Assembly: GCA_964410635.1 (NCBI GenBank)
Contig: CAYPHX010000001.1
Span: 486-64,485, forward strand
Origin: an uncultured Erysipelothrix sp.
GTDB lineage: Bacteria > Bacillota_I > Bacilli_A > Erysipelotrichales > Erysipelotrichaceae
Direction: 5' to 3'
Length of the DNA stretch: 64,000 nucleotides
Shown here one piece after another: positions 1-64,000 of this stretch. The notes beneath the pieces were generated by a model, which did no database searches, was not told the DNA's origin, and saw only the letters and a program-made list of their open reading frames with translations. The first letter of the stretch is position 1; each line of letters begins with the position of its first letter. The translations under genes were made by a program, and so were the position numbers.

Positions 1-1
1 C

Positions 2-154
2 CATTCAATACTTGAGAGCGCAAATCAATATGGACTTTTCTCTATTTACCATAGATTGGATTTGATCTATAAAGACCAAGCTTATTTCAATATTGAAAGT
101 TCACCTTTAGGAACCACGATTAGGATAGAAATACCAAGGAGGGTATATGTATAA
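2..154 (+). CDS. 3' end of sensor histidine kinase (YesM/LytS-like), partial
   Basis: Open frame ...QYGLFSIYHRLDLIYKDQAYFNIESSPLGTTIRIEIPRRVYV* resembles the HATPase end (GLxNIxxRLxLxY...GTxVxIxIP); overlaps the downstream response regulator. Confidence 0.75.
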   Translation, partial: HSILESANQYGLFSIYHRLDLIYKDQAYFNIESSPLGTTIRIEIPRRVYV

Positions 155-920
155 AGTTGTTGTCATAGAAGATGAAGATATCATACGCCAAGGACTTATT
201 GCATCTATTGACTGGGGAAATTTTGATTGTCAGATTGTGGGAGAGGCTGGTAATGGTAAAGATGGTTTGAAACTGATCGAAAAAGTTAAACCTGACATTA
301 TTATATTGGATGTTAACATGCCGATTATGTCAGGATTAGAGATGATTTCATTTCTGCCCAATAACATGTATTCATTCATCATCGTCTCTGGACACTCAGA
401 ATTCAACTATGCCAAAGAGGCTATTAGATTAAATGTTAGTGAATACTTGCTGAAGCCTTTGGATCATAACTTATTTGAGAATGCTCTAGTAGAAGCAATT
501 GAAGATCTTGAGATGCGTCGCTTTTTCTTAAGTAAAGAAGAGGTAATTGACCAAAGCTTTCAAATTATTGATTTAAATATTGCTGTAGAGTCGGTGAGTC
601 TGACCTTAGTTATTAATTATATAAGGGATCATTTCAATGAGAAAATTAGTATGGAAGATTTAAGGCGTGTATCGGACAAATCCACAACCTCAATTAATAC
701 TCGTTTCCAGAAACACCTTAATATGACCTTTAACGAGTACCTCACTGATTACCGAATTCAAACTGCAATTCATCTCATCTCTAATTTAGATCTTCATCTC
801 TATGAAGTGGCGGAGGCGGTTGGTTATAGTGATTATAAGTACTTTAATCAGGTCTTTAAGAGGATTGTAGGTGTATCTCCTAAGATTGTAGAAACTTATT
901 ATCTTAGGAAACAGCAATAA
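147..920 (+). CDS. Response regulator, receiver plus AraC HTH (YesN-like)
   Basis: IEDE, LDVNMP, YLLKP receiver motifs; C-terminal EVAEAVGYSDYKYFNQVFKRIVGVSP. Confidence 0.93.
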   Translation: MYKVVVIEDEDIIRQGLIASIDWGNFDCQIVGEAGNGKDGLKLIEKVKPDIIILDVNMPIMSGLEMISFLPNNMYSFIIVSGHSEFNYAKEAIRLNVSEYLLKPLDHNLFENALVEAIEDLEMRRFFLSKEEVIDQSFQIIDLNIAVESVSLTLVINYIRDHFNEKISMEDLRRVSDKSTTSINTRFQKHLNMTFNEYLTDYRIQTAIHLISNLDLHLYEVAEAVGYSDYKYFNQVFKRIVGVSPKIVETYYLRKQQ

Positions 921-1051
921 AGTTATGTGAGTTAACTCATTTTATTTCCTTTCTAATGCTGTTTATATTGGATTCTCTATAGATTTAAAGTGCAAAAAGT
1001 ATGAATATCATCAAATACTTGCTAAATAGGCAGTTAAATGATGGTTTGTAG

Positions 1052-1080
1052 TTGTCCTGATTGAGATATTGTGGTATATT
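1052..1080 (+). promoter_or_regulatory. SigA promoter of rpsB-tsf
   Basis: TTGTCC-17 bp-TATATT with TG extended -10. Confidence 0.7.
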
Positions 1081-1103
1081 TATAAGTGGCACAGAAGTGC
1101 TTT

Positions 1104-1174
1104 CGCACATCACGGATGGATTGGCCCGTGCCCTTAGGGGTTGTCAATTTTTAGAAGTGATGGAGGACTAACGG
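1104..1174 (+). promoter_or_regulatory. rpsB (S2) autoregulatory leader RNA
   Basis: CATCAC(1108-1113)/GTGATG(1157-1162) stem with inner GATTGGC/GTCAATT and CCC/GGG stems, followed by GGAGGACTAAC, as in S2 leaders. Confidence 0.65.
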
Positions 1175-1192
1175 AAAAAGGAGATATTAGTT

Positions 1193-2098
1193 ATGTCAAA
1201 TGTAGTATCAATGAAGAAATTATTAGAGAGTGGAGTTCACTACGGTCACCAGACACGTCGTTGGAATCCAAAAATGAAGCCATTCATTCACTCAGCAAAG
1301 AATCGTATTTATATTATCGATTTAAACAAAACTGTAGATAAATTAAACACTGCTTATGCAGCTTTAAAAGATATCGCAGAAAAAAATGGTAAACTTTTAA
1401 TTGTTGGAACAAAGAAACAAGCTCAAACAATCGTAGTTGAAGAAGCACTAAGAAGTGGTTCATTCTTCATCAACCAAAGATGGTTAGGTGGAACTTTAAC
1501 AAACTTCCGTACAATTCAAAAATCAATTCGTCGTTTAGTTGAAATCGAAGAGATGGAAAACTCAGGCGCAATTAACATCTACCCTAAAAAAGAAGTTGCT
1601 CTTTTACTTAAAGAAAAAGATCGTTTAAATAACTTCTTAGGTGGAATTAAAGAAATGAGAAAACTTCCAGATGCAGTATTCGTAGTAGACCCAATTGAGG
1701 ACTTCAACGCTGTAGCGGAAGCTAAAAAATTAGGAATTCCTGTATTTGGAATCGTTGATACAAACTGTGATCCAGATGTAGTTGACTTCCCAATCCCAGG
1801 TAACGATGATGCAGTACGTTCAATTCGCTTAATTACTCAATTATTAGCAGATGCTATGATTGAACCAGTGGGTGGCGTTATGGCAGCAGCATACCAAGAT
1901 AAAGAAGAAACAGACATCACAATGGATGACGTAATTGTTAACGTTGAAAAACAAGCAGCTGAAAATGATCGCCGCCGTCGTCAACGTAACGAAGAACGCC
2001 GTCAACGCGACTCACGTCGTCGTCAACGTCGTTACACACCAAGACAAGAAGAAGCACCTGCAGCACAAGCAGCAAACACAGAGAAGGGTGAGGAATAA
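1193..2098 (+). CDS. rpsB: 30S ribosomal protein S2 with C-terminal extension
   Basis: [34 protein letters not shown]. Confidence 0.99.
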
Positions 2099-2099
2099 T

Positions 2100-2990
2100 A
2101 TGGCTGTTATTTCAGCAAAGTTAGTTAAAGAATTACGCGATCGTACCGGAGCAGGTATGATGGATTGTAAAAAAGCTTTAGAAGCTACAGAAGGTAACGT
2201 TGATGAAGCTGTTACTTGGCTTCGTGAAAAAGGAATTGCTAGTGCACAAAAGAAATCAGGTCGTATTTCTGCCGAAGGTCTATCAAGTATTTTTGTTGAT
2301 GGAAATAAAGCAGTATTGATCGAAATGAACTCAGAAACTGATTTCGTTGCAAAAAACGACCAATTTCTAGCATTAATTGATACAGTAGGACAAGCGATCT
2401 TAGCAAACAACCCTCAGGACAATGAAGAAGCTCTTGCTTTAGAAACAGACAATGGAAGCCTTAAAGATTTAGTAATCAATGCTACAGCTACAATTGGTGA
2501 AAACATTACATTCCGTCGTTTTGCTATTGTAACTAAAGAAGACAATCAAGTTTTTGGTGTTTATAAGCACAATGGTGGTACCATTTCTGCTGTTGTCGTT
2601 CTTGATGGCGACAATTCAGATTTAGCAAAAGATATGGCAATGCAAGTTGCATCCATGAATCCAAGCTATATTTCAATGAAAGATGTTCCTGAAGAAATTG
2701 TTAACAAAGAAACAGATATTCAAGTTGAAATCGTTAAAAATGATCCAGAACTTTCATCCAAACCAGAAAAAGTTATTGAAGGAATTATTCGCGGACGTGT
2801 TAGCAAAACACTTCAAGATGTTTCCCTTAATGATCAAATTTTCTTTAAAGATGGTAGTTCCAAAGTATCTGCAATTTTAAAACAAGCAAACACAACAGTT
2901 GCTGCGTTTGTACGTTATGAAGTTGGAGAAGGAATTCAAAAACGTGAAGAAGACTTCGCAGAAGAAGTAGCAAAAGCTTCAAGAGTTTAA
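2100..2990 (+). CDS. tsf: Elongation factor Ts
   Basis: VKELRDRTGAGMMDCKKAL, NSETDFVA; start moved to the ATG at 2100 after the SD. Confidence 0.99.
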   Translation: MAVISAKLVKELRDRTGAGMMDCKKALEATEGNVDEAVTWLREKGIASAQKKSGRISAEGLSSIFVDGNKAVLIEMNSETDFVAKNDQFLALIDTVGQAILANNPQDNEEALALETDNGSLKDLVINATATIGENITFRRFAIVTKEDNQVFGVYKHNGGTISAVVVLDGDNSDLAKDMAMQVASMNPSYISMKDVPEEIVNKETDIQVEIVKNDPELSSKPEKVIEGIIRGRVSKTLQDVSLNDQIFFKDGSSKVSAILKQANTTVAAFVRYEVGEGIQKREEDFAEEVAKASRV

Positions 2991-2996
2991 ATGTAG

Positions 2997-3020
2997 AAGG
3001 ACACTTTCGTGTCCTTTTTT
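2997..3020 (+). terminator. Intrinsic terminator after tsf
   Basis: AAGGACAC-TTTC-GTGTCCTT plus T run. Confidence 0.8.
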
Positions 3021-3037
3021 AAAAGAAGGAGACAATT

Positions 3038-3742
3038 ATGTACAAAAGAGTTTTATTAAAATTAAGTGGGGAAGCCTTATCTAAAGACGGTGAGTTATTT
3101 GACAAAAACGTTCTAGATGATTTAGCTCGCCAAATTAAAGAAATAAACGCAATGGGAGTTGAAGTAGCCATTGTTGTGGGTGGGGGTAACTTTGTACGTG
3201 GTAAAATGGCTGAAGAAATTGGAATTGAACGCTCACAAGTAGATTCCATGGGGATGCTTGGAACGGTAATTAATGCCCTTGCAATTCAAGGCGCACTTGA
3301 AAATATTGATGTTCCTGTTCGAGTTCAAACTGCTATTGAGATGTCTAAAATTGCGGAACCCTTTATTCCAAGACGCGCTACAAGACATTTAGAAAAAGGA
3401 CGCGTAGTCATTTTTGGTGCCGGTACAGGATCTGCTTTTTTCTCAACCGATACAGCAGCAGCACTTCGTGCTTCAGAAATAGATGCGGATGTTATTTTAA
3501 TGGCGAAGAATGGTGTTGATGGTGTCTATGATTCAGACCCCAGATTATACCCAAACGCAGTCAAATATGACTCCTTAACTTATATGCAAGTACTGCAAGA
3601 AAAACTTCAAGTTATGGATTCTACTGCTACTTCAATGTGTATGGACAATGATATTTCATTAATTGTCTTTAATATGAATGAAAAAGATAATATAATAAAA
3701 GCAGTTAAAGGTGACTCAAACGGTACAGTAGTCACAGTCTAG
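3038..3742 (+). CDS. pyrH: UMP kinase
   Basis: [26 protein letters not shown]. Confidence 0.99.
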
Positions 3743-3751
3743 GAGGAAATT

Positions 3752-4297
3752 ATGAGTACACTATTACAAGATGGTCGCGAACTAATGCAAGTAGAGATTG
3801 ATAGTTTCAACGAAAGACTACAATCATTACGTACAGGTCGTGCAAATGCAGGGGTACTATATGGTATTGAAGTTGATTATTATGGATCACCAACACCATT
3901 AGAACAAATGGGACAAATCTCTGTTTCAGAAGGAACACAACTTGTGATTAAGTTATTTGATCCAAGTGTCATCAAAGACGTAGAACGTGCCCTTAATGAA
4001 TCTCACTTAAATCTACCGATTGCGAACGATGGAACATTGTTACGAATCAATGTACCACAATTAACAGAAGAAACACGTAGAAATGTTGTTAAAGATGCAA
4101 CAAAATTCGGTGAAGAAGCTAAAGTACAAATTAGAAATGTACGTCGCGATTTAAATGATGAAATCAAAGCTGATAAAGATTTACGTGAAGATGATGAAAA
4201 ACGTCTCATGGACGAAGTTCAAAAACTAACAGATGAATTTGTAAAAACAATTGATAATATCGTTAAAGTAAAAACAGACGAGATCATGACGGTCTAG
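3752..4297 (+). CDS. frr: Ribosome recycling factor
   Basis: LRTGRAN, VDYYGSPTPL, IRNVRRD. Confidence 0.98.
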   Translation: MSTLLQDGRELMQVEIDSFNERLQSLRTGRANAGVLYGIEVDYYGSPTPLEQMGQISVSEGTQLVIKLFDPSVIKDVERALNESHLNLPIANDGTLLRINVPQLTEETRRNVVKDATKFGEEAKVQIRNVRRDLNDEIKADKDLREDDEKRLMDEVQKLTDEFVKTIDNIVKVKTDEIMTV

Positions 4298-4298
4298 T

Positions 4299-4979
4299 AT
4301 GTCAGATTTAAAACATATCGCAATTATCATGGATGGTAATGGTCGTTGGGCTACAAGCCAAAAGAAATCACGATCATTTGGTCATTACTATGGCTCTGAG
4401 AATGTAAGAGCAGTTGCTTTAAGTGCATTAGAGGTTGGTGTTTCGACACTAACCCTTTATGCATTTTCGACAGAGAATTGGAAAAGACCTCAAGAAGAAA
4501 TAGATTACTTAATGAAGTTACCGGCTGTCTTTTTTAAGAAGTTTTTAAAAGAGCTCAATGAAAAAGGGATCCGTATTACGACAATTGGTGATTTATCTAA
4601 AATTCCTGAAAAAACACGTAAAGTCATGTATGATGCGATTGAACAAACAAAAAACAATGATAAGTTAACACTCAACTTTGCTTTAAACTATGGATCAAAA
4701 GATGAAATAGTCAGAGCAGTCAATAAAATTATTGAAGATGATGTTAAAGAAGTCAGCGAAGAGATCTTCGATGATTATCTTGATACAAAAGGATTACCAC
4801 CCGTAGATTTACTCATCAGAACAGGTGGAGACCAACGCTTATCAAATTATCTTCTTTGGCAAATGGCTTATGCAGAACTTGTATTTTTAGATATGCAATG
4901 GCCAGAGTTTAATAAAGAAGAGTTTTTAGCTTGTGTTCATGATTTCCATGAAAGAAATAGAAGGTTTGGAGGTATCTAG
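4299..4979 (+). CDS. uppS: Undecaprenyl diphosphate synthase
   Basis: HIAIIMDGNGRWA, YAFSTENWKRP, DLLIRTGGDQRLSNYLLWQ. Confidence 0.98.
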   Translation: MSDLKHIAIIMDGNGRWATSQKKSRSFGHYYGSENVRAVALSALEVGVSTLTLYAFSTENWKRPQEEIDYLMKLPAVFFKKFLKELNEKGIRITTIGDLSKIPEKTRKVMYDAIEQTKNNDKLTLNFALNYGSKDEIVRAVNKIIEDDVKEVSEEIFDDYLDTKGLPPVDLLIRTGGDQRLSNYLLWQMAYAELVFLDMQWPEFNKEEFLACVHDFHERNRRFGGI

Positions 4980-4980
4980 T

Positions 4981-5742
4981 ATGTTAAAAAGAACCATTAC
5001 AGCAGTATTATTACTTGCAGTATTCGGCATAGCTTTTGCGATGGGTAAGGATGCTCTATCCTTTTTAATCCAATTGCTAATTTTAGTAGCTGGGTATGAG
5101 ATTTACAGAATTAAAAAAGAAGTATGGCCAACCTGGCTTTTAGTTGTGATTTTAGCACTTCTTGTAGGTGCAAACTTTATCCCACTTAATATGATTTTAG
5201 GTTTTATATCTATTGTCCTGTTTACAATTCTTTTTTCAGCAATCTTAAGCACGAGTTTCACACTAGATGATGCTTTATTTGTCTTCTTTATGGTTGTTGT
5301 ATTATCACTAGCAATTTTTTCTATTAGACAAGTATTAGACTATAAATTGACAGTATTTATTTATATCATTATTGCAACTTTCTCAACAGATACATTTGCA
5401 TACTTAGGCGGATCACTGTTTGGTAAGCATAAACTTATTGAACGAATTTCTCCTAACAAGACAGTTGAAGGGGCTATGATTGGTTATGTTGCTTCTGTAA
5501 TATTATCACTTACATTTGCTTACTTCTTCTTAGATTTAAATAAAAATATCATATACTTCGCCAGTTTCTTAATTCCAATCATTTCACAAATGGGAGATTT
5601 AACATTTTCTATGGTGAAACGTCATTATAGTATAAAAGACTTTGGAACAATTTTTCCAGGTCATGGTGGTGCTTTAGATAGAATCGATAGTATCATCTTT
5701 AGTTTACTGGCATTTAATATGATCGTAACGTTAGTAGGATAG
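4981..5742 (+). CDS. cdsA: Phosphatidate cytidylyltransferase
   Basis: ISPNKTVEG, KDFGTIFPGHGGALDRIDS; ATG at 4981. Confidence 0.97.
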   Translation: MLKRTITAVLLLAVFGIAFAMGKDALSFLIQLLILVAGYEIYRIKKEVWPTWLLVVILALLVGANFIPLNMILGFISIVLFTILFSAILSTSFTLDDALFVFFMVVVLSLAIFSIRQVLDYKLTVFIYIIIATFSTDTFAYLGGSLFGKHKLIERISPNKTVEGAMIGYVASVILSLTFAYFFLDLNKNIIYFASFLIPIISQMGDLTFSMVKRHYSIKDFGTIFPGHGGALDRIDSIIFSLLAFNMIVTLVG

Positions 5743-5750
5743 GTGCCTTT

Positions 5751-6827
5751 ATGGATTTTATATTTAAATCAATTATAAATATACTGGTTTTTGCTTCAGT
5801 CATGAGTATTATAGTTATTGTTCATGAACTGGGACACTTAATCGCTGCGAAATCCTTCGGTGTTTATTGTAGCGAGTTTGCAATTGGTATGGGACCTAAA
5901 GTGTATTCATATCAATCAAAGAAATCAGAAACAAAATATAGTATACGCGCATTACCCATTGGCGGTTATGTTGCAATGGCAGGTGAGCCAGGTGAAGAAG
6001 AATTCGATGTACCAGAATCACGCACGATATCAGGAATTAAACGCTATAAACGCCTCATTATTATGTTGGCGGGAATCGTAATGAATCTATTATTAGCATT
6101 TGTTGTATTCTATGGTATCTTTCAAACACAAGGGATTGTCCATGAACCAGAAGCAGTTTTAGCTGAAGTTGTTGAGGGCTATCCTGCAGAGGTTGCTGGA
6201 TTTAAAGAAGGGGACCGTTTGGAATCCTTAACCTTTAAAGATGGAACCGTTGTTAAACCTAAAACATTTTCTGATATTTCTATTGGTATCACCTCCTTTA
6301 AAGATTCAGAGATTGAAGTTGTGGTTGATCGAGATGGTCAACTTCTAACTCTAAATGTAAAACCTGTCTTCAATGAAGATTCTCAAACCTATGTTTTAGG
6401 AATACGATCTGTTGCAGGGACGATGGAAAAAGTGGGTATCACCCAAACAATGCAATACACTATAACATTTATTGGTACCATGATTATGCAAATTGTGATG
6501 GTTCTAAAATGGTTAGTACAAGGCATTGGCTTGAATAATGTAGGGGGTCCTATCGCAATCTTCCAGGAAACTTCGAAAGTTGCTGCATCAGGCTTTAATG
6601 CCCTATACTTTTGGAATTTAATTGGATCATTATCTGTATCACTTGCAGTGATGAATCTTGTACCCATTCCAATATTGGATGGGGGACGTGCACTTCTAAT
6701 TATTATTGAGATGATTATTAGAAGACCCATACCTAAGAAATTCGAGAATTCAGTAATGCTTATTGGTGTAGCAATTATGCTATTTCTAATGGTATTCTTT
6801 GTACTCAATGATTTAAAACGACTTTAA
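5751..6827 (+). CDS. rseP: RIP metalloprotease RseP/RasP (M50, PDZ)
   Basis: HELGH, NLVPIPILDGG. Confidence 0.97.
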   Translation: MDFIFKSIINILVFASVMSIIVIVHELGHLIAAKSFGVYCSEFAIGMGPKVYSYQSKKSETKYSIRALPIGGYVAMAGEPGEEEFDVPESRTISGIKRYKRLIIMLAGIVMNLLLAFVVFYGIFQTQGIVHEPEAVLAEVVEGYPAEVAGFKEGDRLESLTFKDGTVVKPKTFSDISIGITSFKDSEIEVVVDRDGQLLTLNVKPVFNEDSQTYVLGIRSVAGTMEKVGITQTMQYTITFIGTMIMQIVMVLKWLVQGIGLNNVGGPIAIFQETSKVAASGFNALYFWNLIGSLSVSLAVMNLVPIPILDGGRALLIIIEMIIRRPIPKKFENSVMLIGVAIMLFLMVFFVLNDLKRL

Positions 6828-6875
6828 TGCGAATTGAACTTGCATCTATGCTATAATAATTAAAAGGAGCGTATC

Positions 6876-7322
6876 ATGAAGACTACTGTTGAAATATTAG
6901 ATAACAAGCCCATGACTGTGGCGCGTATGAAAATGACCATTCCTGATTATTCAAAAGATTTAGCACTAATGGCCGTAAAAACCATGAAAAAAGATTTAAG
7001 TTCAAGAGGTGTTAAGATTGCAGATCCTGCATATGACTATCTTGTAAGTTATGATTCTAGATATAGAATTGAAGTAATCGATATCGAAATTAATGTTGCT
7101 GTTGAAGGTGTACTTGAAGATACAGATTTAATTAAATTTGTTGAGCTGCCTGCAGTTGAAAAATTAATAAGAATCACTGCTGATAAATTTGAGGATATTC
7201 ATATAGGACTTGCTGAATGGATGCATGAGAATGATTTTATTGCTGATGGCGGACTGAGAACAGTCATTCATGAAAGTAAAAGATTCATTTATGATTGTCC
7301 TGTAAAACCAGCTGAATATTAA
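6876..7322 (+). CDS. Stand-alone GyrI-like effector-binding domain protein (putative)
   Basis: Resembles BmrR/BltR C-terminal domains (IDIEINVAV, IKFVELPAV, LAEWMHENDF); own extended -10, SD and terminator. Confidence 0.6.
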   Translation: MKTTVEILDNKPMTVARMKMTIPDYSKDLALMAVKTMKKDLSSRGVKIADPAYDYLVSYDSRYRIEVIDIEINVAVEGVLEDTDLIKFVELPAVEKLIRITADKFEDIHIGLAEWMHENDFIADGGLRTVIHESKRFIYDCPVKPAEY

Positions 7323-7328
7323 AACAAT

Positions 7329-7356
7329 GGACATTTGCTTTTAAGTGTCCTTTTTT
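7329..7356 (+). terminator. Intrinsic terminator
   Basis: GGACATTT/AAGTGTCC stem plus T6. Confidence 0.75.
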
Positions 7357-7380
7357 AACGCATAGAAAGAAGGTGGAGTT

Positions 7381-8628
7381 TTGGACCAAGCATTACTGAT
7401 GGTTGCTCATAATAATGAGAATGAGTTTGATTTACAAGAAACAATTGAAGAACTTGAAAATCTTGCATTTGCATGTGAGATTGAAACAATGGATGTAATC
7501 ACTCAAAACTTAAAAAAGAAAACCAATGCTACCTATATCGGTAGTGGTAAAGTAGAAGAGTTAAAAATGGCTATAGAAGCACAAGAAGCAAGTCTTGTGG
7601 TTTTTAATGTCGGTTTATCACCTTCACAAATTAGAAACTTAGAAGAACAATTAAACTGTGTTGTCGTAGATAAGAATATGTTAGTCTTAGAAATATTTTC
7701 AAGAAGGGCAGAGACACCTGAAGCAAGAGCTCAAGTAGAAATTGCACAACTGAAGTATGTATTTCCCAGAATGATTGGTTCCTATGAACACTTAGGTAGA
7801 CAAGTAAGTGGATTTGGAAATAGAAACAAGGGACTTGGAGAAACACAATTAGAACTGGACCGAAGAAATGTCGATAAAAGAATTCGCGCACTAAAAAAAT
7901 CACTAGAAGATTATAAAAAGACACGCTCTACAACCCGTGCATCAAAAACAAGAAGTGAATTGCCGATTGTGTCCTTGCTTGGTTATACTAACGCTGGGAA
8001 GTCTTCTTTAATGAATTACTTATTAAAAAGTGAAGAAGATAGAAAAGTTTTCGTAAAAGATATGCTTTTTGCCAGTTTGGAAACATACAGTCGACGTGTT
8101 GAAGTTGACGGCTTTCATAGTTTTATACTCAATGATACCGTTGGATTCATTAAAGATTTACCAGCAGATCTTGTGCCTGCATTTCATGCGACGTTAGAAG
8201 AGATTGAAAATTCTGATTTACTCTTACATGTTGTTGATATTTCAAATCCATTTTATGAAACACATATGAAGACAATCGAGGAGACACTTGAGACACTTGA
8301 TGTTTCAGATATACCAATCCTAACAATATACAATAAGATTGATTTGGTTGACAGCTTAGATCCACTGGTTAATACAGATTCAGCATTTATCTCTATTAAA
8401 GATAATTTAGGGACAGAAGAACTTGAAAACAAGATTAAAGCTATCTTATGGCAAGACCAAGAAGAGATTGCTTTTATGATACCTTACTCTGATATGGCAG
8501 TCTTAGAAAAAATTCTGAACAATAATGCATTAATCACACAGGAAAACCAAGAAAATGGTGTATACTTACTGGTGTATGGAAGTAAGAACTTAAGAAAACA
8601 GTATAAAGCTTACGCCATTGATAGGTGA
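7381..8628 (+). CDS. hflX: GTPase HflX
   Basis: TYIGSGKVEE, GETQLELDRR, GYTNAGKSS, DTVGFI, NKID; TTG start. Confidence 0.97.
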   Translation: MDQALLMVAHNNENEFDLQETIEELENLAFACEIETMDVITQNLKKKTNATYIGSGKVEELKMAIEAQEASLVVFNVGLSPSQIRNLEEQLNCVVVDKNMLVLEIFSRRAETPEARAQVEIAQLKYVFPRMIGSYEHLGRQVSGFGNRNKGLGETQLELDRRNVDKRIRALKKSLEDYKKTRSTTRASKTRSELPIVSLLGYTNAGKSSLMNYLLKSEEDRKVFVKDMLFASLETYSRRVEVDGFHSFILNDTVGFIKDLPADLVPAFHATLEEIENSDLLLHVVDISNPFYETHMKTIEETLETLDVSDIPILTIYNKIDLVDSLDPLVNTDSAFISIKDNLGTEELENKIKAILWQDQEEIAFMIPYSDMAVLEKILNNNALITQENQENGVYLLVYGSKNLRKQYKAYAIDR

Positions 8629-8632
8629 TAAA

Positions 8633-9526
8633 ATGAAAATACTATTTATTTACAATCCACACTCTGGTCAACGATTAATCGACAACAAAGAGAAATACTT
8701 AAATTATATTAAGAACAGTCCACACAACTGTATTTTCTTTGAGACAAGACCTTCATATGGAGGTTATGATTATCTTATGGAATCAGATCAAGTTTATGAT
8801 TTGATTGTAGGAATCGGTGGTGATGGAACAATATCCAAGATTATGGATGCAATGGTAAAGCGAAATTTAGATTCTAAATTGCTCATTGTTCCAGCAGGCT
8901 CAACAAATGAGTATGCACAAAGTCTTGGACTCAGTAATAATATTGAAGAAAACTTAAAATTAATTGATGAAGGAATTGTTAAAAGAGTTGATATGGGACG
9001 CATGAACGAAAACCACTTTTCCTACGTTGCAGCCTTTGGTAACTTTACAGCCGCATCATATGAGACGCCACAAAAATGGAAGAATGTTGTAGGACATTTT
9101 GCTTACTGGTTTTATGGTGCTATCAAATTAAACACAATTAGAAACTACCATTACCGTATTGAATTTAATGGAAAGACATATAACGATACATTTCTATTCG
9201 GACTGATATCCAATGCATATCAATTTGGTCGCGTTTTTAAATATCCAAAAGATGCGATTAGTTTAACAGATGGATTTTTTGAAGTATTACTTATTAAGAA
9301 GCCAGATTCAGTAATGGATTATATAAAGCTTCTACAACATATTGTAATGCAAGACTATACACATCCCTTATTTATCAGTAGTAAAACAGATCATATTGTT
9401 TTAGAGTCAAGACATCGTAGTTACACATGGAACTTAGATGGTGAAAATGGTGGTAAACAAGAGAAGACAGAAATCACTGTATTAAAAGAGCGACTCAAGA
9501 TTGTAGTCCCATCAGATAAAGTTTAA
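8633..9526 (+). CDS. Diacylglycerol/lipid kinase (YegS/DagK family)
   Basis: NPHSG, GGDGT, PAGSTNEYA, LDGE. Confidence 0.92.
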   Translation: MKILFIYNPHSGQRLIDNKEKYLNYIKNSPHNCIFFETRPSYGGYDYLMESDQVYDLIVGIGGDGTISKIMDAMVKRNLDSKLLIVPAGSTNEYAQSLGLSNNIEENLKLIDEGIVKRVDMGRMNENHFSYVAAFGNFTAASYETPQKWKNVVGHFAYWFYGAIKLNTIRNYHYRIEFNGKTYNDTFLFGLISNAYQFGRVFKYPKDAISLTDGFFEVLLIKKPDSVMDYIKLLQHIVMQDYTHPLFISSKTDHIVLESRHRSYTWNLDGENGGKQEKTEITVLKERLKIVVPSDKV

Positions 9527-9534
9527 AACTTACC

Positions 9535-9569
9535 AGAGTTAGCATGTTATTCACATTCTAACTCTTTTT
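9535..9569 (+). terminator. Intrinsic terminator
   Basis: AGAGTTAG...CTAACTCT plus T run. Confidence 0.7.
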
Positions 9570-9638
9570 ATATCATAAAATTTCATTGAGTTTTATCTAT
9601 AGTTTTGATACAGTAGTAAAAATGGAAGGAACAATGTT

Positions 9639-9908
9639 ATGAAATCAATTATTACAGTAGTAGGATTAGATCAAGTTGGGATTATTGCGGGAGTCTGTAA
9701 TTTACTTGCTAAAAGCAATGTGAATGTACTTGATATCAACCAAAGTATCTCTAATGAATTCTTTAATATGATTATGGTTGTTGACATCGATGAGGCAAAC
9801 GTTTCATTTGATGCACTATCAAATGCTTTAACTGAACTTTCAAAAGAGTTAAATGTCACAATTCTTATTCAACATGAGAGTATTTTTCAAAGTATGCACA
9901 GAATATAG
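9639..9908 (+). CDS. ACT domain protein (UPF0237)
   Basis: [22 protein letters not shown]-terminus; typical pairing with DUF711. Confidence 0.93.
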
Positions 9909-9916
9909 GAGAAACT

Positions 9917-11275
9917 ATGATTAACCGTATAGAAATTTTAGAAACAAATCGAATGATTCAGGAACAACAATTGGACGTTAGAACAATAACAATGGGTATT
10001 AGCCTACTCGATTGTGCTGATTCAAATATTGATGTTTTCAATCAAAATATTTTCAATAAAATCACAACTTATGCTAAAGACTTAGTTAAAGTTGGAGAAG
10101 AGTTAGAAAGAGAATTGGGGATTCCAATTGTCAATAAACGTATTTCAGTGACACCCATTGCGATTGTTGCAGCAAGTTGTGATACAGATAGTTATGTATC
10201 CATTGCCCAAACATTAGATCGCGCCGCAAAGGAAGTTGGTGTTGATTTTATTGGTGGATTTAGTGCCTTAGTTCAAAAGGGTACAACACCTGCTGATGAA
10301 AAACTGATTAGAAGTCTTCCAGAAGCACTTGCTAAAACAGATAAAGTTTGCGCAAGTATCAACCTTGCATCCACAAAAAGTGGTATGAACATGGATGCTA
10401 TTAAGGATATGGGACAAATTATTTTAGACTGTGCTGAACACACAAAAGACAATGACAGTTTAGGTTGTGCTAAGTTGGTCGTATTTTGTAATTCAGTCGA
10501 AGATAATCCATTCATGGCAGGGGCATATCATGGTGTAGGTGAGGGCGATGTTGTCATTAACGTTGGTATCTCAGGACCTGGTGTTGTGCGTTCTGCGCTG
10601 GTTGAAGCAAGAGACTTAGACTTTGAAGGATTATGCGAAACAATTAAACAAACAGCATTCAAAATTACCCGTGTGGGACAATTGGTTGCTCAAGAAGCAT
10701 CCTCAAGACTGAATGTGCCTTTTGGTATTATTGACCTGTCTTTAGCTCCAACACCTGCTGTAGGTGACAGTATTGCGGATATTTTCCGTGAGATGGGACT
10801 TGAAGAAGCAGGCGCACCGGGTACAACAGCGGCACTTGCATTATTAAATGATAATGTTAAAAAAGGTGGCGTAATGGCCTCAAGTTATGTTGGTGGACTC
10901 AGTGGTGCTTTTATTCCTATATCTGAAGATCAAGGGATGATAGAAGCTGTACAACGTGGTGCACTTACATTAGAAAAATTAGAAGCTATGACTTGTGTTT
11001 GTTCTGTAGGTTTAGATATGGTTGCAATACCTGGCGATACTAAAGCAAGTACCATTTCCGGTATTATTGCTGATGAGTGTGCGATTGGTATGATTAATCA
11101 AAAAACGACAGCTGTAAGAATTATTCCAGTACATGGTAAAAAGGTCGGAGAAATCGTCGAATTTGGTGGTCTTTTAGGATATGCTCCAATTATGCCAACA
11201 AATAACTTTGGTAACGAGAAATTTATTAATCGTGGTGGACGTATTCCTGCGCCAATCCATAGTTTTAAAAACTAA
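9917..11275 (+). CDS. PFL-like protein DUF711/UPF0210
   Basis: [37 protein letters not shown]. Confidence 0.95.
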
Positions 11276-11652
11276 TGAAAAACTTTATAAATCAAGAGGG
11301 CTTTGATCAACATCTTGGATATCAATATATATCCAGTGATAAAGATGCGGCTCACTTACAATTAGAAATTAAGAAATTCCATCAAAATGTTCATGGCTAT
11401 GTCCATGGCGGTTTATATTACAGTATCAGTGATGCTGCAAGTGGCTTTGTAGTGAAAGAGTCAGAAGGTAACTGGGTTACTTTGAATGGTTCGATAAACT
11501 ATCTAAAGGCTGCCAAAAAAGGTATACTAGATGTGTACGCAAAAAGGATCTCTCACTCATCAAAAACTTCAATTATTGATGTTTCAATCTATAATGAAGA
11601 TGTTTTAGTGACAAAGGGAACTTTTACAATGTACAATATTGATAAAAAATAG
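11275..11652 (+). CDS. PaaI-family hotdog thioesterase
   Basis: NVHGYVHGGLYYSISDAASG, INYLKA. Confidence 0.9.
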   Translation: MKNFINQEGFDQHLGYQYISSDKDAAHLQLEIKKFHQNVHGYVHGGLYYSISDAASGFVVKESEGNWVTLNGSINYLKAAKKGILDVYAKRISHSSKTSIIDVSIYNEDVLVTKGTFTMYNIDKK

Positions 11653-11666
11653 AAAGAGGAATGCAC

Positions 11667-12320
11667 ATGCCTATTACAATTTATTTAACGCGACATGGTG
11701 AAACAATCTTTAATGTTAAAGAATATATTCAAGGACAATCGGATGCACCATTAACAGAAAATGGTGTTGAAGGAGCGAAGCAATTGGGACGAAATATGAA
11801 ACACATCCCATTTGATCTAGCAATCGCATCTGATTTGAGACGCGCTATCACCACAAGAAACATTATCTTGGATGAAAATTCACATTCACGCCCAGAAACT
11901 TTAATTAATCCTGACTTTGGAGAACTAGATTTTGGGGCACACGAAGGTGATGATGGTTCAACTTATTGGGATGATAAAGGAAAAGAACACGGTTTAGACT
12001 TTTATCAAATTGGTAAAGATGATATGTTTGAGAAATTTGATCATGTATATCATGAAACAGATAATCCAATTGCAGAACGTGGAGATGCTTTTAAAGCAAG
12101 AATCACAAAAGCACTTGAAGATACCATTGCTTTAGCCAAAGAAAAAGACTTAAAAGAAATTCTAGTAGTATCTCATGGTCTTGTAGTTATGGGAGCGATT
12201 CAATTATATAATGATCATTTAGAATATGATGGTAATATATATAATGCTTCTGTTACAAAACTTGTATATGAAGATGGAAAACTATCAATTGAGTATATTG
12301 GTCGAAGAGAAGATATTTAA
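11667..12320 (+). CDS. Histidine phosphatase family protein
   Basis: YLTRHGET, SDLRRA, ELDFG, VSHG. Confidence 0.92.
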   Translation: MPITIYLTRHGETIFNVKEYIQGQSDAPLTENGVEGAKQLGRNMKHIPFDLAIASDLRRAITTRNIILDENSHSRPETLINPDFGELDFGAHEGDDGSTYWDDKGKEHGLDFYQIGKDDMFEKFDHVYHETDNPIAERGDAFKARITKALEDTIALAKEKDLKEILVVSHGLVVMGAIQLYNDHLEYDGNIYNASVTKLVYEDGKLSIEYIGRREDI

Positions 12321-12324
12321 TCAT

Positions 12325-12368
12325 AAAAAAAATAGAGTCGCTGTCTTAATTGACAGTGACTCTATTTT
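12325..12368. terminator. Bidirectional terminator between convergent genes
   Basis: AAAATAGAGTCGCTGTC/GACAGTGACTCTATTTT inverted repeat. Confidence 0.85.
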
Positions 12369-12377
12369 AATTTCTAA

Positions 12378-13817
12378 TTACTTTTCATTTTCATGTAGTA
12401 GAGCTAATTTAAGGTCATATAACTTTTGACTTAAGTCTACATAGTAGTTATGTGGGTAGTGAAGACGTTTAACTTCATCCCAGAAAGTGTCCCTTTCAAG
12501 TTCTGCATAAACAGAAATATCAAATAGGGAAACATCTTTATAGACATATTCACCTTTTTTAAAGATTGGAACTTGTAGTTCTCTAACTGTATAATTTGTG
12601 AGAGTTTTACGTTTCCAAGGTGCAGCTGGATCAAATATTTCTAATTCATCCAGTGGAATCACTTCATCATGCATCGCAATATAATCTGCTAATGCTTTGT
12701 TGGTTTCATTGTCATAGAAACGATAGAGACGTTTGTAACCAGGATTTGTAATTTTACCGATATTATCAGAAATTTTAATCTTTGGTACAATTTCACCATT
12801 CACTTCTTGTGCTGTCAGTTTATAGACACCACCTAAGACAGGTTCTGATTTTGAAGTAATTAAGTTTTCTCCAACACCAAATTGATCAATCTCAGCGCCT
12901 TGATAAATTAGGTCATCAATAATGTGCTCATCAAGTGAGTTTGATGCCATAATATTACAATCTTCCATTCCGGCAGCATCCAGAAGCTTACGCGCTTCTT
13001 TAGATAGATAAGCCAAGTCACCCGAATCTAAACGGATTGCTTTAAGTCTGTGACCAAGCGGGTGTAAAATCTCTTTAGCTACCTTTATCGCATTTGGCAC
13101 TCCGGATTTTAATGTATCAAATGTATCAACTAAGAAAACTGAGTTCTCAGGGTTAATGCGTGCATAGCTTACGAAAGCTTCATATTCAGAATCGTGTAAT
13201 TGAATGAATGAGTGAGCCATAGTTCCAGATACATAAGCACCATATTTTTGACCTGCAAGTGTATGGGATGTTCCCACAGCCCCTGCAATAATTGCTGAAC
13301 GTGCTCCTTCAAGTGAAGCATCAAATCCGTGTGCACGACGTGCACCAAACTCTAATACCGCACGCCCCCTTGCTGCAGTAACAATACGACTTGCTTTAGT
13401 CGCAACAAGTGTTGGGTAGTTAATCGCAAGTAGGACCATTGTTTCAATGAGTTGTGCCTGAATTACAGTTCCTTTAACGGTAATTAAAGGCTCATTCGCA
13501 AAGACAACAGTACCATCTTCAACAGCCCAAATGTCAAGTTCCAGTTCCATGTTTCTTAAGTAAGTTAGGAAATCTTCATCGATAAATCCACATTCTCTTA
13601 AATAATCAATGTGACGGTCTTGAAATCTAAAGTGTTTAATCCCTTCGATTAAGCGCGCCAATCCACTGAAAATCATATAACCACCTGAATCAGGTATCTT
13701 CCTTGTGAACATATCAAAGTAAACAATCTCTTCATGCTTATTCTCTTTGAAATAAGTATAAGCCATCGAGAATTCATATAAATCGGTTAGAAAAACCACA
13801 TCATCTAGTAAAATCAT
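12378..13817 (-). CDS. pncB: Nicotinate phosphoribosyltransferase
   Basis: TDLYEFSM, EFGARRAH, GTMAHS, IRLDSGDL, GGVYKL. Confidence 0.97.
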   Translation of the reverse strand: MILLDDVVFLTDLYEFSMAYTYFKENKHEEIVYFDMFTRKIPDSGGYMIFSGLARLIEGIKHFRFQDRHIDYLRECGFIDEDFLTYLRNMELELDIWAVEDGTVVFANEPLITVKGTVIQAQLIETMVLLAINYPTLVATKASRIVTAARGRAVLEFGARRAHGFDASLEGARSAIIAGAVGTSHTLAGQKYGAYVSGTMAHSFIQLHDSEYEAFVSYARINPENSVFLVDTFDTLKSGVPNAIKVAKEILHPLGHRLKAIRLDSGDLAYLSKEARKLLDAAGMEDCNIMASNSLDEHIIDDLIYQGAEIDQFGVGENLITSKSEPVLGGVYKLTAQEVNGEIVPKIKISDNIGKITNPGYKRLYRFYDNETNKALADYIAMHDEVIPLDELEIFDPAAPWKRKTLTNYTVRELQVPIFKKGEYVYKDVSLFDISVYAELERDTFWDEVKRLHYPHNYYVDLSQKLYDLKLALLHENEK

Positions 13818-13884
13818 AGCTTGTGCTCCTTTTAATAGTGTATAATATTAATTCAATGACATTATAACATATGGAGGACATCTT

Positions 13885-15105
13885 ATGTACCAAGCAGAAA
13901 ATTTTAAAGATAATCCCGGGATTAATATAATCCACGATAATAAGTTTAATGAAGTAATTTTTTCGATTCGTATAACATTTGATTTAAGCGACACTTATGC
14001 AACACTCGCAAATGTAATGGCGAATCTTTTTGATGACCGTTTAGTAAAATACCCTAATAAAAAAGCAATGTTGGCGCTGACTGATTCTCTTTATGGTGTC
14101 AAAACAAGTGCTAGAACTTATTCAGTAGGGAAGTTTCAAGTAATTGAAATTACATTAAGAGGCATTAACGAATCCTTTGTAGATGAGAATTTACATCAAG
14201 AGTATGTTGATTTATTATTAGAAATACTCAAAGAACCACTCATCAATGAAGATACATTTAAGGAAGCAAAAAAAGATGCAGCTCAAACACTTGTTCGAAT
14301 TGAGGAATCGCCATCCGATTATGCGCTTTTCGAAAGCTTTAAGCGTGCTGGTAAAGATCAGTTGTTTGGCGTGAATGTATATGGCACAAAAGAGAAACTC
14401 GATGCAATGACACTTGAAGATATTCAATCCTTTCATAAGTTGTGTGTAAATTCATTTACCAAAGAACTCTATGCAGTAGGGCGTTTTGATAATTTAAACT
14501 TAAAGATTGAACAAGTATTTAGTGAACCTATTGAAAGTGCATCACATAAAACAAAGATTGAAGAAATCATCAGTGTTGAAACATATCAAGGTAATCAATC
14601 AGAAATGATTCAAGTTTATGAAACAGATATCACACCAAGTCATGACTTATATTATAGTTATTTGGTGATGCTTGCTGTTTTAGGACAATCGCCCACATCA
14701 CTTCTCTTCCAAAATATTCGCGAGAAAAACTCAATGAGCTATTCTATCTATGCATCACAACTCATTTTTGATGGCTTATTTTATATTGCGACATCCATCA
14801 GTCAAGAGAATGAAGACAAAGTAATGGCTTTAATAGAAGAACAATTTGATCTGATTAAAGAAGGATCATTTGATTTGGATGCCGCAAAGAATTTCTTAAT
14901 AAACCGTATATCAGGAACACGTGAAAATCCAAGACAATTATTAGAGTTTCATGCAAGAAATAAAAGAATGCAACTCAATGACACACCAGAAGATTTGATT
15001 GAAAATTTTTCTAAAGTCACCAAGGAATCAGTGATTGCTTCTTTACAAGATGTTAAAAGTCACTATACATACATTTATAGAGGTATTGAAGATGAAACAA
15101 ATTAA
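13885..15105 (+). CDS. ymfF: M16 peptidase family, inactive subunit (YmfF-like)
   Basis: SLLFQNIREKNSMSYSI; no HxxEH; paired with downstream active subunit. Confidence 0.8.
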   Translation: MYQAENFKDNPGINIIHDNKFNEVIFSIRITFDLSDTYATLANVMANLFDDRLVKYPNKKAMLALTDSLYGVKTSARTYSVGKFQVIEITLRGINESFVDENLHQEYVDLLLEILKEPLINEDTFKEAKKDAAQTLVRIEESPSDYALFESFKRAGKDQLFGVNVYGTKEKLDAMTLEDIQSFHKLCVNSFTKELYAVGRFDNLNLKIEQVFSEPIESASHKTKIEEIISVETYQGNQSEMIQVYETDITPSHDLYYSYLVMLAVLGQSPTSLLFQNIREKNSMSYSIYASQLIFDGLFYIATSISQENEDKVMALIEEQFDLIKEGSFDLDAAKNFLINRISGTRENPRQLLEFHARNKRMQLNDTPEDLIENFSKVTKESVIASLQDVKSHYTYIYRGIEDETN

Positions 15106-16345
15106 AAATGAATTTAATGAAATTGCATATAATTTTAAAACTAAAGAAGGTCTAAGCACAACTATAATTCATAAGCCTGGCTTCAAAAGATCAGTTGCTG
15201 CACTTGGAACTTCCTTTGGTTCTATTAACCTAACACAAAAAGTGGATGGAAAAATTGTAGAACATAAAAAAGGTTTGGCTCACTTTTTAGAGCATAAATT
15301 ATTTGATGATGAAGGTGAGGATATCTTAGCTAAATTTTCCAAATATGGAGCAAATGCGAATGCCTTTACTTCCTTTGACCAAACAGTCTATTACTTCAAC
15401 ACAAATATGGATGTTGTAGAACCTTTAAAACTACTGCTTACATTTGTGAATCGCTTTGATATTACAGAAGCATCAGTAGAAAAAGAAAAAGGGATTATTG
15501 TAGAAGAACTTAGAATGTATGACAAAATGCCTGAGATGACACTCCTAATGAAGACATATGACAGTGTGTATCACAGTTTCCCGATGAAATACGACATTGG
15601 AGGAACAGAAGATAGCGTTAATGAAACAACACTCGAAGATCTAAATACGGCATATGCTTTAAACTATAATCCAAACAAGATGTCATTAATGATAATTACT
15701 GGAGATGAGCCACAAAAAATTAAAGAGATCGTTGATTCTGTTGATATCAATCTTGAAACATATCGTGTTGAAGATGTATTTGAAAAAGAACCACTTGAAG
15801 TCGTAAGAGAAAATCATGTAATTCCATTTAACGTTAAGACTGATAAAATGAGCTTAAGTTTTAAATTTAAATATGATGGACATGATACACTCTTTGATGA
15901 ATTTGCGATTCGTATGATTCTAGCATTAAACTTCACAGAATTTAATGATGCTTACCAAACTTGGCTTGATGATGAGATTATCAATGACTTCTTCAGTTAC
16001 GATGTTGATTTACGCGATGGTTTTGGGGTTGTTTGCTTCTTTAATGAAGGGGATAAGCACGAAGTGTTCCAAGATGTGATTAAAAACACAATATCATCAT
16101 TAAAAATTGATGAACTATGTTATAATCAAATTAAGAAACGTTATTATGGTCAGACAATATTGTCTTTAAGTCAATATGATCGTTATGCATTGAATATGTT
16201 AAGTGCACATTTCAAAGGATATAATTATTACGATTACTTAAGTAAAATTAAGGATATTGAAATAAGTCAATTAGAAGACTTGCTGAAACTATTTGAGCAT
16301 ACTTCGACTTCATTCAATTTAATGACTTCCCATGATAATGTCTAG
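15092..16345 (+). CDS. ymfH: M16 zinc peptidase (YmfH-like)
   Basis: GLAHFLEHKLF, NAFTSFDQT, VEKEKGIIVEE. Confidence 0.9.
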   Translation: MKQIKNEFNEIAYNFKTKEGLSTTIIHKPGFKRSVAALGTSFGSINLTQKVDGKIVEHKKGLAHFLEHKLFDDEGEDILAKFSKYGANANAFTSFDQTVYYFNTNMDVVEPLKLLLTFVNRFDITEASVEKEKGIIVEELRMYDKMPEMTLLMKTYDSVYHSFPMKYDIGGTEDSVNETTLEDLNTAYALNYNPNKMSLMIITGDEPQKIKEIVDSVDINLETYRVEDVFEKEPLEVVRENHVIPFNVKTDKMSLSFKFKYDGHDTLFDEFAIRMILALNFTEFNDAYQTWLDDEIINDFFSYDVDLRDGFGVVCFFNEGDKHEVFQDVIKNTISSLKIDELCYNQIKKRYYGQTILSLSQYDRYALNMLSAHFKGYNYYDYLSKIKDIEISQLEDLLKLFEHTSTSFNLMTSHDNV

Positions 16346-16359
16346 TTAGGGGGTTAATT

Positions 16360-16650
16360 ATGAATGCATTTCAGATTATGGGGTACTACATTGAAAAACC
16401 AACGGATTTCAAAACCCATAATTCAAAACTCTACGCAATGATTAAAGTTGCAGCTCAAAAGAATTTCATGAGTTCATTTGAAGTTGAACCTTTAGTAGAG
16501 TTCGATGTAATTGTATGGAAAGGGATGTCACGAGAATTCTTAGAATCTATCCCACTTCATTCAATTGTAGGTGTCAGAGGTCGATTAGAAATAATCGATG
16601 ACAATCTCATGTTGGTTGCAGAGCATATCGAAAAGCTAGAACCAATGTAA
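16360..16650 (+). CDS. Short, divergent SSB-like OB-fold protein
   Basis: MNxxxIxG, FDVIVWKG, IVGVRGRL and VAEHI align with the SSB OB fold; no acidic tail. Confidence 0.7.
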   Translation: MNAFQIMGYYIEKPTDFKTHNSKLYAMIKVAAQKNFMSSFEVEPLVEFDVIVWKGMSREFLESIPLHSIVGVRGRLEIIDDNLMLVAEHIEKLEPM

Positions 16651-16660
16651 ATTAAAATCG

Positions 16661-16690
16661 AAAGTCTTGATTATTTTCAAGACTTTTTTT
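16661..16690 (+). terminator. Intrinsic terminator
   Basis: AAAGTCTTGA/TCAAGACTTT plus T run. Confidence 0.8.
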
Positions 16691-16723
16691 AAGCTCATAC
16701 GCACTCGAGGTTTCTTTAAATCT

Positions 16724-16752
16724 TTCACTTATTGCTATGAATTGTGTATAAT
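16724..16752 (+). promoter_or_regulatory. SigA promoter of the thyA operon
   Basis: TTCACT-17 bp-TATAAT. Confidence 0.6.
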
Positions 16753-16768
16753 GAAGTAAGGTGATAAC

Positions 16769-17638
16769 ATGAAACAATATTTAGATTTATGTCGCCATGT
16801 ATTAGAACATGGTGAAGATAGAAATGATCGAACTCAAACAGGAACACGTAGCGTCTTTGGTTATCAAATGCGCTTTGATCTTCAGGAAGGTTTTCCGCTA
16901 CTAACAACTAAAAGAGTTTACTTTCCAGCACTTGCTAAAGAGTTGCTTTGGTTTATCAGTGGGGATACTAATATTCAATGGCTTGTTCAAAACAATGTAA
17001 GAATATGGAACGAATGGCCTTATGAAAACTTTAAGAAAAGTGAAGATTTTAATAATGAAACTTTAGAAGAATTTGTCGAGCGCATCAAAACAGATGATGT
17101 CTTCGCAAAAAAACATGGTGACTTAGGTCCAGTATACGGAAAACAATGGCGTGATTTTGAAGGTGTTGACCAACTTAATAATGTCATTGACCAAATAAAA
17201 AATAATCCAACATCCAGACGTATTATTTTAAGTGCTTGGAACCCACCATATATTGAAGAGATGGCATTACCGCCATGTCATGCCTTTATGCAGTTTTATG
17301 TGAGTGATGATGGCAAGTTGTCCTTACAACTCTATCAACGTTCAGCTGATATATTCTTAGGGGTACCTTTTAACATTGCATCGTATGCATTACTACTTCA
17401 TATGATAGCTAAAATAACTGATTTAGAAGTTGGAGAGTTTGTACATACATTGGGCGATGCACATATTTACTCAAATCATTTTGATGTAATTAATACACAA
17501 CTTTCAAGATCGATAAAAGATTTACCTAAACTTGTCATTCATGGCAATCAAAAATCAATCGAAGACTTTAAGTTTGAAGATTTTGAAATTATTAATTATG
17601 AGCCACATGGCCGTTTAGTAGGGAAGGTTGCTGTATAA
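16769..17638 (+). CDS. thyA: Thymidylate synthase
   Basis: [42 protein letters not shown]. Confidence 0.99.
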
Positions 17639-18093
17639 TGATTACATTAGTTGTAGCAATCAACAGCAAATCTACCATTGGCTTAAATGGTGAGATGCCA
17701 TGGCGTAATAAAGAAGATTTAAAACACTTTAAGAATTATACGATGGGTAAGAAAATGTTAATGGGTCGTAAAACCTTTGAAGGTTTGCCAAAAACATTAG
17801 AAGGTCGTGACATCTATGTTGTCACACGACAAAAAGACTATCCTAAGGGTGTTCAAGATTTAACAGCATATTTAGAAAACAACCAGGATGATGAACTTAT
17901 TGTTGCAGGGGGTGGCGAGATTTATAAAATCGCAATGCCTTATGCTGATAAGATTGTATTATCTATCATTCATGATAATGATGTTGTTGGGGATACATTT
18001 TTCCCAAACATTGATGCACAAGAATTTAGAGAAGTAAAAAGAGAAGTAAAAGATACATTTACTTTAGTAACATATGAAAGAAGGTCAGACTAA
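17638..18093 (+). CDS. folA: Dihydrofolate reductase
   Basis: IGLNGEMPW, MGRKTFE, GGGEIY, GDTFFP. Confidence 0.97.
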   Translation: MITLVVAINSKSTIGLNGEMPWRNKEDLKHFKNYTMGKKMLMGRKTFEGLPKTLEGRDIYVVTRQKDYPKGVQDLTAYLENNQDDELIVAGGGEIYKIAMPYADKIVLSIIHDNDVVGDTFFPNIDAQEFREVKREVKDTFTLVTYERRSD

Positions 18094-18094
18094 G

Positions 18095-19396
18095 ATGAGA
18101 ATCGTAGAAATAATAGAAAAGAAACGTGATAATAAAGTTTTAACTCAAGAAGAAATTAATTTTTGGATTCAAGGTATAAAAGATAAAACTGTACCAAGTT
18201 ATCAAAGTTCGGCACTTTTAATGGCGATTACAATCAATGGCATGGATATGGAAGAAACAACCTATCTAACTGAAGCAATGGTTGCATCAGGTCAAGTCAT
18301 TGATCTCAGTGCAATTGAAGGCTTGAAAGTAGACAAACACTCAACAGGTGGCGTTGGCGATAAAACTTCTATTGTTTTAGGACCTATTGTTGCAAGTTGT
18401 GGCGGTAAGGTTGCAAAAATGAGTGGTAGAGGCCTGGGTCATACAGGTGGTACACTGGATAAATTAGAAAGTATTTCAGGGTTTAATGTTTCTTTAACTC
18501 AAGAAGCATTCATTGATCAAGTTAATAAATTAAATATTGCAATTATCGGACAAACAGACAATCTTGTTTTTGCGGATAAAGTGCTTTATGCACTCAGAGA
18601 TGTTACTGGAACAGTATCGTCACTACCTCTAATTGCATCATCCATCATGTCAAAGAAAATTGCTGGTGGGGCCGATGCGATTGTACTGGATGTTAAATAC
18701 GGTGAAGGTGCATTCATGAAGACGAAAGATGAAGCAGTTGCTTTAGCAGAAGTCATGATTGCTATTGGTAAGAATTTAGGGCGTGATGTCACGGCAATGA
18801 TTACAAATATGAATCAACCATTAGGTGAAACTATTGGTAATGCACTTGAGATTTATGAGTCTATAAGAACACTACAAGATAGCGGTCCACAAGACTTAAA
18901 AGAGATTTGCTTGGTTGCAGCTGCCCATATGCTCGTTCATGGTGGTCAAGCTGAATCCTTTACTGAAGGATATGACAAAGCACTGCACTCAATAACAAGT
19001 GGTGAAGCCTTTGATGTATTTAAAGAGTGGATTTCTGCCCAAGGTGGAAGTTTAGCATTTTTGAATAACTTAGGATCATTTATTGATGCAAAATATAAAA
19101 TGAATATATATGCTGATACAGCAGGATACATTACAGATACTAAAGCATTAGAATTGGGATTAATCTCAGCTAAGCTTGGTGCAGGTCGTCAAAAAGTCAG
19201 TGATGTTATTGATATGAAGGCCGGCATTGTCCTAAACAAGAAAATGGGCGATGAGGTAAAAGAGGGTACATTACTTGGAATCCTTCAAAGTTCATCACCA
19301 ATTGATCCAAGTTTAGAACAAGAATTTAAAGATTGCTATATCATTGGTGCAGATGCAGTCGCAGCACCAAAACTTATTGAAGCAATCATAGATTAG
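18095..19396 (+). CDS. pdp: Pyrimidine-nucleoside phosphorylase
   Basis: DKHSTGGVGDK, KMSGRGLGHTGGTLDKLES. Confidence 0.97.
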   Translation: MRIVEIIEKKRDNKVLTQEEINFWIQGIKDKTVPSYQSSALLMAITINGMDMEETTYLTEAMVASGQVIDLSAIEGLKVDKHSTGGVGDKTSIVLGPIVASCGGKVAKMSGRGLGHTGGTLDKLESISGFNVSLTQEAFIDQVNKLNIAIIGQTDNLVFADKVLYALRDVTGTVSSLPLIASSIMSKKIAGGADAIVLDVKYGEGAFMKTKDEAVALAEVMIAIGKNLGRDVTAMITNMNQPLGETIGNALEIYESIRTLQDSGPQDLKEICLVAAAHMLVHGGQAESFTEGYDKALHSITSGEAFDVFKEWISAQGGSLAFLNNLGSFIDAKYKMNIYADTAGYITDTKALELGLISAKLGAGRQKVSDVIDMKAGIVLNKKMGDEVKEGTLLGILQSSSPIDPSLEQEFKDCYIIGADAVAAPKLIEAIID

Positions 19397-19404
19397 GAGT
19401 CATT

Positions 19405-20130
19405 ATGCAATTTGAAGTATCAATTGACCAGTTTTCTGGTCCATTAGATTTAATGCTATATTTAATCAAGGATAAAAAGCTTGATCTTTTTGAGTTGAAT
19501 ATTGTTGAACTCGCTGATCAATATATTGCATTTATAAATCATGCAGAAGATGAAAAACTTGAAGTTGCAAGTGAGTATATAAGTGAATTAGCAGGTCTTA
19601 TAGAATATAAAAGTAAAAAACTATTACCTCGCGATACATCTGAACTTGATGCAAAAGATTTAGATGAACAAGAAACAGACTTAATCCGAAGATTATTGGA
19701 GTATCAAAGATATAAAGAAGTCAGTCTTAAATTGGCCGAAAGATTTAATGAAAGAATGTTGCATTTCACAACACCTGTATCAAATACTCTTTTTGGCGAG
19801 TTGAAAAAAGAGGTAGACCGTTCTGTTCAATACGAACACTCAGTCTATGACTTAATGCGCGCAATGGAAAAAGTACTCACTCGATATAAAATGAGTAACC
19901 CTTTAGATGTATCGATTGAAAGACAAGAATTATCTGTTGAAGATCGTATCATTACCCTAAAAACACGCTTTTTAGGTGAGAAACTCGTATCTTTAGATGA
20001 TTTATTGTTAGAATCACCCAATATGCATCATTTACTTGTGACATTCTTAGGAATTTTAGATATGATTAGGCTTGGTGATTTAATGATGTCTGCACAAGAA
20101 GACGTCATTTACTTGAAGGGGGTTATTTAA
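19405..20130 (+). CDS. scpA: Segregation and condensation protein A
   Basis: FSGPLDLMLYLI, RLLEYQRYK, VTFLGILD. Confidence 0.96.
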   Translation: MQFEVSIDQFSGPLDLMLYLIKDKKLDLFELNIVELADQYIAFINHAEDEKLEVASEYISELAGLIEYKSKKLLPRDTSELDAKDLDEQETDLIRRLLEYQRYKEVSLKLAERFNERMLHFTTPVSNTLFGELKKEVDRSVQYEHSVYDLMRAMEKVLTRYKMSNPLDVSIERQELSVEDRIITLKTRFLGEKLVSLDDLLLESPNMHHLLVTFLGILDMIRLGDLMMSAQEDVIYLKGVI

Positions 20131-20678
20131 TGGAAAATAAGGTGGCTTTAGAAGCATTATTATTTGCCTTCGGAGATGAAGGCGTAGACAAAAAAGATGT
20201 ACAAGAAAAGTTTTTAATGGATGACACTACATTTGAAGAATTTATTTCACTATTTGTAGCCTCATATGAAACAGAAAGCTCTGCTTTACAATGTGTTGAA
20301 TATGGTGGACGCTTAAAACTGATTACTAAGAAAGAACATCACGGACTGATTACAGAGTTTTTAGAAATTAATACAAGTAAAAACTTTTCTCAAGCTGCAC
20401 TTGAGACTTTAGCAATTATTGCTTATAAACAACCAATCACAAGACTCGAGATAGAAGAGATTCGCGGTGTAAACAGTGATATGATGTGTCGAAGACTTGA
20501 AGCACTTGAACTCATAAGAGAAGCAGGACGTGCTGATGCGATTGGTCGTCCTATATTATATGAAGTTACCGATGGATTTATGGATGTATTCAAATTGACT
20601 TCACTTGAAGAACTCCCAGAAATTAAAATAGAAGAAATGGTGGAAGAAAATGGATTATTCAAAACAAACAATGACTAG
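20130..20678 (+). CDS. scpB: Segregation and condensation protein B
   Basis: SQAALETLAIIAYKQPITRLEIEEIRGV, GRPILY. Confidence 0.97.
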   Translation: MENKVALEALLFAFGDEGVDKKDVQEKFLMDDTTFEEFISLFVASYETESSALQCVEYGGRLKLITKKEHHGLITEFLEINTSKNFSQAALETLAIIAYKQPITRLEIEEIRGVNSDMMCRRLEALELIREAGRADAIGRPILYEVTDGFMDVFKLTSLEELPEIKIEEMVEENGLFKTNND

Positions 20679-21390
20679 ATTACAAAAGGTCATCGCTCAG
20701 GCAGGTGTCGCTTCACGACGTAAAGCCGAAGCACTGATCACAGAAGGTAAAGTTAAAGTAAATGGCGTTGTTGTAACAGAACAAGGTACAAAGGTTAGTG
20801 TTGATGATGTAGTTGAGGTAAATGGAAAAGTACTAAATACAAAAGAACCTCATGTATATTACTTAATTAATAAACCTCGTGGTGTTCTGTCAACCCTTAA
20901 TGACCCATTTGATCGTCCTAAAGTTGTAGATCTTATTAAAGATCCAAGAAGAATTTATCCTGTAGGACGTCTTGATATGGATACAACAGGTGCCCTGATA
21001 CTAACCAATGATGGTGAATTTGCTCAAAAAATGATGCACCCAAGCTATGATATGGATAAGACATACCGTGTCAGTGTTAAAGGGAAGATGGGTTTTAAAG
21101 TTACAGAACAACTTGAAAAAGGATTAAATGTAAAAGGCGTTGACTATCAGGCGATGGAAGTCAGCAACTATCGTTATTTTGAAGATAAAGATAGATCAGC
21201 TTTTGATTTAACTTTATATGAAGGAAAAAACAGACAAATTAGAGTATTAATGGAAAGCTTTGGCCATCCAGTTGTTCGACTACACCGTTTCTCTATAGGT
21301 CCTTTAAATATGGACAATTTAAGAATTGGTGAGTATCGTGAACTGAAACCCTACGAAATTAAAAAACTCCTAGAATATGCACAAAAATAA
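20671..21390 (+). CDS. rluB: 23S rRNA pseudouridine synthase RluB
   Basis: RLQKVIAQAGVASRR, YPVGRLD, EGKNRQIR; follows scpB. Confidence 0.93.
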   Translation: MTRLQKVIAQAGVASRRKAEALITEGKVKVNGVVVTEQGTKVSVDDVVEVNGKVLNTKEPHVYYLINKPRGVLSTLNDPFDRPKVVDLIKDPRRIYPVGRLDMDTTGALILTNDGEFAQKMMHPSYDMDKTYRVSVKGKMGFKVTEQLEKGLNVKGVDYQAMEVSNYRYFEDKDRSAFDLTLYEGKNRQIRVLMESFGHPVVRLHRFSIGPLNMDNLRIGEYRELKPYEIKKLLEYAQK

Positions 21391-22076
21391 TGCATCAATT
21401 TTACATAGAAGATATAAACAATATTGAATTATCAGAAGGACAAAAACATCAACTCAATAAAGTATTGAGAATGCATGTTAATGAAGAAATTAGACTTGTG
21501 GATGCTAATGGCGAAGGAGTTGTCGCATCAATACAAGACAGTAGGTTTGAAAACTTCAATATTGAGTCAAAGATTAATTTTAAATCAAAAAAGAGAAAAC
21601 TTAAAATCATCGCATCATTAATCAGAAATGAACGCTTAGAATGGATGATTCAAAAAGCTGCTGAAGCTGGTGTTGATGAAATTGTACTCTACACAGCAGA
21701 TCATGGTGTGGTTAAATCCTATGGTAATAAAACGGATCGAAAACTTGAAAGATTTAATCTGATTGCACTTGAAGCATCAGAGCAATCACAAAGACAATAC
21801 CCACTACAGGTTTTACGTATCGTTGGAAAAGAAGAAATAAAAAACGAATTAAAAACATCAAACTATATTGCAGATACTTCAGAACATCCGCATTATGTTG
21901 ATTTAATTCAAGATAAAGAAGATATATGTGTCATCATTGGACCAGAAGGTGGTTTCAGTGAGAATGAGAGGGTCTTGTTTCATGACTTAGGTTTTATACC
22001 TACAAGTCTTGGAGACAATATCTATCGTGCTGAAACTGCACCCCTAGCAGTTGCGGTATTAACACATATTAGGTAG
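21390..22076 (+). CDS. rsmE: 16S rRNA m3U1498 methyltransferase
   Basis: EASEQSQR, IIGPEGGFS, YRAETAP. Confidence 0.96.
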   Translation: MHQFYIEDINNIELSEGQKHQLNKVLRMHVNEEIRLVDANGEGVVASIQDSRFENFNIESKINFKSKKRKLKIIASLIRNERLEWMIQKAAEAGVDEIVLYTADHGVVKSYGNKTDRKLERFNLIALEASEQSQRQYPLQVLRIVGKEEIKNELKTSNYIADTSEHPHYVDLIQDKEDICVIIGPEGGFSENERVLFHDLGFIPTSLGDNIYRAETAPLAVAVLTHIR

Positions 22077-22088
22077 AAGAGGTAGCGC

Positions 22089-22841
22089 GTGTTAAATAAA
22101 TATCATAAACAACAACACCCAAAAGAAAGAATCAATCAACTTAAAGTAATTAATGAAACATACGGCCTTAAACGAAATCTTAAAGAAGATCTCGATATTT
22201 TAAAGCTCTCTATATTTCAAACGTCTTTAAGTCAAAAGAAATTTTTCGAAGATACATTTGAAAATGTAAGAAAAGAGTTGTTCGATATGTGGGACTACTT
22301 AAGTTTCTACGAGAAAAATGACCTTATCTTACAAGAATTAGATAAGACAATAGAAGAAAAAAAAGTATTTCAAGAAGATGTCACACTCATATACATACCG
22401 TTTTTTGATGTGTTATTAAACTCTCTTTATGCAACAGAGATCGCTATTTTAGAAAAACCCCAGTTTTTCAAGTTGTATCGTGAGTTTAACAGTAGTTTAA
22501 TTAATACAGATCAATACGGCTTAAAGCCATTTAAAGCTGGATTCACATTTGCTAAAGTTATTAGTTCAAATGAAAATGCAGTTGTATTGTTTGACCAAGA
22601 TATCAATGTTTTCTATTATGTATATGAAGATACTTTAAAAAGGTTCCCCCTTTATAAAGAAACCATCCCTACAGAGTCTCAAATCAATAAGATAGCTGAA
22701 TTAATAAATTCACTCGATGAAGTTTTATTGGAGAAGTTTCTTGTAGAGAATGATTTGGTATCAAAGAAATACTTGAAAAAGTACAATCGTATTCAGAAGC
22801 GTATCGCTAAGAAGGAGAGAAAAGCAAATGAAACTAAATAA
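22089..22841 (+). CDS. Hypothetical protein
   Basis: 250-aa ORF with SD (GAGGT) and GTG start, overlapping deoC; no family recognised. Confidence 0.8.
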
Positions 22842-23490
22842 ATATATTGATCACACACTGCTAAAACAAGATGCAGTTGAAAGTGAAATCGCTAAACTTT
22901 GTCAGGAGGCCATAGACTATGATTTTATGAGTGTATGTGTAAACCCTTCTTATGTTAAGCAATGTGTAGAAGCACTCAAAAATACGGATGTTAAAGTTTG
23001 TACTGTTGTTGGATTTCCATTAGGGATGAGTACAACAGAAAGTAAAACAAGTGAAGCAAGAGAAGCTGTCTTAAAAGGTGCAACTGAAGTTGATATGGTT
23101 ATTAACGTTGGTGCATTAAAAGACAACAAAGATAAGTATATTGTCGATGAAATATCACAGATCAAACGAGCATGTGGTAAAAACATCTTAAAAGTTATTA
23201 TTGAAACAGCACTACTAACAGATGAAGAAAAAGTACGTGCATGTGAACTTGCTGTAAAAGCAGGAGCTGATTTTGTGAAGACATCTACAGGCTTTAGTAC
23301 ACATGGTGCTACAGTTGAAGATGTTAAGTTAATGAAAGACACAGTTAAAGATGCTGCAGAGGTTAAAGCTGCAGGTGGTGTTAGAAGTCTTGAAGACATG
23401 GAAAATATGATCAAGGCAGGCGCAACACGTATCGGAACATCAGGTGGCGTAGCACTTATGGCTGGTGCTGACATTAAAAACGGTTACTAA
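22828..23490 (+). CDS. deoC: Deoxyribose-phosphate aldolase
   Basis: [29 protein letters not shown]. Confidence 0.99.
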
Positions 23491-23542
23491 TATTTGATGA
23501 TTTATCACTTTTGAAAGAAGTTAAAAATTGTTTAAAAAAATC

Positions 23543-23570
23543 TTGATTTATTTTTCTTTAGTGATATAAT
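23543..23570 (+). promoter_or_regulatory. SigA promoter of rpsU
   Basis: TTGATT-16 bp-TATAAT with TG extension. Confidence 0.6.
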
Positions 23571-23601
23571 TATAATGCTTGCATCAGAAGGGAGGCTAGT
23601 C

Positions 23602-23787
23602 ATGTCGAGAATTGTAGTTAAAGAGAACGAAGGTTTAGATGACGCGTTACGTCGTTTTAAACGTCAAGTATCTCGCAATGGAAACCTTGCTGAAGCGCGC
23701 AAAAGAGAGTACTACGTTAAACCTGGAGTTAAACGTAAATTAAAAGCGGAAGCTGCTATTAAAGCTAAACGCAAAAAAAGACGCTAA
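23602..23787 (+). CDS. rpsU: 30S ribosomal protein S21
   Basis: [19 protein letters not shown]; GGAGG SD before ATG 23602. Confidence 0.98.
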
Positions 23788-23795
23788 TTATAAAC

Positions 23796-23824
23796 GGAGT
23801 TGATATCATATCAACTCCTTTTTT
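23796..23824 (+). terminator. Intrinsic terminator after rpsU
   Basis: GGAGTTGATA/TATCAACTCC plus T6. Confidence 0.85.
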
Positions 23825-23868
23825 CTAGTCTTTTTCTTGAAATTAATGTATTATAGAATATAGAAGGG

Positions 23869-24822
23869 GTGACATATTTGTATAGCAAAAAAATCCAATT
23901 GGCTGATATGAACGGTCATTTACAAGTATTTAGCGGAGTTGAAGAAAAGAATATTAAAGCAATCGAAGCTTTATATGATATACAACTCACTTATAATCCA
24001 GAATACATATTATTAACAGGCGAAGAAGAGCAAGTAGAAAAAGCTAAAAGACTCATCTTTGTCGTTTTTCAAGTAATAGAGAAATATAAAAAAATTGATA
24101 CAGAAGATATAGAAAAAATAAAAGATGCTGTTGATAAAAACAAGGAAGAACTCTTTCTTGAGGCCATTGATGCGATTATCACAAGAACTTTTGCTGGAAA
24201 GCCAGTAAGAGCAAAAAGCTTGGGCCAAAGATTCTTTATCGATAGTATTTTAGCAAATGACTTAACCTTTGCTATTGGACCTGCTGGAACCGGAAAAACC
24301 TTTCTTGCTGTTTCACTGGCTGTAGACATGTTAAAAAAAGGTGAAGTTAAAAAGATTATACTAACACGTCCCGCCGTTGAGGCTGGAGAAAACCTTGGTT
24401 TTTTACCAGGGGATTTAAAAGAGAAGGTAGATCCTTACCTAAGGCCTCTATATGACGCATTAGATGATATGTTATCTAATGAAAGAACAGAACGATACAT
24501 TGAGTCAGGTATCATTGAAATTGCACCACTGGCTTATATGCGCGGTCGTACACTGGATGATGCTGTAGTGATACTAGATGAGGCACAAAATACAACAAAA
24601 GCTCAAATACTGATGTTTCTATCAAGATTGGGTCGCAATTCAAAGATGATTGTTACAGGTGATTTAACACAAATAGATTTACCCAAGCATCAAGAATCTG
24701 GCTTATTGGTCGCACAGTCTCGTTTACAAAACATTAAAGGAATCGGATTTGTTAATTTGAAGAATACTGATGTGGTACGTCACCCATTGGTTATTAAAAT
24801 CTTAGAAGCATTTTCAAAGTAG
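23869..24822 (+). CDS. phoH: PhoH-family ATPase (start may be TTG 23878)
   Basis: GPAGTGKT, LGFLPGD, AYMRGRTL, DEAQN, VVRHPLV. Confidence 0.97.
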   Translation: MTYLYSKKIQLADMNGHLQVFSGVEEKNIKAIEALYDIQLTYNPEYILLTGEEEQVEKAKRLIFVVFQVIEKYKKIDTEDIEKIKDAVDKNKEELFLEAIDAIITRTFAGKPVRAKSLGQRFFIDSILANDLTFAIGPAGTGKTFLAVSLAVDMLKKGEVKKIILTRPAVEAGENLGFLPGDLKEKVDPYLRPLYDALDDMLSNERTERYIESGIIEIAPLAYMRGRTLDDAVVILDEAQNTTKAQILMFLSRLGRNSKMIVTGDLTQIDLPKHQESGLLVAQSRLQNIKGIGFVNLKNTDVVRHPLVIKILEAFSK

Positions 24823-24830
24823 GTGAAAGA

Positions 24831-25505
24831 ATGAAACACTCAATTTTAGTCATCGAAGATGATGACAGTATCAGGCGCCTTCTAGAATATGATTTAAAGC
24901 AACTGGGTTATGATGTTATGACCAGTGCTACAGGTCAAGAAGGTTTATCACTGGCTTTAGAACATAACTTTGATTTAATCGTGATTGATTGGATGCTACC
25001 AGGGAAATCTGGTATAGAAGTCACTAAAGCCTATCGAGAAGCAGGAAGAAATGCAATTGTAATGATGGTCACTGCCAAAAACTCAGAGGAAGATCTTTTA
25101 GACGCCTTTGATTCAGGGGTTGATGATTATATGTCAAAACCATTTTCTCCGCGTGAACTTACAGCACGCATTAAGGCGCACTTACGTCGTATTCGTGAGT
25201 TTAAGAAAACTAGGGATTATACCTTTGGCAATTTGAAGGTCGATCTTGATATGCATTATGTTTATATAGATGATGAGAAGATTGATCTAACAAGAAAAGA
25301 ATTTGACTTGCTCATCTTTCTTCTACAAAACATTGATAAAGTCTTATCTAGGGATGAGATACTCAGTAAGATATGGAATTTTGAGTATGATGGTGATACA
25401 CGTATTGTAGATGTTCACATATTCAAGCTCAGATCAAAAATACAAGATGCAAATATTACTATAGAATCATTAAGGGGTGTCGGTTATGTTGCAAAAGCAG
25501 AATAA
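24831..25505 (+). CDS. OmpR/PhoB-family response regulator (PhoP-like)
   Basis: IDWMLP, KPFSPREL, TRIVDVHIFKLR, RGVGY. Confidence 0.95.
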   Translation: MKHSILVIEDDDSIRRLLEYDLKQLGYDVMTSATGQEGLSLALEHNFDLIVIDWMLPGKSGIEVTKAYREAGRNAIVMMVTAKNSEEDLLDAFDSGVDDYMSKPFSPRELTARIKAHLRRIREFKKTRDYTFGNLKVDLDMHYVYIDDEKIDLTRKEFDLLIFLLQNIDKVLSRDEILSKIWNFEYDGDTRIVDVHIFKLRSKIQDANITIESLRGVGYVAKAE

Positions 25506-26712
25506 ATTTATTATCGCAATCTTTGCTGTACTAGCATGGATTTTAATCGCATTTGCGAAAACAACGCAGATGCAGATTGTTGTTTTAGCTTTAGGCTTGA
25601 TTTCAATCTTGCTCATTAACTTATTTTATCTTAAAGAAGATGAGAAGTTAGTTGCAGAGAAGATTGAAGCAATTGAAAAGCGTTCAAAGAAAAAACGTAC
25701 AGAAACAGAAGAAAAGATGACACAATTAATTGCATCGATTCCATCTGCACTTGTATATATTAATCAACGTGGTGAATTTGATGTATCAAATAAGAAATTT
25801 GATAGTATCTTAGATGCGGATGCAGTTAATGTTTATGATCCACGTATTGAACCCAGTTTCAGACAACTGCTATTGGACGCATTTTTAAATGAACAACAGT
25901 TCATCAGACAAGAGACGATTAACGATGTAAACTACCAAGTGCTTTCTGTCCCAATGCTCAAGAAAGGGCGTTACAACGGTTGCATGATTATTATGCAAGA
26001 TGTGACTCGCTTACTTGAAGGTGAGAAGATGCAGAAAGAGTTCATTGCGAATGCATCACACGAACTTAAAACACCAATCTCATCCATTAAAGGCATGAGT
26101 GAAGTGTTGAATAGAACAGACTTTGATGATGATGAAACAAGAATGGAATTTCTTGCGCGAATTCAAATTGATGCTTCAAGACTTGAACAAATTGTTGAAG
26201 ACTTGCTACTTCAGTCTAAGATTATGGAAAATAAACTACACTTAGAAAAGACTGAGTTTAATTTAAAACAATTCTTTGATGGTATTATTTACGAGAAAAG
26301 ACGTGAACTCCATAATGCAAATATTGATGTTGTATTAAATTGTCCATCAAACGTGATGATAGTAGGGGATCACTTCCGCTTAAGTCAGGTATTTATAAAC
26401 TTATTCAATAATGCGATTAACTATGCAAAAGATAAATCGATTAAGATTGATTGTGATATATCAAGTAAGAATTGGACAATTAAATTCTGTGATACTGGGG
26501 CAGGGATGAATGAAGAAATTCTGCCACATGTATTTGACAGATTCTACCGTGGTGATAATTATCGCGAGAGATATGCAAATAACACAGGTTTAGGCCTCTC
26601 AATCTCTAAGTCCATCATTGAAGCGCATGATGGAACGATTACAGTTGAAAGTGAACTCAATAAAGGGACATGTTTTACAATAAAAATGAATCCTACAGTA
26701 ACATTATACTAA
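25486..26712 (+). CDS. Sensor histidine kinase (PhoR-like; 2 TM, PAS-like, HisKA, HATPase)
   Basis: NASHELKTP, NLFNNAINY, DTGAG, FDRFYR, TGLGLSI. Confidence 0.94.
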   Translation: MLQKQNKFIIAIFAVLAWILIAFAKTTQMQIVVLALGLISILLINLFYLKEDEKLVAEKIEAIEKRSKKKRTETEEKMTQLIASIPSALVYINQRGEFDVSNKKFDSILDADAVNVYDPRIEPSFRQLLLDAFLNEQQFIRQETINDVNYQVLSVPMLKKGRYNGCMIIMQDVTRLLEGEKMQKEFIANASHELKTPISSIKGMSEVLNRTDFDDDETRMEFLARIQIDASRLEQIVEDLLLQSKIMENKLHLEKTEFNLKQFFDGIIYEKRRELHNANIDVVLNCPSNVMIVGDHFRLSQVFINLFNNAINYAKDKSIKIDCDISSKNWTIKFCDTGAGMNEEILPHVFDRFYRGDNYRERYANNTGLGLSISKSIIEAHDGTITVESELNKGTCFTIKMNPTVTLY

Positions 26713-26733
26713 GCAAGTGAAAACTTGCTTTTT
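26711..26733 (+). terminator. Intrinsic terminator
   Basis: AAGCAAGT-GAAA-ACTTGCTT plus T run. Confidence 0.8.
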
Positions 26734-26790
26734 CTATCAAATAGTGTTCAAATAGACCTTAATATGCTATAATATCTATGGAGTGTGCTT

Positions 26791-27234
26791 ATGGAAATAA
26801 CATTTATAAACCAAATAGAGGAAGCGCGTTATGACAGTTTTGAAGAAAAATTAAAACCGCTTCTAGAAAAGACTTTAAAACTCACAGGATTCAAAGATAA
26901 TGTGAGTCTTTCAATTGTGGTGGTTGATGATGAAACCATTCACAATTACAATAAGGAATTTAGAAACATCGATCGTTCGACTGATGTTTTAAGTTTCGTT
27001 GATGGCACTGAGATTGAAGGAGCTATCTCTTTAGGTGATATTATTGTTTCGAGCGAGACTTGTGAAAGACAAGCGCAGGAGTACAATCATTCGCTGGAAA
27101 GGGAATTTTTGTTTCTTGTAGTCCATGGGTACTTACATTTATTAGGGTACGATCATATGAATGATGAAGATGAACGTGTAATGATAAACTTACAAAAGGA
27201 GATTTTGGATGGCTTTGCTGATCGATCTAATTAA
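26791..27234 (+). CDS. ybeY: rRNA maturation endoribonuclease YbeY
   Basis: TDVLSF, LGDI, HGYLHLLGYDH. Confidence 0.98.
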   Translation: MEITFINQIEEARYDSFEEKLKPLLEKTLKLTGFKDNVSLSIVVVDDETIHNYNKEFRNIDRSTDVLSFVDGTEIEGAISLGDIIVSSETCERQAQEYNHSLEREFLFLVVHGYLHLLGYDHMNDEDERVMINLQKEILDGFADRSN

Positions 27235-27577
27235 AAGATTCATAAAGAAATTTATCCATGCATTTGAAGGCTTATGGGCAGGCATACGTTATGATCGCAG
27301 CATCTTAGTTCAATTTCTGATTGCATTTGCAGCAGCTGTTGTCTTTGCAATCTTGAAAATCAGTTTTCTTGAATGGATGTTTGTTATTAATGCGATGTTT
27401 GTCGTTATTATTACGGAATTTCTTAATTCTGCAATTGAAGATGTTTGTGATCTTTTAGTTGCTAAGTATGATTTACATGTAAAAGAAATTAAAGATATTG
27501 CCGCAGCTGCTGTGTTATTGTCAGCAATCTATGCAGTTGTTGTCGCAGTGATTATCTTTTGGAGGCATTTAGTATGA
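27209..27577 (+). CDS. dgkA: Diacylglycerol/undecaprenol kinase
   Basis: EFLNSAIE, KDIAAAAVL; ybeY-dgkA-cdd-era synteny. Confidence 0.94.
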   Translation: MALLIDLIKRFIKKFIHAFEGLWAGIRYDRSILVQFLIAFAAAVVFAILKISFLEWMFVINAMFVVIITEFLNSAIEDVCDLLVAKYDLHVKEIKDIAAAAVLLSAIYAVVVAVIIFWRHLV

Positions 27578-27978
27578 AAAACAAGTTACTCAAAGAAGCA
27601 TTTAAGGCAATGGAAAATGCCTATGCACCCTATTCAAAGTATCATGTCGGTTCAAGTATCTTGACCACTGATGGAAAAATTACAATTGGTGCAAATATAG
27701 AGAACGCTTCTTATGGTGCTACAAACTGTGGTGAGCGAAGTGCTATCTTTGCTTGTTACTCAAATGGATATCGTCAAAAAGATATCCAAGGTATAGCAAT
27801 TGTTACTGATGGGGAGATACTTGCAGGTCCATGTGGGATTTGTAGACAAGTACTATCAGAACTTTTGAATGAAGATACTCCAATCTTCTTATCTAACGGT
27901 AAAGAAGAAAAAACTACAACGATTAAAGAGCTCTTACCAATGAGCTTTGGAAGAAAGGATTTAGATGAAAGAATTTAA
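27574..27978 (+). CDS. cdd: Cytidine deaminase
   Basis: AYAPYS, NIENASYG, CGERSA, PCGICRQ. Confidence 0.98.
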   Translation: MKNKLLKEAFKAMENAYAPYSKYHVGSSILTTDGKITIGANIENASYGATNCGERSAIFACYSNGYRQKDIQGIAIVTDGEILAGPCGICRQVLSELLNEDTPIFLSNGKEEKTTTIKELLPMSFGRKDLDERI

Positions 27979-28864
27979 ATCAGGTTTTGTTTCTATTGTT
28001 GGTCGTCCCAATGCAGGAAAATCAACACTGCTTAATCGACTGGTCAAACAGAAGATTGCAATAGTAACAGATAAACCACAAACTACACGAGATGCCATTA
28101 TAGGTGTCCTAACGGAAGATGATTACCAAATTATCTTTACAGATACACCTGGAATCCACAAACCAAAACATGAACTTGGAAACAGAATGAATGCCATTGC
28201 TTACTCAAACTTTAGAGGCATGGACTTAATTTATTATGTTATGGATGCCAGTATTCCTTTAGGTGGCGGTGATGAGTTTCTCATTGAGAAATTAAGTCAT
28301 GTAAAAACACCGATTATCTTACTTTTAAATAAGATAGATAAAATAACACAAGATGAACTCTTATTACGTATTGTTGAAATGCGTGCAAAACTGAATGTTG
28401 CAGAGGTTGTTCCACTATCAGTGACAGAAAATGATAACATCGATACTCTACTTGAAGTAACCTTAGGTTATTTAGATGATGGCATCATGTATTACCCTAA
28501 AGATTCAGTGTCTGCTCATCCTGAGCAGTTCATTATTGCAGAAATTGTTCGAGAAAAAATCATTAACTTAACACAAGAAGAGTTACCGCACTCGGTTGCT
28601 GTAGCCATCGAAAAAATGACAAGAACAAAAAATGCTTTAGTGATCAGTCTTGTGATTTTTGTTAATAGACCTTCACAAAAAGGTATGATTATTGGAAAAC
28701 AAGGCTCAATGATTCGTCAGATCGGTCAATCAGCACGTGAAGAGCTTGAACTCTTACTGGGAGAAAAGATTTATCTTGAAACCCATGTGCGTGTGGAGAA
28801 GAACTGGCGCAATAAAGACAGATTACTAAATCAATTAGGATATATTGAGATTGAAGAAGAATAG
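27965..28864 (+). CDS. era: GTPase Era
   Basis: GRPNAGKSTL, PQTTR, DTPG, KH domain SQKGMIIGKQG. Confidence 0.99.
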   Translation: MKEFKSGFVSIVGRPNAGKSTLLNRLVKQKIAIVTDKPQTTRDAIIGVLTEDDYQIIFTDTPGIHKPKHELGNRMNAIAYSNFRGMDLIYYVMDASIPLGGGDEFLIEKLSHVKTPIILLLNKIDKITQDELLLRIVEMRAKLNVAEVVPLSVTENDNIDTLLEVTLGYLDDGIMYYPKDSVSAHPEQFIIAEIVREKIINLTQEELPHSVAVAIEKMTRTKNALVISLVIFVNRPSQKGMIIGKQGSMIRQIGQSAREELELLLGEKIYLETHVRVEKNWRNKDRLLNQLGYIEIEEE

Positions 28865-29552
28865 TGAAGATGTTGGATATGTAATATCCAATACTCCTTA
28901 TCGAGAATATGACGCAATGGTCTTATTCTTAGGTGAAGAATTTGGTTTATTTAGATATGTTTTAAGAGGGTATCATAAACCAAAAGCCAAACAAACGAGT
29001 TTGGGTCTTGAATTTACAAAGGTTAAGTTAAGATTTGACTATAAAGAAAACAGTCTTCAAACAATTAAGAGTGGTGAGCTTCTAGAAAGCTATCGCACAC
29101 TTAGATCTGATTATGATTGGTTAACACAGATGGCATTGTTTATGGAACTATTGAGTCGATTTTATAATGAATCTCATCAAAAGTTTTGGATTAAAGAAAC
29201 AGCATCTATGTTTGAGAAAATATCTATTGAAGATTTAACAGTTTTTCTTAGTCAGCTAATTAAAGACTTAGGGATTACACCTGTAGTTGATTATTGTGTT
29301 ATTACAAAATCACAATCTGTATCCGACTTTTCCATTGAGAAAGGCGGCTTTGTATCTAAAGCATACAGAAAAACAGGCAGTAATATTGATTTGAATATGT
29401 TGAAGATGATTCGTTATTTATTCATAACAGAATCAATAAACAGTGATGTTTTACAAAACTTTGAAAATACTTATGAGCTCACCAACTTGCTTATAAGATA
29501 TATAGAATACTATGAAGGTATTAAGATAAATAGTTGGAAATTGATAGATTAA
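28845..29552 (+). CDS. recO: DNA repair protein RecO (divergent)
   Basis: PYREYD N-terminus, FSIEKGGFV; position after era; start uncertain. Confidence 0.8.
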
Positions 29553-29581
29553 ACAATTATAGAACGGGATGGTGCTTGTTA

Positions 29582-30952
29582 ATGAGTCAATTTGAATTTG
29601 AAAAAATCGTTAGTCATGTAAGAACTTCAGGATTTGTATTCCAAGGTTCAGAAATTTATGGTGGTCTTGCTAATACATGGGACTTTGGTCCTTTAGGAAT
29701 TAACTTAAAAGATAATGTTAAAGAATTATGGTGGAATGCTTTCATTCGTAAGAACAGATACAATGTAGGGCTTCAATCTGCAATTCTAATGAACCCACAA
29801 GTATGGGAAGCAAGTGGTCACTTAGCTACTTTCAATGATCCATTGATGGATTGTAGAAGTTGTAATACACGTCATCGTGCAGACAAACTTATCGAAGAGT
29901 TTACAGACAATGCAGTAAATGCAGGCGCAATGACAGTTGAAGAGATGTCAGCTTATATTGAAGAACATCAAATACCATGTCCAAAATGTGGTAAGCATGA
30001 CTTCACTCCAATTCGTGAATTCAACCTCATGTTTAAAACATTCCAAGGTGTCGTTGAAGAAAGTAGTAACGTTGTTTACCTACGTCCTGAAACAGCACAA
30101 GGAATCTTTGTTAACTTTAAAAACGTACAACGTTCAATGCGTAAGAAATTACCATTTGGTATTGGACAAATCGGAAAATCATTTAGAAATGAAATTACAC
30201 CAGGACAATTCATCTTTAGAACAAGAGAATTTGAACAAATGGAACTTCAGTTCTTTACAAAACCTGAAGAAGCAGACCAATGGTATGAGTACTGGAAGCA
30301 ATTCGCAATGGATTTCTTAGTAGATATCGGTTTAAAAGCAGAAAATCTACGATTTAGAGATCACGATGCAGATGAATTAAGTCACTATTCAACAGGAACT
30401 GTTGATATTGAATATAAATTCCCATGGGGATTCGATGAAATTTGGGGAATTGCAAATAGAACAGACTATGACCTAACACAACACCAAACACACTCAAAAC
30501 AAAACCTTGAGTACCATGATTCAGAAACAAACGAGAAGTATATTCCGTATGTTATTGAACCATCACTTGGAGTTGAGCGTTTAATGCTGGCTTTAATGTG
30601 TGAAGCATATGATGAAGAAACATTAGAAAATGATTCACGTACAGTGATGCGATTCTCACCAAGAACTGCACCTATTAAAGCAACAGTCTTACCACTTTCA
30701 CGTAAGTTATCAGAAGATGCACGTAAAGTTTGGGAACAACTGGTCGATGAGTTTGAAACAGAGTTTGATGAAACTGCAAGTATTGGTAAACGTTACCGTC
30801 GTCAAGATGCTATCGGTACACCATACTGTGTAACATTTGACTTTGACTCACTAGAAGACAATATGGTTACTATTAGAGAGCGTGACTCCATGACACAACA
30901 ACGTGTCACTGTGGATGAAGCGATTGAAATTATTAAAAAAGCAATAAAGTAA
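29582..30952 (+). CDS. glyQS: Glycine--tRNA ligase, alpha2 type
   Basis: [32 protein letters not shown]. Confidence 0.97.
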
Positions 30953-30968
30953 ATAAAGGGATGAATGT

Positions 30969-32780
30969 ATGTCACAAATACCAAAGGAACTAATCGATGA
31001 AATAAGAAGTAAATCTGACATTGTCGAAACTATATCTTCATATATACCTTTGAATAAAAAGGGTAAGAACTATATGGCCTTATGTCCTTTTCATGATGAC
31101 AGTAATCCTTCAATGTCAGTAAACCAAGAAAAACAAATATTTAAATGTTTTGTATGTGGTGCAGGCGGTAACGTCTTCACCTTCATACAGGATTATGAAA
31201 AAGTTCACTTTGTAGAAGCAGTAATTAAGCAAGCTAAGACTGTGAACATTGATATGGCTCAGTATGAAACAACAAGTATCAAGCCCGTTAATAAACGTAA
31301 AGAAACACTTGTATCACTTATGAATGAAGTCAGAAACTTTACCTCTTATCAACTAAAGACGAAAGAGGGGGCTGTTGCTCAGGATGTCTTACATAAACGC
31401 GGATACTCCGATGAAATACTCGCTCACTTTGGTGTGGGTGTTGCCTTATCAAACAACCAGATTTATGAATTTCTAAGCGCAAAAGGTTATCAAGAAGAAG
31501 AAATGCTTGCAGTTGATATCATCCGTATTGGATCCAACAAGATTCAAGATGTCTTCTATAACCGCCTGATGTTTCCAATATCCAATCAATATGGAGAAGT
31601 TGTAGCCTTTAGTGCAAGAACACTGGACCCCAATAGTACAGTAAAATATATTAATACAGGAGAAACTGAACTTTATACTAAAAGCCATCATCTATATAAC
31701 TTAGATAAGGTTAAAGAAAAGTTCAGACATGCTGATCGTATTATCATTACTGAAGGTGTTACGGATGTCTTTGCATTTAAAATGGCAGGCTTTGATGAAA
31801 CAGTCTCAACACTGGGTGTTAGCTTATCAAACGAACAACTGACACTGCTTAAACGCAATACAAAGTCGGTAGTGCTTGCTTTTGATGGTGATAAAGCAGG
31901 TTATGATGCAACATATGAAATTGGAAAGAAAATCAGCGAAGCTCAGATTCCAATTAAGATATGGTATAATGACTCGGGCTTAGATCCAGATGACTTATAT
32001 AAAAAAGAAGGTGCCAAAGCATTAAGCGATGGCTTAGAGGATGCTTTAGGCTGGTATGACTTCTTGCTTGTATACGCTACTGGATTATACGGCAATGACT
32101 CTTTTGATAATAAAAAGCGAATGATTAACTTCTTTCTACCACTTTTAGCATCAGAAGATGACTTAACCATCAGTTTCTACATCACAAAACTAGCGCAAAT
32201 GACGCAGTTTGATGAAGAGACATTGAAAACACAGTTAGAAAGTCATAAACAAACAGTAAGTACTCATAATTATCCAACATATGTCGAATATGAGGAACCA
32301 ACATATTTCCCTGATGAAGCATATAACGAAACATATAATTATGAAGAAACTGCACCCAAGATTGCCTTAACACAAAGCATATCTCGCGCAGAACTAGAAA
32401 TATTAAACCAAATGCTTTTATCAAAAGAGGCAAGCTTTATTTATCGTCGTGAGTTGGGCTATATGCCATCACCCTTAGCACAAGAAGCGTCTCTTTTAAT
32501 TCAAAACTTTTACCGAACACACGATATCTTAAATATTGCGGATCTACTATCAGATGATATATCTGAGCAGATGCAATCATTCTTACTAGAAATACAAGAT
32601 AGGTTGGTAACAGATAAATATGAAAAAGCGATTATGTATGAGAATATTGAGTTTCTTAAAGACCGTGTTAATTTAAACGACTCACAGCTCACTGTAACCA
32701 AGATTAAACAAGCCCAAAACTTAGATGAGAAAACAAAGTTGTTGGATGAATTATTTAAAAAGAAAAGTACCAGGAGGTAG
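30969..32780 (+). CDS. dnaG: DNA primase
   Basis: CPFHDD...CFVC zinc finger, KYINT, EGVTD, AFDGDKAG, DPDD. Confidence 0.98.
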   Translation: MSQIPKELIDEIRSKSDIVETISSYIPLNKKGKNYMALCPFHDDSNPSMSVNQEKQIFKCFVCGAGGNVFTFIQDYEKVHFVEAVIKQAKTVNIDMAQYETTSIKPVNKRKETLVSLMNEVRNFTSYQLKTKEGAVAQDVLHKRGYSDEILAHFGVGVALSNNQIYEFLSAKGYQEEEMLAVDIIRIGSNKIQDVFYNRLMFPISNQYGEVVAFSARTLDPNSTVKYINTGETELYTKSHHLYNLDKVKEKFRHADRIIITEGVTDVFAFKMAGFDETVSTLGVSLSNEQLTLLKRNTKSVVLAFDGDKAGYDATYEIGKKISEAQIPIKIWYNDSGLDPDDLYKKEGAKALSDGLEDALGWYDFLLVYATGLYGNDSFDNKKRMINFFLPLLASEDDLTISFYITKLAQMTQFDEETLKTQLESHKQTVSTHNYPTYVEYEEPTYFPDEAYNETYNYEETAPKIALTQSISRAELEILNQMLLSKEASFIYRRELGYMPSPLAQEASLLIQNFYRTHDILNIADLLSDDISEQMQSFLLEIQDRLVTDKYEKAIMYENIEFLKDRVNLNDSQLTVTKIKQAQNLDEKTKLLDELFKKKSTRR

Positions 32781-32786
32781 TTTATT

Positions 32787-34118
32787 ATGAAACAAGTTAA
32801 AACTTTAGATTCAGTTAAATTAACTTTAATTAAAACTTATGAAGAAGAGGGTGTCTTGCTGAACAGCGAGGTTGAAAGACAAACACAACACTTGAAATTA
32901 ACAGATGAAGAAACTGACGAACTCTTTACATGGTTTGGAGAAAACGACATTACTTTAACAGATGAAACTGATGAAGATGAGTTTGATGAAAACGAAGAAT
33001 TCTTAGGTGATGATGAAGAGGATACAGATGGACCTTTTGATGAGTCCTTAAATACTGTTGACTTAAGATCATATGACAATGAATTAACAACACAAAACGA
33101 GATCCGTATCTCAGATCCAGTAAAAATGTATCTGAAAGAGATTGGTCGTACAAACCTATTAACCGCAACAGATGAGCTAGAAATTGCCCGACGTGCACAC
33201 GAAGGTGAACTGGCTAAAACAATGTTACGTGAAATCTACAAAGACAGAATCGATGAAGAAATTACAGATGAAGACTTAGCAAAGATTGAAATGGATGATC
33301 TAGCAAGAACACTGGTTGCTAATTATAAAAATGATGAAGCAAACCTTGCATACGTCGAAAACATCTTAAATGCATACCAAGATGGTCAAGAAGCAAGAGA
33401 TTTATTAATTTCTGCTAACTTACGTCTTGTAGTATCGATTGCGCGTAAATACTTAGGTCGTGGAATGTTATTCTTAGACTTAATTCAAGAAGGTAATATG
33501 GGACTAATTCGTGCAGTTGAGAAGTTTGACTACTCACTGAAATATAAATTCTCTACTTATGCGACATGGTGGATTAGACAAGCGATTACGCGTGCTATTG
33601 CTGACCAAGCAAGAACAATCCGTATTCCAGTGCATATGGTTGAAACAATCAATAAATTAACACGTATTCAAAGACAACTTGTTCAAGAATTAGGTCGTGA
33701 ACCTGAAGCAGAAGAAATTGCAGCTAAAATGGAAAACATGACACCTGAGCGTGTTCGTGAAATCCAAAAGATTGCACTTGACCCTGTATCATTAGAAACA
33801 CCGATTGGTGAAGAAAACGACTCACATCTGGGTGACTTTATTGAAGATAAAGATGCCTTATCACCAAGTGATTTCGCTAATAACCAATTATTAAAAGATG
33901 AGATTGATATGGTACTTCAAGGACTAACTGAACGTGAAGAGAAAGTCCTAAGATTACGTTTTGGTCTAGAAGATGGCCGAACACGTACATTAGAAGAAGT
34001 TGGTAAAGAGTTTAATGTTACTCGCGAAAGAATTCGTCAAATCGAAGCCAAGGCATTACGTAAATTAAAACACCCAACACGTTCAAAACGCTTACGTGAC
34101 TTCATGGAATCAAACTAA
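32787..34118 (+). CDS. rpoD: Primary sigma factor SigA/RpoD
   Basis: [45 protein letters not shown]. Confidence 0.99.
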
Positions 34119-34771
34119 TGATTCTGTCTCGAAGACTACAAGCAATTCTTGATTTAGTAGAAGACAGTGATGTTCTAGTTGATATCGGAACAGATCATGC
34201 GCTTTTATTAATCAAAGCAATTATAGATAATAAAACTAAGAAAGCTTACGGACTTGATATCGCATCAGGTCCCTTACGCTTTGCTAATGAAAATATTGAA
34301 AAACATGGTTTAACTGATAAAATCAAAACGATGAAATTAGATGGTCTTAAAGGTTTTAATGAAGATGCTGATACATTTGTCATTGCCGGATTGGGATATG
34401 AAACAATTATGGGTATTCTCATGAACTATGAGTTTACAGATACACAAAATATTATTGTTCAATCTAACTCAAAGAACTTCGAATTCAGACAAGATCTTAT
34501 AACCAATGGTTTTACAATCGTAGATGAGCTGTTTTTCTATGAAAACAAGAAATCAGTTACGATTATGAAACTAAAAAAACAAGATTCACAGTTAAGTATG
34601 GCTGAGTTATACTTGGGTCCGATCTTAAAAGACACAAAGAACCAAGATTATATCACCTACCTATCACATGAATATGACAAGATGAAAGAGGTTATAAAAT
34701 ATAACCCAAGCTTTTTAGAACGATATGAAATATTAGAAAATTATTTAAAAGAGAAAGGAGTTATATCATGA
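34118..34771 (+). CDS. trmK: tRNA m1A22 methyltransferase
   Basis: LSRRLQ, DIGTDHA, IAGLG; follows sigA. Confidence 0.93.
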   Translation: MILSRRLQAILDLVEDSDVLVDIGTDHALLLIKAIIDNKTKKAYGLDIASGPLRFANENIEKHGLTDKIKTMKLDGLKGFNEDADTFVIAGLGYETIMGILMNYEFTDTQNIIVQSNSKNFEFRQDLITNGFTIVDELFFYENKKSVTIMKLKKQDSQLSMAELYLGPILKDTKNQDYITYLSHEYDKMKEVIKYNPSFLERYEILENYLKEKGVIS

Positions 34772-36096
34772 AGCAAATTACTCAAGATCTTATGAAAGTA
34801 AATCACTTTAAAGAATTAACTCAAGTACAGGAAGATGTACTCAAAGTAATCAATCGTAAAGAGGATTTGATAGTTCTTGCGCCAACAGGGTCAGGAAAAA
34901 CACACTCCTTTTTATTCTCAATTTTAGAAACAATAAATCCAGCTGAAGCAACAACTCAAGCAATTATTTTAGCACCAACACGTGAACTTGCGATGCAAAT
35001 CTATGACTTTAGTCATCGTATACAAGAAGTGGATGCACGCTTTAAGATTGAACTGGCTATTGGTGGTATGGATAACAAACGTCTTCAGTCAAAACTGGAA
35101 TCACAACCACACTTACTTGTCACAACACCTGGTAAGTTTTTAGATGTACTCTCATGGTCAGTAGTCCGCTTAGACACTGTAAAAATGATTGTTATTGATG
35201 AGATGGACATGATGTTTGACTATGGTTTTGTTGAAGATATTGATGCTATCGCATCACGCTTTCAAAATGAAACACGATTCATGTTATTTAGTGCTACATT
35301 ACCAAAAGGTCTTAACCAATTTATTAAAAAATATCTTACAAGACCCATTCAAATTGAGGCAAAAGAAACACGTTTCCAACCCAATATTGCACACTATTTA
35401 ATTCAAAGAAAACACTTATCACTTGAAGAAGGGGTATTAGAAGTATTATCTGCCATTAACCCTTCATTGGTCATTGTCTTTTCAAATACAAAAGATCAAG
35501 TATCATCCATTGCCCGTTATTTACGCGAGTATGGAATTGACAGTGTTGAAATTCATGGTGATGTAAGTGATAGACAAAGAACACAAATTGTAAAACGCAT
35601 TCGAACAGGGCAAGTACAATATATTATTGCTACTGACTTAGCAGCACGTGGTATTGACTTACCAGAGATTTCGCATGTTGTTAATGCGAATATACCAACA
35701 CATGATCTTTCATTCTATACCCATAGAGCGGGAAGAACTGGACGTACAGGACGTGATGGAATATGTATATCACTTGTTGATGAAAGTGATCAAAATGCTA
35801 TCTCTAGATTGATCCAAAACAATATTGAATTTAAGTTTAAGAGAATTATTAATGGCCAAATCAATGATGCAAGACCTTTCTTCAGTTTTGAAAGACGTAC
35901 GCGCAAATTAGATCAAGAAGTTGTTAATAAATTAAAACGTAAAAAGGTAAAAGTTAAACCCGGTTACAAAAAGAAACATAAAGCACAAATTGAAAAATTA
36001 ATGCAAAAGAAAAAACGTGAAGTTATTAAACAAGATATTCGACGTCAGAAAAAAGAACGAAATAAAGACCGTCAAGAAAGATTGAAAGTAGATTAA
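34768..36096 (+). CDS. cshB: DEAD-box RNA helicase (CshB-like)
   Basis: PTGSGKT, PTRELA, DEMD, SAT, ARGID, HRAGRTGR, KVKPGYKKK tail. Confidence 0.9.
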   Translation: MKQITQDLMKVNHFKELTQVQEDVLKVINRKEDLIVLAPTGSGKTHSFLFSILETINPAEATTQAIILAPTRELAMQIYDFSHRIQEVDARFKIELAIGGMDNKRLQSKLESQPHLLVTTPGKFLDVLSWSVVRLDTVKMIVIDEMDMMFDYGFVEDIDAIASRFQNETRFMLFSATLPKGLNQFIKKYLTRPIQIEAKETRFQPNIAHYLIQRKHLSLEEGVLEVLSAINPSLVIVFSNTKDQVSSIARYLREYGIDSVEIHGDVSDRQRTQIVKRIRTGQVQYIIATDLAARGIDLPEISHVVNANIPTHDLSFYTHRAGRTGRTGRDGICISLVDESDQNAISRLIQNNIEFKFKRIINGQINDARPFFSFERRTRKLDQEVVNKLKRKKVKVKPGYKKKHKAQIEKLMQKKKREVIKQDIRRQKKERNKDRQERLKVD

Positions 36097-36099
36097 ACT

Positions 36100-38106
36100 A
36101 TGAACTTATTTAAAAAGGACAGGTACAAGGGAAGCAGTAACCATCTTCAAACAAGCATTGATATGATGAAATCAATGAATCGTCGTTTGATGTTTTTGAT
36201 GCTTTCTATTGCAATTGTGGCTGGTTCTTTAATTGGTAGGCTCTATTATATTCAAATATTGAATGCTGATTACTACCAAAGTTTGGTTACATCTAAAGAG
36301 ACAGTTCCAAGAGTACAAGGGACAGCACGTGGCGAGATATTTGATGCTAATGGCGAGTTAATTGTTACAAACAAACCTATTAATACAATTAACTTCTATA
36401 CAAACTATGGTCTATCAATGGATGCACAATGGGAATTAGCAATGAAGTTTGCTAAACAATATGAAGTTGATTTTAAACTTATGGATCGTGAACTTAAAGA
36501 TTTATGGTTGTTTTTAAATGATAATGGTAATGATCTCATAAGTAATGAAGAACTAAAGAAAATTGACTACGATAGTAAGGAAGCTGACCGCATTAAGTTG
36601 AGTCGTGTTACTGATGAACATCTTGCAACTTTGAGTGATGAAGAAAAAGAAGCATTTAAAATATACTTAAAGATGAACACACAAACACAACGTAATGCAG
36701 CTGTAATACTTGAAAATGCCAGCGATGAAGATATATCATTTTTATCGGAACATCAAGCTGATTTCCCTGGATTTAGTTGGGGAACTACATGGAAAAGAGA
36801 CTATGTTGGACCATCAGGACTGGAAAGTCTTATTGGTACCATTCAAGATATACCCGCTGAAAAGTTAAGTTATATGCGTGCTAAAGGCTATGCTACTAAT
36901 GATAAAATAGGGACCAGTGGTTTAGAGTATGCTTATGAAGAGTATCTCTCTGGAGTTAAATCTGAGTTTAAGATTGATCCTACTACAGGTGAAAGTATTC
37001 CAATTGTTAAGGGTGAAAAAGGTCATGACCTTATTTTAACGATTGATTTAAAATTACAAAAACAAGTTGAAGCTGTAATTGAAGAGCAATGGAATTCAAT
37101 TAAAAACCAAGCAAACCGTGAATATATGCATGGTATTGATTATGTCCTATCCGATCCTCAAACAGGAAACATACTTGCGATAGTTGGACTGCGCCAAGAT
37201 GCAGATGGGAACACCTATAATGATCCTTCTGCAGTCATGCTAGAGGCCTTTACTGTAGGTTCTGTAGTTAAAGGTGCAACAGTCTATGCTGGTCTTCAAG
37301 AGGGTGCTATTAAGCCAGGCGAGGTAATATTCGATGCGCCAATGTATATTGCAGGGACTCCGTCAAGAAGATCTTGGAGAAATCTTGGAAACATGACCGA
37401 TGTTACTGCTTTACAACGTTCTTCAAATATTTATATGTTCAACATTGCTATCAGAATGGGTGGCGGTAAGTATATTCCAAATGGCCCATTAAACTTTTCT
37501 AAACCAATTGATCAAAACTTTGCACAACTTAGAAACTATTTTGGTCAGTTTGGCTTGGGTGTAGAAACTATGGCTGACTACCCACGTGAAGAGTTAGGCT
37601 ATAAAGGTGAAACTCAAAATGGTGGTCTTCTGTTAGAATTTGCGATTGGACAGTATGATAACTATAATGCGATGCAGTTAAACCAATATGTTTCAACTGT
37701 TGCAAACAATGGTTATCGACTCAAACCCAACTTTGTTAAAGAAGTAAGGAACAGTATTGATAATACAGTAATATTTAAAAACAGTCCGGAAATAATAAAT
37801 GAGTTGACAGGAAAGCAGAGTCTTGCTAGAGTACAAGAAGGCTTTAGAATGTGTGCCTTCATGGGAGATTGTGGTCCTTACCGCACGAAACCTTATACTT
37901 CTGCAGGTAAAACTGGAACCGCAGAATATAGTTCCTATGGAGTTACAATGATTAATAACTCGTTTATCTTTTATGCTCCGTTTGAGAATCCGGAAATCGC
38001 ATCAAGCTGCATTCATAGTGCTGCTTACTACTATCCACGCGACTATGAAAACATCTGTAAAATTATCAACCCTAAAGTTGCAGATATATATATGAATTCT
38101 AGATAA
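36100..38106 (+). CDS. Class B penicillin-binding protein (PbpA/PBP2-like)
   Basis: N-terminal TM, RGEIFD, SVVK, SSN and KTG motifs intact. Confidence 0.95.
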   Translation: MNLFKKDRYKGSSNHLQTSIDMMKSMNRRLMFLMLSIAIVAGSLIGRLYYIQILNADYYQSLVTSKETVPRVQGTARGEIFDANGELIVTNKPINTINFYTNYGLSMDAQWELAMKFAKQYEVDFKLMDRELKDLWLFLNDNGNDLISNEELKKIDYDSKEADRIKLSRVTDEHLATLSDEEKEAFKIYLKMNTQTQRNAAVILENASDEDISFLSEHQADFPGFSWGTTWKRDYVGPSGLESLIGTIQDIPAEKLSYMRAKGYATNDKIGTSGLEYAYEEYLSGVKSEFKIDPTTGESIPIVKGEKGHDLILTIDLKLQKQVEAVIEEQWNSIKNQANREYMHGIDYVLSDPQTGNILAIVGLRQDADGNTYNDPSAVMLEAFTVGSVVKGATVYAGLQEGAIKPGEVIFDAPMYIAGTPSRRSWRNLGNMTDVTALQRSSNIYMFNIAIRMGGGKYIPNGPLNFSKPIDQNFAQLRNYFGQFGLGVETMADYPREELGYKGETQNGGLLLEFAIGQYDNYNAMQLNQYVSTVANNGYRLKPNFVKEVRNSIDNTVIFKNSPEIINELTGKQSLARVQEGFRMCAFMGDCGPYRTKPYTSAGKTGTAEYSSYGVTMINNSFIFYAPFENPEIASSCIHSAAYYYPRDYENICKIINPKVADIYMNSR

Positions 38107-38147
38107 ATTATGTTATAATTAAAACGCTTAAAGTTTGGAGGTTTATT

Positions 38148-38297
38148 ATGAGACATCAAGTAACACTAAAATGTACAAGTTGCAACGAAGAAAACTATAT
38201 CACTACACGTAATAGAAGTCTTCATCCTGATCGTATGGAAGTTACAAAATACTGCCCACGCGAACGCAAACATGTATTACACAAAGAAAAACGATAA
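38148..38297 (+). CDS. rpmG: 50S ribosomal protein L33 (absent from ORF track)
   Basis: Translated by hand: MRHQVTLKCTSCNEENYITTRNRSLHPDRMEVTKYCPRERKHVLHKEKR; GGAGG SD. Confidence 0.97.
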   Translation: MRHQVTLKCTSCNEENYITTRNRSLHPDRMEVTKYCPRERKHVLHKEKR

Positions 38298-38302
38298 GAA
38301 TC

Positions 38303-38329
38303 ATACACCCCAGTTGGTGTATTTTCTTT
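38303..38329 (+). terminator. Intrinsic terminator after rpmG
   Basis: ATACACC/GGTGTAT plus T-rich tail. Confidence 0.6.
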
Positions 38330-38344
38330 ATCCTGAGGTAAATA

Positions 38345-38971
38345 ATGAATATTAAAAAGATAGAAAGTGGTTATGCTGCATCGAATACTTATTTCATTTC
38401 AAAAGGAAATAAAATGATTGTAATAGATCCATGCTTAAACCCAAATAACAATGCGCTTGCACTATATGATGCAATTGAAGGCTATGATGTAGAAGCTATA
38501 TTGATTACCCATGCCCATTTTGATCATATCAGTGGTATTGATGCAATAGCTCAAAAGGTACACTGCCCAGTATATGTTCATCATAAAGAAGCAGAATGGC
38601 TCAAAGATGCCAATCTAAACCTTTCAACGATGATTCCAGAACGTGTATCAATTCAAACAGAACCCATATCAATAGACTTAGGTCGATTAGATTTACCTTC
38701 GTTCAGTTTTGATGTCGTGCTTACTGCAGGACATACGGCATACTCTGTATCATATTTAATTGATGAATATTGCTTTAGTGGCGATTTTATTTTCAAAGGC
38801 TCAGTTGGACGAATGGATTTACCAACTGGCTCTCAGACAACCATGTTAGAAAGCATTAAAGAGTTTTATAATCTATATAAAGATAAAAACCTTACCTTAT
38901 TTCCAGGACATGGGCCCCAAACAACACTTCAAGATGAAGTGCATACAAATCCATTTTTCAAATATATATAA
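38345..38971 (+). CDS. MBL-fold metallo-hydrolase (YqgX/glyoxalase II-like)
   Basis: THAHFDH, GHT, GDFIF, PGHG. Confidence 0.93.
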   Translation: MNIKKIESGYAASNTYFISKGNKMIVIDPCLNPNNNALALYDAIEGYDVEAILITHAHFDHISGIDAIAQKVHCPVYVHHKEAEWLKDANLNLSTMIPERVSIQTEPISIDLGRLDLPSFSFDVVLTAGHTAYSVSYLIDEYCFSGDFIFKGSVGRMDLPTGSQTTMLESIKEFYNLYKDKNLTLFPGHGPQTTLQDEVHTNPFFKYI

Positions 38972-38976
38972 CAATG

Positions 38977-39009
38977 AACCTTATTACATGATGTAATGAG
39001 GTTTTTTTT
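38977..39009 (+). terminator. Intrinsic terminator insulating comG
   Basis: AACCTTATTACA/TGTAATGAGGTT plus T run. Confidence 0.85.
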
Positions 39010-39010
39010 A

Positions 39011-39038
39011 AGGATTTATAAACTTTAAGAACTACTTT
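39011..39038 (+). promoter_or_regulatory. Candidate alternative-sigma (SigH/ComX-like) promoter of comG
   Basis: AGGA-N18-TACTTT, repeated with the same spacing at 48902-48929. Confidence 0.4.
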
Positions 39039-39043
39039 ATAAT

Positions 39044-39898
39044 ATGGAACGACTCGAAATGAATTTTGATAATCTTATGATGGAAATCGTAACAGATAAG
39101 ATAACGGATATACATATTGATCCCATAAAAAGAACGATTATATTTAGAAGGCATAAAAGAAAAGTAAAAACACTCAATACAAATGTTAAAGAGCTATATG
39201 AGTATCTTAAGTTCAAATCAAATATTTCACTTGAGAGCTTCTCAAATCTACAAACTGGCAGTTTTACTTATACAGTCTTCGATAAACGTTATTATTTACG
39301 ATTTGCGATATTAGAGAACTATGCCCGAAGTCATGGTGTTTTAAGAGTACTTAATATTAAACCCATCGATAATTTAAGTCAGTGTGGTATAGATAAACAA
39401 CAAGTACATATGATTCAATCAATTCTAAATAAAAGCCATGGTTTAGTCTTGTTCTGTGGTAAAACAGGGGCAGGGAAATCAACCACAATGTTTGCGGGAT
39501 TGAATGAAATTAAAGATAAGGAAATCTTTACATTAGAAAATCCAATAGAGAAGTATTTTGAACATATGATTCAACTTGAATGTACTGATGAGTCCCTTCA
39601 TTTACACATATCACAGCTTTTAAGGCATGACCCTGACATCTTAGTGATAGGGGAGATTAGAAACTCAATAGAACTACAACAAGCGATACGTGCGGCTTTA
39701 AGTGGGCATCTGATTGTAAGTACATTGCATGCAGGTGATGCCAGTGAAGTTATTTTAAGATTAAGAGATTTACAAATCTCAGAGTTTGAACTGGAAGCAG
39801 TATTAGAAGGTATTATTTTTCAAAGTATTGTAGGGCTAGATGACTTTAAATTTGAAGTATACGATAGGACAAGATTATGTCATATATTAAAAAAATAA
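39044..39898 (+). CDS. comGA: Competence pilus ATPase ComGA (short)
   Basis: TDIHIDP, GKTGAGKST, LRHDPDILVIGEIR, GHLIVSTLHA. Confidence 0.92.
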   Translation: MERLEMNFDNLMMEIVTDKITDIHIDPIKRTIIFRRHKRKVKTLNTNVKELYEYLKFKSNISLESFSNLQTGSFTYTVFDKRYYLRFAILENYARSHGVLRVLNIKPIDNLSQCGIDKQQVHMIQSILNKSHGLVLFCGKTGAGKSTTMFAGLNEIKDKEIFTLENPIEKYFEHMIQLECTDESLHLHISQLLRHDPDILVIGEIRNSIELQQAIRAALSGHLIVSTLHAGDASEVILRLRDLQISEFELEAVLEGIIFQSIVGLDDFKFEVYDRTRLCHILKK

Positions 39899-40824
39899 AA
39901 ACGAAAGTAAACAAAGCAAAGTATAAGGTATATGCACCAGTAGTTTTAAGCATCTTAAATAAGAATTTTAATTATGATGATGTTAAAGAATTTCTTAATC
40001 TACCCTATGCTAATGTATCATCCTTTATCGCTTCATTAACAAAGATTAACTTTGAGTCTCTGAGTCAAAAAGATCAACTCGCATTTTATATTGGGTTTTC
40101 AAAGTTTGAAAAGCAGTTAAAGCAAGATCTCTTAAAGAAAATGATGTATCCAATCTTTCTTTGTATTCTATCTTTTGTGATGACACTTTACTTCTCAAAT
40201 AGCTTTGCGCCAAGTATTATTGATCTGCTTCATGGCTTTGAAGTAAATACACAAATATTGTCTTTTCTACATCTATTAATTAATATCGTAAAATGTCTGA
40301 TGTTGATAGTACTTTTATTCATAGCTTTACTCCTTTTAGTCTTATTGCAAAAAGACTTTAGCTATGTTTTATATATTCGTTTTCATCATTATCGTTTTAT
40401 GTCTTTAATCAAAAATTTAATGACATTAAGATTTTCCTTTGTATACCTCTTTTTACTCCAAAGAGAGCTCAACACACAAAGAATACTGAATGAAATTAAA
40501 AATAGTATCGGAATAGCTGATGTTAAGTGGCTCGCGTTTCATATAGAAAAAGAGATGCTAAAAGGTCAAAGCTTACTGGATGCTTTCAACCAGGCCTATT
40601 TTGAACCGCTTTTTCTCGTCCACATTCAACAAGGTTATTTCACAAAAAATCTCACAGAGTCTATCAAATCATATATTGAACTGATGACACAAATCATACA
40701 AGCACAAGCGCAAAGTATGATACTACTCTTCAAAACCTTAACCTACATTTATATTTTAATACTCGTTAGCATTTACTATTATTTTTTATTTCAACCCTTA
40801 TCAATCATGGAGGCGATATTATGA
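39877..40824 (+). CDS. comGB: Pilus platform protein ComGB (T2SS F family)
   Basis: KMMYPIFL, three TM segments, position after comGA. Confidence 0.8.
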   Translation: MSYIKKIKTKVNKAKYKVYAPVVLSILNKNFNYDDVKEFLNLPYANVSSFIASLTKINFESLSQKDQLAFYIGFSKFEKQLKQDLLKKMMYPIFLCILSFVMTLYFSNSFAPSIIDLLHGFEVNTQILSFLHLLINIVKCLMLIVLLFIALLLLVLLQKDFSYVLYIRFHHYRFMSLIKNLMTLRFSFVYLFLLQRELNTQRILNEIKNSIGIADVKWLAFHIEKEMLKGQSLLDAFNQAYFEPLFLVHIQQGYFTKNLTESIKSYIELMTQIIQAQAQSMILLFKTLTYIYILILVSIYYYFLFQPLSIMEAIL

Positions 40825-41114
40825 AACGATATGGATTCACACTGTTAGAGATGGTCATTGTTATGGGCGCAATTGTGGTCTTGTTTTTACTGACGATGCC
40901 AAACATTACAAACACGATGAATGTTATTGATGATAAAGGTTGTGATGCACAAATTAAGGTAGTCGATGCAGCCATCTTACAGTATCGACTTAAAAATGAT
41001 CGTTTACCTACATCGATTCAAGATTTAGTGAATCAAAAGTTTCTAAGTCAAAAGCAGACTAAATGTAATAATAACAAACCAATTAAAATAAGTAATGGAC
41101 AAGCACATGAATAA
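40821..41114 (+). CDS. comGC: Major competence pilin ComGC
   Basis: GFTLLEMVIV...MPN prepilin motif, KGCDAQIK, second Cys. Confidence 0.92.
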   Translation: MKRYGFTLLEMVIVMGAIVVLFLLTMPNITNTMNVIDDKGCDAQIKVVDAAILQYRLKNDRLPTSIQDLVNQKFLSQKQTKCNNNKPIKISNGQAHE

Positions 41115-41382
41115 AGGTTTCACACTCATAGAATTGTTAATAGTCTTGATGATTTCAAGTTTAATTGCATTAGTTTTCTCTGTGCGTTTATTTAATTATG
41201 AACTGACATATATCCACCCTGAATCGTGTCAACTTCAAGCTATGGCGAATAAGACGCAGTGTACTTATAATGATTCCATCTATTTTAATAAGAATGGTAA
41301 TATTAACCAAGCCCAAACTGTCAAGATTGATGGAACACGCTGTGTTTTTCAATTGGGGATGGGACGTTATCGCTGTGAATAA
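41107..41382 (+). CDS. comGD: Minor pilin ComGD-like
   Basis: MNKGFTLIELL prepilin motif, YFNKNGNI, FQLGMGRY. Confidence 0.8.
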   Translation: MNKGFTLIELLIVLMISSLIALVFSVRLFNYELTYIHPESCQLQAMANKTQCTYNDSIYFNKNGNINQAQTVKIDGTRCVFQLGMGRYRCE

Positions 41383-41491
41383 GGGATACATTTTAATAGA
41401 AGTTATATTGAGCCTTTTCATATTGATTCAAATCATCAATATTTTGTCGATGCTGCTGGAGGTTATCGTATCAAACGCGGCTTTACTGTAA
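41375..41491 (+). CDS. comGE: Very short minor pilin ComGE-like (38 aa)
   Basis: GTG start; MNKGYILIEVILSLFILIQ... prepilin motif with E+5. Confidence 0.65.
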   Translation: MNKGYILIEVILSLFILIQIINILSMLLEVIVSNAALL

Positions 41492-41829
41492 TTGAGATGT
41501 TAATAGGACTGATGGTTTCGAGTCTAATACTTGTATTAATCACATCAATATTAACTATCATGATAAATCTTGATGTTCCAAGCACATCTCAGATAGAAGT
41601 TTTCGAGCTTCAGGTAATACAACTTCTTCAACGTAACCCAGTGTTAAAGTGCAGCATGGATCGTTTAGAAACACACTCATTTGAAATCTATTTTAATCGC
41701 AATAGAATTGTAAAAAGCCCAGGTTATGAAATTCTTTTAGAAAACATTGAGAACTTTAGTATCAACTGTGAGGGGTTTTTCAATTTTGAAAGTGAAGGCA
41801 TAAATTATGAAATCAAATTCAAATCGTAG
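41470..41829 (+). CDS. comGF: Minor pilin ComGF-like, probable ATC start
   Basis: GGAGGT-6 nt-ATC AAA CGC GGC TTT ACT GTA ATT GAG gives KRGFTVIE; RIVKSPGYEILL resembles ComGF. Confidence 0.7.
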   Translation: MKRGFTVIEMLIGLMVSSLILVLITSILTIMINLDVPSTSQIEVFELQVIQLLQRNPVLKCSMDRLETHSFEIYFNRNRIVKSPGYEILLENIENFSINCEGFFNFESEGINYEIKFKS

Positions 41830-42130
41830 GGGACAAGTATTAAGCTATGTTTTAATATTCTTTATGATGTTTTTATCTTGGTTTCATTTTACAATAAAGA
41901 AGTTGACTGATTATTATAATGATCAGTACAATATTAGAAAAGTTAAAGTCCATCTCGATATCGAGGAAGAAGCGATTCGATATCTTGAAGATGCCTATCC
42001 TGATGTTCCGAGCCCAATTACTCTAAAGGGACATCGAATTGATTATCTTTGTGTTGAATTACAATGTGAGATTTCTGTAACTGGGGACTCAAATTACACA
42101 TTTAAATATGTTATAATAGAAAGGAATTAA
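41807..42130 (+). CDS. comGG: Minor pilin ComGG-like
   Basis: RRG followed by hydrophobic helix without E+5; last gene of the comG cluster. Confidence 0.6.
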   Translation: MKSNSNRRGQVLSYVLIFFMMFLSWFHFTIKKLTDYYNDQYNIRKVKVHLDIEEEAIRYLEDAYPDVPSPITLKGHRIDYLCVELQCEISVTGDSNYTFKYVIIERN

Positions 42131-42160
42131 CATAAAGTGAAAAATTAGGAGGAATATAAA

Positions 42161-42721
42161 ATGATTTCATCAAATGATTTAAGAACAGGTATGGCAATTC
42201 TTCACGAGGATAACTTATACCAAGTATTAGGACAATCACAAAACAAAACAGCAATGCGTCAAATGATTGTAAAGGTTAAAGTACGTAATATGCACACAGG
42301 TTCAATTACTGAACTAAACTTTACAGGTGGCGATAAAATTAAGATTGCCCATATTGATAAAAAGACAATGCAATATCTATATGATGCAGGTACTGCATTA
42401 GTATTTATGGACACAGAAACTTATGAGCAAATTGAGCTTGATAAGAGTGTTCTTGAATGGGAAATTAACTTCTTAAAAGAAAATCAAGATGTTACAGTTA
42501 TCATGTATCAAAACGAAGTTCTTGGAGTACAATTACCTGAAAAAGTTACATTAGAAATTGTTGAAGCTGAACCTGCTGTAAAAGGTGACACTGCAACAAA
42601 TGCACAGAAAAATGCTGTCTTAGAAACAGGCTATGAAATTCGTGTACCACTATTCATTGATCGTGGTGAACTCGTAGTCGTTAATACAACAGACGGTAAA
42701 TATACTGGACGTGCGAATTAA
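42161..42721 (+). CDS. efp: Elongation factor P (atypical TAMR loop)
   Basis: MISSNDLRTG, MQYLY, FMDTETYEQ, VKGDTA, LETG, VPLFI. Confidence 0.98.
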   Translation: MISSNDLRTGMAILHEDNLYQVLGQSQNKTAMRQMIVKVKVRNMHTGSITELNFTGGDKIKIAHIDKKTMQYLYDAGTALVFMDTETYEQIELDKSVLEWEINFLKENQDVTVIMYQNEVLGVQLPEKVTLEIVEAEPAVKGDTATNAQKNAVLETGYEIRVPLFIDRGELVVVNTTDGKYTGRAN

Positions 42722-42742
42722 GTATCCTTTGGATACTTTTTT
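42720..42742 (+). terminator. Intrinsic terminator after efp
   Basis: AAGTATCC-TTT-GGATACTT plus T run. Confidence 0.8.
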
Positions 42743-42812
42743 CTTTATTGAAATTATGTTAATAAGCCCATTTATATGGTCTTTTTCCTTGTTTTAACTT
42801 ATAATATATTGG

Positions 42813-42924
42813 AATACTTCAGGGCAGGGTGAAAGTCCCGACCGGTGGTAAACCCCACGCGTCAATTTGACATGAACTGGTTAGATTCCAGTGGCGACAG
42901 TAAAGTCTGGATAAAAGAAGCATT
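42813..42924 (+). ncRNA. FMN riboswitch (RFN element)
   Basis: CTTCAGGGCAGGGTGAAAGTCCCGACCGGTGGT...CTGGTTAGATTCCAG...CGACAGTAAAGTCTGGAT...AGAAG; upstream of an ECF S component. Confidence 0.95.
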
Positions 42925-42971
42925 TTTTATAATAGCCTTGAGTGTGATTTTTTTTCGCAGGAGGTTATTGT

Positions 42972-43484
42972 ATGAAAAAAATATCTACTCGTAATTTGGT
43001 GATGATTGCTATGTTATCAGGATTATCCTACCTATTTTTTATGTGGGAGTTTAGAATCGTTGATCCATTGCAATTTGATCTAAGTGACTTATTTGTTTTG
43101 ATTGCCGGATATACAATGGGTATTGGACCAGGAATCATAGTAGCTTTAATCAAAAATATCATTCATTTGTTTTTGAGAAACAGTCAGATTATAGGGGAAG
43201 TTACAAACTTCGTTTATGCTGTATTACTGATGCTACCACTTGTTTATTTTAAACCTAAAAAGTTAAGTAACAGACTCTTAATCTATTTAGGGACAATAGT
43301 GTTTGTAACACTGACAATGAATGTATTTAACTATTATATTTCGATGCCAATTTATAAAATTCCTAAGGATTTAAGATGGGGAATGATTGTTTCTACCTTT
43401 ATTCCTTTCAACATTATAAAAACAGGCATTATTATCTTTATATTCACGACTATTTATCCTTTTTTAGATAGAATGTCACACTAA
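42972..43484 (+). CDS. ribU: Riboflavin ECF transporter S component
   Basis: IAMLSGLSY, LQFDLSD, IGEVTNF, IPFNIIK; FMN riboswitch upstream. Confidence 0.92.
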   Translation: MKKISTRNLVMIAMLSGLSYLFFMWEFRIVDPLQFDLSDLFVLIAGYTMGIGPGIIVALIKNIIHLFLRNSQIIGEVTNFVYAVLLMLPLVYFKPKKLSNRLLIYLGTIVFVTLTMNVFNYYISMPIYKIPKDLRWGMIVSTFIPFNIIKTGIIIFIFTTIYPFLDRMSH

Positions 43485-43518
43485 TTATGTTATAATTTTG
43501 ATAGAGGTGAGGGAATTT

Positions 43519-44853
43519 ATGAAAACACGTATGGAACGATACAAGGAACTAAGGGAAAAGATGTCTACTGAAGTGAATCAGGAAGTTCAATCCCACGATT
43601 TGTCACAATATGCAAATCGTTTAAATAAGATTGATGAAGACAACTTCGAGGACATGAATCAAACTGGTCCTGAATATGAACCGACTCGTGCTAAAGAACT
43701 TGATTTAAAGAAATATGAGACTTTTGAGAATGAATACTTAAAAGACTTTTTAGATGAAGTAAAGTCATATAATATTGAAAAAGGAAATCGTTTAGTTGAA
43801 GATACTGAACAAAACATATTAGAAGAAATTAATGCTCATAAGAAAGTTGAGCCTGTACTGGGTACAAAAGAAGCTCCCATTGGTTTAGAAGACCTGGAAG
43901 CATTAGAAGCAGGGACCTTTGGTCTTAAGGAGAAACCTGCTGCACCTGTAGTCGATGAAAAGATTGAAAGCGTGATGAGTGATTCTCAAGCATATAATTT
44001 CGATCAAATGCTTGAAGCAGTTACATCTGAAACAGCCTTGGTAAATGATGAAACATCAATGCCAGAAGATGATTTCTTAGATGAATCAGTTGAAGAGGTT
44101 GTAGTATTTACTGAAGCAGTTGAAGAAACTGTTCCTGTTGAAGAAACTGAAGTTGAAGCTGTCATGGACACGGATTCACTGATTGACTCACTACAAAGTG
44201 GAAACTTTATGGTAGACAATGATGTTGAACCTGTTGTGCCTACAGAGGTAGAAGACGACATTTTTGCTAATTTACGTACTTTTGATTTAGAACTTGAACA
44301 AGAGATTCGTCAGCAAGCTGATGAAATTTTCAATCAGAATACGGGTGAATTAGAATCACTACGTATGACATCAAATGAAAATAGTAAAGCTAAAGAAGAA
44401 AACTTTGAATACGAAGAGAACTTTGATCCATTTTGGGAAGACTACTTACTAAAGATGAATCAACTTGAAGATAACATTGATACCGTTTTTGAACAGAAAC
44501 GTGATACACTTAACTTTCCAAAAGATCGTGTTAAGAAAATTGTTATCGAAAATAAAGATCAGGAAGAAAGAGATATTACTCAAGAATTCTTGGCACTTAC
44601 ACGTGAAATTGAACGGGAAAATCTCGAGTCAATTGACTTAACTGGTAAAACAGAAGAAGAAATGTCAGTCGTAAATAAAGATAGCGTAGTTACGAATGAT
44701 AAGAGTTTAAATACACAAGATGACTTTGGTACATCAGTTGTTGCAGGAAAAGAAGTGAAGAAGAATCGCTTCGTTAATGCTTTCCTTACAATTGCTTTGG
44801 CAGGGATTGTCTTAGGTGTTGCTATCGCAGTAAAATACTTTGTATTAAACTAG
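43519..44853 (+). CDS. Hypothetical acidic protein with C-terminal TM anchor
   Basis: Very D/E-rich; ends KKNRFVNAFLTIALAGIVLGVAIAVKYFVLN; own extended -10 and SD. Confidence 0.85.
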   Translation: MKTRMERYKELREKMSTEVNQEVQSHDLSQYANRLNKIDEDNFEDMNQTGPEYEPTRAKELDLKKYETFENEYLKDFLDEVKSYNIEKGNRLVEDTEQNILEEINAHKKVEPVLGTKEAPIGLEDLEALEAGTFGLKEKPAAPVVDEKIESVMSDSQAYNFDQMLEAVTSETALVNDETSMPEDDFLDESVEEVVVFTEAVEETVPVEETEVEAVMDTDSLIDSLQSGNFMVDNDVEPVVPTEVEDDIFANLRTFDLELEQEIRQQADEIFNQNTGELESLRMTSNENSKAKEENFEYEENFDPFWEDYLLKMNQLEDNIDTVFEQKRDTLNFPKDRVKKIVIENKDQEERDITQEFLALTREIERENLESIDLTGKTEEEMSVVNKDSVVTNDKSLNTQDDFGTSVVAGKEVKKNRFVNAFLTIALAGIVLGVAIAVKYFVLN

Positions 44854-44873
44854 TATAAGATTAGGAGAATTAT

Positions 44874-45533
44874 ATGTTTAACATTGCAATTGATGGCCCT
44901 AGTGCCTCAGGAAAGAGTACGATTGCTAAGGCTTTAGCAAAGCTGCTAAACTTTACGCACATTGATACGGGGGCAATGTATCGCGCAATCGCATATGATT
45001 GTTTAAAGAATAAGATAGATTTAGATGATGAAGAAGCATGTTCAAAGCTTGCAGAAGCTACTGAGATTGAATTGTTAGGTGAGGGACAAGTATTCCTTAA
45101 TGGAAGTAATGTCACTTATGCTATTCGCAGTGAAGAGATTTCAAAAGCTGCTTCTCAAATATCTAAATATAAAGCAGTACGTGAAAAACTTGTGCGTTTA
45201 CAACAAGAAATCGCAAGTAAAAAGGGATACGTAATGGATGGTAGAGATATCACTTCAGTCGTGTTACCTGATGCTGAAATTAAAATATTTCAAAACGCTG
45301 ATGCTTCTGTAAGAGCAAAACGTCGCTTTTATGAACAAGCTGAAAAAGGCTTAGAAGTAGACTATCAAGATATCTTTGATGATTTGGTAGAACGCGATGC
45401 ACAAGATATTAACCGTAGTGAATCACCTTTAATTAAGGTTGATGATGCAATTGAGATAGATACAACATATCTTTCAATAGCTGAAAGTGTTGAACTCATT
45501 ATGAGCATAATCAAGGATAGAGGTTTATTATGA
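44874..45533 (+). CDS. cmk: Cytidylate kinase
   Basis: IAIDGPSASGKST, DTGAMYR, MDGRDI. Confidence 0.99.
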   Translation: MFNIAIDGPSASGKSTIAKALAKLLNFTHIDTGAMYRAIAYDCLKNKIDLDDEEACSKLAEATEIELLGEGQVFLNGSNVTYAIRSEEISKAASQISKYKAVREKLVRLQQEIASKKGYVMDGRDITSVVLPDAEIKIFQNADASVRAKRRFYEQAEKGLEVDYQDIFDDLVERDAQDINRSESPLIKVDDAIEIDTTYLSIAESVELIMSIIKDRGLL

Positions 45534-46843
45534 TAGATGGAATTGTAGCGATTGTTGGCCGACCAAACGTTGGTAAATCATCGCTTTTTAATCGAATTAT
45601 TGGAGAAAGAAAATCCATAGTTCATGCTGATCCAGGTGTTACACGTGATAGAATTTACGGAAAAACATCATGGTTAACTAAAGACTTAAGATTCATTGAT
45701 ACAGGTGGTATTCAATTAGAAGACCAAGACTTTGCTAAAGAGATTCAAATGCAGGTAGATATCGCAATTGATGAAGCAGATATGATTCTTTTTGTAGTGA
45801 GTGCTATGGAAGGATTAACTGAGGATGATCTATATATTTCAAGATTACTTAGACAAACAGACAAACCTGTTATCGTTGTTGCCAACAAGGTAGATGATAT
45901 GCAGTTTGTTTCCGATATCTATGAGTTTTATAACCTAGGTTTTGATACACCATATCCAACCAGTACTGAACATGGTATTGGTATTGGAGACTTACTTGAT
46001 GAGGTTATTTCTAAATTACCACTTAAAGCTGTTAAAGATCATCATGAAGCATTAAGCTTTTGTGTTATTGGTCAACCGAACGTTGGTAAAAGTAGTTTAG
46101 TCAATGCCATCATAAATCAGGAACGTGTTATTGTCTCTGATATTGAAGGTACAACTCGAGATGCAGTCGACACTCCTTTTAAATATGAAGGGGAGGACTA
46201 TGTTATAGTTGATACTGCAGGTATTAGACGTAGTGGTAGAGTTTATGAAAAAGTTGAGAAATATTCAGTATTACGTGCTATGAGTGCCATTGAAAAAGCT
46301 GATGTTGCACTATTTGTTATTGATGGAGAACGTGGTATCCGCGCCCAAGATAAACATGTTGCAGGTTATGCTCATGAAGCTGGAAAACCAATTGTTATTA
46401 TTTATAATAAATGGGATACAGTTGATACAAGTGAAGTTGAAATGGAAGCTGTGCGTAAAAAAGTATATGAAGAATTCATCTACTTGGATTATGCACCTGT
46501 AGTATTTGTTTCAGCTCTTACAAGACGACGTGTTCATACAATATTACCACTCATCAACGAAGTATACGAGAACTCTCAAAGACGTATCTCAACAAGTGTA
46601 GTTAATGAAGTGATTCAAGATGCAGTTATGCTGACACCACCACCATCACACAATGGTCAAAGGTTACGTATCCTTTATGCATCACAAGTAAGTGTGGCAC
46701 CACCAACATTTATCGTGTTTGTGAATGATCCAGAACTTGCACACTTCTCTTATATTCGTTATATTGAGAATTCATTACGACGTGCCTTTAACTTTGAAGG
46801 GACGCCAATTCATATTATGATCAGAAAGCGTGGTACAACATGA
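45530..46843 (+). CDS. der: Ribosome biogenesis GTPase Der
   Basis: Two GTPase domains (GRPNVGKSS, GQPNVGKSS), DTGG, DTAG. Confidence 0.99.
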   Translation: MIDGIVAIVGRPNVGKSSLFNRIIGERKSIVHADPGVTRDRIYGKTSWLTKDLRFIDTGGIQLEDQDFAKEIQMQVDIAIDEADMILFVVSAMEGLTEDDLYISRLLRQTDKPVIVVANKVDDMQFVSDIYEFYNLGFDTPYPTSTEHGIGIGDLLDEVISKLPLKAVKDHHEALSFCVIGQPNVGKSSLVNAIINQERVIVSDIEGTTRDAVDTPFKYEGEDYVIVDTAGIRRSGRVYEKVEKYSVLRAMSAIEKADVALFVIDGERGIRAQDKHVAGYAHEAGKPIVIIYNKWDTVDTSEVEMEAVRKKVYEEFIYLDYAPVVFVSALTRRRVHTILPLINEVYENSQRRISTSVVNEVIQDAVMLTPPPSHNGQRLRILYASQVSVAPPTFIVFVNDPELAHFSYIRYIENSLRRAFNFEGTPIHIMIRKRGTT

Positions 46844-47838
46844 GAATCGCAGTAATCGGATCAGGTAGTTGGGGAACTGCACTTGCAAATATCCTTGCTA
46901 CTAATAATCATGATGTTGTTATTTGGGGTAAAAGCGAAGCTGAAATTGAGGAAATTGATAAACATAAAACAAATTCAAAGTATTTTGAAAATGTTAAATT
47001 GAATTCAAACTTAAAAGCAACAACTTCATTTGAATCACTACATGATATGGATATATTTTTACTGGCAGTACCTTCAATTGCGATTGAAGAAGTATGTCAA
47101 AAAATCAGTAATATCATAGACAAAAAAGTAATTATTATTAACGTTGCTAAAGGATTCCATCCAGTAACACATGATTATTTAATGGATGTTATTCGTAAGA
47201 ATATTCCAAAAGATAAGCTTCAAGCAGTCGTTAGTTTAATTGGCCCATCTCATGCTGAAGAAGTTGTAATTGGACAATTAACAGCAGTTAATGCAGTCTC
47301 AAAAGACTTAGAAGCAGCAACAATTGTTCAAGATTTATTCTCTAATGATACATTTAGAGTCTATACAAATGATGATGAAATTGGTTCGCAAATTGGTGTT
47401 GCAATAAAGAACATAATTGCACTTGCAAGTGGTGTCGCTAAGGGCCTTGGTCATGGCGATAATGCACGTGCGGCACTCATTACACGTGGCCTTGCTGAAA
47501 TGAGTCGCTATGGCGTCTATTTTGGCGGTAGGATGGAAACATTCTTGGGTTTATGTGGCGTAGGTGACTTAGTTGTAACTGCAAGTAGTGAACACAGTCG
47601 AAACTTTCAAGCTGGATATTTAGTTGGTAAAGATAACGGACTTAAAACTTATAACGAAAGCTATGATAAAACTGTAGAAGGCGTATTCGCCGCAAAGATC
47701 GTGCACGATGTTGCATTAGAAAATAATATAGAAATGCCTATTACTGCTCAAGTGTATGAAGTGTTCTATAATTCAAAGAGCCCGGAAATTGCTATCAAAG
47801 AATTAATGGCTAGAGATTTGAAACATGAACTAAAATAG
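46840..47838 (+). CDS. gpsA: NAD(P)H glycerol-3-phosphate dehydrogenase
   Basis: GSGSWGTALA, GPSHAEEV, GDNARAALITRG, GDLVVT. Confidence 0.98.
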   Translation: MRIAVIGSGSWGTALANILATNNHDVVIWGKSEAEIEEIDKHKTNSKYFENVKLNSNLKATTSFESLHDMDIFLLAVPSIAIEEVCQKISNIIDKKVIIINVAKGFHPVTHDYLMDVIRKNIPKDKLQAVVSLIGPSHAEEVVIGQLTAVNAVSKDLEAATIVQDLFSNDTFRVYTNDDEIGSQIGVAIKNIIALASGVAKGLGHGDNARAALITRGLAEMSRYGVYFGGRMETFLGLCGVGDLVVTASSEHSRNFQAGYLVGKDNGLKTYNESYDKTVEGVFAAKIVHDVALENNIEMPITAQVYEVFYNSKSPEIAIKELMARDLKHELK

Positions 47839-47839
47839 C

Positions 47840-47868
47840 TTGCACTTTAGAAGGTATAATGGTATCAT
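47840..47868 (+). promoter_or_regulatory. SigA promoter of hup
   Basis: TTGCAC-17 bp-TATCAT with TG extension. Confidence 0.65.
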
Positions 47869-47891
47869 TTTAATACATTAGGAGGAATATT

Positions 47892-48179
47892 ATGAGTACA
47901 AAAATTTTAAATAAAAAAGCAATCGCTGATAACATGGCAGATAAATTAGATATTACAAAGAAAGATGCAGCAGAGTTTGTTGATGCATTCATCGAAGAAG
48001 TTAAATCAGTATTAGAAGAAAAAGGAACTGTTGATCTAGCAGGTTTCGGAAAATTCGAAGTACGTTACCGTGCAGCAAGAGATGGATTCAACCCTCGTAC
48101 AAAGGAAAAAATCCGTATCGCTGAAACACATAGTGTTGCTTTCAAAGCTTCAAAAGCTTTAAAAGATTTAGTAAAATAA
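47892..48179 (+). CDS. hup: HU DNA-binding protein
   Basis: GFGKFEV, RDGFNPRT, FKASKALKD. Confidence 0.98.
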   Translation: MSTKILNKKAIADNMADKLDITKKDAAEFVDAFIEEVKSVLEEKGTVDLAGFGKFEVRYRAARDGFNPRTKEKIRIAETHSVAFKASKALKDLVK

Positions 48180-48186
48180 ATTATAT

Positions 48187-48208
48187 AGGAGCAACATGCT
48201 CCTTTTTT
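48187..48208 (+). terminator. Intrinsic terminator after hup
   Basis: AGGAGCA-ACA-TGCTCCT plus T run. Confidence 0.8.
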
Positions 48209-48222
48209 AATAGGAGGAACTT

Positions 48223-48903
48223 ATGGGATTATTATTCGCATTCGCTGCTATAGCCATTTCTTTGATTGCTCAAAGTTATGTACAAAGCAGTTACAATAAA
48301 TTTAGACAAATCAGTACACACAAAGGAATGCGTGGTGTTGATGTTGCACAAAGAATTTTAGATGCAAACGGCATTCACGATATTACTATCGTACAATCTA
48401 ATAAAGGTGTCTTATCAGATCACTTTGACCCAAATAATAAAAGAATTGCATTGTCTCCAGAAATATACCAAGGTTCATCAATTGCCGCAGTTGCAGTTGC
48501 AGCACACGAAGTAGGACATGCTATTCAATACAATACAGGGTATGCTGGAATTAAACTTAGAAATACACTATTAAAACCAGCAATTGTAGCAAGCCAATTA
48601 TCCAGTGTATTCATCTTCATGGGAATCTTATTTATAAACGGTTCAATGGGATGGATATTTGATGCTGGTATCATCATGCTGGGAGTTATTCTTGCATTTC
48701 AGGTACTAACACTACCAATCGAGTTTGATGCATCCGCAAGAGCTCTAAAGAACATAGAAGCACTACATATCGTTGATCCTGTAGAGCACAATGGCGCTAA
48801 AACAATGCTCACAGCTGCAGCACTTACATATGTCGCAGCAGTAGCCGGTTCTGCACTAAACTTAATGCGCTTTATTTCAATTAGAAATAGTCGCAGAAAT
48901 TAG
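48223..48903 (+). CDS. Membrane zinc metallopeptidase (YugP-like)
   Basis: LSDHFDP, AAHEVGHAIQ, TLPIEFDASARA, AAALTYVAA. Confidence 0.94.
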   Translation: MGLLFAFAAIAISLIAQSYVQSSYNKFRQISTHKGMRGVDVAQRILDANGIHDITIVQSNKGVLSDHFDPNNKRIALSPEIYQGSSIAAVAVAAHEVGHAIQYNTGYAGIKLRNTLLKPAIVASQLSSVFIFMGILFINGSMGWIFDAGIIMLGVILAFQVLTLPIEFDASARALKNIEALHIVDPVEHNGAKTMLTAAALTYVAAVAGSALNLMRFISIRNSRRN

Positions 48904-48938
48904 GAAATAAAAAATAAAACACATACTTTTAATTAGAG

Positions 48939-50168
48939 GTGATTCATATCTTTAATAAAGTAAGTGTTTTTTTATTATCCATATCCATGCTAACCAGTAC
49001 AAATTATATCAATGTACAAAGAAACAAACTAAACTATGAAGTACTCGCTGTTTCTAGGGTCAATAACAGCTTATACATTGATGGTTGGGCAACAATGCCC
49101 TCAACACAAAACTTCACCTCCAAAAGCTCCCATGCGTACCAGCTAGAGTTGAAATCTAAGAACGATTTAATCAATATTAACGGAAAATTGACCAATCAGG
49201 ATTTAACAAAGCAAATGGAATATCGAGGCAATCCAAAATGTTCAAGTAGTAGCACCAACAATATTAATTGTAATTATGATCATAAAAATGTTGGTTTTAG
49301 GTTCGAAGTAAACCTCAATCAATTAAAAACAAATGAGAACTATCAGGCATATCTAAAAATGAATGCAAAACAAGCAAAAACAAATTACAGGATTCCACTT
49401 TTCTACGTGAAAGAAGGGGCGACTAATATCAGCTATAATGGTCGACAATATCTTATTAACAGTGACTTTAAACATACAAAGCTTCAAGTCTACTCATCTG
49501 CACTAGTCGCACGATCAGGGCCCAGTCCATTAACTGCACCCATAGAAATTGGGAAGTCATGTTCAAGTGCACACGGAAACACTGGATTTTTATTGCAAAA
49601 TGCGCAATTTAATCATATTAAGGATGTCAATATATATAATAAACAAATCACATATTTCAAGGTAAGGGTAGGCGCATATGGTTGTGTTAATCAAAGAATG
49701 CGAGTTGTAGAATCAACCAGCTCAAATCGCTATACTCACATACCAAGTACACATACAAACTATATCGGTGAGCCTATGACCATCAGAGTAAGACAGATTG
49801 AAAGCAAACCCGTCTTAACGAGTGAAAATATAGAAATCATGCAATACAGTACTTATGATCCATATTTCAAAGTTTTTGCGAGTGACACCCATGATGGTAA
49901 TATTACAAGTAAAATTACATTAAAGAGTAATACAGTCAACACAAGGATACCTGGTGAGTATCAAACATGCTACACTGTTACAAACACATTTAATAATACA
50001 GCACAAAGCTGCAGGTTTGTAAAAGTAATACCTATACCAAGCAAGAGACGTTTTATTAGCAAATACACAGCCCATAATACTAGGCTATCACGATGGAATC
50101 GAGAAGATATAAAGGAAAGACTTCAAAGAGATGATAATGTAAGAATTCTAGAGTTCTATAAACCATGA
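48939..50168 (+). CDS. Exported basic protein with C-terminal Ig-like DUF5011-type domain (start may be ATC 48948)
   Basis: N-terminal hydrophobic stretch; ASDTHDGNITSKI...NTVNTRIPGEY..YTVTN..NNTA..R.VKV. Confidence 0.75.
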   Translation: MIHIFNKVSVFLLSISMLTSTNYINVQRNKLNYEVLAVSRVNNSLYIDGWATMPSTQNFTSKSSHAYQLELKSKNDLININGKLTNQDLTKQMEYRGNPKCSSSSTNNINCNYDHKNVGFRFEVNLNQLKTNENYQAYLKMNAKQAKTNYRIPLFYVKEGATNISYNGRQYLINSDFKHTKLQVYSSALVARSGPSPLTAPIEIGKSCSSAHGNTGFLLQNAQFNHIKDVNIYNKQITYFKVRVGAYGCVNQRMRVVESTSSNRYTHIPSTHTNYIGEPMTIRVRQIESKPVLTSENIEIMQYSTYDPYFKVFASDTHDGNITSKITLKSNTVNTRIPGEYQTCYTVTNTFNNTAQSCRFVKVIPIPSKRRFISKYTAHNTRLSRWNREDIKERLQRDDNVRILEFYKP

Positions 50169-50169
50169 A

Positions 50170-50203
50170 AAAAACGTAACTACTGTCAGTTACGTTTTCT
50201 TTT
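50170..50203. terminator. Bidirectional terminator at the gene-orientation switch
   Basis: AAAACGTAACT/AGTTACGTTTT inverted repeat. Confidence 0.85.
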
Positions 50204-50235
50204 AGAAATAACACTATAATTAAGATATCAATACA

Positions 50236-50263
50236 ACTGCGCATAATGTATATTATGTAAGTT
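50236..50263. other. dif: dif chromosome dimer resolution site
   Basis: ACTGCGCATAA-TGTATA-TTATGTAAGTT (11-6-11), intergenic, at the strand switch, near xerD. Confidence 0.92.
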
Positions 50264-50310
50264 ATATATTATTATCTATATGTGTTAATCCCTATTATTG
50301 TAAATAAAAC

Positions 50311-51495
50311 TTATTTTAAGTCTTTTAGATTGGATCTTCCATACTCAGGTAAACTCACATTAAAGTTATCTGATATCGTAGCTCCTATATTCGCAAAGGT
50401 ACTATCTTTGTCTAACTCTCTCATATCTTTTAAACTTGGTGAATAATAAAGAACTGGAATTTCTTCACGTGTATGATCTGTTCCTGGAAACGTTGGATCG
50501 TTACCATGGTCTGCAGTAATGATGAGTAAGTCATCTTCTTTAATGAGTGGTAGAAGTTCTCCTAATTGAACATCAAACTCCTCAAGTTGTTTAGCATACC
50601 CTTCTGGGTTACGTCTATGACCCCATAAGGCATCGAAGTCTACTAAGTTTACAAATAGAAGCCCTTCAAAGTCTTTATTTTTAACAATTTCGATAGTTTT
50701 TTCCATTCCATCAAAATTACTCTTTGTACGTTGTGCTTCTGTAATACCTTCATTATCAAAGATATCAACGATCTTACCAACTGAAATTACATCATAATTA
50801 TTCTCTTTGAGTGTATCAAGTACAGTTTTATTAAATGGTTTGAGTGCATAGTCATGACGATTAGGCGTACGTTTGAATTCGCCTTTCTTAGGACCGATAA
50901 ATGGTCTTGCGATAACACGCCCTACTTTCCATTCATCTCTCATTGTAAGTTCACGCGCTATCTCACAAACTCTGTATAATTCTTCAAGACCAAATGTTTC
51001 TTCATGTGCAGCAATTTGAAGGACACTGTCAGCTGATGTATAAACTATCATTTTTCCAGTTTCCATATGTTCTTCGCCTAAAGCATCTAGAATTTCAGTA
51101 CCACTTGATGCGTAATTACCGATAATACCATGACCTGTTTTTGCTTCGAGTTCATCTAGTAAATCTTGAGGAAAGCCTGATTCTGTAAATGTAATAAAAG
51201 GCTTATCAATATAAAGGCCCATAATTTCCCAGTGTCCTGTCATTGTATCTTTACCCAATGATGCTTCTTGTAATCTTTGAGTATATGCTAGTGGGTTTGA
51301 TACAGGTTCAATACCTTCTATTTTATGTAGATTACCCATTCCAAGGGATTGCATCACAGGCATATTTAAGCCATTTACAGCTCTTGCGATGTTTCCAAAT
51401 GTATCTGATCCAACATCACCATATTCAGCAGCATCATGTGCTGCACCGATGCCTACTGAGTCCATTACTATATTAATAATTCTTTTATATTTCAT
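50311..51495 (-). CDS. deoB: Phosphopentomutase
   Basis: [35 protein letters not shown]. Confidence 0.98.
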
Positions 51496-52408
51496 TTGAG
51501 TTATCTCCTTTTTTACTAAAATTAACATCTAAGAAGTTGTCATATTCTTCTTTTAACTTTTCGTTATCGACATGCGTATAAATTTGTGTTGTCTTAATAT
51601 CGCTATGTCCTAATATTTCTTGAATAACACGTAGATCAACAGACTTATTTAACATATTTGTTGCTAAAGAATGTCTCAGTGTATGGGCTGAAATTTTCTT
51701 AGTAATTCCAACTTGGTTCCTTCTATATTGTATCATTGTATGAATATATTGGCGTGTTATTTGATTACCTCTTTCAGTAATAAATACAACATTAGACTTA
51801 TAAGTTTCAAATTGTGGCCTGACAATATCAATATAATACTTTAAAGACTTAAGCGCCTCACTTGATATTGGAACCATCCGTTCTTTATTACCTTTACCAA
51901 TAATCTTGAGCCATTTTTCTTCAAAGAATATTTGAGTAAATGTTAAATCTACACATTCACTTACCCTTATTCCTGTAGCAAATAGAACTAAAAGAATTGC
52001 TTTATCCAGTGAATCTTTCAAAGTTTCTTCTGGAAATGAGAATAATTTTTGCAAATCACCCTCATTTAAGCTTGATGGAAGCCTTTTGATGTCTTTTTTA
52101 CCAGATAAATACGAGGTAACATTATGATCAACTAGATTATATTGTGTTAGATACTTAAAGAAATTTCTTAAAGTAGAAATCTTGCGTGTCACCGATGTGC
52201 TCGCATATTTATCTTCTAAAAAAGAGACATAATCTAAGAGTATCTCATAATCAATATCTTGATATGAATCAATCTCTTCTTCTTGTAGATATTGCATAAA
52301 TTGATCTAAATCTTGAAGATATGCAGCAACTGTTTGTTCTGACTTTGGCTCTGTGTATTGAATATAGAAGATATAATCATTCTTTATTGTATTGATATCT
52401 TTATTCAT
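51485..52408 (-). CDS. xerD: Tyrosine recombinase XerD/RipX
   Basis: [29 protein letters not shown]; ripX-drm synteny. Confidence 0.9.
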
Positions 52409-53567
52409 CACTTAACAACTTACTGGCTCGCTTGAAGACAGAGCCAAATTCTTCATTGAGTTCTGATATCATAGAATCAGTATCTAAATCTTTACTGACT
52501 GTAAATAAGTCTAATTGTTCTTCAATATTTTCTGTTTCTTTAAGATTTGCAAGACCAACAGAAATAAAGTTAACACCTGAGTGATCATCGGCCTCAAATT
52601 CTGCATAAAGGCTCATGACACGTTCTAATATTTCATCTTGATTGTTTAAGTATTTATCTAATGTAATGGATCGAGCATGGGTTTTCATATCTTCAAATCT
52701 TATAGAGAATTGAATAGTTTTACCCATTAACTGACTTGCTTTAGCGCGTCTTTCTAACTCTTTAATCTCATGTAATATCTTTTCACGTAGTTCATCATAA
52801 TCATAGATTGCTTGAGCAAAAGTTTGTGATTGGCCAATCGATTTAGTACTGTTACTTAGATCTAATTGATTGGATCCTCTACCATTTGCATAATCTATAA
52901 ATACTTGGGCTCTATTACCCAAAATAACTCGTAATTGATCAAAAGATACATTGTTTAAATCACCAATAGTATGGACATTTAATGCCTTTAATCTTGGGAC
53001 TGTCTTCTTCCCTATTCCATGCATTTCTTCAATTGGCAGTGGCCAAAGTTTACTTTCAACTTCTCTAATTCGTAAAACAGAGATTCCCAATGGTTTTTCC
53101 ATGTCTGATGCCATTTTAGCCAAGAATTTATTGGGTGCGACACCAATACTGACAGGCAATCTTAACTCTTCTAAGATTGTCTTTTGAATTGATGTTGCTA
53201 GATCTAAAGGTCTTTTATACTCTTTTATCGCATCTGTTACATCAACATACACTTCATCTATAGATGCTTGTTGCACCATAGGTGAATAAGATCTTATGAT
53301 TTCAACAAAGGCTTCAGATAACTCTGTGTAGAGTTCAAAATCAAGCTCAACAACAACTAAGTCAGGACACAATCTTTTGGCATGTGATAGTGGCATTGCA
53401 CTGCCTACACCAAATTTTCTTGCTTCATAAGATGCAGTTGTGACAACAGATCCTTGAACATCACGACAAACAACTACCGGTTTACCTTCAAGTGAAGGGT
53501 CTTCTATTAAATGCGCACTTGCAAAAAAGGCGTTAATATCTATATGAAATATAACTCTTGCAGACAT
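52401..53567 (-). CDS. dinB: DNA polymerase IV
   Basis: HIDINAFFAS, SYEARKFGV, SIDE, QLDLF clamp motif. Confidence 0.97.
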   Translation of the reverse strand: MSARVIFHIDINAFFASAHLIEDPSLEGKPVVVCRDVQGSVVTTASYEARKFGVGSAMPLSHAKRLCPDLVVVELDFELYTELSEAFVEIIRSYSPMVQQASIDEVYVDVTDAIKEYKRPLDLATSIQKTILEELRLPVSIGVAPNKFLAKMASDMEKPLGISVLRIREVESKLWPLPIEEMHGIGKKTVPRLKALNVHTIGDLNNVSFDQLRVILGNRAQVFIDYANGRGSNQLDLSNSTKSIGQSQTFAQAIYDYDELREKILHEIKELERRAKASQLMGKTIQFSIRFEDMKTHARSITLDKYLNNQDEILERVMSLYAEFEADDHSGVNFISVGLANLKETENIEEQLDLFTVSKDLDTDSMISELNEEFGSVFKRASKLLSDE

Positions 53568-55204
53568 TAAACAGCCTTCCCTTCTTCGATTAATTTTCTA
53601 GCCGCATTAATGGAGTCTTCATTTAAGATTCCCATCATCATAATGGCTAAATGTGCTTCTTTTTCTTCATCACTCATCAGATTTACATGTGTAATACTTG
53701 TATTGTCTGTATCTTCTTTTGAGATAAGGTAATGGTCTGTCGCACATACTGCAACTGCAGGTAAATGTGTAATTGATATGACTTGCTTTTCTTTAGAGAT
53801 TTGACGCATTTTCTGTCCAATCTTAAAGGCAACAGTTCCACTGACTCCTGTATCAATCTCATCAAAAATGAGTGTAGAGATACTTTGTACTTTTGAAAAT
53901 ACAACCTTAAGTCCCAACATAACGCGACTCAATTCACCACCTGATGCTACTTTAGATAATTCAGCTACAGGCATTCCTTTATTCATACTAATCATAAACT
54001 GAACCTGGTCAAAGCCCTCTTTATTAAAGTCTATTTGATTAAAATGAACTTCAAATACAGCATTATTGAGTGATAGGTCTTTTAATTCTTTAATGATGTA
54101 TTTCTCTAAAAGTTTTGCTGCATCTTGTCTTTGTTGACTCAATTTATTTGCATCATTTTCTAAGCGTAATTGAATCTCTTTTAACTCATTTTGAAGGTCT
54201 GTCTTAAAGTCTTCATAATGCTCTGCTTTTCTTATTTGTGTTTCTAACTCTTCTTTTTTACTTAATAAGCTCTCAATCGTACCGTGTTTACGTATCATCT
54301 TTGTATACTGCAGCATACGTTTATTCATACGCTCAAATTCATACTCATCAAAGATAAAATTATCATTCATGTGTGAAATTTCATGTGAAATATCTTCAAA
54401 TTGGTAGTATAAATCATGATACTGTTCTTTAAGCGATTCAATATTATCAAATAAAGGGAGTAGTTCATGTAAGCTACCCATAATATTTAAATCACGACTG
54501 AGTGCAGACTCGATTGTATTGAGGTCTTGTTTATTTCGTTCGTAGTTTTCTAAATGTTTCAGTGATTCATCTAATGAATCATAATCTTCTTGAGTTGGAT
54601 TCAGTGTTTCTATATCTTTAAGTAAAAACTTAGAGAAAGCCAGTGCATCTGCATCAAGAACACTACTGTTGAGTAAATCTATTTCTTTTAATTTATTTGT
54701 ATATTCTTTATAAGTTTCTTTATATTGATTTAAATAAGTATCGTCATTCATATAAGATTGAAGTAAATTTAAATGATTACGCGCACTCAATAAAGCATGT
54801 GTGTCATGTTGTGAGTGTATATCTATAACAAGTGACAGTACTGATCTAATTTCTTTTAATGTGACTACACGTCGATTTATCCTAGCAATACTGCGTCCAC
54901 TACGATTCATTTCACGTGAGAATACAGTGACATCTTCTGAATCGATGTCAAAACCCATCTCTTGAAGTAACTGTGTTACAGGATCTGACTTTTTAAACAT
55001 GAAGACTGCTTCTACAATACTTGCATCACCGTGTAGACCCACTATTTGTGATGTGCTACGCTCACCGGATACAAAGTTTAAGGCATCAACAAACAGGGAC
55101 TTCCCTGCTCCTGTTTCACCTGTAAACACGTTAAAATGATCTGAGAGTGTCAGATTTATTTCTTCTATTAAAATAAAGTTTTTAATATATAAATTCAGTA
55201 ACAT
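53567..55204 (-). CDS. recN: DNA repair protein RecN
   Basis: TGETGAGKS, ASGGELSR, FDEIDTGVSG. Confidence 0.98.
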   Translation of the reverse strand: MLLNLYIKNFILIEEINLTLSDHFNVFTGETGAGKSLFVDALNFVSGERSTSQIVGLHGDASIVEAVFMFKKSDPVTQLLQEMGFDIDSEDVTVFSREMNRSGRSIARINRRVVTLKEIRSVLSLVIDIHSQHDTHALLSARNHLNLLQSYMNDDTYLNQYKETYKEYTNKLKEIDLLNSSVLDADALAFSKFLLKDIETLNPTQEDYDSLDESLKHLENYERNKQDLNTIESALSRDLNIMGSLHELLPLFDNIESLKEQYHDLYYQFEDISHEISHMNDNFIFDEYEFERMNKRMLQYTKMIRKHGTIESLLSKKEELETQIRKAEHYEDFKTDLQNELKEIQLRLENDANKLSQQRQDAAKLLEKYIIKELKDLSLNNAVFEVHFNQIDFNKEGFDQVQFMISMNKGMPVAELSKVASGGELSRVMLGLKVVFSKVQSISTLIFDEIDTGVSGTVAFKIGQKMRQISKEKQVISITHLPAVAVCATDHYLISKEDTDNTSITHVNLMSDEEKEAHLAIMMMGILNEDSINAARKLIEEGKAV

Positions 55205-55211
55205 AAAACAC

Positions 55212-56894
55212 CTACTCTACTACTTTTAATATATGTTCAACATTTAAGTGAAACTTCATTTTTAAATCTTTTGCATGCAGATTTAAATCAGTATGCATTA
55301 AATTATAATTATATAGTCTGTGCGTTTTAATTAGAGGTTTGAGTACCCCATATAAAGTATGATAAATATCCTCTAAATCATAAATAATTACAGGTAAATT
55401 CATTTCATTGATCAAATCGATGAAATCTCTATCAATATTAAATACGGAGCGTGTATTCACAAGCCAATATGGTAAGTTGTTTACTTCTATCTTATTACTG
55501 ACTGCTTCAGCTGTGGGTCCATAAGTAAAAATAACTGCTTTTGGATTGTTTGTTAGTTTATTAATATCCCATGTTAGGACTGTGTTTTCATTATTCTCTT
55601 GATAGGCTTCTGATACATCAGGAATACGTAAAATACTTAAGTCAAAATCTTTTTGAGCAAGTATTGCATTTAATAGACCAACAGATTCATTAATATTCTT
55701 ACCCATAAATATATTTGAAGTAATTAATGCACTGTGGCCAACATCAAAGATTCCTTGTTTAACTCTGTTTCCTGAATCATTTAAGCCAGAATCACGAAGA
55801 ATAAAAAGAATATTCTTAGCTGTACTTAATTGTTCTTCAACAAGTGGAATAACGTGTTTAAATTGATAGGAACTAACCACAAAAACTACGCGCTTATTCA
55901 GCATCAATAAACCTTTCGCAAAATCAACCAGGGATTGAATTGTACCAGTACTGACATAGTAGTGATCTGGAAAATTAATTGCGAATTCTGCAAGATGTTC
56001 CTTATTTTTTGAAATATCTGCACAAACAAGCACATCATCATATTGACTTAATGTTCTGTCTACTGCGTCTAAGTAAGAAACATAGTGCTCTGGTAAACCC
56101 ACTTCAGTTTTAAATGATGGTAGTTTAAGGTTTTGTAGTGATTGTAAGTTAGAATTAATGTGAACTAGATGCAACCCTTTAGCGCCTTTAACATTCTTAA
56201 AAACCCTAAGTTGCTCATTGAGGCCGTCCCCTTTTAAAGGTCCATGGTAATCAAATCCAAATTGTGTAAAGATGGATGGTTCCACAAGAACCCCTTTAAA
56301 ACCCTCTTTTACTTTACTGAGGGTTTCTAAAATTGGCATTCCTACTGGATTATTTAGTATGTGTTTTAAATCTTTTTTGAAGCTGGTATATGTATTGCTC
56401 ATTCTTAAGGAGTTAATCCATAAGTTTGTTGCAGGTTTCTCATTAAAGAGTGATCCCATTGGATCAAAAAAGATAATACTCATATTTGGTTTATGGTTGT
56501 TAATTTGAATTAGAGATTCAAAACTTTTACCATAATTCATAGAAAAGTCGTCCATAAGGACCACTGTATCCATATTACTTTCTAGCGCAATGGCCAATGA
56601 CACACCCAAAACATCACTGGGATGATTTGAAAGGTAAACATGTGTCAAACTCACATTAAAATGTGATTCCAAGGCTTCTTGTACATAGTATTTTACTTCA
56701 TTGTCTATAATAAGATTCGTATGATTAAAATCATGGGTGCTATTTAAACTCATGATTGTTTCTAAGGAAGAAAGACTTTGAATTACAGTATCTTTACTTA
56801 GTTTAGGATCTTTGATAAATTGTTTAGACAACTGATCCACTAAGTCTTGTTTTTCTGTGTAATCTATCGTACTTAATATTTGATATAAAGACAT
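55212..56894 (-). CDS. Degenerate DXP synthase homologue (probable pseudoenzyme)
   Basis: In the dxs position after ispA; FTQFGFDYHGP and KQGIFD remain but the ThDP and catalytic motifs are substituted. Confidence 0.8.
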   Translation of the reverse strand: MSLYQILSTIDYTEKQDLVDQLSKQFIKDPKLSKDTVIQSLSSLETIMSLNSTHDFNHTNLIIDNEVKYYVQEALESHFNVSLTHVYLSNHPSDVLGVSLAIALESNMDTVVLMDDFSMNYGKSFESLIQINNHKPNMSIIFFDPMGSLFNEKPATNLWINSLRMSNTYTSFKKDLKHILNNPVGMPILETLSKVKEGFKGVLVEPSIFTQFGFDYHGPLKGDGLNEQLRVFKNVKGAKGLHLVHINSNLQSLQNLKLPSFKTEVGLPEHYVSYLDAVDRTLSQYDDVLVCADISKNKEHLAEFAINFPDHYYVSTGTIQSLVDFAKGLLMLNKRVVFVVSSYQFKHVIPLVEEQLSTAKNILFILRDSGLNDSGNRVKQGIFDVGHSALITSNIFMGKNINESVGLLNAILAQKDFDLSILRIPDVSEAYQENNENTVLTWDINKLTNNPKAVIFTYGPTAEAVSNKIEVNNLPYWLVNTRSVFNIDRDFIDLINEMNLPVIIYDLEDIYHTLYGVLKPLIKTHRLYNYNLMHTDLNLHAKDLKMKFHLNVEHILKVVE

Positions 56895-56963
56895 AGACTT
56901 CTCCTCTCAATGATAACTCTTACATTATTATATCATATGTACAGCTTTGTTTTAAATACTAAA

Positions 56964-57788
56964 CTATAAACTACGATTCTGTAATGATTTAATATAATCA
57001 CTTAGAAAAGTTGTTTCAAAACCAAATGAATCAATGATGTTTTGGCTTTCTATAAAGAGTGTTTCAACGACTTCTTTAGACTCTTCTACACTTAAATAAG
57101 TAGTGATTGTTGAAATATCTCGAGCAGTATCTGAGTCTACAGATTTACCTATGACTGTTGCATCTGATGTAACTTCAAAAAGATCATCTTGAAATTGAAA
57201 TAAGAGTCCCAGATTTTCACCTAATGTTTGCGCATCTTGTAATTTATCTTCTTTATCTGCAAGGTAGACAGCCATTTCAAATGCAGCAGAAAATAGTGCA
57301 CCTGTTTTTAAACGGTAGCACTCTTTTAAGTCTTCTAACGAAGTAATATTATCCAATATATCAATCTCTTGACCTAAAATCATGCCTCTGGTTCCAGCAT
57401 TTCTTGATAGAACCTCAAAGAAACGATAGTCTAGTTTTGCTTTTGCAAGTAATGAGAAAGCAAGTGTTAAAAGTCCATCTCCTGCTAAGATAGCGATATC
57501 TTCACCAAATACAATGTGATTTGTTGGTTTAAAGCGACGCATCTCATCATTATCTAGCGCAGGTAGATCATCATGGATTAAAGAGTATGTATGAATACAT
57601 TCTAGTGCAGCTGCAGCATAGATTGCACGATCATCTTCTATGTTAAAGTCTTTAAGTAAATGAAACATTAACTGTGGGCGTACACGTTTACCGCCACCAA
57701 GTAATGAGTAAGCCATTGCTTCAGTGACACGTGATGGTAAGTGACTGTTGAGTTCTTGTACAAATAATAGTTCTAATTTTTCAATCAT
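56964..57788 (-). CDS. ispA: Farnesyl diphosphate synthase
   Basis: GGKRVRP, SLIHDDLPALD, LKTGALF, FQFQDD. Confidence 0.96.
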   Translation of the reverse strand: MIEKLELLFVQELNSHLPSRVTEAMAYSLLGGGKRVRPQLMFHLLKDFNIEDDRAIYAAAALECIHTYSLIHDDLPALDNDEMRRFKPTNHIVFGEDIAILAGDGLLTLAFSLLAKAKLDYRFFEVLSRNAGTRGMILGQEIDILDNITSLEDLKECYRLKTGALFSAAFEMAVYLADKEDKLQDAQTLGENLGLLFQFQDDLFEVTSDATVIGKSVDSDTARDISTITTYLSVEESKEVVETLFIESQNIIDSFGFETTFLSDYIKSLQNRSL

Positions 57789-57991
57789 TTTTTATCCTCT
57801 TGGTGTTTAACAACCAGTTCTTTTACGCGGTTTTCATACGCATCTAATTTAATTTGGCATTGTTTTGATAGGGCCAAGCCTTCATCAAATAGTTCAATTG
57901 CTTTATCTAAAGACACAGAATCACTCTCTAGTTCTTGTGAGATTATATTCAGTCTTTGCATTGCTTTTTCAAAATCAAATTCTTTAGTCAT
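57785..57991 (-). CDS. xseB: Exonuclease VII small subunit
   Basis: FEKAMQRL, SLDKAIELFDEG. Confidence 0.96.
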   Translation of the reverse strand: MTKEFDFEKAMQRLNIISQELESDSVSLDKAIELFDEGLALSKQCQIKLDAYENRVKELVVKHQEDKK

Positions 57992-59390
57992 TGTTATTTC
58001 CTTTCACATCTTGAACTTTCGTCAAGATTTTTCCATCATTTAACGCTATTTGTATGTCATTTCCTATTTGAACATCTTCAATACTTCTTATTATTTTATC
58101 ATTTTCACTAATAATTCCATACCCTCTTTTCATAATTGCAAAAGGGTTTAGAAGATCAAATTTGTTTAGTAAGGTATTTAGTTTATAGCGCTCATTTTGT
58201 AGTGTATCCAAAATATCTTTTTCTAGAAAACTATCTAAGACATTTAATTTTGCTTGTTCCTTCGCAATATACAGTTCTGGATACTTTACGATTGTACTTT
58301 TCAGTGTATTTAAATTACTTCTTGTATGATATATGTGTCTATCTAAGCTGTTTTGATATTTTTGGACTAAGCGATCAATATCACTGGATGCTTTATGAAA
58401 CATATTAGTATGATGGAGTAATTTAGCATTAAACATATCTAAATTCATATAATGTGAATCGAGTAATGTCATTGGATTTTTAAATGTTCGTGTATTTTGG
58501 ATATTGGCTAATTTTGTTTTCTCATTTCTTAAATGATTTACAGTACTTCGATACATAGCATTTTTATAGTTACGTAATGTTTCATGGATATCATCTTTTG
58601 ATGGTGTTGCAGCAACGATTGCGGCAGTTGGTGTTGCAGCGCGATAATCACTGACATAATCAAGTAAACTTGTATCACTCTCATGCCCTACCCCACTCAC
58701 AATCGGTGTATTAGCGTTGTAAGTTGTAATGATGAGTTCGAGTTCATTAAAAGGCCATAGGTCCTCTATAGAACCCCCACCTCGTGCTATAACAATAACA
58801 TCATGATTGTTTTCATCTGCTTGTTTAAGATTTTTAATTAAATCATCTTTGGCATATTCACCTTGTACCATTGAGAAATAGTAATTCACTTTTGCTACAG
58901 GCCAACGTTCTTCAACAGTTCGTTTCATATCAGCATACGCTGCAGTATCTTTACCTGTAATAATTCCAATTGACGTTGGATATAGAGGTAATGCTTTTTT
59001 GTGTGAATCATCGAAGATTCCTTTTTCATAAAGTTCTTTCTTCAATCTTTCAAATTCTATATGTAAATCACCCAAACCATCCAGGTTCATTTGTCTTACA
59101 TAGAGTTGAATTGCACCGGTTTGTTCATAGACATCCAGCGAGCAAATCACGATCACCTTGTCGCCATCCTTTGGTTTAAATTTTACTTGGGATGATTGTG
59201 AACGAAACATGACAGCACGTATGCTGGATTTATCATCTTTTAAAGAAAAATAAAAATGTCCACTTCTATGGGCAGTGAAATTAGAAATTTCACCCACAAT
59301 TGCGACATTTTGAAATTGTGGTTCATAACTAACCACTGATTTAATCTTTGAAACAAACTCACTAACGGAAATCGTTTCATTTTTCATCAT
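57984..59390 (-). CDS. xseA: Exonuclease VII large subunit
   Basis: GEISNF, SGHFYFSLKD, ARGGGSIEDLW, GVGHESD, TPTAA. Confidence 0.98.
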   Translation of the reverse strand: MMKNETISVSEFVSKIKSVVSYEPQFQNVAIVGEISNFTAHRSGHFYFSLKDDKSSIRAVMFRSQSSQVKFKPKDGDKVIVICSLDVYEQTGAIQLYVRQMNLDGLGDLHIEFERLKKELYEKGIFDDSHKKALPLYPTSIGIITGKDTAAYADMKRTVEERWPVAKVNYYFSMVQGEYAKDDLIKNLKQADENNHDVIVIARGGGSIEDLWPFNELELIITTYNANTPIVSGVGHESDTSLLDYVSDYRAATPTAAIVAATPSKDDIHETLRNYKNAMYRSTVNHLRNEKTKLANIQNTRTFKNPMTLLDSHYMNLDMFNAKLLHHTNMFHKASSDIDRLVQKYQNSLDRHIYHTRSNLNTLKSTIVKYPELYIAKEQAKLNVLDSFLEKDILDTLQNERYKLNTLLNKFDLLNPFAIMKRGYGIISENDKIIRSIEDVQIGNDIQIALNDGKILTKVQDVKGNNND

Positions 59391-59788
59391 AGTGAATCTA
59401 AAACTCCATTAATAAGTCTATATGAATTTTCATCAGCATACATCTTAGAAAGATTGACTGCCTCATTTACTATAATAGCTTTCTCTTGGAAACCTTGTTC
59501 AAATTCTGCAAGTGCTAAAAGTAAGATTGCTTGTTCTAAACGTCCTAAGCGATCAAATCTCCAGCCTTTTCTTATCTTGGAATCAATTACTTTTATATAG
59601 ATTTCATGTCTTTCTTCAACACGATAACATGCATCTTGTAATTCTTCATCCAATGGTAAGGGGTGTATGAATGTATTGACTGAAGATGCAAATGCATTAT
59701 CAGCAAGTATTTCATCAATATCTTTTTGTGTCATCAAATACATGTAAATGATGGCCACTGCGTTTTGTCTATATTCTCTTCTACTCAT
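59387..59788 (-). CDS. nusB: Transcription antitermination factor NusB
   Basis: SRREYR, WRFDRL, NEAVNLSK, INGVLD. Confidence 0.95.
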   Translation of the reverse strand: MSRREYRQNAVAIIYMYLMTQKDIDEILADNAFASSVNTFIHPLPLDEELQDACYRVEERHEIYIKVIDSKIRKGWRFDRLGRLEQAILLLALAEFEQGFQEKAIIVNEAVNLSKMYADENSYRLINGVLDSL

Positions 59789-59802
59789 GAAGCCTCCACA
59801 TT

Positions 59803-59826
59803 AAAAGAAGCAGTTCGTCTGCTTCT
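59803..59826 (-). terminator. Terminator-like hairpin between asp23 and nusB
   Basis: AGAAGCAG/CTGCTTCT stem with T4 on the - strand. Confidence 0.6.
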
Positions 59827-60154
59827 AGTCAAATTTAAAACCAACAACGTTAAAATTAATAACAGGATTATGATAATCTACCATTAATTGTAGTTGTTTA
59901 ATCAGTTCTTTTTGTAAGGATACGCAAGATTTTTCTACATCTTGGCCGTATTGAACTCTAACCTTTAGTAAAACTTCAAGATTATTATCTTTAAAATCGA
60001 TTGTAGGCGTTGTTTTTAAGCCGCGAATCTCATCAAAAAAGACATTTTTATCTTGATCAATAGCTGTTTGAATAATCTCATTAATAACGCTGGTTGAAAT
60101 AGCAATTTGTCCCAGACCTTCGTTCTTTTCTTGAATTAATAAATAATCTTTCAT
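59825..60154 (-). CDS. Asp23/Gls24 family protein (YqhY-like)
   Basis: LGQIAISTSVI, VRVQYG, INFNVVG; upstream of nusB. Confidence 0.85.
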   Translation of the reverse strand: MKDYLLIQEKNEGLGQIAISTSVINEIIQTAIDQDKNVFFDEIRGLKTTPTIDFKDNNLEVLLKVRVQYGQDVEKSCVSLQKELIKQLQLMVDYHNPVINFNVVGFKFD

Positions 60155-60212
60155 ATTATCACCTATTCCAATTATAACATTAAAGAAATTAAAACTAAAG
60201 AATTTATAGCTT

Positions 60213-61139
60213 CTATTTTAGTTTCTCTCTTGCAATCTTTTCATCACTTTTCATTTGCGTAATCAATTCATCAATCGAGTTGAATTTTAGCTCATCACGA
60301 ATTCTAAATGCGAATTCTTGGTGAATCACTTCTCCATAAATAAGCTCATCAAAATCTAACAAATGTGTTTCAACAGAAATATCATCTCTTGTATTAAATG
60401 TTGGATTGTATCCAATATTTATAATACTTTGGTGGCGTCTACCATCAACGATTGTATAACCTGCATAGACACCTGTTTTCGGTAAAACAAACTCATCGTA
60501 TATATCAAGGTTTGCGGTTGGAAAACCAATCTTTCGTCCTTGTTTAGCGCCATCTATGACGATACCACTTAAACGATAATTACGCCCTAAGAGTTCACTT
60601 GCTTTATCAACTTTACCATTAAGGATCGCTTGTGTTACTTGTGTTGATCCAATTTTCTCTTTTGAATCTTCTTTGATTTCAATGATATGTGTGTTTAATA
60701 CATGTTCAAACTCATTTTTTAGTAAATCAACATTACCTTGTCCTCTAAAACCAAATTTGAAATCTCGTCCAACTACTAAATCAGTAATACCAAGACCCAT
60801 TAAAACTTTATAAATAAAGTCTTCAGGTGATAAACCTGATAGATTGTGATCAAAGTTAAGGATAATAACTTCATCCAGACCCAATTCTTCTAAAATTTCT
60901 AATTTAGTCTTAAGTGGTGTGATATGTTTTACATTGCTTTTTTTATGAATTACAGCCCATGGATCGGGATTGAATGTAATGAGCATTGCGTTTTCATTGT
61001 TTTCTTTAGCAAGTTTTATGGTTTTGTTTATCAGTGCTTGATGACCTAAATGTAGTCCATCAAAGAAGCCGATACAGGCGACTGATTTATCTTTTCTTAG
61101 GCCGATTTGACCAATTGTATTAATCATTGTTCTTTTCAT
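60213..61139 (-). CDS. ribF: Riboflavin kinase/FAD synthetase
   Basis: IGFFDGLHLGH, GRDFKFG, GRKIGFPTAN, ETHLLDF. Confidence 0.98.
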   Translation of the reverse strand: MKRTMINTIGQIGLRKDKSVACIGFFDGLHLGHQALINKTIKLAKENNENAMLITFNPDPWAVIHKKSNVKHITPLKTKLEILEELGLDEVIILNFDHNLSGLSPEDFIYKVLMGLGITDLVVGRDFKFGFRGQGNVDLLKNEFEHVLNTHIIEIKEDSKEKIGSTQVTQAILNGKVDKASELLGRNYRLSGIVIDGAKQGRKIGFPTANLDIYDEFVLPKTGVYAGYTIVDGRRHQSIINIGYNPTFNTRDDISVETHLLDFDELIYGEVIHQEFAFRIRDELKFNSIDELITQMKSDEKIAREKLK

Positions 61140-61972
61140 TACCATAATCCTCTTTTACTTCTAAATATATTGCCATCTTCACGCTCATAAACAGCAAAGT
61201 ATTCTCCACCATCAATAAGCACAACATCATCTTTTGTTTCTAATTCTATTCTATGTCCAAATGAAACTGCTTTAGATAAACTTGCATCTTCAATTCTTGG
61301 AAGTACAATCGCATCCTTTGTGGGAATGGGTTCTAAAACATCAGGCAGTGCATCAAGATCCAATGCATCCTTAACTGAAAAACGGCCAATCGATGTCCGT
61401 TCTAATGCAGACATTGTGCCCAGTTCACCTAAGTATTCAGCAATATCTTCACATAGGGTTCTGATATATGTCCCATTTGATACATGTGCTTTTATTTTAA
61501 ATGAGTATGCATCTACTTCTAACAGCTCAATATCATATACTTCTATATCAGTATATTGTGTTTCAACAGCGATTCCTTCTCGATGGTATTCCATGAGTTT
61601 TTTACCGTTTACTTTTTTTGCTGAAACCATGGGTACGCGTTGACTTTGTTTCTTAGTGAAAAACTTCAAAGCTTCTTTGAGTTTATCTTGATCGATTACT
61701 TGTGGCTTCTTCTCTTCTATAGTTTCGCCCCAAATATCACCTGTGTCTGTTTTAAGTCCAAGCTGACATGTTGCAGTATAGACTTTATCTTCGGCTTCGA
61801 TGTAGTTTAAAGCTTTTGTAGCCTTATTTACTGCAACAATTAGAAGTCCAGTTGCGTTGGGATCCAGTGTACCGCTGTGTCCCAATTTAACTTTATACTT
61901 GAATTTTAATTGTCTTAGTACATCGAAGGATGTCATGTTTTGTTTTTTATTGATGCAAATAATGCCATCCAT
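61139..61972 (-). CDS. truB: tRNA pseudouridine-55 synthase
   Basis: GHSGTLDPNATG, TDTGD, SNGTYIRTL. Confidence 0.97.
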   Translation of the reverse strand: MDGIICINKKQNMTSFDVLRQLKFKYKVKLGHSGTLDPNATGLLIVAVNKATKALNYIEAEDKVYTATCQLGLKTDTGDIWGETIEEKKPQVIDQDKLKEALKFFTKKQSQRVPMVSAKKVNGKKLMEYHREGIAVETQYTDIEVYDIELLEVDAYSFKIKAHVSNGTYIRTLCEDIAEYLGELGTMSALERTSIGRFSVKDALDLDALPDVLEPIPTKDAIVLPRIEDASLSKAVSFGHRIELETKDDVVLIDGGEYFAVYEREDGNIFRSKRGLW

Positions 61973-61999
61973 AGTTCTCACTCTTTCAATTTAAGGTTC

Positions 62000-62029
62000 A
62001 AAAAGAGAATTCTAAACTAGAATTCTCTT
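62000..62029 (-). terminator. Intrinsic terminator after rbfA
   Basis: AAGAGAATTCTA/TAGAATTCTCTT with T run on the - strand. Confidence 0.75.
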
Positions 62030-62036
62030 GAATATT

Positions 62037-62381
62037 TTAAGCTTCTTCTTCTTTAATTTTATTTAGGATCATATCAATTTTAGTTCCGCGTTCGCTGGAC
62101 TCATCTAATTTAATATGAATTTCAGGCACACGTCGGGTTGTAATTGATTTACTGATTACTGTACGTAATAATCCGCGTGATTTTTGAAGAACTTCTAGCC
62201 CTTTTGCTTTGTCTTCGTCTTTAATAAAACTTACAAAGACATTAGCATGGGACAAGTCATCACTAACTTCAACATCTGTAACATTTACAAAGTTCAATGC
62301 TGGATCATTTAGTTCTGTTGTAATAGTTTTTGCGATTTGTCGTTTGATAATTGATTCTAGTCTTTCTTTTCTAACACTCAT
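62037..62381 (-). CDS. rbfA: Ribosome-binding factor A
   Basis: VTDVEVSDDLSHA, RRVPEI, DES. Confidence 0.96.
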   Translation of the reverse strand: MSVRKERLESIIKRQIAKTITTELNDPALNFVNVTDVEVSDDLSHANVFVSFIKDEDKAKGLEVLQKSRGLLRTVISKSITTRRVPEIHIKLDESSERGTKIDMILNKIKEEEA

Positions 62382-62385
62382 AGTA

Positions 62386-64000
62386 TTATGCCTCCTGTGC
62401 TACTTCTTCTTCTCCATGTGATTCAATAATATCGCCTTCTTTAATATCATTAAAGTTAGCAATTGTAATTCCACATTCGAAACCTTGGTTTACAGTTTTC
62501 GCATCGTTTTGGAATCGTTTTAGTGAAGACATTTTACCTTCATAAATTACAATACCATCACGTATTAGGCGAATATCGCTATCTGATACCATTTTACCAT
62601 CTGTAACCATACATCCGGCAATTGTACCAATTTTAGATACTTTATATGTTTGACGTACTTCAGCTTGTCCAAAGATTACTTCTTCAAATACTGGAGCCAT
62701 CATACCTTTCATTGCTGATTCTAATGCTTCAATCGCATGATAAATAACATTGTAGAGTCTAATATCTACTTTCTTCTCTTCAGCTAAGTTTCTAACTGCA
62801 GCTGTAGGACGAATGTTAAATCCAATAATAATTGCGCCTGATGCACTTGCTAGAAGAACATCACTTTCAGTGATTGTTCCAGCTGTTGATCGGATAACAT
62901 TAATTCTTACTTCGTCTGAAGTAATTCTTTCAAGACTTGCTTTTAGAGCTTCTGCAGAACCTTGAACATCAGTTTTAATAACTAAGTTAATGTCTTGCAT
63001 ATTACCTTCAGCAATTTGCTTAGATAAGTCTTCTAAGTTTAATGCACTTGAATGTGATCTTTCTTGTTCAACACGAGCAATATTACGTTTTTCAGCCATT
63101 GTACGTGCTTCTTTATCATCTTTATAGACTCTAAATGGATCACCTGCGACTGGAACATCTTGTAAACCAATAACTTCAACTGGCATAGATGGTCCTGCAG
63201 ATTCAAGTTCAACACCATTACTGTCTGTCATCTTACGGATACGACCGAATGTTGTACCGATAACAATGGAGTCACCTGTTTTAAGTGTACCATTTTGAAC
63301 GAGTAATGTTGCGACAGGTCCACGACCTTTATCAAGTTTAGCTTCAATAACTGAACCTACTGCTACTCTGTTTGGATTTGCTTTTAATTCTTCTAATTCT
63401 GCAGCAAGAATGATTGTATCGAGTAACTCGTCAATTCCTTCTCCAGTTTTAGCTGATATTTTTACGAATACTGTATCGCCGCCCCACTCTTCAGGCATAA
63501 CTTGTAAGTCTGCAAGTTCTGAGTAAATACGGTCAAAGTTTGCACCTTCGCGGTCAATCTTGTTGATTGCAATGATTAATGGTACACCTGCTGCTTTAGC
63601 ATGGTCAATTGCTTCGCGTGTTTGTGGCATAACACCATCATCCGCTGCAACAACTACAATAACAATATCTGTAACACTTGCTCCACGTGCACGCATCGCT
63701 GTAAAAGCCTCATGCCCTGGTGTATCCAAGAATGTTAGTTTTTTACCATCTCTAGTGATTTGGTAAGCACCGATATGTTGTGTAATTCCACCAGCTTCGC
63801 CTTCAGCAACATCTGCCTTACGGATTGTGTCTAAAGTTGTTGTTTTACCATGGTCAACGTGTCCCATGATTGTAATGATTGGAGGACGTGACATGAGGTC
63901 TTCCTCTTTATCTTCGACATCATCAACCAGTGCCAACTCATCTACGGGTTCAACACGTGTTGGTTCAACTTCATATTCCATACATATTAATTCAACTGTA
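62386..64000 (-). CDS. infB: Translation initiation factor IF-2, 5' end outside the window
   Basis: [28 protein letters not shown]; frame open to the window edge. Confidence 0.99.

Follow-up and report, generated by a model that had tools for sequence, protein, structure and literature searches.

A DXS homologue devoid of most catalytic residues is retained under purifying selection at the ispA-recN locus of Erysipelothrix

Analysis of a 64,000-nucleotide stretch of DNA from an uncultured Erysipelothrix sp. (positions 486 to 64,485 of contig CAYPHX010000001.1, assembly GCA_964410635.1; hereafter the window) revealed a DXS-like gene between ispA and recN, whose product we regard, with modest confidence, as a DXS-derived pseudoenzyme kept by selection for a non-catalytic binding or regulatory role. 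The term pseudoenzyme is used here since the protein combines homology to an enzyme family with the loss of key catalytic residues, and is under purifying selection across species. Two results are new: dead copies of dxs occupy the ispA-recN locus of other genera of Erysipelotrichaceae as well, and the DXS-specific mobile insert is the best-conserved stretch of the protein in Erysipelothrix. The literature search retrieved no paper on a stand-alone dead DXS in bacteria or on the Erysipelothrix gene, and nothing relevant on Erysipelothrix in connection with mevalonate or deoxy-xylulose.

The gene is encoded on the minus strand, a detail absent from the preliminary description of this DNA, and the order of genes on that strand is nusB-xseA-xseB-ispA-DXS-like-recN-dinB-xerD-deoB (Table 1). 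The intact frame of 560 amino acids, the ispA-dxs-recN position and the strong Shine-Dalgarno sequence, GAGAGGAG, all claimed in that description, were confirmed. The TATAAT hexamer noted upstream is likewise present, but promoter-like matches of this kind are no commoner in the AT-rich stretch than in shuffled sequences (29 found vs 37 expected). It should also be added that xseB shares 8 nt with the end of xseA and 4 nt with the start of ispA, so that xseA-xseB-ispA appear to be translationally coupled, with the DXS-like gene separated from them by 69 nt.

Table 1. Features of the DXS-like gene, its product and its neighbourhood; positions refer to the window, residue replacements are given in E. 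coli DXS numbering
Feature	Position	Strand	Description
DXS-like gene, putative pseudoenzyme (P0001)	55212..56894	minus	560 aa, ATG start, uninterrupted
Shine-Dalgarno sequence GAGAGGAG	56908-56901	minus	6 nt ahead of the ATG of the DXS-like gene
Promoter-like TTTAAA-18-TG-n-TATAAT	56927..56956	minus	in the 69-nt spacer between ispA and the DXS-like gene; TG-extended TATAAT at 56932-56927, TTTAAA 18 nt upstream of it; pattern match only
ispA (polyprenyl synthetase)	56964..57788	minus	upstream neighbour; Pfam PF00348, E 2e-48
xseB	57785..57991	minus	68 aa; related contigs have a PF02609 gene in this position
recN	53567..55204	minus	starts 7 nt past the stop of the DXS-like gene; Pfam SMC_N/AAA_23
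Degenerate ThDP/Mg2+ motif, residues 115-145	56460..56552	minus	DDF...FDP replaces GDG...NDN; 2O1S alignment
DXS-specific mobile insert equivalent, residues 147-206	56277..56456	minus	corresponds to E. coli ~183-240 by 2O1S alignment
Domain-I core block, residues 207-250	56145..56276	minus	F209..Y216-x-G218..G222..H245; best-kept DXS piece in every degenerate lineage
G151-D152-G153 replaced by D115-D116-F117			HMMER alignment to 2O1S
N179-D180-N181 replaced by F143-D144-P145			N181 is the Mg ligand; HMMER alignment to 2O1S
A369-E370-Q371-H372 replaced by T-I-Q-S			HMMER alignment to 2O1S
E370 replaced by Ile319			ThDP-activating Glu; relatives have T, Y, V or P
R420 replaced by Asp			
D427 replaced by Gly, H431 replaced by Lys			
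R478 replaced by Asp			
H49 replaced by Thr, H80 replaced by Val			histidines of GHLG and DVGHQ

The closest solved relative of the protein is E. coli DXS 2O1S (HMMER alignment, E 4.5e-19). The alignments to this structure and to intact DXS bear out the earlier reading of the sequence, both in the conversion of GDG...NDN to DDF...FDP with the loss of GHLG, DVGHQ, IAEQH and DGxTH, and in the survival of DXS scaffold segments, which were located at residues 207-219 (SIFTQFGFDYHGP) and 380-384 (QGIFD). The statement that every catalytic motif has been lost was a slight overstatement: E370, N181, H49, H80, R420, D427, H431 and R478 have all been replaced (Table 1), whereas the equivalents of H122, D152 and D180 alone survive in the window's protein, the second of them being either D or N among relatives. 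Across the Erysipelothrix orthologues, the alignments show the former active-site positions to vary freely. The Pfam domain DXP_synthase_N was matched only in part (residues 87-246, E 1e-21), and against the TIGR00204 dxs equivalog model the protein scored 91.4 bits, below the curated cut-off of 465.95, compared to 600-770 bits for intact DXS of the same family. From the sequence, we infer that the protein is dead for DXP synthesis.

DXP is used outside isoprenoid synthesis too, and this would favour a genuine DXS of strongly diverged sequence, its DXP being destined for thiamin or pyridoxal. We consider such an activity scarcely credible, in view of the replacement of all eight residues listed above. 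As for annotation, public records of orthologues (WP_166065206.1, QIK70055.1 and NLL75177.1, from Erysipelothrix sp.) bear the name DXS in GenBank, whereas RefSeq, with WP_166065206.1, is more cautious and speaks only of an 'N-terminal domain-containing protein', which likewise tells against a true DXS. Furthermore, no credible ThiG was found in the genome, although this search carries little information, the sole match being a partial one of 24 bits to a Pfam model that also rings in 14 of 14 controls.

The overall architecture of the protein is, by contrast with its active site, predicted to be well preserved. The AlphaFold2 model, calculated from an alignment of 84 sequences, reached a pLDDT of 88.2 and a pTM of 0.81, and a Foldseek search returned TM-scores of 0.70-0.79 to DXPS structures (E 1e-27 to 1e-21) at sequence identities of 15-17% in the structural alignments; among the PDB matches listed (ranks 1-50), all were DXPS or DXPS-like structures. 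As modelled, the three-domain DXS fold is intact; the chemistry is presumably gone. With bacterial DXS the protein has in common the fold, the locus after ispA, the DXS-specific insert and the F..G.xYxGP.DG..H block. Unlike DXS, it resides in a genome without the MEP pathway and has lost E370, the substrate residues and the ThDP/Mg motif. It also falls short of DXS in length by approximately 60 residues, and in the clade of the window the N-terminal TGR...loop has been deleted. Degeneration is graded within Erysipelothrix (alignment A5; L052-L054, L059): in the 592-aa proteins of the E. rhusiopathiae type, the FDGGKQ..VHKILTGR block at the N-terminus and a loop of ~14 residues after it are still present, both of which were lost in the clade of the window.

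The suggestion that the genome lacks the MEP pathway was well founded. In the genome of the window (1.54 Mb, 86.75% complete), HMG-CoA reductase is present and none of dxr, ispG and ispH was found. Across the genus as delimited in GTDB, dxr was detected in 0 of 28 genomes, 17 of which are at least 90% complete and several closed, and HMG-CoA reductase, the marker of the mevalonate route, in 26 of them. The two genomes with neither an HMG-CoA reductase match nor dxr (G168 and G173, 97% and 90% complete) probably reflect assembly gaps. Erysipelothrix hence relies on the mevalonate route for its isoprenoids. Elsewhere in the family, dxr and an intact dxs are the norm, with dxr present in 129 of the 151 sampled genomes, and intact dxs likewise in 129 of 151. 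A few genomes (G019, G034/G110, G065, G113 and G095; loci L082-L084 and L086-L088) carry a fully intact dxs with no dxr detected, for which assembly gaps, the use of DXP for cofactors only, or a DXR-like alternative enzyme are possible causes.

The DXS-like gene is under strong purifying selection. An uninterrupted orthologue is present in all 28 Erysipelothrix genomes, always in the order xseA-xseB-ispA-X-recN, with open frames of ~560-600 codons in genomes of 33-36% GC. The dN/dS values, a check that had been proposed at the outset, were 0.03-0.07 (Nei-Gojobori NG86, eight close pairs), far from a value near 1; the pairs were taken from elsewhere in the genus, because comparison of the window with its nearest relatives (76% and 66% identity) gives a saturated dS. 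For the same eight pairs, the neighbouring genes gave 0.05-0.14 (xseA), 0.03-0.08 (ispA) and 0.04-0.10 (recN), values that the DXS-like gene matches or undercuts.

These data bear on the view that the gene is a decaying relic whose frame stays open by chance, or is kept merely for the expression signals of recN in its DNA. The proximity of recN (Table 1), whose ribosome-binding region falls inside the last codons of the DXS-like gene, would be in line with it, as would the observation that at long range this gene diverges fastest in the block (26-37% identity vs 38-47% for xseA and recN). Within the subclade to which the window belongs, however, its identity is 76%, equal to that of ispA (76%) and above those of xseA (60%) and recN (67%), and the low dN/dS points to constraint on the amino acids and not just on DNA. 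Because of these dN/dS and identity figures, neither decay nor a purely DNA-level constraint fits, the open frames in 28 of 28 genomes of such GC content speak against them as well, and we strongly disfavour this explanation as very improbable.

Purifying selection over the whole length might also be expected if the protein were still an enzyme, one with a new ThDP-free chemistry or with non-canonical cofactor binding. Invariant motifs absent from DXS, such as NYGK(T/S)(F/Y)E, LKLPSFKTE and YDLEDxHHTLY, characterise the clade, and K262, Y271, D279, W442, N472, Y505 and K545 are conserved genus-wide, which would be compatible with such an activity. On the other hand, several of the clade-specific motifs dissolve in the E. 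rhusiopathiae-type proteins, the positions of the former active site are not conserved in the genus, Pfam and NCBIfam detect no domain beyond DXS, and no new motif is common to the different dead lineages described below. We therefore consider a new enzymatic function unlikely, and return to the non-catalytic role favoured above.

To see where conservation is concentrated, 47 non-redundant sequences from the genus and from metagenomes were compared. The most conserved stretch comprises residues ~120-220, and R164, S166, Y169, K173, K177, L180, N182, P187, L192, K200, E205, F209, Y216 and G218 are identical in at least 95% of the sequences; within the insert, R164, S166, Y169, K173, K177, N182, P187, K200 and E205 are invariant genus-wide. 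The best-conserved stretch in Erysipelothrix, residues ~147-222, coincides with the mobile insert characteristic of DXS. AlphaFold2 models the insert as three helices at low confidence (pLDDT 48-67 over residues 150-210), and the corresponding segment of the E. coli enzyme (~183-240) is reportedly missing from the 2O1S crystal. The R, Y, K, L and K positions of the insert are at least 85% conserved in 26 intact DXS and were found in 71-88 of 99 intact representatives, a sample biased towards those intact DXS that are most like the query profile. Replacement of the equivalent loop by Gly6 in the enzymes of P. aeruginosa (paDXPS 206-245) and K. pneumoniae (kpDXPS 197-240) left the kinetics comparable, and the authors of that study describe the loop as poorly conserved (PMC10504544). 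The dead Erysipelothrix protein thus keeps best the piece of DXS that is dispensable for catalysis.

Degenerate copies are not confined to Erysipelothrix. A profile search of 1.8 billion representatives yielded ~30 further full-length DXS-like proteins with most catalytic residues lost, and whole-genome searches placed dead copies in at least seven other genera of Erysipelotrichaceae, designated here g3, g16, g17, g51, g52, g65 and g73. Wherever the flanks are visible, three metagenomic contigs included, the degenerate copy adjoins ispA/recN. In three genomes of g16, as well as in g51 and g65, a second, intact dxs resides elsewhere in the same genome (in g16 directly beside dxr), and therefore dead copies persist even alongside the pathway and a live DXS. 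These copies share with the window's protein the locus, full length, the loss of catalytic residues and the retention of residues 207-250. Unlike among themselves, they are only 20-30% identical to it and have suffered different losses: g16 keeps NDN, and g17 loses the insert. Some of them co-exist with a live dxs.

The strength of selection was not uniform among these lineages. dN/dS of the dead copies amounted to 0.09 for the g17 pair and to 0.21-0.22, near saturation, in g65 and g16. Since some dead lineages evolve fast, with only 27% identity within genus g51, constraint differs between them.

The phylogeny of intact and degenerate forms makes several independent origins of dead copies likely, a reading that follows from the tree topology together with locus and taxonomy, as the AU test of all degenerate forms as a single clade gave p 0.07 and a single clade was not rejected. 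In the maximum-likelihood tree, the dead clade of g52 has as its sister an intact DXS that a congeneric genome carries at the ispA locus (SH-aLRT 98), and intact sequences surround the dead clade of g3/g65 (SH-aLRT 99-100). The intact copies that g16 and g51 carry elsewhere in the genome cluster with outgroup DXS, which suggests that they were acquired. The g16 dxs adjoining dxr (G015:C2 at L108, G096:C58 and G149:C45) also groups with DXS from outside the family. This suggests that the g16 dxs-dxr pair was horizontally acquired, freeing the copy at the ispA locus to degenerate.

Several further sequences of the family should be mentioned. The matches of seemingly intermediate score G091, G045, G133_C53, G123, G004 and G053 (E 1e-52 to 1e-58) were considered as transitional forms and ruled out, being fully intact DXS. 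A third class consists of DXS-like ORFs of ~600 aa (G010:C2, G112:C5, G140:C107, G065:C11 and G076:C1), which match TIGR00204 mainly over positions 230-615 and attain the cut-off score only if adjacent pieces in frame are counted in. In addition, an S4/FtsJ (TlyA-like) methyltransferase gene is situated between the dead DXS and recN on one contig (L102, contig of P0034; 5677-6414), as in Bacillus; in Erysipelothrix, there is no gene between the DXS-like gene and recN, and argR is absent too.

To compare what the dead lineages have in common, we scored, region by region, the DXS-conserved columns kept by each of ten lineages. Retention of the core block 207-250 was 0.45-1.00 in all ten. For the insert, it was 0.65 in Erysipelothrix and 0.63-0.78 in four other lineages, with lower values for the g3/g65 clade (0.35) and for g17 (0.06). 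Given this uneven retention, one shared function based on the insert is not general. The reason for which dead copies are kept may differ from one lineage to another.

The closest known analogue of the Erysipelothrix protein is found in plants. Tomato SlDXS3, a member of plant class III, is a DXS paralogue without activity or the required structural features that has nevertheless been retained (PMC10675008), and the retention of an inactive-looking DXS homologue is what the two cases share. Plant DXS3 differs in being a paralogue of eukaryotes, which have active DXS1/2 besides it, whereas the dead copy in question arose within Erysipelotrichaceae and is the sole copy in Erysipelothrix, where the pathway is absent. 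In our tree, which was calculated without plant sequences, the clade of the window falls among bacterial members of the same family, and membership in the plant clade is not expected.

Taken together, the following explanation is proposed. The DXS-like protein has kept the predicted three-domain fold of DXS and would have lost canonical binding of ThDP/Mg2+, activation of the cofactor and the holding of pyruvate and GAP, so that presumably no DXP is made; DXP would be superfluous for isoprenoids in Erysipelothrix because the mevalonate route is used. Strong purifying selection nevertheless retains the protein at the ancestral ispA-dxs-recN locus, where it may act as a non-catalytic binding or regulatory protein. 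Its functional surface probably includes the basic helical insert (~147-206) and the core block that follows, as these are the parts best shared with live DXS.

The preliminary description had argued for selection for a new, non-enzymatic role. The open frames, the low dN/dS, the failure to find dxr in the genus and the detection of HMG-CoA reductase in most of its genomes support selection for a function apart from the synthesis of DXP. This role was more likely inherited, as a second, catalysis-independent function of DXS in the family, than newly invented. This preference arises from the conservation of the insert in live DXS in spite of its dispensability in vitro, and from the persistence of dead copies at the same locus, in some cases beside a live dxs. 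In its broadest form, which we advance tentatively as a possibility, DXS of this family would have such a second function, residing at least partly in the mobile insert, that has repeatedly kept dead copies at ispA-recN. These copies may have been retained both where the MEP pathway was lost, as in Erysipelothrix, and where a second, live dxs arrived (g16, g51 and g65).

The nature of the binding partner can be narrowed down in one specific version of the non-catalytic reading, in which the protein senses isoprenoid diphosphates (IPP/DMAPP/FPP) or regulates prenyl-chain synthesis. The dead copy would then keep the ligand site through which DXS is feedback-regulated, and signal the supply of precursors to enzymes such as IspA. 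DXS is known to be under feedback regulation by IPP/DMAPP, and isothermal titration calorimetry of a plant DXS showed that these bind away from the ThDP site, without competition with ThDP (PMC10203381). In the same work, the site was docked to the dimer interface, in the vicinity of EcDXS H122, Q397, R398 and F435, and the window's protein keeps H91 (equivalent to H122), K346 (to R398) and F383 (to F435); moreover, the DXS-like gene follows ispA in every genome examined. The site, however, is a docking prediction, and its residues are kept in the subclade of the window but not genus-wide: proteins of the E. rhusiopathiae type have GGKPGE/GGDIGE in place of the H91 segment and vary at K346. 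The ispA-dxs order represents ancestral synteny and gives no evidence of a functional link. Overall, we find a sensor of this kind rather improbable. For a similar reason the idea of a partner of IspA or RecN, put forward in the preliminary description, carries little weight, as the synteny behind it dates back to the ancestry of Firmicutes; prediction of a complex of the DXS-like protein (A5) with IspA (A4) gave no answer (score 0.00) and speaks neither for nor against binding.

As regards the organism, annotation under the name DXS would wrongly suggest that Erysipelothrix, including the animal pathogen E. rhusiopathiae, has an MEP pathway or offers DXS as a drug target. The genus-wide dN/dS of ~0.05, along with dead copies beside live DXS, points to a non-catalytic role for a well-studied antibiotic target. 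The insert, which can be removed with no harm to catalysis in vitro and is yet the best-kept part of the dead Erysipelothrix protein, offers a handle on its purpose. Should the second-function reading prove true, conservation of the DXS insert would gain a testable explanation, and DXS itself would be a moonlighting protein.
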